A stretch of DNA of 55,016 bases, filler included, from Squatina squatina (GCA_031763465.1; 3 parts of 3 records of this genome joined end to end with filler, not necessarily neighbours in it), one strand, 5' to 3'. Counted from the whole stretch's first letter, positions 1-55,016 are shown. Notes: generated from the sequence alone by a model not told the origin. Translations and numbers: made by a program.

Positions 1-569
1 TGAGCACGGGTGTGGTCCCCTTCTTTGGCTTGGATTCCATTTTGTCTGATTACACCTCTGTGAAGTGCCTTTCTACATTACAGGCGCTATATAAATACAA
101 GTTATTGTTATTGTTTTTACCGTCAAACTTCTGAAAAATATATTTTGAATGAGGGTACACTTTCTAATTGCCCAACGTTCAGATATAGATATAGAGATTC
201 AGCTGTGCAGTGCCTGTCTTTCGGGCGCTCAACGTCTTGTAAGCCTCCAATACGACGGGCAGTAAGCACATGTACATTTCCGCCCAGATGTGCACCACCT
301 GCCATATTGAAAAAGGTGGTTGTATTGTCATCAGGAGCACACATCAGCAACATTCACAGGGGAAATCATTTATTTAAGTTAGGGAACCAGCAATTCTTGT
401 AGGATCCATTCTCAATTTTTGCTTGCCACATGCTCAACTTGCACAGCGTAACGTGCTGTTTGTCTCTCCCTGTCCTCTCTGCACCTTGTATCTTCTCTAT
501 AATGCTTCAACCTGATGTCCCCACCCCTAAAATTTTAGCTTAAACCCTCCTCCACAGCACCAGTTAATA

Positions 570-746
570 CCCTGTGGAATTTCAATTCAGTTAATTAAAT
601 AAATCGGGAATAAAAAGCTAGTGTCAGTAATAGTGACCATGAAACTTCCAGATTGTCGTGAAAACCCAGCTGGTTCACTAATGTCCTTTAGGGAAGGAAA
701 TCTGCCGCCCTTATCTGGTCTGGCCTATATGTGACTCCAGACTCAC
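570..746 (+). mobile_element. SINE-like body shared with family-B LINE head
   Basis: ggttcactaatgtcctttagggaaggaaatctgcc...tggcctatatgtgactccaga, repeated at 9184-9255 and inverted at about 3120-3200. Confidence 0.75.
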
Positions 747-846
747 NNNNNNNNNNNNNNNNNNNNNNNNNNNNNNNNNNNNNNNNNNNNNNNNNNNNNN
801 NNNNNNNNNNNNNNNNNNNNNNNNNNNNNNNNNNNNNNNNNNNNNN

Positions 847-1782
847 GCACAAGTCTTCAACACCACAGCCAGGATATTTTTGGCGCTCATAGCCTTTGCT
901 GTATCCAGTGCACTCAGCCGTTTCTTGATATCATGTGGAGTGAATTGAATTGGTTGAAGACTGGCATCTGTGATGCTAGGGACCTCAGTAAGAAGCCGAG
1001 ATGGAGCATCCACTTGTCACTTCTCGCTGAAGGTGGTTGCAAATGCTTCAGCCTTGTCTTTTGCACTCATGTGCTGGGCTCAACCATCATTGCGGATGGG
1101 AATGTTCATGAAGCTTTCTCCTCCTGTTAACTTTTTAATTGTCCACACCATTCATTATTGGATGTATCAAAACTGCAGAGGTTTGATCTGATCTGTTGAT
1201 TGTGGGCTCGCCTAGCTCTGTCTACAGCATGCTGCTTTCACTGTTCAGCAGGTATGTAGTCCTGTGTTGCAGCTTCCTCAGGTTGGCACCTCATTTTTAG
1301 ATACGCCTGGTGCTGCTCCTAGTTTGCTCTTGTGCATTCCTCATTGAACCAGGGTTGATCCCCTGGCTTGATGTTAATGGTAGAGCGAGGGGTAAATGTG
1401 GCCATGAGGTTATAGATTGTGGTGGAATACAATTCTGCTGCCTCATGGATGCCCAGTTTTGAGTTGCTGGATCTGTTCTGAATTTAGTGCTAGTGCTATT
1501 GCTACACAACTTTAGTGTGAAGACAGGACTTGGTCTCCACAAGGGTTGTACAGTGATTACTCCTACCAATACTGCCATGGACAGATGCATCAGCGACAGG
1601 TAGATTGATGAGGATGAGGTCAAGTAGTTTTTTCCCTCATGGTGGTTCTCTCATTACCAGCCTGGCAGCTGTGTCCTTCAGGCCTCGGCCAGCTCAGTCA
1701 GTAATGGTGCTAGCGGACCAACCTTGGTGATGGATATTGAAGTCCCTCACATTCTGTGCCCTTACTAACTTCAGTGCTTCTT
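847..1782 (-). mobile_element. Non-LTR retrotransposon (CR1/L2-group family B) ORF2 fragment, EN-RT linker
   Basis: Minus frames give ...PIQFTPHDIKKRLSALDTAKAMSAKNILAVVLKTC and DFNIHH-like endonuclease motif; decayed; continues at 2628. Confidence 0.8.
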
Positions 1783-1784
1783 AC

Positions 1785-2465
1785 AAAGTACTACAAATTA
1801 TTTACAGCACAGAAGCAGGCCATTTAGCCAAACAGGTCTATGTCAGTGTTTATGCTCCACATGAGCCTCCTCCCACCCCTCTTTATCTAAACCCATCAAC
1901 ATATCCTTCTACTCCTTTCTCCCTCATGTGCTTATCAAGCCGTCCCTTGAATGCATCTATGCTATTCGTCTCAACTACTCCTTGTGATAGCGAATTCCAC
2001 ATTCTAACCACTATCTGGGTAAAGAAGATCCTCCTGAATTCCCTCTTGGATTTATTAATGACTACTATGGCCCCTGGTTCTGGTCTCACCTGCAAATGGA
2101 AAGATTTCTCTACTGCTACCCTATACCCTTTCATAATCTTGAAGACCTCTATTAGGTCACCCCTCCCTTTTCTCTTTTCTAGAGACAGGAACCCCAGCCT
2201 GTTCATTCCTTCCTGTTGGTCTAACCTCTCAATTCTGCTATCATTCTCGTAAATCTCCATATCCTTTTTATAATATGGAGACCAGAACTGTGCACAGTAC
2301 TCTAAGTGTGGTTTAATCAAAGTTCAATCCAAGTTTAACGTAACTTCCCTGACCTTCAATTCTATCCCTCTAGAAATGAACCCCAGTGCTTTGTTTGCTT
2401 TTTTTATGGCGTTATTAACCTGTGTCAGTACTTTTAGCGATCTGTGTATCTATACCCCGGAACCC
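1785..2465 (-). mobile_element. CR1 LINE 3' fragment nested in the family-B LINE
   Basis: PHLEYCAQFWSP...LGFLSLEKRKGRGDLIEVFKIMKG...RMWNSL...FKGRLDKH (CR1 ORF2 C-terminus). Confidence 0.9.
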
Positions 2466-2627
2466 TCTATAGCAGTGGTAACAGTGACTGCAGTGGAGCT
2501 GAATATCAGACACTGCTTATAACGGGCGGCTGTTCCAATACCGCCCGGTTTGCACCACCACCCGAGACAAATTTCAAGACCAAAATCTCCCATGATTATT
2601 ATTCTATGTCCTTACTCATTTTACATA

Positions 2628-3350
2628 TTTCTTGCAAGTGGTGTTCAACACGGAGGAGTCTGATTCATCAGCTGAAGGAGGGCGGTTGGTGGTAATCAGC
2701 AGGAGGTTTCCTTGCCCATGCTTGACCTGAAGCCGTGAGACTTCATGGGGTCCGGAGCCAATGCTGAGGATTCCCAGGGCCACTCCCACCCGACTGTATG
2801 CCATTGTACCGCCACCACCTCGGGTGGGTCTGTCCTGCCGGTGGGACAGGGCAGGATGGAGATGGAGGAGTCTGGGATGTTGGCTGATGCTGTGAGTTCT
2901 CTCAGACTGTTCTTTGGGACAGCTCACCCAATTTTGGTACATGTCCCCAGGACTTTGCAGGGTCAACTTAACTAGATGTGCCTTTGTCGTGTCCGAATCC
3001 ATTCCCAGATGGATGCCGGGTGGTCCGTTCGGTTTTATTCTTATTGTTTCTTGCAGCGGTTTGATACAACTGAGTGGCTTGCTAGGCCATTTCACAGGAC
3101 AGGCAAGAGTCAACCGCATTTCTGTGGGTCTGGAGTCACATACAGGCCAGATCAGGTAAGGATGACAGATATCCTTCCTTAAATGACATAGTGAACCAGT
3201 TGCGTTTTTATGACAATCTGATAGTTGCATGTTCACCATTACTGGCTCTAGCTTTTTATTCCAGATTTATCAAATTCACAAACTGCTGCGGTGAGATTTC
3301 AACTCACACCTCCGGATTATTTGTCCAGGCCTCTGGATTAATAGTCCAGC
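2628..3350 (-). mobile_element. 5' part of the same family-B LINE: tRNA-SINE-like head followed by AP-endonuclease domain
   Basis: SHRQDRPTRGGG...VKHGQGNLLLITTNRPPSADES (EN motifs); 3060-3350 matches the SINE-like segments at 570-746 and 9184-9290. Confidence 0.75.
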
Positions 3351-4104
3351 ATGGCAGCATAGCTCATTTGTCAATGAGTTAACAAAACAAGTAGAATAAA
3401 GATGGCTAAGGTAGAAAATTGAAGGTGCATCAGCTAAAGGCCGACTAGTGAGATTGGCAGCTTTATGTACTCGGGAGTAGCCAATAATCTGCAGTGACAC
3501 TGATAAAATTAAGAAACAAAATGTAACATCTGGCAGGGATCCTCTGGTGAGCTTAAAAAGTAAATAAATGTGCTGAACACGAGAAAACAAACTCCTGTAA
3601 ATATTAACTCACTAATGAATGAAGAGTTACCCGGCCTGCGTCAGAAGAAGCAGGTGATAGTGTCGATTGTTTGATCTATTTGTCTTTCTACTGCTGTGGC
3701 TCCGCAGCACAGGCGGGGGGGACAAAGTGTGGAAGGGCTATAGTGATAGGGGCTTCANNNNNNNNNNNNNNNNNNNNNNNNNNNNNNNNNNNNNNNNNNN
3801 NNNNNNNNNNNNNNNNNNNNNNNNNNNNNNNNNNNNNNNNNNNNNNNNNNNNNNNNNAAAACCAGACTTCACTGAGGATCAACCATCTGGCAAGCGGGAG
3901 AAAATGAGATGAGCAGATGTTGCAGATCTGAACCTGTTCTTGTCAGCATCAGAATCAAAGGATAATGAGTGTCACACACTCACTGTGCTGATACTTGAGA
4001 TCAAGGCAGCAGAGGTCTGCAATGGCAGTCTCAATGATGCTCTGTCTCTCAGTTACTCTGTACTTTCGAAAGCATCTTGAATATTTTTTATTCCCCATCT
4101 CACC

Positions 4105-4360
4105 CACTTATGATTTCCTCCTCTCCTGAAGGCGCTTACTCTTGTCCCAGATGCCCTTTGGTACCTCGCCCAAGTGGCCATTCTTCATACGTGAGCCCAG
4201 ACAATGAGCATGCCAATCGACTTCAGGGAGCATAACAGCCGAGTGTGTTCCTGTCCTCTCCCAATGCTACAAATGTGTGAAATTTCTAGCAGAGGCCACT
4301 GGACAATGAATAGGAGCAGGAACCCTCGTTGATTTTCCCCCTTCGTGTCCCAGGGCGTTG
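4105..4360 (-). mobile_element. Unassigned SINE-like interspersed repeat
   Basis: atgaagaatggccacttgggcgaggtac core recurs at 41949-42010(+); related ccaggtttcc...ctcctgatca segments at 4395-4510 and 37040-37290. Confidence 0.55.
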
Positions 4361-7300
4361 AACAGCAGTTGAAGGTGTCCCGGGCTAAATCAGGAGGAAA
4401 ATGAGCCAGAGCTCCTGCTTCTGATCAGTATCCAGTTGGAAAGAGTCAGGGAGGGGCCATTGACCTGATCTTGGCGTTGTGATTCATGTCAGGTGAGCAG
4501 GTACTGAACACACTGCTTATATAAAGGAGAAATATTTACAGGTCAACCCTTACTTAGGGAAAGAACATTTTCTCAAATTCCTTTTAAAATACTTCTTATT
4601 TTGCAGCTGGTAGACTGAGACAAGCAGAAAGCTGGAATTCTCCCTGGCTAGTCTTCCTCATCAATGGTGTGATGTGTGTGTTGCCCGGAATAGATAGAAG
4701 CCAATTTCTTGTTCAACCAGTTGTACATGTTCAACTACTCTGCACGACACAAAGCTGTGGCGGACATTTAACCTCCCGAGTACTGTTCCACCTTTTTAGA
4801 TGGATGTAAAAAAACTCATGGCACGATCTGAAGAGGAGCAAGGAGTTCTCTCAGTGTCTTCGCCAGCACTCATCCCTCAATGANNNNNNNNNNATGGGAT
4901 TTTGCTGTGCGCAAATTGGCTTCCGTGTTTGTTTACAAAACAATAACGCCTACACTTCAAAAAGTAATTGACCGGTTGTCAGGTGGTTGGACCCTATTTA
5001 TACCTCCTTAACATTACCTGCCCCTACCTCAGCCTAACTGCTGTTAAAACTGTCATCCATAATTCTGACAGCTCTGAACTCGACTGTTCCAATGCTCTCC
5101 TGTCTGGCCCCAATACTCCCACTTCTGTAACCTTCAGCTCATCCAAAACTCTGTCGCCCGTATCCTATCCGACATAAGAACCTAAGAGATAGGAGCAGGA
5201 GGAGGCCCTTCGGCCCCTCGAGCCTGCTCCACCATTCAACAAGATCATGGTTGATTTTCTACCTCAACGCCATTTTCCTGCACGATCCCCATATTCCTTG
5301 ATGCCTTCAATATCCAGAAATCTATCGATCTCCGTTTTGAATGTATCAATGACTGAGCCTCCACAGGGGTAGAGAATTCCAAAGATTCACCACCCTCTAC
5401 CCTCCATCACAATATATTTTCTCCCCACAGATGCTGCCTGACCTGCTGAGTTTTTCCAGCATTTTTTGTTTATATATAACATATATCAATGACTTGGATG
5501 AGGGACCCAAATGCAANNNNNNNNNNNNNNNNNNNNNNNNNNNNNNNNNNNNNNNNNNNNNNNNNNNNNNNNNNNNNNNNNNNNNNNNNNNNNNNNNNNN
5601 NNNNNNNNNNNNNNNNTGCCTAAGAAGAGAAAATCTGCTCCGACAGTCCATTGGACTTTGTGAGCACTTTTGAAATGTAAGGCAAATACTTTTTTTAAGT
5701 TTTGAGGAAGTTGAAGCACCCATCCACACTGACAAAACATAAAACATTTATTGGCTATTAGCAGAACTCTGCACATACTTGTAAGCGATGCTGAAACAAA
5801 AGCAAAATACTGCGGGTGCTGGAAATCTGAAATAAAAACAGAAAATGCTGGAAATACTCAGCAAGTCAGGCAGCATCGGTGGAGAGAGAAACAGAGTTAA
5901 TGTTTCAGGTCGATGACCTTACAGCAATTTCTGTAATGCTTGAACTACTGTTTTCCCACTCTATTTATCTGTTTGTCCAGCTTTATTTATACCTCTCTTA
6001 CTGTGCCTGCCTTTCTCGACAGTGGACCTCTTTTAGGTGAATTGTCGCCTCGGACTGTACAGGTTGTGTGCATTTTCAGTCAGTAATTGCTTTCTGGTAG
6101 GAATTGTATACATGTCCATTCAGACAGCCGCCGCATTGCAGCTGAGAGAGGTTCAAGAACAAACAAGAGAAGTGACGACAGATCAAGGAGTGTAGGACAG
6201 GCATTCCTATCCCCTGAACAGACTGTGACTGCTACAAAGGAATACATATTTTACCCACACTAAAAACTTGGTGAGCATGAAGATAACCCTGTGGCTACTT
6301 TATGAGCTTCCAGCCTGACAGAATCACATGTTCTCTCAGTGGCCATTTTGATATCATCAGAAAATAGCAGTGCAAAACCCATGGAATAGCAGTGGGTGAC
6401 CCAATTTTTCCATTAAATATGACAATTCCCATACACAACGGGGCAAAAAGTTGGCAAATGGAGTATAATGTGGGAAAATGTGAAGTTGTTCACTTTGGAA
6501 GGAAGAATGATAAAACANNNNNNNNNNNNNNNNNNNNNNNNNNNNNNNNNNNNNNNNNNNNNNNNNNNNNNNNNNNNNNNNNNNNNNNNNNNNNNNNNNN
6601 NNNNNNNNNNNNNNNNNNNNNNNNNNNNNNNNNNNNNNNNNNNNNNNNNNNNNNNNNNNNNNNNNNNNNNNNNNNNNNNNNNNNNNNNNNNNNNNNNNNN
6701 NNNNNNNNNNNNNNNNNNNNNNNNNNNNNNNNNNNNNNNNNNNNNNNNNNNNNNNNNNNNNNNNNNNNNNNNNNNNNNNNNNNNNNNNNNNNNNNNNNNN
6801 NNNNNNNNNNNNNNNNNNNNNNNNNNNNNNNNNNNNNNNNNNNNNNNNNNNNNNNNNNNNNNNNNNNNNNNNNNNNNNNNNNNNNNNNNNNNNNNNNNNN
6901 NNNNNNNNNNNNNNNNNNNNNNNNNNNNNNNNNNNNNNNNNNNNNNNNNNNNNNNNNNNNNNNNNNNNNNNNNNNNNNNNNNNNNNNNNNNNNNNNNNNN
7001 NNNNNNNNNNNNNNNNNNNNNNNNNNNNNNNNNNNNNNNNNNNNNNNNNNNNNNNNNNNNNNNNNNNNNNNNNNNNNNNNNNNNNNNNNNNNNNNNNNNN
7101 NNNNNNNNNNNNNNNNNNNNNNNNNNNNNNNNNNNNNNNNNNNNNNNNNNNNNNNNNNNNNNNNNNNNNNNNNNNNNNNNNNNNNNNNNNNNNNNNNNNN
7201 NNNNNNNNNNNNNNNNNNNNNNNNNNNNNNNNNNNNNNNNNNNNNNNNNNNNNNNNNNNNNNNNNNNNNNNNNNNNNNNNNNNNNNNNNNNNNNNNNNNN

Positions 7301-8764
7301 NNNNNNNNNNNNNNNNNNNNNNNNNNNNNNNNNNNNNNNNNNNNNNNNNNNNNNNNNNNNNNNNNNNNNNNNNNNNNNNNNNNNNNNNNNNNNNNNNNNN
7401 NNNNNNNNNNNNNNNNNNNNNNNNNNNNNNNNNNNNNNNNNNNNNNNNNNNNNNNNNNNNNNNNNNNNNNNNNNNNNNNNNNNNNNNNNNNNNNNNNNNN
7501 NNNNNNNNNGAACTGCTGGTGCCTTTGTACTCAAACAAGAGTCAACACCTCAAGAAGACTTTTAAAAATTAATGAAAGCCTGAGTCTTTCCACACAGCAG
7601 CCTGACTCACAGCTTGCTCCCTTGGTGATCAACAGGTTTTACCATAAGCCTGAAAGAGGTTCAAATTTCAATTTGTACGAGTGAAACTTACTGCAGGATT
7701 TCAAAGCGCTATAAAGTTCCACCGATTTTTGAAAAGACAATGTTGCTGAGTGCCATTATGCATGTAAAATGCATTAATGCCAGAACTGTCACTCAGGAAT
7801 ACTGATGCCTGCATGCTTTTCATATGTAAATATATACAGTGCAGCAATATAAATGTCATTTCTGATGCACCTCAGGTGGTTAAAGAAATCAGTGCTATTT
7901 GGCGGTATCTACACCGACAAGCTGAAGCCCTCGTCAATAAAATGGACAGGATCTTGACATAGTGAAACGTTTTGCATTTTCCACCCGATCATTCTCCCCA
8001 AGGAATAAGAGGGGACAAAGGCGAGGTGCCAAGGTAAGGAGACAAGACTGGTGTGAGTGGGGCCTGCACCTGGCCAAACCAAACAGGCTGGATGGGGTTT
8101 TCATCTTCTTGCCTCCAATGTTCTTATTTGGACATGGATGGATGAGCGAACAGAAGAAGTGTAATCTGCTTCACATGTTTTTATTTTATCAATTCCATAT
8201 CAATATCAATTTTATATAAATATGGTTAGAATAATTATAGGGAACACAGATGACTTATCCCTGAAGCCAGTTAAGTTGCAGAAACTGTCTATTACTGCAC
8301 TGGCTGAGGCTGCAAGTATCATAGAAATTTACAGCATGGAAGGCAGCCATTCGGCCCATTGTGTCTGTGCCGGCCGACAAACAGCTATCCAGCCGAATCC
8401 CACTTTCCAGCTCTTGCTCCATAGCCCTGTAGGCCATGGCCACAGTACTAGGGTCTTGTACATCCATCTGGGCATCTGGACAGGACCTTGGTTTAACGTC
8501 TCATTCAAAAGCACCTCTGACAATGAAAATGTTTTATTGATGCCATTCTCGTTGTTAAAACGTTTGGATTTACTGCATGCTTTTTGTCAGCCAGGATTAC
8601 TTCTCACCTTAACTATTTATACTTAACAAAATGAATGGACCAAATATCCAACATTTTCCAAATCATTCCTTCTAAGAATGCAATTGCAACAAAAATAATT
8701 TATGAAGTGTATTAAGTTTTTCTGGAAATGTTGGCACAGAATGTTGAAAGACAAGACACAGAAA

Positions 8765-9115
8765 AGGATGATACCGGAACCCGGAGCGTACAGCGAACAG
8801 GAAGGACTGAACATGCTGGGTCGCTTTTCTCTAGAAAAGAGAATGCTGAGGGGTGACCTGATAGAGGTCTGTAAGATTATGAAGGGTTCAATAAGGTAGA
8901 CACAGAGAACGTTGAGGGTGAGTCCATAACTAGGGTCCATAAATATATGATAGTTTCTAATAAATCCAATAGGGAATTCAGGAGAAACTTCTTTACCCAG
9001 AGAGTGGTGAGAATGTGGAACTCGCTCCCACAGGGAGTGGTTGAGGCAAATAATATAGATGCATTTAAGGGGATGCTGGATAAACACATAAGGGAGAAAG
9101 GAATAGAGGGTTTTG
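8765..9115 (+). mobile_element. CR1 LINE 3' fragment (contains the single-copy source of the 33-bp minisatellite)
   Basis: FSLEKRMLRGDLIEV...FFTQRVVRMWNSLPQGVVEA...FKGMLDKH. Confidence 0.9.
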
Positions 9116-9183
9116 TGGAGAGTTATGGGACATTTTGCTATATTAAAGGCACTATATAAATGAAAGTTGTTGTTGTTGTTGGA

Positions 9184-9390
9184 CACTAATGTCCTTTAGG
9201 GAAGGCAATCTGCCGTCCTTACCCGGTCTGGCCTATATGTGACTCCAGATCCACAGCAATGTGGTTGACTCTTAGCAGCCCTCTGAAATGGCAGCTCACC
9301 ACCACCTTCTCAAGGGCAATTGGGGATGGGCAATAAATGCTGGTCCTGCCAGCGACGCTCACATCCCAAGAACAAATAATTTAAAAAGGA
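9184..9390 (+). mobile_element. Short element: SINE body joined to family-B LINE 3' tail
   Basis: SINE body then cagctcaccaccaccttctcaagggcaat...gggcaataaatgctgg...cacatccc and A-rich tail; same tail at 20125-20220, 23080-23175, 35079-35158, 35530-35640. Confidence 0.75.
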
Positions 9391-10002
9391 TAAAAAGGGG
9401 AGGCTCGTGTGGAGCATAAACACCCTGATAGACCAGTTCAAAGAAATGGACCATTTTTGTGCTGTGCATTCTCTGTAATTTGATGTAAAATGGGGCATAA
9501 TTTCCAACACAAATTTTGACTTTGTGTATTGGTGTAAAACAGGAGATATCGATTCAACTGTCCATTACATAGGATTACATAGGATATACAGCACAGAAAC
9601 AGGCTGCTTGGCCCAACCAGTCCATACCGGCGTTTATGCTTCACTTGAGCCTCCTCCCGTCTTTCCTCATCTAAATCTATCAATGTAACCCTTGATTCTC
9701 TTCTCCCTCATATATTTATCCAGCCTCTCCTTAAATGAATCTACATTGCACATTACACACCTTTCCCGGTAACCATTCCCATTGATTAAAATCAACCTCG
9801 TTTTATTCAGATTAAACCTGGTTCAGGAAATACAGTGGACTGATCTAGGGTTAGAACACTGTAATAATCCTCTGCTGTAATTATATATAGAGATAAATGA
9901 TANNNNNNNNNNNNNNNNNNNNNNNNNNNNNNNNNNNNNNNNNNNNNNNNNNNNNNNNNNNNNNNNNNNNNNNNNNNNNNNNNNNNNNNNNNNNNNNNNN
10001 NN

Positions 10003-11140
10003 AGGAATGGAAGGAACTTGGAGTGCCTGAGCACAGATCCCTGAAGGTAGCAGGACAGGTAGAAAAGGTGGTTAAGGAGGCATACGGGATACTTGCGTTT
10101 ATTAGCTGAGGCATAGAATATAAGAGAGGGAGGTTATGCTTGAACTGTATAAAACACTAGTTAGTCCACAATTAGAGTACTGCGTACAGTTCTGGGCACT
10201 ATATTACAGGAAAGATGTGATTGCACTAGAGAGGGTAACGAGGAGATTTTTGAGGATGTTGCCAGGACTGGAGAATATTAACTATGAGGAAAGATTGGAT
10301 AGGCTGGGATTGTTTTCTTTGGAACAGGGGAGGNNNNNNNNNNAGGAGCCTAGATAGAGTGGACAGGAAGCATCTATTTCCTGTAGCAGAGAGGTCAATA
10401 AACAGGTGCCGTAGATTTAAAGTGATTGGTAGAGGGATTAGAGGGAAGTTGAGATGAACTTATTTCAACCAGAGGGTGATGAGGGTCTCGAACTCACTGC
10501 CTGAAATGGTGGTAGAAGCAGAAATCCTCAACATATTTTAAAAGTACTTGGATATGCACTTGAAGTGCTGTAACCTACAGTGCTATGGACCAAGAGCTGG
10601 AAGGTGGAATTAGGCTGGATAGCTCTTTTTTGGCTGGCATAGACATTATGGGCAAAGTGGCCTCATTCCGTGCAGTAAATTTCTTTGATTCTAACACCAA
10701 TGATGTGAAGCAATATACAGAGCGATTAGGGTGTTAGGGTGTATTTAAGAACATAGGAAGATAGGAACAAAAGTGCCTCCATTCAGCCACTAAAGACTGC
10801 TCTGCCATTCAATTAGATCGTGGCTGATCTGTATCTTAAATCCATCTATCTGCCTTGGTCCATAACACTTAATACGGTTGCCTAACAAAAATCTATCAAT
10901 CTTGGTGTTTACATTTCAATTGATCTAGCCTTGACATCGGAGGGAGTTCCAGATTTCCACTAGCCTATGTGTGAAGAAGTGCTTTCTGACATTACCTCTG
11001 GTCTAGCTCTAATTTTAAGGTTATGTCCCTTTGTTCTGGACTCACCCACCAGAAGAAATGGTTTCTCTCAATCTACCCGATCAAATCCTTTAATCATCTT
11101 AAACACCTCAATTAGATCGCCCGTTAATCTTGTATGTTCA
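10003..11140. mobile_element. Two CR1 3' fragments, tail-to-tail (10003-10692 +, 10745-11140 -)
   Basis: LYKTLVSPQLEYCVQFW...RLDRLGLFSLE on plus; minus copy ends in the typical CR1 3' terminus. Confidence 0.85.
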
Positions 11141-12530
11141 AGGTAATTTTCTGTACCTGGGCAGGCCGGGTGCAGGCGGTCGCCATGGCGGGTCGCGATC
11201 CCACTCCTCATTCCATTCCGCTCCTGAGATCGACTTTCTGTTAATGGCGCCTATTAAGGCAGCCCTGCACATTATCTGACCCTGTTAAATGGTGCAGGTC
11301 TGATGATGGCCCTGAAATTGCGATCAGAGGCTTCCTGCATGCGGTNNNNNNNNNNNNNNNNNNNNNNNNNNNNNNNNNNNNNNNNNNNNNNNNNNNNNNN
11401 NNNNNNNNNNNNNNNNNNNNNNNNNNNNNNNNNNNNNNNNNNNNNGACGTCAGGCAAGGACAGAACAGTATCTCAAGCAGTGATGCCTTTCACCTTTCAA
11501 CATCCTGCTGATACTCAATGTCTGGACTCACACGCAGAAATGCTGCTCGAGCAGGGTGAACAGCACACTCGCACAGCACTGGCAAACATGTGCAGGAATC
11601 ACAATGCAAGTGAAGTTTGCAACATAGAATGAAACTGCACAGGTCTAGACAGAAAAGGATTATTTTGTCTGGGGGTGGGGGGAGGAAAGAGAACCCAATG
11701 CTTAACCAAGCCTGCTGCAATTTTAATTTCACAGTTCCAGCAACAGCAGCCATTTTTCTCATCTCTAATTCAGCTCTTACATTTTTCAGAAGCACTTTTA
11801 CTGAATTATATTGCACTCAAGGCATAAAATAAAACACAATGATTCATGGACTAAGCAGGGGCATACTGGAAACTGTCCAGGAAATCGAGATAGACTGTAA
11901 CAGAAATGGACCCAAAAATCAATCGCCGACTGGCTCCTACTGCAACGCTGAAATACTGTGGGAGGGGGTTTGTAATTGTGCATCAACATATGCCACACAC
12001 TGTCAAGACTGCCCAAAAACATGTGGCTCCGAGGGGTATTGCAGTGACGCACATATAATTAGTTACTTAGCAAATCCTAGTGCGGGGCGATTCACACCGC
12101 ACAACAGACTCGGTAGAACTAATCGTTTTGAAAATAAATCATTCAATTAAAGCAGAAGCAAGTTCTTGTTGCAATTCGAGGCAGAGTTCAGAAAACCTAT
12201 TGTAGCAGAGAAGGAGGGCAAACATACACCTTCTACCCTGTATCAGAATACCAACAAAACCTGAAGATCAGCCCCAATTAGACTGCCTATTTATTTAAGG
12301 AGTAGTTCTCATCCTAGCTCTTGAGCCAGTCCATGATACCCATAGCCTGTATAAAAGAGAACATTCTTTGCCACCAGCTAATTAATTTGGTATGGCCCAA
12401 GAGGGTCCCATTTCTACACTTAATCTTTTCTTGGCTTTCATGCCCTCTGCCTGAAAATAAACCTGAGTGGTTCAAATCAAGGAAAAGGTCCCATTTTCAC
12501 ACATGACCACAAATAATGGGCAAGGGTTCA

Positions 12531-12761
<231 letters not shown>

Positions 12762-13320
12762 TCATTCTTCCTGTTTACAGACTGAAGTACATACTGAACA
12801 TGAATCATTATACCACAGAATTAGGAAACATGCTACCTGTTGCAATATGACTACTACTTCATGTGGCTGATGTAGGGCAACAACTATCATTTTACATTTA
12901 GGTGGATAAGCCAGATAATTGCACCAGGAGTAGTGGAGTTTGTCGCTCTGATGCCTCCTTTGCATTTGGGAATCGGACATCGAGTTGTTCTACGTTCCAT
13001 GGTCTGTTCTGGGTCGCATACTGAAGGGGTTTTATTTGTGCATCAAGTATCCCCATCTGCCATGGTTTGTGCGGGTGCAGTTTTAGGGTTAACCATTTGC
13101 AGAAGATCGGAGCCAGTGAGCTTCCGATTCAGATCTTTCATGAGGCGTTTGTGACTTTTTGTGAACGCCATTCGGCTTTCCAAGCATCGTCAGGAGTGAA
13201 GTCACATTGTCGAAGGTTAANNNNNNNNNNNNNNNNNNNNNNNNNNNNNNNNNNNNNNNNNNNNNNNNNNNNNNNNNNNNNNNNNNNNNNNNNNNNNNNN
13301 NNNNNNNNNNNNNNNNNNNN

Positions 13321-15540
13321 CCACATTTTCACCACTCCCTGTGGGAGCGAGTTCCACATTCTCACCACTCGCTGTGGGAGCGATTTACATATTCTCACCA
13401 CTCTCTGTGGGAGCAAGTTCCACATTCTCACCATTCCCTGCAGGAGCGGGTTCCACATTCTCACCACTCCCTGTGGGAGCGAGTTCCACATTCTCAGTAC
13501 TCCCAGAAAGAGCGAGTTCCACATCATCATCACTGCCTGTGGCAGCGCGTTCCACATTCTGACCACTCTCTGTAGTAGCGAGTTCCACATTCTCACTTCT
13601 CCCAGTGGAAGCGAGTTCCACATTCTCACTAATCTCTCTGGTAGCGAGTTCAAATTTCTCACCACTCCCTCTGGTAGCAAGTTCCACATTCACACCACTC
13701 CCTAGAGAAGCGAGTTCCACATTCTCATCAGTTCCGGTGGCAGCGAGTTCCACATTTTCACTACTCCCTGTGGGAGCAAGATCTACATTCCAACAACTCC
13801 CTGTGGCAGCGAATTCCACATTCTCACCACTCCCTGTGATAGCGAGTTCCACATTCTCACCATTCCATGTGGCAGCGAATTCCACATTCTCACTACTCCC
13901 CGTGAGAAAGAGATCTCACATTTTCATCACTCCCGGTGGGACGAGTTCCAGATTCTCACTTCTCTCCGTGGATGCGCGTTCCATTCTCACCCCTCCCTGT
14001 GGGAACGGGTTCCACATTCTCACCATTCCGTGTGGTACCGAGTTCCACATTCTCACTACTCCCTGTGGGAGCGAGTTCCACATTCTCACCATCCCTGAGG
14101 CAGCGATTTCCACATACTCATCGCTCCCTGTGGGAGCGAGTTCCACATTCTCACCACTCCCTGTGGGAGCGAGTTCCACATTCTCACCACTCCCCATGTT
14201 AGCGAGTTCCACATTCTCACCACTCCCTGTGGCAGCAATTTCAACATTCTCACCACTCCCTGTGGTAGCGAGTTCTACGTTCTCACCCCTCCCTGTGGGA
14301 ACGGGTTCCACATTCTCACCACTCCGTGTGGTAGCGAGTTCCACATTCTCACTACTCCCTGTGGGAACGGGTTCCACATTCTCACCACTCCCTGTGGTTG
14401 CGAGTTCCACATTCTCACCACTCCCCATGTTAGCGAGATCCACATTCTCACCATTCCCTGTGGGAGCGAATACCACATTCTCACTACTCCCCGTGGGAAA
14501 GACTTCCACATTTTCACCACTCCCTGTGGGAGCGAGTTCCACATTCTCACCACTCGCTGTGGGAGCGATTTACATATTCTCACCACTCTCTGTGGGAGCA
14601 AGTTCCACATTCTCACCATTCCCTGCGGGAGCGGGTTCCACATTCTCACCACTCTCTGTGGCAGCGAGTTCCACATTCTCACCTCTCCCTGTGGGAGCGA
14701 GTTCCACATTCTCACCACTCGCTGTGGGAGCGAGTTACATATTCTCACAACTCCCCTGTGTCGGCGAGTTCCACATGCACATCACTCCCTGTGGAAGCGA
14801 GTTCCACATTCTCACCACTCCCTGTGTGAATGACTTTCACATTCTCACCACTCCCTCTGGTAGCCAGTTCCAAATTCTCACTAATTCCTGTGGAAGCGAG
14901 TTCCACATTCTCACCAGTCCCTGTGGGAACAAGTTGCACATTCTCACCACTCCCTTTGGGAGCGAGTTCCACATTCTCAACACTTGCTGCAGCAGCGATT
15001 TTCACATTCTCACCAATCCCTGTGGTAGCGAGTTGCAAATTCTCACTACTCCCTGTGGTAGCGAGTTCCACATTCTCACCACTCCCTGTGGCAGCAATTT
15101 CAACATTATCACCACTCCCTGTGGTAGCGAGTTCCACGTTCTCACCCCTCCCTGTGGGAACGGGTTCCATATTCTCACCACTCCGTGTGGTAGCGAGTTC
15201 CACATTCTGACTGCTCCCTGTGGGAGCGAGTTCCACATTCTCACCACTCCCTGTGGGAGCGAGTTCCACATTCTCACCACTCCCTGAGGCAGCGAGTTCC
15301 ACATTCTCATCACTCCCTATGGGAGCGAGTTCCACATTCTCACCACTCGCTGTGGTTGCGAGTTCCACATTCTCACCACCCCCCATGTTAGCGAGATCCA
15401 CATTCTCACCATTCCCTGTGGGAGTGAGTTCCACATTCTCACTACTCCCCATGGGAAAGACTACCACATTTTCACCACTCCCTGTGGGAGCGAGTTCCAC
15501 ATTCTCACCACTCGCTGTGGGAGCGATTTACATATTCTCA
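13321..15540. repeat. 33-bp minisatellite (about 67 units) derived from CR1 LINE ORF2 3' region
   Basis: Unit TTCTCACCACTCCCTGTGGGAGCGAGTTCCACA; the minus strand reads VVRMWNSLPQG repeatedly; same sequence as 9002-9034 in a CR1 copy; fills a whole contig. Confidence 0.95.
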
Positions 15541-15640
15541 NNNNNNNNNNNNNNNNNNNNNNNNNNNNNNNNNNNNNNNNNNNNNNNNNNNNNNNNNNNN
15601 NNNNNNNNNNNNNNNNNNNNNNNNNNNNNNNNNNNNNNNN

Positions 15641-15985
15641 GGTAAATGCTGAGAGGATGTTTCCCCTCATGGGAGAGTCTAGGACCAGAGGGCATAATCT
15701 CAGAATAAGGGGGCGCCTATTTAAGACTGAGATAAGGAAGAATTTCTTCTCTGAGGGTTGAGTGTCTTTGGAATTCCTTGCCACAGAGAGCTGTGGAGGG
15801 TGAGTCTTTAAGTATATTGAAGGCCGAGATAGATAGATTTTGAGTCAGTAAGGGAATCAGGAGTTATGGGGAAAGGACAGGAAAGTGGACTTGAGGAATG
15901 TCAGATCAGCCTTGATCTTATTGCGGAGCAGGTTCGAGGGGCCGAGTGGCCTACTCTGGTTCCTATTTCTTATGGTCTTCTTATG
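15641..15985 (+). mobile_element. CR1 LINE 3' end
   Basis: gagtctaggaccagagggcataatctcagaataagg...ggccgagtggcctactctggttcctatttcttatgg terminus. Confidence 0.85.
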
Positions 15986-17632
15986 GATTGGAGCTCAGCC
16001 TCCGAGTGTGCGCACACACATTGTAATTATACAGGAAGCAGCATACCAATAATTTTACAACACAGCTAAATCAGGAGTGAATTATTAAATCTAAGTTGTT
16101 ATTTTAGAAATCCCTAAACAGTTCATATACTGTAACATGGGCTACTAACCTTGGCGATAGTAAAATTTTTTGCAGGACGTCCATTTGCAGATCTCGGAAA
16201 GCGGCCTCGTATCTTAGATGTACAATAAGATTTAGCTCCAACCATCTCTCACAGGCTTGTACCAGCTTTCCCTGGTTATACTGAATTAGAAACAGCAATT
16301 CAACAGTTGATTTAACAAACCTCATCAAGCAACAGCCCCATCTAGAGCCCTGAGAGCAATACACACTCATCTGAAAACAAATTAATCAAGAAATTAAAAT
16401 GCAATTTGTTCCTTGAAACAGATTTAGATTTTGTTACACTTTGTGCACAGAGGAAATTTTCCCTTGAGACTTGGAAACCTGATTTACTGCATAAGTCACA
16501 CCATCATATTGATAAACGGTAAATGCTGAGAGGCCTTGAATACAAAAACAAAAAGGTGATGGTGAATCTCGGCAAGGCATTGGTTCCTTGGAGAACTGTG
16601 CGCAGTTTTGAGCACCCAATTGTAGAAAAGATAGTGCTGCCATAACAAAGGTGCAATGTAGATTTACTAAAATGTAAAGATGACAGCATAAAGTCATGAC
16701 GAGACTTGAAAACTAAGGCCGTGCGCTCGAAGAGAAGGGTCTAGGAGAAGGTTTTAAAGTTTTGAACAGCTTTTGGGGCAAATAGTGAAAGTATTTCAAC
16801 TGGTAGTTAGAGTTATGTTATTAGAGTAGGCAACATATTGTCACAAGTGGTTATTAAATATTGTGAATAACTCTGCTTCAAGAGGGAATTGGATAGGCAT
16901 TTGAAGAGAATGATCGAAGGAAATATAGGGTTGCAATTTGTAGAATGGACACAAGGGTGACAGGCTGAATTTCTATGAACCCTGCCTCTTCCATGGATTA
17001 GTTTCCTTCCATCTTGTGATAGTTCAGCATAACGTCAATGGTCTTGAGAAACAGTGCTGCCTGGTGAAATGAAGCCATGTCCCCTTCAATCAATCAGATC
17101 CCCTCTCTCTTCTAAACTCTAATGAATACAGGCCCAGTCCTGCCATCCCAGGTATCTGGTGAATCTTCACTGCACTCCCTCTATGGCAAGTATATCCTTT
17201 CTTACGTAGGGAGACCAAGGCTGTATATAATTGTAATCTTTGCAGTACATCATCTCATTTTCCTACATAGCCTTGGCTGTAAAGCACTTTGAGGTTGTGA
17301 AAGGCACCATATAAATGCAATTTTTTTTCCTTTATTGAATAACAGCATGATCCTTCAAAGCTTTGTATTCTGAAGTTTTTAAAAGTATAGGCACTTTAAT
17401 AATCATTTTAGTGAAAGTCAGTTCCAGAATAATTGATGCCTTGTAAATCAGCCCAAATTGCAAGTACAATAATAAACACAGATCCCTGATGAAAGTCTCA
17501 CCTTCATCCTACACACAATTCACCCAGAGCTTCATTGGACTAAAATTCATTTACACAATGTAAAGACTGATCTGGAAATCAAAGAAGTCGTTCAAGATCA
17601 CAGACTGCTCTAAGACTCTGATGCAGCAGATT

Positions 17633-17755
17633 CTATGCTTCCGATTCTAAACCCTCTTCAGCTTTGTCTTGGTCTGCCTGTTGACCGAGTAGAAGGAACT
17701 TTCCGTCAGCACTGAGCTTTGTCGACTTCATGAGCATCGCTAAAGCTTTTGGGTC
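17633..17755 (-). CDS. Putative last coding exon of an unidentified gene
   Basis: Acceptor tgtttcag| then open frame DPKALAMLMKSTKLSADGKFLLLGQQADQDKAEEGLESEA-stop; downstream donor AAG|gtgaga at about 17501; non-repetitive; no homolog recognised. Confidence 0.3.
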   Translation of the reverse strand, partial: DPKALAMLMKSTKLSADGKFLLLGQQADQDKAEEGLESEA

Positions 17756-18887
17756 CTGAAACATAGAATTGTTTGGTTTTAAAAACTTGAATATGTTTGG
17801 TCCCAACTAGTCAAACTACAGCTTTTTAGCAGTACTTTGTAGTGTGCTCCAGTTACTGTACGGTACGAATCAAGCTGCACTGACTGTTCAGCCTGGGGAC
17901 AGATTTCTCTGGCTAATCTTTACACACAAGCACAAGATGGATCACTAGCGTATATCATACTGAACTCCAACTGTGAGAGTACTTTTAACATAGTAAAATG
18001 TACCAAGGTACTTCACAGGAGTGTAATCAGACAAAAATTGACACTGAGCCAAAGAAGGAGACATTAAAACAGGCAATGGTCACAGAGGTAGGTTTAGGGA
18101 AGGAATGCCAGAGCTCAGAGCCTAAGCAGTANNNNNNNNNNNNNNNNNNNNNNNNNNNNNNNNNNNNNNNNNNNNNNNNNNNNNNNNNNNNNNNNNNNNN
18201 NNNNNNNNNNNNNNNNNNNNNNNNNNNNNNNAATGGGCAAGCACATTGCTGTGGGTCTTGAGTCACATACAGGCCAGGCTGATTTCTGGGATGGAGGGGG
18301 GATTATCCCATGAGGATAGATTGAGTAGACTGGGCCTGTATTCTCTAGAGTTTGGAAGAATGAGAGGTTTAGAATCGGAGGGGGCCGGGCCGTGGGGATG
18401 CCGCCATTCGGATGAGACGTTAAACCGAGGCCCCATCTGCTCTCAGGTGGACGTACAAGATCCCACGACCACTATTACGACAAAGAGCAAGGGGGGGCGT
18501 TCTCCCCGGGGTCCTGGTGCTAATATATTTATCCCTCAATCAACATCACTAAAAACAGATGATCCGGGTCCTTGTGGGAGCTTGCTGTGCGCAAATTACA
18601 ACAGTGCAAAAGAAGTACTTAATTGGCTGTAAAGCCCTTTGGGACGTCTGGCGGTTGTGAAAGGCAATATATAAATGCAGGTGTGTCGTTCTTTATTCCC
18701 CTACACTCCATGTGGATACAAGGCCCACCTCCCTGCCTCAGTAGTCGGACAGTGCACAGCCCGTGACGCGCTGGTCCGTGCTGGAGTTCCCCATAAGGTG
18801 GGTTTCCCCCAACCCCACAGTGTCGCTGTCTGAGGCGCCGCTCTCCAACGCCACACCCGGTCACCTCCACCGCGAACCGGGCCTCAC

Positions 18888-19058
18888 CTGTATGAACTGT
18901 CTTGTGACTGGCCAGGTTCCCCTTGTAGCGAAACGCAGCCTGGCACATGTCGCACTTGTAGGGCTTCTCGTCGCTGTGAACCTGCAGGAAGTGACGCTGC
19001 ACCGACTCCTCGTCCAGGAACTTCAGCTCGCAGGTGCTGCAGGAGAAGAGGCCGTTCT
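18888..19058 (-). CDS. BCL6B: BCL6-family BTB-zinc-finger exon (ZF1-ZF2), probably BCL6B
   Basis: tttcttgcag|AG AAC...ACA G|gtgagg, 171 nt, phase 1-1; ENGLFSCSTCELKFLDEESVQRHFLQVHSDEKPYKCDMCQAAFRYKGNLASHKTVHTG; FRYKGNLASH is the BCL6/BCL6B signature; ZF1 divergence from BCL6 and co-scaffolding with GABARAP favour BCL6B (inference). Confidence 0.75.
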
Positions 19059-19104
19059 CTGCAAGAAAGCAATACCGTTTCAACCAACACCTTACCGGCC
19101 ATTT

Positions 19105-19505
19105 AATGGGACTGCGTTCCCTGGAGTTCAGCAGAACGAGAGGTGATCTCAAGGAAACGTACAAGATTCTGAGGGGGACTGATGGGGTAGATGCTGAGAG
19201 GCTGTTTCCCCCTGGCTGGAGAGTCTAGAACCAGGGGTCNNNNNNNNNNACAGTCTCAGAATAAGGGGTCGGCCATTTAGGACTGAGATGAGGAGAAATC
19301 TCTTCACTCAGAGAGGGCTGTGGAGACTCAATCATTGATCATAGTCAAGGCTGAGATGGAGAGATTTTTGGACTCTTGGGGAATCGGGGATTGGGCGGGA
19401 AAGTGGAGTTGAGGTCGAAGATCGGCCATGATCTTGTTGAATGGTGGAGCAGGCTCAAAGGGCCGAATAGCCGACTCCTGCTCCTAATTCTTATGTTCTT
19501 ATGTC
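19105..19505 (+). mobile_element. CR1 LINE 3' end in the BCL6B intron
   Basis: SLEFSRTRGDLKETYKIL...; ends ...gactcctgctcctaattcttatgttcttatg. Confidence 0.85.
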
Positions 19506-20124
19506 TTGAGGGATAAATATTGGCCCCAGGATACCGGGGAGAACACTCCTGCTCTTTTTCGAAATAGCAGCCGTGGGACCTTTTACGGCCACCTGAGAGA
19601 GTACACTTTCCCTCGGCTTAGTGTCTCATCAGAAAGACGGNNNNNNNNNNNNNNNNNNNNNNNNNNNNNNNNNNNNNNNNNNNNNNNNNNNNNNNNNNNN
19701 NNNNNNNNNNNNNNNNNNNNNNNNNNNNNNNNNNNNNNNNTGGAGGAAGTACAACAAGAGGTGCATTACAAATTTTGGGTCGACATGAGATATTTCTGGG
19801 CTCGGCATCAACAATCTTCCTGTGAGTAGTCCTCGGTTTTACGACAATCAGTTTACCTTTGCTGCCCCATATCGAATCATATAATAGCATGGCTCTGGAG
19901 TCATGACAGATATCCCTTGCTGTGTGCACTGGATAGCATAAACTCACATGTGTCCTCCAGTACATTTCTCCCTGTCTGATGAAGGCAGTCTGATGAACAC
20001 TGTCGTAAAGTGAGGTTAATTGTAAAGCAACAAGCTGCTTTATTGTGTGCGCAATATGTGAACAAACAATAAAGTTTTTACAGAAGCGAAATCAATAAAG
20101 TTTTTAACTGAATTTCAGTTTGTT

Positions 20125-20541
20125 CCTGTGATGTGGGCATCCCTGGCAAGGCCAGCATTTATTGCCCATCCTTAATTGCCCCTGAAAAGGTGGTGATGAT
20201 TCGCCTTCTTGAACCGCTGCAGTCTGTGTGGTGAAGATACTCCCGCAGTGCTGTTAGGAAGGGAGTTCCATGATTTTGACCCAGCGACGATGAAGGAATA
20301 TGGTGTGTTCCGTGGAGCAGAACTTGGAAGTGATGGTGTTCCCATGCGCCTGCTGCCCTTGTCCTTCGAGGAGGCAGAAGTCGTGGGTTTGGAAGGTGCT
20401 GTTGAACAACCCTTAGCGAGTTGCTGCAGCGCATCTTGTAGATGATGCACACTGCAGCCATGGTGTCGGTGGTGTCAGGAGTGAATGTTTAAGGTGGTGG
20501 ATGGGTTGCTTTGTCCTAGATGGTGTTGAGCTTCTTGTGTT
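20125..20541 (-). mobile_element. Family-B LINE 3' end
   Basis: Minus frame ...SFIVAGSKSWNSLPNS...LQRFKKANHHHLFRGN-stop followed by the conserved tail. Confidence 0.8.
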
Positions 20542-21495
20542 NNNNNNNNNNNNNNNNNNNNNNNNNNNNNNNNNNNNNNNNNNNNNNNNNNNNNNNNNNN
20601 NNNNNNNNNNNNNNNNNNNNNNNNNNNNNNNNNNNNNNNNNCTGTTATTTTGCTCCTGTATAACCAATGTAAAGCCAATATAAGGGCTGGTTACCAAGCA
20701 ACAATTTAAAATTTCATGCAAAATCCCCCAGACTCTTGAGAACCATATCGAAATCAATAGTGACTTCAGCACAAAACCCATCATAAAGAGCAAATGTGAT
20801 CTGACATTGTAAGAGCTTCTAGTCTGTGCAGGAATAAATCATTAGCTGACAAAACCATGAACGATGATCTGAGAGGGAGGTTCAGTGTTTTAGACATAAA
20901 CAGAATCCCTCGTGTGTGGTTTTGCTGCCCTGTCCCACAATTCCTCAGGCTCCAAAAGTCCCCCCCGAATGATCAGAGAAAGTATTGAGCCCCGAGCGCT
21001 CTCCTCATTTTAAAACTCCGCGTAAGAGTTGGGAAGCAACGTGGCACAAGCATATTCAAAAGATAGAACGCTGCAACATTACAGCACAGAAGGAATCCTG
21101 TTCAGCCACCTTGTCTGTGCTCTGAATCATAGTACGCAGAAGTAGGCCATTCGGTTATTTTGTGTCTGTGCCAGCTCTCTGAAGGATTATATGAATGTTC
21201 ACCTTCCCTTTTAAATGCTCCTTTTCACAAGCAGGGACGAATATTTTTAAATTTACTGTTGACTAACCTATGAGAAGGGCCAAGGCCCAAAGTCCAGGAC
21301 ACCAGCACATTTGAGAAGCGTAGAAGAGGAGGTCAGGTAAATGATGTAAGCTGTGATTAGGTAAAATTATTCAGGTAAATGAAGAAGTTAAGAGTAGAGG
21401 ACTGCACAAAGAGTTTGATTTTAACAAATAAAATGGTCTCATTCTCTCAGATCCATGGCTGGTGCCACCAGAGAACATGGCAGAAAACACTTGTG

Positions 21496-21808
21496 GTGTC
21501 AGCCATGGCTCAGTGAGCAGCACTCTCATCTCTGCGTCACAAGGTCATGGGTTCAAGTCTCACTCCATAGACTTGAGCACAAAAACCTAGTCTGACGCTC
21601 CAGTGCAGTGCTGAGGGAGCGCTGCGTTGTTGGAGGTGCTGTCTTTCAGATGAGATGTTAAACCGAGGTCCCATCTGCTCTCTCAGGTGGACATAAAAGA
21701 TCCCACTGTACTATTCTGAAAAAGAGCATGGGATTATCCACGGTGCCCTGGCCAATATTTATCCCTCACTCAACATTGCAAATAAAAACAGATTATCTGG
21801 TCATTATT
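21496..21808 (+). mobile_element. DeuSINE, 3'-truncated
   Basis: A-box tggctcagtgag, B-box ggttcaagtct, Deu core; other partial copies at about 4780-4975(+), 18385-18695(+), 19505-19640(-), 22334-22690(-), 30790-31115(-), 32928-33122(-). Confidence 0.8.
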
Positions 21809-21844
21809 AGAAAAAGTTGGTGGAGTACAGGCTCAACCAAGAAA

Positions 21845-22224
21845 ATAGGCATAGACATAGAAAATAGGAGCAGGAGTAGGCCATTCGGCCCTTTGGGCCT
21901 GCTCCGCCATTCAATATGATCCTGGCTGATCATCCAACTTCAGTACCCTTTTCGCGCTTTCTCCCCATATCCCTTGATCCCTTTAGCATTAAGAAATCTA
22001 TCTAGCTCCTTCTTGAATATATTTAATGACTTGGCCTCCACTGCCTTCTCTGGTAGAGAATTCCACAGGTTCACCACTCTCTGAGTGAAGAAAGTTCTCC
22101 TCATCTCAGTCCTAAATGGCTTACCCCATATCCTTAGACTGTGACCTCTGGTTCTGGACTCCCCAGCCATCGGGAACATCCTTCCTGCATCTAGTCTGTC
22201 TAGTCCTGTTAGAATTTTATAGGT
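21845..22224 (-). mobile_element. Relatively young CR1 3' end
   Basis: Open frame TYKILTGLDRLDAGRMFP...RTRGHSLRI...FFTQRVVNLWNSLP...KELDRFL...KGYG. Confidence 0.9.
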
Positions 22225-23523
22225 NNNNNNNNNNNNNNNNNNNNNNNNNNNNNNNNNNNNNNNNNNNNNNNNNNNNNNNNNNNNNNNNNNNNNNNNNNNN
22301 NNNNNNNNNNNNNNNNNNNNNNNNCTCTCCAAGGCATTTATACAGTGCCTTTTACATCATCAGGACTTCCCAAAGCACTTTACAGCCAATGAAGTACTTT
22401 TGAAGTGTAGTCACTGTTGTAATGTGGGGAACACGACAGCCAATTTGTGCACAGCAAGCTCCCACAAACAACAATCAGATTAATGACCAGATCATCTGTT
22501 TTTAGTGTTGTTGGTTGAGGGATAAATATTGGCTCCAGAAAAACGGGGATCTTTTATGTCCATCTGACAGAGCAGTTTAATGTCTCATTGAATAGATCCC
22601 ACCCCAGTACTGCAGCACGCTCTCAGTAGTGCATTGGAGTATCAAGTCCTTGAGTGGGGCTTGAACTCAGAGTGCCAATACTGAACCAGGAAATAGACTA
22701 GAATTAGAAAAGACCATCTAGCCCATTCCTTCCACTGATTTGGCCTATCATGAACACCATCCAGCCCACTCAATCTTTCAAAGGACACATCAACACAGGC
22801 GAAAGCTCTAAAAAGATGTATATCTCTGTGAAATCTATTCCCAACCCCTGAGGATACCTGAGGAAACTCCCATGCTATCTATTGCACTGCAAAACTACAC
22901 TATTCAGACAGTACTGTTGCACAGATGACACATTTGTGTTACAGCAACACAGGGACTATTGTGTTCTGTAGACCATTGATCTTTATCCTTGTAGTCCTCA
23001 ATCATAAGCCTAAAATGGATATTTAGCCAGCTCTTCAAAAGACACCTCACTCAACAAGCTTTTAAAACAGTATTTCTCTGGATTTGGGTGTCGCTGACAA
23101 GGCCAGCATTTATTGCCCATCCCTAGTTACTCTTGAGAAGGTGGTGGTGAGCCGCCTTCTTGAACCGCTGCATTGCATGCGGTGAAGCTGCTCCCCCAGT
23201 GCTGTTAGGGAGGGAGTTTTTATTCTTTATAGCAGTTTGANNNNNNNNNNNNNNNNNNNNNNNNNNNNNNNNNNNNNNNNNNNNNNNNNNNNNNNNNNNN
23301 NNNNNNNNNNNNNNNNNNNNNNNNNNNNNNNNNNNNNNNNCTGATATCAGAAAATAAAGCTTACCTTTGCTTTCAAGTGACCTGTCTGGAGTCTGTCAAT
23401 TTTAAAGACCCCTAACAAGACACTAGCATCTTCCCCAAGACCGATGTCAGGCTAACTGGTCTATAATTCCCCGTTTTTTCTCTCCCTCCTTTTTTAAAAA
23501 GTGGGGTTGAATTAGCTACCCTC

Positions 23524-36036: not shown

Positions 36037-36716
36037 CTGAAGAGAAACTCAGGGTGGTATTTTAACAATACCTACTAAAAATTTAATTAAGACATTGTTC
36101 TTTTGAAGCCAGTTCTTTTGCGAATTAAAAGACAGAAAAAGGGAAAAACTACAAATGCTGGAAATCTTAAAGAAAATATAGGAAATTCAGATTTACACCA
36201 GCATCTGTGAAGAGAGAGTAACATTTCAGCTCCAGTCCTTCCATCACANNNNNNNNNNNNNNNNNNNNNNNNNNNNNNNNNNNNNNNNNNNNNNNNNNNN
36301 NNNNNNNNNNNNNNNNNNNNNNNNNNNNNNNNNNNNNNNNNNNNNNNNGTTAACTTAGCTTCTCCTTTTACAGATTCTGATTGCTATGTTCACAGTACTT
36401 TTTGAACTCAGATTTTAATCAAAATTCATACTTGTCCTTACATATTACATATATAAATATTGATTTGGTAGCCTGGTTACTTGGTTAAAAACTGCGCTAA
36501 AGATGTGTTACTTATATTTCTGTTTACATTCCTTGTATATGCCCCAGCTATGATATGGACAAACAATCTATTCTACCATTGGTATTTATTGTACAATAAA
36601 ATATCAAATTACTAATCAAATGGATAAAAGGCAGACTGGGAAGTCTGGCTTTAGTAAAATAAAATCTTTCAACTGATTGAACAGCAACATTGAAACAATT
36701 ACTCATTTGCACTTAC

Positions 36717-36808
36717 CATAAATCTGACGTAATGGAATGGAATTAAATGAGTCAATAAAAGGTGCCTTCTTCTCTATTCGAGTTTTTCTGTACCACCATT
36801 TAAAATAC
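36717..36808 (-). CDS. GBA2: Non-lysosomal glucosylceramidase (GH116) exon, 92 nt (human exon 2 equivalent)
   Basis: ggacag|G TAT...TAT G|gtaagt; [32 protein letters not shown]; phase joins next exon. Confidence 0.93.
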
Positions 36809-39399
36809 CTGTCCAAAAACAGAATTACAGTACATATTTACCAACAAGCTGAAATGGTAAGCCATGAATTATTTACAAAATTTTACTTACACCACTGCAT
36901 TAACCCTCATCTGAACACAATCATGATTGAGTATACTTGATCAACACCTGCCCTCCTCTTGATATGGAAAAACTGGTCAACGGTTGACCTAATCATTACT
37001 ATCTTTGGCTTAAAAGTCTTCAACAGCAATGCAGTAAGTAGCTGAGCCATATAAACCAGGAAAGTCTTAGGTTTGATCCCAGTCTGTACTTATCTAGACT
37101 ACAGCTGGCACAACAGTATGACTTCAGTACAATGACTTCAGTAGGAGGAGAAATTGGCCAGGTTTCCCGACTCCTGATCACTCACTTTTCAGTTAATTGT
37201 GCCGAGTGTTTGCAAAGGTGATTGTTATGCAAGGAGAGCACTGGATTTGGGTTTCAGGTCTCCAGAGTCAGATGGCCCAACACTCACCACCTAGGCAGAC
37301 TATTTAAAGAAGGATCCCTTAGGTGAGGTACCACAGGTGATTGGTAACCATGGAACTGGAACCCAGNNNNNNNNNNNNNNNNNNNNNNNNNNNNNNNNNN
37401 NNNNNNNNNNNNNNNNNNNNNNNNNNNNNNNNNNNNNNNNNNNNNNNNNNNNNNNNNNNNNNNNNNCACCCAATAAAGAGCCAAAAATTTACTGGGAGGT
37501 GTTTGCCAGATACACCTAGAAAATAAACATTACACTGTCAACATTTTTATTTACTTACCCAGGTTTTCATGTACTCATGTTCCCTCCGCACCCGACCCCC
37601 GAACTCCACCCACCTACCCCCAACTCTGAGTAAAGCAATGTTGGGTCTGCCTACAGCTGAAGCTACAAAAGCCATGTAACTACTGGCTTTCACTTGCCAT
37701 GGGCTTAAAATTCAGGCTGTCCTTGAGTTGCTAGCTAATTTGGAGCTGTGTCATCCTTTACAAAGCTACTGGTCAGCTTTTGCTAGTTTTCTAGGTTAAC
37801 GTGTGCAGGAAACCTTAACCCATTTGTGTAACATTTTAAGTGCAAATAAAACATTTTATATGAACACATTAAGAAGTTGCGAGCTAACATCATCAACTGT
37901 AGTCTCTAAACTTAAGGCTTTAACTGTGAATTTTCAAAATTTTGCTGCAAAAATCTACTAATGGCCTGAATCAAAATAACCACTGCCTGTTGGTTGAAAG
38001 CAATGGATACATTGTTCAAAGGGAATATTGAAATAAACTGCCAACATAGTGTACTGGAGCTGCTGTATATAGCAGCAATGGGAGTTCCACTCTTTCAAGT
38101 AGGGCTTACATGGTGATTTTATTTTGATTACAACAGTCAGTAAAGCAGTGTGAAGCAAACAAGGAACCTGCTTTTGGAATTAGTTCTGCCAGTAGGAAGC
38201 CAGAAAATCCAAACACTGCAAAATAAACAAGGGATTTGCAAGCACTTCACAGGAAGCAGTAGACCCTTTTTCAGAATATTTTTAAATAACCAATGAATCT
38301 ACTACAACACACTGGTTGAACCTTTCTAGAAAGTTGTTTTCTAGTGTTGCTGTTTTATGGACAGGAAAGAGTTATAAAGCTGGTTATGGTGAGATAATGC
38401 GCACACATTTGGCATTTGTATTTTTCTGAAGTTGCCTCAGTAGGTGTGAGAACCAACTCCCCAAGGAGCTGTGAAGTCATTGATAACTGCTTCATGCAAA
38501 TAACTTTGCACCTTCTATGCTGCNNNNNNNNNNNNNNNNNNNNNNNNNNNNNNNNNNNNNNNNNNNNNNNNNNNNNNNNNNNNNNNNNNNNNNNNNNNNN
38601 NNNNNNNNNNNNNNNNNNNNNNNGGTACCCCACTAGTCACTGCCTGCCATTCTGAAAAGGACCCGTTTATTCCTACTCTTTGCTTCCTGTCTACCAACCA
38701 GTTCTCTATCCACGTCAATACATTACCCCCAATACCATGTGCTTTAATTTTGCACACAATTTCCTAGCTTTTCCTCAGTTTAAAGTGCAATGATATACAA
38801 TATGCAACAAAAAGACCCTCTAAGATGACCACTCCCTATCTTAACATTAGCTGACATGACTTAACTCTAAATTGTTTGAAGCCTTTCAGGTGAATTAGAA
38901 ATTCCATGAATAAATAAAAGAAGTCTCTGGAAAGCTTAAGTGTGAGCTGTATTAAAGCTTTACTTGGGAAATCCTTGAGAAATCCCTTGGTTCGCTGCTA
39001 TTGTTTTTCTCTCTCTGACTTTTTAATCGTTTGCACACACTTGAGATGGGATCAACCTTGTCCTTTGAAAAGCCTCACTTTCACTGTTACGCTTGAGTAC
39101 CTCAGAAGAAATTCACAACCAGCAGTGACTGGTCTTGTTCTAATTATTAGTAACAGCAGGAAATTCGCCTTTCAATCGTGTTTGAGATACAAAGTGCTTC
39201 TTTAAGTAAGGCAACACACAACACGTTATCCTCATCCTACTTAAAAAGGGACTTCTGTTCTTTAAAGAAAACATAAGACGATTCACAGCTTCTGATAAAA
39301 GGCTTAAAGAATCGAAGAATTTGTAGGGGGGTTTTGTTTGTAATATTATCCTGATTTTCTGAACAAACCAATTAAACAAATCTCCCTTGGGCAATTAGA

Positions 39400-39850
39400 A
39401 TGTCTGCACCCACCTTCTTCATCTCTTTCTAAACACATTGGCCTAGATATTGGTTTGCGCAGGCCTGCGAGCTGAAAGAATGATCTCTACAGGTAGGTCC
39501 GAGGCACACCCAATATTNNNNNNNNNNNNNNNNNNNNNNNNNNNNNNNNNNNNNNNNNNNNNNNNNNNNNNNNNNNNNNNNNNNNNNNNNNNNNNNNNNN
39601 NNNNNNNNNNNNNNNNNGGCTCCGCTTTAAGGCATTTTAAACAATTCAACAAACAGGCGGAAGACCGAAAATCTCGAAGCGGTGAAGCGATCGTACCGTT
39701 CATCGGATTAACGGACAGTAAGTAACAGCAGTCGGACAGGCAAGAGGTCATCAACAAGATTTAAATATTTGTACTGTACATAGCATTTTGAGATTGGTCG
39801 TCAGCTACCAATATGCATAATTATTAAATAACGGCAACCGATCACTTATT
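39400..39850. promoter_or_regulatory. Probable GBA2/RGP1 bidirectional promoter with candidate first exons
   Basis: Locally CpG-rich, between divergent GBA2 (-) and RGP1 (+); ATTGG/CCAAT boxes at 39437, 39449, 39510, 39793, 39808; NRF1-like TGCGCAGGCC at 39456; ETS-like GGCGGAAG at 39656; outward-facing donors (minus AAG|gtgggt about 39413, plus gtaagt 39718); interrupted by a gap. Confidence 0.5.
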
Positions 39851-40384
39851 ATCTGCTATAAAATGAATTATTATGAATAGGAAAAAAAGCTTGGAGACAA
39901 TGCTGCAATATTTGGACAGAAGTCGTAAACTTGACCCGAGTTCAGCTTCAATTACTCCCTTCTTCCCCATATCAATCAAATCTTCAATCATCTCTCCTTA
40001 GCTTTTTAATCCTTATCCAAACAAATCTGTCTTGACTAGGTAAACATACCACACTCGCTTGGTTTTATTATCATCCACACAGCGACTGCCTGCTGGGTGG
40101 GGAAATCCTCGGAGGAAAAAGCATGGTTTCGGAATCATAACTGGTGCCTACCCTTTCAATTTCTAAATAGAAATTTACAAAAAAGGAACATATTTTAATC
40201 GTCCAGGACAGAATAAAGCTGAATGTATGGATTCAGCCTATTGGGAGCATTAAGATCTTGTTTGAATTTGACTTTCAAATATTAGGATGTGCAAGGCGAC
40301 TGAAGTTAATTGGACCTGCTTCTTGAAAACTCGCTGCATCTGGAGTGTCCATGCTTTTTGTCATTCAGTGTACCATAACGCACC

Positions 40385-40548
40385 GACCTCTACCTTGCGG
40401 AGGCCGAATGCCAACTCTCTGGCACCTCCTCCTATTCCCCCCTGGACCATGACCCCACAGCCAAGCATTAAGCCATCATCTCCCAGACCATCACTGACCT
40501 AATCTCCTCGGGAGATCTTCCCTCCACGGCCGCCAATCTCATGCTTCC
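40385..40548 (+). mobile_element. Penelope-like retroelement RT N-terminal fragment
   Basis: SSYSPLDHDPT...IISQTITDLISSGDLPSTAANL; related terminal-repeat pieces at 5420-5475(+), 5795-5921(-), 36140-36248(-). Confidence 0.6.
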
Positions 40549-40648
40549 NNNNNNNNNNNNNNNNNNNNNNNNNNNNNNNNNNNNNNNNNNNNNNNNNNNN
40601 NNNNNNNNNNNNNNNNNNNNNNNNNNNNNNNNNNNNNNNNNNNNNNNN

Positions 40649-41150
40649 GGTCTTTCAGGGAGCACTAGCTTTGGATGCCCTTCTGTTCCCCCTCGAGGGA
40701 ATGTGTCTAGTCTATACCTGAACTATCTCCTCTTTGCAGGCCTCCCATTGCTCATTTACTATTTTACCTGCCAATCTTTGATTCCAATCCACCTGGGCCA
40801 GATCCCTTTTTAACTCATTGAAATTAGCCCTCCTCCTATTGAGTTTCTTCACATTTGTTTTTTGCCTTGTCCTTTTCCATACCTNNNNNNNNNNCAAACT
40901 CTCCCAATGAAGCATGCTCCATTGTCCCACTTCATTCCCCAGAACAAGATCCTTCACTGTTCTTCATTGGGCTGGAAACATAGTGATCAAGAAGTCCTCT
41001 TGTACACATTTCAGGAATTCCGGCCCCTCATTGCCCTTTACACTGTTATTTTCCTGGTACATATTAGGATAGTTAAAGTCCCCCATTGTCACTACTCTAG
41101 TTCTTGCATCTTTCTGCAATTTGTCTGCAAATTTGCTCCTCTGTCTCCGT
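40649..41150 (-). mobile_element. CR1 endonuclease-region fragment
   Basis: DLVLGNEVGQ...LNRRRANFNELKRDLAQVDWNQRL...EQWEACKEEI. Confidence 0.8.
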
Positions 41151-42549
41151 TCTCAGGAAATTGGGAATATTTGCACTGATTTAGTATGAATGGCATTCCA
41201 TAAGTGGCTATATTTTATAATTGTATGCATATTATTTTGCAGGTTTAGCATGATAACATGGTGAGACAGGTCAATTTATGAAGCATTTTTTTTGTTATGC
41301 TGCTTCTGCTATACTACAAAAGTAATCCCAGTCCATCCCCTACAAGTGCTCTCGGATCTGAGAACGCTACCCCCTTGAGACCTCCCCAGAATGCTTGCCA
41401 ACCACCTACTTCCCCATAAGAGCTCATAGGCTCCAGCACCTCATCTCCAGTTGCCCCAGGTACTCTTCCTCCTCCTGCCCCACTTGATTGATTGAATTAA
41501 TCTCCAGCCTGAGATCTGAGATGCCCTAAAACAATCCCACCCTGTCCCAGTTGCTCTTGCATCCAGGCCTCTTCTCCACACACAACCCCTGCTTATGCAC
41601 TCATTCTGCCCAAGTACTCACGAACACCCAACCCCAACTGCCACCGAGACCCAGGATACTGACTTGTTTGTTTACCTCAGAATTTTAATGTTACTTTCCT
41701 TTTAAATCTTACTTCTGTAACTATGCTATGCATATCCAAAGGCCTGTAATTGGAAAATTCCTAATGTGCACATGGAGTCTTGTATAGCCATTATTTTAAA
41801 TGCAGGATCTAACCCAGTTATTTATTTCAAACAAAACAGAAAATGCTTNNNNNNNNNNNNNNNNNNNNNNNNNNNNNNNNNNNNNNNNNNNNNNNNNNNN
41901 NNNNNNNNNNNNNNNNNNNNNNNNNNNNNNNNNNNNNNNNNNNNNNNNGCTCATGAAGAAGGCCACTTGGGCAAGGTACTTGTGGACTGTCACTGCCCGT
42001 GGGACAGTGCCTCATATAAGATCTGCACTCCCAGGATAGTTACACAGTTTTCTAGCTGGAGAGATGCTGCTGGTTTAGAGAATGAAGCTGATGCTTCTCA
42101 TGAATGGACAGAAGTTAATCCAAATATATCATCAACCTCCACAGCATTATAGAATACTTTGCATGTAAATGCCAGACAAAGCTGAACTGTCAGATGGATT
42201 CAGGAGAGCAATTTCTGTGCAGATATGTCTTTCAATATTTTCTTTTATAGCACTTATACTGGGTGATGCAGTGGGGTTTTTTTTGTCCTTACTAATACCA
42301 CCTTCTATCATTCAACACGAAATAGTAATTGTTTCCAGTTAAATAATAGATGTGACTACAGGGTTTAATTTCCACAAATGCAAAACTCTGGTTTTTAAAG
42401 TATTACTTTCTATAGCCGTGGCTTGATAAATAAACTTTTGTTACGGTTTTTCAATTTGGAATGCAGTAACTATGGGAATTATAATTTAAACAATCATTTA
42501 TGATTATTTTGTAATCTCTTATTTGAGCTCAGTCTGTTCTTATTTGCAG

Positions 42550-42698
42550 TTCTCAGTGTCATTACAAACTGAAGAGCACGTGCAAGAGGAGTACCAGAGA
42601 AAACCAGGACAACCTGTTTCACTTAGTACACATGCAAGGCACCAGGAGTCATGTTTGCACACTGCTAAGACTCACTTCAGTTTACCTATTCCACTTAG
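42550..42698 (+). CDS. RGP1: RGP1 (RAB6A-GEF complex partner) internal exon, truncated by scaffold end
   Basis: atttgcag|TTC; [49 protein letters not shown] matches the vertebrate RGP1 pattern FSVSLQTEE...[20 protein letters not shown]; RGP1 is the known GBA2 neighbour. Confidence 0.88.
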
Positions 42699-42798
42699 NN
42701 NNNNNNNNNNNNNNNNNNNNNNNNNNNNNNNNNNNNNNNNNNTTAATTAATTAANNNNNNNNNNNNNNNNNNNNNNNNNNNNNNNNNNNNNNNNNNNN
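42699..42798. other. Synthetic scaffold-concatenation linker (N44-TTAATTAATTAA-N44)
   Basis: TTAATTAATTAA at 42743-42754 flanked by 44 N on each side. Confidence 0.95.
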
Positions 42799-42925
42799 AA
42801 TCCGTTGAGACACGCGCTGGATTGTGGAATCTACGTGTGGCTCCCCTGTTACAGGAAATAAAGCATTACCTTTACTTTCAAGTGACCTGTCTGGAGTCTA
42901 TCATTTTTAAAGACCCCAAACACAG

Positions 42926-43230
42926 AGGAAATCTTGGAGCCGGCGATCTACATTGACCCAACTTCTGCTGCAGTTTCCATCAGAGACCGCGTTGCCATTC
43001 CCTGCAAAGGTGACATTCGCTCCCGAGGGGGGATATTTCACTTGTTCAAAGATGGCAAACAAATTCTTGTTCAGAATCGTAATTTGACTGGCGATGAGAG
43101 GAAGCTGACCTTCAACATAAATATCCGAGGTGAAGAATCTGTGGGAATTACAGCTGTCGATATGAAACAGAGGTTGCAGTGAATTGGAGGCAGTCACCAT
43201 TCAGTAAAGATGTCACGATGACTGAGAGAG
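42926..43230 (+). pseudogene. Ig C2-type domain exon of an LRC-like (LILR/KIR/A1BG-type) receptor, with a 1-nt deletion frameshift
   Basis: cacag|AG GAA...AGA G|gtagag, phase 1-1, 305 nt; EEILEPAIYIDPTSAAVSIRDRVAIPCKGDIRSRGGIFHLFKDGKQ...LTFNINIRGEESVG / (frameshift about 43145) NYSCRYETEVAVNWRQSPFSKDVTMTER; shows the C-x-F-x-L-x-K-x-G, G-x-Y-x-C-x-Y and S-x-x-S-x-x-V patterns. Confidence 0.82.
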
Positions 43231-43734
43231 GTAGAGACCAACAAATATCATTTTGTGTTCAAATGTTCTTGTATATCAATATCTGATTGCTTTGCTCATA
43301 TATATTTAAGATACATGTCCAAATCCATTTAAAATCGCTCCGAAATGTTTATATTACCCAAAAGCATTTAACTGGTTGCCTGTTACTGACCTGCTGTCTT
43401 AACTTTTGCATTGGTGCTGCATGGCCGACAGAGGCTAAAACCGCCACCTTTTAAACCCAAACACTGGCCGGGAAATCAGAGCTGGGAAGTTATTTATCTC
43501 TGCTTCTTTACATGCATGGAAATGCCAGGAAAATGCTGAGGTCTTGTTCAATTCACATTCAGCAGCGTGCACCAGCGGTATGCTCACTGCATACCTTCAA
43601 TGTTGCTTTATGGGATATGGCTCTCTGCATAAGTATAATATTGTGTTAACTCACACAACAAATCCCACTCAACCTTCCCGCCTGCGCTTGGTGACTGACT
43701 TGGGCCCATGGTTAACCAAAGCATCCATTTCAAA

Positions 43735-44341
43735 ATGCACATTATTGCTTTCAAATCACATCCATGGGCCGCACCCCTTCTCTTGCAATGTAAACTCCTC
43801 CAGTCCCTACAATTTTAAACCTCCTGATTAAATCCCTCCATGGCCTTCGCCCCCGATAATTTTTTTAACCTCTGCCAGCACCTACAATTCTCATCCTCCT
43901 GTTCAAATCCCTCCATGGCCCCATGCCGACTCTCTATCGCTGTGAGCTCCACCAGCGACTACAATTCTCACACTCCTGTTCAAATCCCTCCATAGCCCCT
44001 CGCCCCCTCCCTATCTCTCAAAAATCCTCCAGCCCAGTAACCAACCGAGATCTCTTCACTCCTGCAATTCTGGCCTCTTGAACATCCTCCAATTTCCATC
44101 GCTCCACCATTGGGACAGATCTTCAGCTGTCTGGGACCTGAGCTCGGAAACTCCCTCCCTGAACCTCTCCGTTCACTCTCCTCCATAAAACCGATTAATT
44201 TCACCAAGATTTTGGTCACCTGTCCTAATGTCTCCTGTTGTGGCTCGGTGTCGAATGTTGCATATCCTGATTCTCCTGTGAAGCGCCTTGGAACTTTCCA
44301 CAATGTTAAAATTGCTATATAAATAGAAGTTGTTGTTGTTG
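43735..44341 (+). mobile_element. L2 LINE 3' end with about four tandem copies of a 76-bp internal segment
   Basis: aaatccctccatggcc-like motif at about 43752, 43830, 43904 and 43981, followed by a normal L2 tail ending (gtt)n. Confidence 0.8.
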
Positions 44342-44806
44342 AAGGTGAAACCAGCAAGTGAATTGTGCCTAATGAACCAAACTGCAGCTTAGAAATTTCG
44401 AACAGACATTGGTAGGAAAACTGTGCACATACTCCAGGTGTGGTCTCAGCAAGGCTGTTTTGAATTGCAGTAATACGTCTTTACTCCTGCACTCAAATGC
44501 ACTGTTACTAAAATCCAAAATAACATTTTCCATACTAATTGCTGGCTGCAGCAACATGTTCGCTTTCAATCTTTCGTGTACAAGGAGACCCAGGTCACTC
44601 TGAACAACAACATTTCCCAATCTCTCACCATTAACAAAGAACACACTGAATTTCTGGAACAAGGTAACTGAATGTCGAGAGCGATGACAAACAGGCGAGC
44701 AGTGTGATATTGCCAATTTCGTTCCAATTTCCCACCCATGTTCAGTTTCATCCCCGTAGAATCATATTCAAATCAACGGAAGTTATTTCCTGGCACAGTT
44801 TATAAG

Positions 44807-44863
44807 GTGCAACTGATGCAAAGACGTCAGTCAGCCCAAAAGGAGCATCCAGTGTCATTAAAT
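44807..44863 (+). CDS. Candidate Ser/Thr/Pro-rich stalk exon of the Ig receptor
   Basis: ttataag|GT GCA...AAA T|gtattg, 57 nt, phase 1-1; GATDAKTSVSPKGASSVIK; lies 88 nt upstream of the TM exon. Confidence 0.45.
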
Positions 44864-44951
44864 GTATTGTGCTTTCTGTGGGACAAATGCTAAGATTTCT
44901 CCATTACAGCTGAACTCTTAGAAATGTCCCGTCTTTTTCTCACCCGTATAG

Positions 44952-45053
44952 AGGCAGACAACAGATTCTTGCTGAGCGTTGGCCTGGGGTGTGCAGCTGG
45001 GATCACCGTTTTACTGTGTCTGGCGCTAACCTGGTTCCAGATCGCAAAGAGAA
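44952..45053 (+). CDS. Transmembrane exon of the Ig receptor, 102 nt
   Basis: Polypyrimidine tract then gtatag|AG GCA...AGA A|gtaagt; EADNRFLLSVGLGCAAGITVLLCLALTWFQIAKR is an uncharged hydrophobic helix followed by basic stop-transfer residues. Confidence 0.82.
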
Positions 45054-45459
45054 GTAAGTGACCATGGGAAAGGCGACACGAATTTTCAGATGAACTGACA
45101 TCTTCGAAAAGCTGGTCGGAATGTGTTACTTCTCCAAAGCAGCATTAAGATTTTGAAAGTTGTGGGCTAAGTAGATGGTGAACGGTGCTGAATATTTGAG
45201 CTGAAATGCATTACTGTCTATTGGAATGTTGGCCCTGGATTTTGCGGGGAAATTTTTTGTGTGCACGTCATTGCAAATCGCCCAGCAAATTCCAGAGTTC
45301 CATAATTGCTGTGCTTGTGCGGAACCTGGAATTTGTGTCCTGTCAATATGTGCCTTGAGAGATTATTCCCATGTGATTCAAAGAGCTCATTACTGGTGCA
45401 AATTTGCGCTATTTGCACAAATATTGCTCAGGGTGTGGCCGCAGAAACCCAGCATAATG

Positions 45460-47660
45460 AAAGCATAGAAATAGGAGCAGCAGTAGGCCACTCAGCCCAT
45501 CGAGCCTGCTCTCCCAGTCAACAGCATCATGGCTGATCTTCTACCTCAATGCCATTTCCCGGCTCTATCTCCATATGCCTTGATTCCTTTAATATCTAGA
45601 AAGCTGTCGATCACTGTCCTGAATTTACTCAATGATTGACCATCCACAGCCCTCTGGGATAGAGAACTCCAAAGATTTACCACCATCTGAGTGAAAAAAA
45701 AATTCTCCTCATAGTTTTCCTAAATGTTCAGCCCGTATTCTGAGACGATGGCCATTGGATGTAATCCCCACATCCAGGGGGGAATCTTCCATCTAGCATC
45801 AAACCTATCGAGCCTTGTAAAAATTGTGCATGTTTTAATGAGATCACCTCACATTCTTCTTAGCTCGAGAGCATATAGGCCTACTCTACTCAATCTCTTC
45901 TCACAGTACAATCCCCCATCCCATACATTAGTCTGGTGAACCTTTGTTGCATTCCCTCCATGGCAAGTTTATCCTTCTTGATGTACAGAGAGCAAAACTG
46001 TGCACAATACTCCAGTTGCGGTCTCATCAGGACTCTATATAATGATAGTACGACATATTTGTTCCTTTACTGAAACCTCCAGTATTAAAGGTCAACATAC
46101 CATTTGATTATTTTCTAATTCCGTGCTGTACCTGCATGTTAACTTTCAATGTTTCATGGACAAGGACACCCAGGTCCCTCTGAACATCAGCATTTCCCAA
46201 GCTCTCACCTTTGAAAAAATACTTGCATTTCTATATTTTCCTCGCAAAGTGGATAACTGCCCATATCTCCACATTATAATCCAGCTGCCAAGTTCTTGCA
46301 CACCCACTTATTAAAACTTTGAACCTACTTTATCTGTAATAAGCATTGAACAGTGGACATTTTGATAGCTTAGGACACATTACGTGTTGCATCTAACACA
46401 GTTTTCTCATGTTTTCCCATTGTTTCCTGCCAGCATCAATGCGAAGGCAAAATATTGAGAGGTTCAGAATATGGGGAGAACAGGAGAACATAAGAAAAAG
46501 GAGCAGGAGTCGGCCTTTCGGCCCCTGGAGCCTGCTCTGCCTTTCAACCAGACCATGGTTTGTCTGACTTTGGGCTCAATTCCACTTCCCTGCCTGTTCC
46601 CCATATTCCTTTACTCTCCTGCTGCTCACAAATCTGTCTATCTCAGCCTTGAATATATTCAATGACCACCCTTGGTCCAGATGTGCTCATGAGGGGAAAC
46701 ATCTTCTCAGCATCTGCACTTTCAAGCCCCCTTCAGAATCTTCTTTGTTTCAATAAGATCACCTCTCCCCCTGTTCTAAACTCCAATGAATATAGCCCCA
46801 TATTTTCAAACTTTCCTGAGATATCAACCTCTCAATCCCAGCAATCAACCGATTGATCCTTCTCTGAACTGTCTCCAATGCAAGATTAACCCTCCTAAAT
46901 AAGGGGAACAAAACTATTCTAGCTGTGCTCTCAGCAGCATCGTGTAAAGTTTTAGCAAGATTTATATTCCATCCCCCTTGAAATAATGGCCAACATAAAA
47001 CTTCCCTTCCCAATTACCTGCCACATCAGCATGTTCAATTTTGTTTTTCATGTGCGATGACACAAAAATCCCTCTGCACCACAGCATTCTGTAGTCTCTC
47101 TTCATTTAAATAATATTTTGTTTTCTTTTCTTCCCGAAAAAGTGGATAAGCTTACATTTCCCCATATTTTACTTCATCTGCTAATTTTTGTCCACTCCCC
47201 TAACCTATCCATATCCCTTTGCAAAATCGGTGTCTGCTCCTCACAACTTGCTTTCCCAACTATCCTTGGATCATTCGCACATTCGGAAACAATTCATACG
47301 TTCACTTCATCCAAGGCATTAATTGAGATTGTTAACAGTTGAGGTTCCAGCAGTGATCTCTGTGACACCCCAGTAGGTATATTCTACCATGCTGAAAATG
47401 ACTCCTTTATCTCGGTTTTCGGTTCATGTGCAAATCCTCTATCCACAGCAATATATTACAACCCTAAAACATGAGCTCTTTTCTTGTGCAGTAATCTTTT
47501 ATGTGGCCCGTTAGCGAAAACGTTTTGGAAATTCTAGTATACTACATCTACTGGTTGTGCTTTATCCAGACTACTTTGTACATCCCCACAGAAATTAAAC
47601 CAATTTGTCAAACACGATTTCCCTTTCAGAAAACTACATTGAATCTGCTTGTTTCTGTGA
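45460..47660 (-). mobile_element. Two decayed CR1 copies (45460-46310, 46485-47660) flanking the 28-nt exon
   Basis: Each begins (on plus) with the inverted CR1 3' terminus catagaaataggagcag / cataagaaaaaggagcaggagtcggcc. Confidence 0.8.
46434..46461 (+). CDS. Cytoplasmic mini-exon 1 of the Ig receptor, 28 nt
   Basis: tgtttcctgccag|CA TCA ATG CGA AGG CAA AAT ATT GAG AG|gttcag; phase 1 to 2, which is needed to link the TM exon to the 53-nt exon; donor is weak. Confidence 0.5.
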
Positions 47661-47810
47661 TGGTTTTCTAAATGTTCAGAGTTTTACAAATTTTCTTGAA
47701 TCACTCATGCTAACTAATATTCATTACATCTTAGGTGGGGGTGTAGAGAGCAAACATTCATTCATTTTGGGCTAATTTTCGGACAAAATTGCATTTTCTT
47801 GACCTTACAG

Positions 47811-47863
47811 GAGTACAACCTCCGCATGTGGAGACACAAATCATGTGGTCGCTGAAAACACTG
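47811..47863 (+). CDS. Cytoplasmic exon 2 of the Ig receptor, 53 nt
   Basis: ccttacag|G AGT...ACT G|gtaagt; STTSACGDTNHVVAENT; phase 2 to 1. Confidence 0.65.
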
Positions 47864-49679
47864 GTAAGTGCAGTGCTGATTGTCCTGACTGACTTTAACC
47901 AACAATATTTGAACTAATGGCCAGAATATGCCATTGAATTCAGCAGCAAGTTCAGTTTTCCACAGCTGCATGCAAATGCACAACATCTCGAAAATGTTCT
48001 CAGTTAAGGTCAGACACGACAGATTGAGAAATTCTAATTGCTGACACAGAGGTCGGCTGAATGTTCAGCAACCGACCGGTAAAATGAACATTTCATGGAT
48101 TATACAAACAGTACCGGGTATCTGCTAGCATGAGCGTAAGATTATGCCGCCTAGAAAATTGAATTCGTTTTTAAAGATATTTGTGGCCGGAAAAGGAAGC
48201 ATTTTAGGATTTTTTAACCTGAAGGTGCTCAAACGTCTTAGTCCTGAATTCGCTCTCCCGGCATGTGCTTGGGAGGAGTACATTCTACCAAATGGGGCCT
48301 GCAAGTTTGTAGTTCAGGCATTCGAGGTGCATTCACCTAAATGTGGAACATGTGATCTATCAAGAATTCTCTTGACAGAACTCTAGCATCCGGAACTGAA
48401 GCGTCTCCGTAAGCAGAGAAATGGGCTATTTGCATTGGAGGCCGTTGAGAGAAGTTTCAATGCATTAGCGGCATTTCAGTCAGTTCACTAGGTGGTTTCA
48501 CTAGGTTGGTTCTGGGTCTGGAAGGTTTATCTTATGAGGAAACGTTGAGGAGGTTGGGCCCATACTCATTGGAAAGAAGAAGCATGAGGGATGATCGTAT
48601 TGAAACATATAAGATTTTCAGGGGGCTTGAGAGGTAAATGCTGAGAGCACGTTTCCCCTTGTGGGGGAACTAGAACTAGGGGATATAGTCTCAGACTAAG
48701 TGGTCACAAATTAAAGATGGAGGAGGATATCCCCACTGTTATGGTTATTCGGAATCACAATAATAGAAAATGGAATAGGCCTCCCTACCTTGATTTGTTG
48801 AGCTGGCCCACATGATCCCAGGAATGTCCATAGTATATGTGGATCACTCGTCGCCGGTACCCGGAGAGGCCCAGGACTACAATCCTCTGAAACACCTGGG
48901 ACACAATGTATTGCTCAGGTCAAGGGCATCCGCCAGAGGATGCCTCTAATTTCATGGCCAAATTAATTACAATTCCCATGGCTGATCTTCTACCTCAAAT
49001 TTTCCTCTACTACCCCCATATCATTAGCTGTCTCTAATATCTAGAAATCTATCGATCACTTTCCTGAATATACTCACCTAACCTGTTGAGTCCTGCATGA
49101 AATTGATTTGTTTCAATGAGATCACCTCTCAGCCTTCTAAGCTCTAGAGAATAGAAATCTAGGCGACTCAATCTCTCCTCATAAAACAATCCCACCGTCC
49201 CAGAAACAGCCTGCTGAACCTTCATTGCCCTCCCACTAATCAATTATATCCTTCCTTCGGTCACGAAAATGGTGCAGGCAGATTGATGAGAGATGTGATA
49301 ACACTGTTGTGGTACAGCGAAGCAATGCATTGCTCCCAGACTCAGGGGAAGACATTGATTATTGCCCCTTTTGGGGCGGCCACTTCTGAGAGGTGGGAAT
49401 CTTAGTGCCAATCTATTACACCTCAAGAAAAGCTGGGCAATAAGGGAAGTTTAACTTTGGACCCTTTAAAACATTTAAACTTATATTTTAAAAAGGTCCC
49501 TTTCCCTATTACGATTAAATTAAATGATATTTTAATTAACTTAACATGTCTTGTTTTATTCATTAATCATTAGGTGTATTTTGGGTATAGTCCCTACATG
49601 CTTATGCTGAATCCCCAGATATGGATAAATTACTTAGCTATTACCATCTCCGTTTTGTCTTGCTCCATCTCTTAATGTC

Positions 49680-50450
49680 AGAGTATTATTTAAACGGAGA
49701 AAAACTGCAGAAAGCTGCCTCACAAAGAGATTTGTGGGTCCTTGTACATGAAACACAGAAAGCTAACGCACAATTCCAGCAGGTAAAAAGGAAGGATAAT
49801 GGACTGTTGCCCTTTATTTCAAGGGGGTTGGAGTGTAGAGGTAAGGAAGTCTTTCTGCAACTAGACAAGGCACCAGTGAGAACACATCTGGAGTATTGTT
49901 AGCAGTGTTGGTCCCCGTATTTAAGAAAGGATATAAATTCATTGGCGGTGGTTCAGAGAAAGTTCACTAGGATGATTCCGGGTATGGAGGGATTGTCCTA
50001 TGAGGAAAGATTGAAGAGTTTGGGACTCTACTCATTGGAATTTAGAAGAATGAGAGGAGATCTTACTGAAACATGTAAGATTCTTAATGGGCTGGACAGG
50101 GCAAATGGTGAGAGGATGCTTCCTTTCATGGGTGAGTCTCGGACCAGAGGACACAGTCTCAGAATAAAGGGGCGCCCATTTATGACAGAGGCAAGGAGGA
50201 AGTTCTTCTCCCAGAGGGTTGTGAGTCTTTGGACCTCCTTGCCAAAAGTGCGGTGGAGGCTGTGACATTGTCCATATTTAAGTCCGAGATAGATAGATTT
50301 CTAATGAGTAAGTGAATCAAGGGTTATGGGGAGAATGCGAGCAGGCGGACTTGAGAAATGTCGGATCAGCCATGATCCAATTGAATGGCGGAGCGGGATC
50401 GACGGCCCGAATGGTCTAATCCTGCTCGTACTTCTTCTGGTCTTATGGTC
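49680..50450 (+). mobile_element. CR1 LINE 3' fragment
   Basis: YYLNGEKL...RTHLEYC; VQRKFTRMIPGMEGLSYEERLKSLGLYSLEFRRMRGDL...FFSQRVVSLWTSLP. Confidence 0.9.
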
Positions 50451-50636
50451 TATGTCTCTTAATGTCTATTAATCTCTCCAGCCTCCCGCTCTATCACAGA
50501 CCTTCCCTTTTGTTGTTTCCTCTGCCTCCCCCAAACGCCTGATTTACTCCTGAGCAGCAAGCTGGAATTCAAACCCATTTTCTCCCGCGGGGAAAAGAGG
50601 CAGAGACTGACACAACATAAATATTCTTTTTTTCAG

Positions 50637-50674
50637 ATGACACGGGAAAACTCCCTACACATCCTGATGCAGAT
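50637..50674 (+). CDS. Cytoplasmic exon 3 of the Ig receptor, 38 nt
   Basis: ttttttcag|AT GAC...GAT|gtacgg; DDTGKLPTHPDAD; phase 1 to 0. Confidence 0.6.
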
Positions 50675-50789
50675 GTACGGATACATGTTTTTTTTTTGTT
50701 GAAATTCTGGTATTCTGAAATTAAGTATCTTGCTCTGTAAACAGCTCATATTGAGACAGTGAGGAAGCACAAGTACAGTGACCAAGGGA

Positions 50790-51435
50790 GAGAGAGGGAG
50801 AGAGTTAATCCGGACTAAAGGACAAAGAAAGAGACAGAGAGACAGAAACACAGATTGAAAAAGACTGAGAGCCGGAGAGTGCAATAGAGAGAATGCTAGA
50901 CAGTGAAAGTGGGTAGTGAAGAGGTTGGGAGAGTGTAGCGAGACAAATGAAAATAGAGAGAGATACAGAGGGAGAGAGGCAGTGCGATACAGAGAGATGT
51001 AGACAAAATAGGGACTGAGAGAGAGAGAAACAAAGAGAGATAGAGAGAGAGAGACAGACAGCGAGAGAGAGACAGAGAGACAGAGAGACAGAGAGACAGA
51101 GAGAGACAAGAAGATATACACACATTGAGAGACTCAGAGAGAGAGAGGCAGAGAGAAAGAGATGGAGAGAAAGAGATACAGAGAAACAGACAGACAGAGA
51201 CANNNNNNNNNNNNNNNNNNNNNNNNNNNNNNNNNNNNNNNNNNNNNNNNNNNNNNNNNNNNNNNNNNNNNNNNNNNNNNNNNNNNNNNNNNNNNNNNNN
51301 NNNNNNNNNNNNNNNNNNNNNNNNNNNNNNNNNNNNNNNNNNNNNNNNNNNNNNNNNNNNNNNNNNNNNNNNNNNNNNNNNNNNNNNNNNNNNNNNNNAA
51401 ATGAGAGGGAAAGGGCGACAGAGAGAGAAAGAGAG
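50790..51435. repeat. Degenerate (GA)n/(GACA)n purine-rich microsatellite with an internal gap
   Basis: gagagagaga gagacagaca... runs; in the last intron of the Ig receptor. Confidence 0.9.
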
Positions 51436-51550
51436 GGGGATTCAGAGAATCAGATTGATAGAAAGAGATCAGCATGAGTCCGGTAGAATTAAAAGAAAAT
51501 GTACATGTATATACTTTATGTTTGCCCTCTCGCCACATTGTTCACCACAG

Positions 51551-51685
51551 GGGAAATTTTCCGAAGTACCAGAGAGCGACCCTCAGGAGATCATCCATGC
51601 TACTTTGAATATGGAAGCTATCAGTCAGAAGGAAGCTGCCTCGGTCACTGAGACCAACCTGTACGCCAAAGCGGAAAATAAATAA
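51551..51685 (+). CDS. Terminal cytoplasmic exon with degenerate ITIM and ITIM/ITSM-like motifs
   Basis: ccacag|GGG, phase 0; GKFSEVPESDPQEIIHATLNMEAISQKEAASVTETNLYAKAENK-stop; DPQEIIHATL parallels KIR/LILR DPQEVTYAQL. Confidence 0.75.
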   Translation, partial: GKFSEVPESDPQEIIHATLNMEAISQKEAASVTETNLYAKAENK

Positions 51686-53182
51686 TGGCCCAAATGTTCC
51701 ATGCCCTATGACAGCTTATGCACCATAATTGCCTCAAGCGTGACAATACGGAACATACGAACTGCCGAGAATCTTTATGAACGATCCTGCGCATCCTCGG
51801 GTAAAATGGTCATCCACTTGCCGAGATTGAGGCTGTTTGTCCAACTCTTGCCCAGTGAAACCCCAGGACAATCTTAAACCTGGTAAAACCATAAACGCAA
51901 TGCCTGCATTTACCAGCAAAATGGTACAAGTAAATATCATCTATTTTCTTCAATCATTTTAACATTCAAATACCTATCAATTAGGTTTCAGTTATTTAGT
52001 CCCCATTGACATATGTCTTAATTTATTTTTCGAAACATTACATTTGAGTTTAAGTGTTGAATTGTATTTTAAAACTGTCTATTTAAATTGTATTTTAATT
52101 TAATTTAAACATGCCATTTTTATTCCAAGTTAGTGCACATGCATTTTTGGAGCGTTTCCGATTCAGCTCAGGGGGATTCTGTTCGAGAATGGAATCCCAC
52201 ATCAACGTACAAGATTCCGCTTTCTGGTTGGTTGTGCTGGCTCACATGATCCGCACACACTCCTGAGATATGTGGGCCTCGACACAGGCGCAAACATTGA
52301 GGCCCAGGAGGGCTGGTATCCATGGGCCAAGGTCCATCATGTAGTTGGGTAGATTATTGCAGTTCAGAGATAACTGTCTCCGAAAAACAAATTCAGGCAC
52401 CTTGGATGGAATTCTTAACCAATGCTCCAGTGATTTAATTTATTTCTATTGATGTAAAAACCCTTATGCTGTTAAAAGCAGGCCTGTGCACTTGCGTTTT
52501 CCAAGGCATAAGTAATTAAAACACATTCCCTGCGCATACCTTGGGCAAATAGGCCTCCACTCAGGGAAGCTCTTATCCAGGGGAGGCAGTGGTTCAGTCA
52601 AGACAAATCTTTACAGATTGGAAGGTCTGGATTCAGGGGCAGGCACATTGCAGCCCCGAAACCACGAAACTTGTGGGGGCTCTCTGGCTTTTTGGGCACT
52701 CTGAGAGTGTGGACTATCTGCCGGATTACTTTGGAGAATAGCAGGATCAGAATGCTGGCAGCACACTTTGTACATCCCAGCACAACGAGCCGGAGTTTTC
52801 CTGTCCATTTATCACAGAATGGAAAATGGTGCAGGTTCGGTGACAGGACTGTGAATCTTCCCACCAAATTTATATGCTTCGCCGAGAAGATGCGTAAAGA
52901 CCATTTGTCAAAGACGCAAATCTTCAACCATGTAGCCTTTTTTAGCTACATAACTTATAATCTGTTTTATTAAGTGAATGTCGCATATTTGCAGTTCCAT
53001 GTAGCAACATGTGTTATCCCAATTGTTTTCCATCATTTATTCTGCCAGTGTCATTTATCATATATGACATTTAGTGTGAGGAAAATTTGTTTAAAAAATA
53101 TCTTTAAGGCAAAGTTTGAATGTCAATTTGGATGCAGCTGTAAAAATAAACAATATTTACGCTAGGAAATAGGTGTTCCTTA

Positions 53183-55016
53183 CATAAAAGAACATAAGAA
53201 GTAGGAGCAGGAGTCGGCCATTCGGCCCCTCGAGCTTGCTCCGCCATTTAATGTGATCATGGCTGATCTGTTTCTGGCCTCAACTCCACTTTCCTGCCTG
53301 TTCCCCATAACCTTTTCTCCCCTGCTGCTCAAATGTCTCTCTATCTCAGACTTGAATTTACTTAATGACTCAGCCACTACAGCTATCTGAGGTAAAGAAT
53401 TCCAAAGATTCACCACCCTCTGAGAGAAGAAATCCCTGCAAATCTCCGACTTAAATGGGCGGCCCCTTATTCAGAAACTATGTCCACCTGTTCTAGTTTC
53501 CCGATCGAGAGATTACATCCTCTCAGCGTCTACAGTGTCCAGCCCTCACAGAGTCTTATATTTTTCCCTAAAATCACCTCTCATTCTTCTAATCTCCGAT
53601 CAATATAGGCTCAACCTGCTCAGCCTCTCCTCATCAGGTCCACACTTTTATACCATGAATTAACCAAGTGAACCATTTATGATCTGATTCCAAATCAATA
53701 TTATCCATACTTAAATAAGAGGGCCAAAACCGTACTCAGTACTCTAGGAGAGATCTCACCAGTGGCCTACTGTTAAAGCAAGAGTTCCCCAATTCTATAC
53801 TCTATGCCTTGAAACAAGCTCCAAAGAATAGGAATAAAAGGGTCATTATCCATTTGGCAGGCTGTTATCAGTGGGGTACCGCAAGGATTAGATATTGGCT
53901 ACAGCTGTTCACAAACTGCATCATTATTTGAAAGAGGGGACAACATGTAACAATTCCAAGTATGCTGCTGATAACATGCTAGGTGGGAATGTAAGTTGTG
54001 AGAAGAATCGAAAGCGGCTTCAAAGGGATGTAAACAGGCCAAGTAAGTGGGCCAGAGCATGGCAGATGGAAAATAATGTGGAAAATTTGAAGCTATCCAC
54101 TTTGCTAGGAAAAAATCGGAATGCAGGTTATTTTTAAATTTTGAGAGATTGGGTAACGTTGATGGTCAAGCGACCTGGTCTTAGTATACGAGTCACTGAA
54201 AGTTGACATGAAGGTACAGCAAGCAATGAAGAAAGCAAATGGTGTGTTGGCCATTATTACAAGAGGATGTGAATAGAAGAGTAAAGATGTTTTACTCCAA
54301 TTACATGGGACTTGGTGAGATCGCACCTGGAGTATTGTGTACAGTTTTAGTCTCCTCACCTAAACAAGGATATGCTTGCCATGAGATAGTAGTAACAAAT
54401 GTTCACCAGACTGATAACTGTTTTGTCGGGATTTTCCTATGGGAAGAAATTGAGTGGACGAAACCTGTATTATCTAAAATATATGGGAATTAGAGGTGGT
54501 CTCATTGAACCAAACACATTTCTTACAAGACTTCTGTGCTGGGTAGATGCAGCGATGATGTGTCGCCTGTCTGGGGGTTTCTGGAACCAGGGGACACAGT
54601 CTCAGATTAAGTGGGAGGCTGTGTAAAAATGTTTTCCTCATGTCCCCTTTGGATCTTCTGCCAAGCACCTTAAAACTCTGTCCTCTAATTCTAAGCCGTT
54701 CTGCCAATGGGAACAATTTCTCTCAAATTACTGTGTCAAACTGCTCTTGATTTTGAACATCTCTATAACATCTCCTATCAATCTTCCGTGCTCCAAGGAG
54801 AACAACCCTGGCGCATCCAGTAGATTCACAGAACTGAAGTCCCTCTTCCATAGAACCTTTCTGGTTAATCTGCCCTTAACCTACTCTGTTCTAAGGAGAA
54901 CAACACTGGCTTGTCCAGTCTATTCAGGTAACTGAAGCCCCTCATCCCTGGAACCAATCTCGTCAATCTTTCCTGCACCCTCTCTAAGACATTGGCATGC
55001 GTCCCAAAGTGCAGTG
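53183..55016. mobile_element. Cluster of CR1 fragments (53183-53810 -, 53830-54625 +, 54625-55016 -)
   Basis: VNLWNSLPQ...FKSEIERHL; SGVPQG...KYAADN; MFPLAERLRIRGQSFKV. Confidence 0.85.

Follow-up and report, generated by a model that had tools for sequence, protein, structure and literature searches.

Plus-strand exons in a 55,016-nt stretch of Squatina squatina DNA (the whole of which is referred to as the window) raise the question of whether they encode an inhibitory Ig receptor of the leukocyte receptor complex (LRC) type, as the initial annotation proposed. Our analysis suggests that the window gene is, with reasonable probability, a pseudogene of an under-described shark receptor family, itself probably related to the LRC, which addresses the debated question of the origin of LRC-type paired receptors.

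Seven exons had been proposed for this gene, and their intervals, AG/GT ends and lengths stood on re-examination, but their mutual phase compatibility did not, because joining the 57-nt stalk exon to the transmembrane (TM) exon generates a stop codon (T+AG). The stalk exon was judged to be spurious: in addition to the junction stop, it is one of 37 candidates, that is, open phase-1 AG..GT segments of 15-120 nt in that intron, and it is absent from the closest homologs, in which the Ig domain runs directly into the TM. It could be rescued by using 44958 as an alternative in-frame acceptor, but the residues thereby lost are kept in the homologs.

The other six exons (Ig, TM, 28, 53, 38, and 135 nt), which have AG/GT ends at all splice sites, are spliced into a product of 219 amino acids that is co-linear with shark proteins, having 59% identity over 218 amino acids with P0066 and 55% with P0005, both of Pristiophorus, and its end-to-end alignment involves a single 2-amino-acid gap. 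A tblastn search with P0005 gave E values of 5.5e-25, 4e-5, and 1.9e-10 for the Ig, TM, and last exons, respectively, and the Ig exon was 57% identical to the membrane-proximal domain (D2) of P0005 over 96 columns. At the level of sequence comparison, the tblastn scores and the end-to-end alignment exclude chance as the source of the six exons. The TM was confirmed to be uncharged in the TM exon of the window, and the tail sequence quoted earlier was correct on re-reading. The split codon of the 53-nt exon encodes Asp in place of the Tyr (NTYD) of the closest homologs, and the Pristiophorus isoform models P0190 and P0192 diverge where the 28-nt exon has its match. A family profile search of the whole window yielded neither a leader nor a D1 exon, and no D1, leader, or paralog exon was found in its other scaffolds, in agreement with the earlier placement of the leader and upstream Ig exons outside the scaffold, which carries this gene fragment only; the leader and D1 exons lie beyond the scaffold linker (Table 1).

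Table 1. Features of the receptor gene and its surroundings, in window coordinates.
Feature	Position	Strand	Remarks
Scaffold linker N44-TTAATTAATTAA-N44	42699..42798	.	gene start 127 nt downstream
Membrane-proximal Ig-C2 exon (family D2)	42926..43230	+	305 nt, phase 1-1, frameshifted
Internal phase-1 donor AAG/GT (cut at the slash) inside Ig exon	43009..43011	+	upstream of frameshift
One-base frameshift site (approximate)	43143..43147	+	just ahead of F-strand Y-x-C
57-nt "stalk" of the initial annotation	44807..44863	+	rejected; most likely intron sequence
Transmembrane exon	44952..45053	+	102 nt, phase 1-1, uncharged TM
Cytoplasmic exon, 28 nt	46434..46461	+	phase 1-2
Cytoplasmic exon, 53 nt	47811..47863	+	phase 2-1
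Cytoplasmic exon, 38 nt	50637..50674	+	phase 1-0
Last coding exon, 135 nt including stop TAA	51551..51685	+	phase 0; decayed ITIM pair
Candidate polyadenylation hexamers, predicted only	52515..53150	+	ATTAAA 52515, AATAAA 53145

The open frame through the ectodomain is broken in the assembled sequence by a one-base frameshift: the Ig exon is one base below a multiple of three, the shift precedes the second cysteine, and a stop appears in the assembled frame at 43180-43182. As assembled, this copy would be incapable of forming an intact D2. When searched alone, the 73-amino-acid Ig piece gave no significant PDB match, only sub-threshold Pfam Ig matches, and no word-index match among longer proteins. 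The tail is altered as well. Its first motif is IIHATL, with His (CAT, 51596-51598) where the homologs have Tyr, and its second is NLYAKA, in which Tyr (51662-51664) is without ITIM flanks and which matches neither the ITIM pattern, (I/L/V/S)xYxx(L/V), nor the ITSM pattern, TxYxx(V/I). As a result, a scan of the tail with these patterns found none, compared with an ITIM in 12 of 13 inhibitory-type homologs (two in nine of them), and only one of the four tail tyrosines of P0066 and P0005 is retained. With the Ig exon frameshifted and no ITIM present, neither the inhibitory nature attributed to this gene nor the tandem ITIMs in its last exon were borne out for this copy. Even with D2 skipped, no inhibitory signal would be expected because the tail has no ITIM.

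It may be possible that the product is instead an expressed but signal-dead decoy that lost its ITIMs on purpose and competes with its paralogs for ligand, with D2 being skipped or the frameshift, which could be an assembly error, being absent from the genome. Models of the closest homolog gene omit D2 entirely (P0074) or exit it at an internal donor (P0070, of Pristiophorus) whose counterpart in the window precedes the frameshift. AG/GT is intact at every splice site of the six exons. Three of the six ITIM-defining residues are changed, and the chance of at least three of six is 0.03-0.10 at this copy's departure rate of 12%-20% at conserved columns; however, this post hoc probability is not small. 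Moreover, the window copy departs from the family at 13 of 65 columns of 70% conservation, whereas the five closest homologs do so at 3-6 of 51-54. The TM of the window copy is also less hydrophobic (mean hydropathy of 2.34, compared with 2.68-3.59 in seven inhibitory-type homologs), and both differences are what general decay predicts. We consider a decoy quite unlikely and favor the pseudogene reading, in which the copy would most likely be birth-and-death debris of a tandem cluster. The decay would be recent or partial, because the 219 codons contain one frameshift only, no in-frame stop, and no change at any of the 13 family-invariant columns. Clusters of this kind are often rich in pseudogenes: in the chicken, 41 of 103 CHIR loci are pseudogenes (PMC1458963).

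The gene family, which had been regarded as unannotated, has automatic annotation in 13 shark species, in which RefSeq/UniRef models carry LILRB-, LAIR1-, TARM1-, OSCAR-, or IGSF1-like names or are called uncharacterized. The LILRB-like names are LILRB2-, LILRB3-, and LILRB5-like, and examples of the models are P0066 and P0005, XP_067833428.1 (Heptranchias), XP_067878020.1 (Heterodontus), and XP_041038155.1 (Carcharodon). LRC names that non-mammalian proteins receive automatically usually mislead, as PMC6557307 cautions. The shark models share D2, TM, and tail with the window gene in co-linear order at 41%-59% identity, and the junctions of the isoform models match those of the window gene, whereas in the models the reading frame is open and the tail carries one or two ITIMs. 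Of 29 matches in one search, P0019, P0022, and P0025, seemingly unrelated repeat proteins, were dropped. A literature search, largely outside subscription papers, found no paper describing the shark family, and the main text and one supplement file of the elephant shark genome paper contained no LRC terms. Although automatic annotation already covers the family in many sharks, it has been little studied.

Two C2-type domains are present in full-length homologs, and the first of them, D1, matches CHIR-AB1 by fold. The proposal of a shark paired-receptor family was confirmed by the presence of ITIM members together with activating paralogs that have Arg in the TM and near-identical ectodomains: 198 of 220 ectodomain residues are identical between P0005 (ITIM) and P0031 (Arg TM), and 153 of 183 between P0050 and P0014. 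The TM of shark P0024 has Tyr at -7, Arg, and Glu at +17, in a register equal to that of the seal TARM1-like P0167. The shark TMs are without the Asn of NxxR, and Gln or His replaces Arg in several paralogs. The Heterodontus clusters P0009, P0010, P0014, P0023, and P0068 list one contig of 27,249,576 bases (accessions XP_067878019-484). Judging from their anatomy and from mammalian precedent, family members would consist of a signal peptide and the C2 domains D1 and D2, followed by one of two anchors. Inhibitory members would combine an uncharged TM with a pair of ITIMs spaced by 24-25 residues, which may recruit SHP-1/SHP-2 upon ligand binding. In activating members, the near-identical ectodomain would be followed by an Arg-bearing TM, which may pair with an FcR-gamma-type ITAM adaptor, and by a short tail. 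The TM-less isoform models may represent secreted forms.

To place the family, fold searches were conducted using AlphaFold2 models of two homologs (P0005 and P0029) instead of the window protein, and LRC receptors (CHIR-AB1, OSCAR, LILR, LAIR1, and KIR) led in all four of them. For P0005, the best 10 rows in VIA were all LRC receptors, with CHIR-AB1 at a Z of 15.1 (rmsd 1.5, 92 aligned), compared with a Z of 11.7 for the best non-LRC match, PECAM-1 (rmsd 10.9, 183 aligned), and 11.3 for FCRLA (rmsd 2.1, 84 aligned). For P0029 (D2 only), the best eight rows were LRC receptors, with CHIR-AB1 at a Z of 13.8 (rmsd 1.6, 93 aligned) and FCRLA at 9.6 (rmsd 2.6, 85 aligned), and PECAM-1 (Z 11.1) tied with KIR3DL1 (Z 11.2). 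Foldseek was consistent with the LRC-first ranking for both models. Atlas feature matches for P0005 were not discriminating, IGSF1, allergin-1, TARM1, PECAM1, HIDE1, and LILRB3 being mixed at 0.96-0.97. As modeled, the C2 domains of the shark family are closest in fold to LRC domains, those of mammalian LRC receptors (LILRB, LAIR1, KIR, OSCAR, TARM1, and NKp46) and chicken CHIR ranking first. The LRC receptors also have paired ITIM and Arg-TM forms, with the TM register mentioned above, whereas their domain identity with the shark domains is about 20%-27%, and no tree places the shark domains within the tetrapod LRC clade. The shark family further differs in having no Asn at the NxxR position and four tail exons, and its closest homologs lack a stalk exon. 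PMC6557307 describes the TM type seen in P0024 and P0167 as the LRC element with the strongest conservation; this type also occurs in Xenopus FCRL/SLAM receptors. A search of PMC12827074 for LILRB exon sizes yielded none.

FCRL and teleost LITR likewise have C2 domains, paired signaling types, and ITIM tails, and membership of their lineage, or identity as a CEACAM- or Siglec-type ITIM receptor, was weighed against LRC membership. FCRL5 ranked second with the family profile and first with P0005 by summed domain score in the PDB sequence search, and LITR was the best match for six of 21 shark D1 domains, whereas LITR, FCRL, or CD22 was the best match for none of 23 D2 domains (22 shark domains and that of the window). 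Sequence and fold scores of FCRL and LITR against the shark family were lower than those of the LRC, with LRC rows clearly outscoring those of FCRL, CD22, and CEACAM in both fold searches, and LITR tails aligned with the shark tail no better than chance (p 0.12-0.28). CEACAMs have an N-terminal V-type domain, whereas the shark homologs have C2 domains only; no V-set Pfam match was found among the 12 family proteins scanned, which have one to three Ig domains (the 5' exons of the window gene being missing), and this also argues against Siglec and CD300. The tail exon layout, which had been taken as a mark of the LRC, is not specific to it because CEACAM1 has a similar plan, in which the last of three short cytoplasmic exons contains both tyrosine motifs (PMC2832619). 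Overall, we regard an FCRL/LITR, CEACAM, or Siglec affiliation as highly improbable.

For the domain trees, 237 domains were extracted and sampled to 97, and the removal of 21 from the SRCR mosaic P0007 left 76; a 53-row tree also left out shark D1 and other shark multi-Ig rows. The trees were without KIR, CHIR, HIDE1, or mammalian FCRL sequences, and one true FCRL (P0186) was sampled. In the 76-domain tree, the shark D2-type clade, including the window domain, was sister to tetrapod LRC (97/85), but in the 53-domain tree the bootstrap for shark with LRC was only 12%, shark domains grouping with sauropsid HIDE1-like domains (68/82), and a grouping of shark with LITR/FCRL was not rejected by the AU test (p 0.126). 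The joint shark and LRC branch had an SH-aLRT of only 82 in a mixture-model quick tree. The branch parting shark domains from FCRL/LITR had support of 92/86, 78/70, and 86 in three trees, and tetrapod LRC domains formed a separate clade (99-100) without sharks in the 76- and 53-domain trees. The trees appear to lean to the LRC side without rejecting an FCRL/LITR affinity. Accordingly, the LRC-type membership claimed at the outset held as far as the folds and the profile ranking, in which the LRC came first, are concerned, but not with respect to the trees, which were unstable and left the AU result above.

The exclusion of sharks from the tetrapod LRC clade is also what would be expected if the family were not LRC-orthologous but a sister lineage to sauropsid multi-Ig proteins with HIDE1 (C19orf38)-type domains (turtle P0006, auto-named A1BG-like; bird P0169 and P0177, auto-named FCRL4/FCRL2), having gained pairing and ITIM tails in parallel. 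The sauropsid set, which matches Pfam PF17737, showed the highest tetrapod similarity to the window domain, giving the best pairwise score for it and for 17 of 22 shark D2 domains (21 of 22 by HMM), with a window HMM score of 43.0 bits compared with 27.7 for mammalian LRC and 17.4 for LITR and FCRL; these scores are biased upward because the set was gathered with shark queries. Both shark D2 and the sauropsid proteins are above the Pfam Ig_C19orf38 cut-off and have a GC-A-x-G-type TM start. However, the number of Ig domains in the sauropsid proteins ranges from three to six, the tails of P0006 and P0169 were found to contain no ITIM, and no activating partner was seen, whereas the last exon of the shark family can be aligned to marsupial LRC tails at equal ITIM spacing (24-25; shuffle p < 0.002 for five marsupial tails), and the larger tree joins shark D2 with the LRC. 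We consider the sauropsid sister relationship unlikely, although it is partly compatible with an LRC origin, in that both could belong to one wider superfamily.

The gene copy itself, a likely pseudogene, is of little importance, and the family is of more. Taken together, the modeled folds, TM register, ITIM spacing, and paired ectodomains across 13 shark species make a shark LRC likely. We give somewhat better than an even chance to the fuller reading that sharks have an expanded true LRC, comprising tandem two-domain C2 receptors in ITIM, Arg-TM, and secreted forms, of which the window gene would be a decayed member, and that, therefore, the paired system of LILR, KIR, and CHIR, with its FcR-gamma-type TM, would date to the jawed-vertebrate ancestor. 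If true, this would contradict a 2014 survey, which reported no C2-only LRC homologs in sharks (PMC4016189), and a 2026 survey, which listed the KIR/LILR cluster as mammalian (PMC13262535). The shark proteins named here are entry points for studies of synteny and adaptor pairing and for the search for ligands, among which MHC class I, collagen, and Ig would be candidates.

All seven intervals that the initial annotation had proposed on the third scaffold were present in the window, with AG/GT ends and the claimed lengths. Six of them (the Ig, the TM, and the four tail exons) stood as exons, whereas the 57-nt stalk was rejected, because its junction with the TM exon yields a stop, it is one of 37 similar candidates within its intron, and D2 (the second Ig-C2 domain, to which the window Ig exon corresponds) is joined straight to the TM in the closest homologs; a short insert is present there in some more distant homologs (P0018, P0064, and P0069). 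Splicing of the six exons, with X at the break, gave a 219-aa product, which aligned end to end with the ITIM-bearing Pristiophorus homologs P0066 (128 of 218 residues identical) and P0005 (120 of 218), each with one 2-aa gap. Two window exon junctions were also matched by breaks in isoform models of the homolog gene, at the TM start (P0070 and P0074) and after the 28-nt exon (P0190 and P0192).

Features of the window, which joins three scaffolds and holds many internal N gaps
Feature	Position	Strand	Remark
Copies of 33-nt unit	1974, 5368, 10938		scattered, LINE-fragment-like in appearance
33-nt tandem array	13237-15540		dozens of copies, ~80% identity
C2H2 zinc-finger-coding stretch	18880-19050	minus	exon-like; Pfam zf-C2H2 above cut-off; first scaffold, unrelated to receptor gene
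Artificial linkers	27988-28087, 42699-42798		N44-TTAATTAATTAA-N44
Receptor gene	42926-51685	plus	third scaffold; linker ends 127 nt before first exon
Missing base, Ig exon	near 43143-43147
Stop as assembled	43180-43182
SINE/LINE-like repeats	45462-50460		several, in receptor gene introns
GA-rich microsatellite	50808-51470		last intron of receptor gene
N gap	51203-51398		within microsatellite

Because the linkers join unrelated scaffolds, adjacency across them is no synteny. The 33-nt array is likely a LINE-derived minisatellite, given its dispersed LINE-like copies, and the zinc-finger stretch presumably resembles BCL6/BCL6B.

As assembled, this copy does not encode the inhibitory receptor initially proposed: the Ig exon is frameshifted, and a search of its tail for ITIMs detected none. 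At the positions of the four tail tyrosines of P0066 and P0005 it has Asp, Phe, His, and a Tyr that lacks the flanking residues of an ITIM. Among 13 inhibitory-type homologs, the first ITIM is present in 12 (the sole exception, P0072, ends early) and two ITIMs in 9. The window copy keeps all 13 invariant columns but deviates at 13 of the 65 columns that reach 70% conservation, compared with 3–6 of 51–54 in the five closest homologs, a pattern that fits recent decay. The frameshift itself may be an assembly error. The copy is probably a pseudogene, which is its best reading; 41 of 103 chicken CHIR loci are pseudogenes according to PMC1458963. The main rival is that D2 skipping, which exists in the isoform model P0074, would leave the copy as a signal-dead decoy, and we consider this quite unlikely.

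A phmmer search with the Ig piece gave 29 matches, and the 26 looked up comprised 25 from cartilaginous fishes and 1 from a turtle, which points to a cartilaginous fish as the source of the DNA. Full-length homologs are arranged as signal-D1-D2-TM-tail, D1 being the first Ig-C2 domain, and members occur in 13 shark species. As these already carry automatic names (LILRB3, LILRB5, LAIR1, TARM1-like, OSCAR, or IGSF1-like, or else uncharacterized), the family is not unannotated as first described, though named solely by pipeline; such names have been warned against (PMC6557307). The proposal of a paired-receptor family was borne out by ITIM and Arg-TM members with near-identical ectodomains, with 198 of 220 residues identical between P0005, which carries two ITIMs, and P0031, which has an Arg TM and a short tail. 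Arg is replaced by Gln or His in the TMs of P0009, P0014, P0016, and P0071, and isoform models without a TM exist (e.g., P0032). Five Heterodontus clusters name one 27.2-Mb contig, which suggests a tandem array. A second shark multi-Ig set with related domains was also observed (P0001, P0002, P0004, P0013, P0020, P0023, and P0027), some members having one ITIM, one an Arg TM, and some no clear tail. The uncharacterized protein P0007 (XP_051864821.1, 3218 aa) of the sawfish Pristis pectinata is an unusual mosaic in which SRCR domains are interspersed among many HIDE1/LRC-like Ig domains.

In a comparison of the family profile with PDB, receptors of the leukocyte receptor complex (LRC; PirB, LILR, KIR, and OSCAR) dominated the best 60 of 132 matches, among which FCRL5 was second by summed score. 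AlphaFold2 models of two homologs of the window protein, P0005 (mean pLDDT 72.4) and the D2-only isoform P0029 (70.4), ranked LRC structures first in both Foldseek and VIA-align. Chicken CHIR-AB1 headed the VIA-align list each time, with Z 15.1 and rmsd 1.5 over 92 aligned positions for P0005 and Z 13.8 and rmsd 1.6 over 93 for P0029. The C2 fold of the family is predicted to be LRC-like. The P0066 last exon aligned with five marsupial LRC tails better than all 500 shuffles, with a Tyr spacing of 24 versus 25, and with two goldfish LITR tails no better than shuffles (p 0.12 and 0.28); because a fish CD22-like tail likewise scored above its shuffles, the comparison lacks specificity. A tail plan of this kind is also found in CEACAM1 (PMC2832619). 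In the Arg-TM member P0024, the TM residues Tyr, Arg, and Glu line up in register with those of the TARM1-like protein P0167 from a seal, but there is no Asn as in the described NxxR type (PMC6557307). This TM type is not confined to LRC, as Xenopus FCRL and SLAM receptors also use it (PMC6557307; PMC4536121).

A 76-domain tree placed the shark D2-type clade including the window domain (96/85) as sister to tetrapod LRC (100/98) at 97/85, the domain trees being built without KIR, CHIR, HIDE1, and mammalian FCRL sequences. This branch is unstable: its bootstrap drops to 12% in a 53-row tree, and its SH-aLRT was 82 in a quick tree under a mixture model. The AU test did not reject grouping of shark D2 with LITR/FCRL (p 0.126). 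Membership in the LRC, usually defined by synteny, is favored by folds, profile, and the larger tree, but the branch is not stable. By raw similarity, the tetrapod domains nearest to shark D2 come from a multi-Ig family of sauropsids (P0169 and P0177 from birds and P0006 from a turtle) that has Pfam matches of the HIDE1 type, and the window domain scored 43.0 bits against it and 27.7 against mammalian LRC. This would favor the main rival for the family, a HIDE1-like sister lineage; however, the sauropsid set was gathered with shark queries, and we regard that origin as unlikely. The three sauropsid proteins form a single family apart from the true FCRL P0186, and their automatic names (FCRL4, FCRL2, and A1BG-like) look wrong.

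The exon structure and lesions of this copy, its membership in the family, and the pairing of ITIM and Arg-TM forms among the homologs were shown directly. By mammalian and avian precedent, the ITIM pair of inhibitory members would recruit SHP-1/2, and the Arg TM of activating members would pair with an ITAM adaptor.

Wang, Belosevic and Stafford reportedly described an LRC-like gene in the elephant shark in 2021, which would lower novelty. A search for LRC terms in the elephant shark genome paper (PMC3964593), covering its text and a single supplement, gave no match, and none of the literature searched describes the expanded shark family. Published sources state that no C2-only LRC homologs were found in sharks (PMC4016189), assign the KIR/LILR cluster to Mammalia (PMC13262535), place the LRC region on a proto-gnathostome microchromosome (PMC8302630), and propose, from LITR evidence, a LILR-like system ∼450 Mya old (PMC8562567). 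PMC3601082 and PMC12827074 were also consulted. Overall, the initial observation was confirmed in part and its interpretation supported in part. The window gene is a further member, likely a dead one, of an already known kind of receptor, and we lean slightly toward the bolder reading that sharks possess a true paired LRC.
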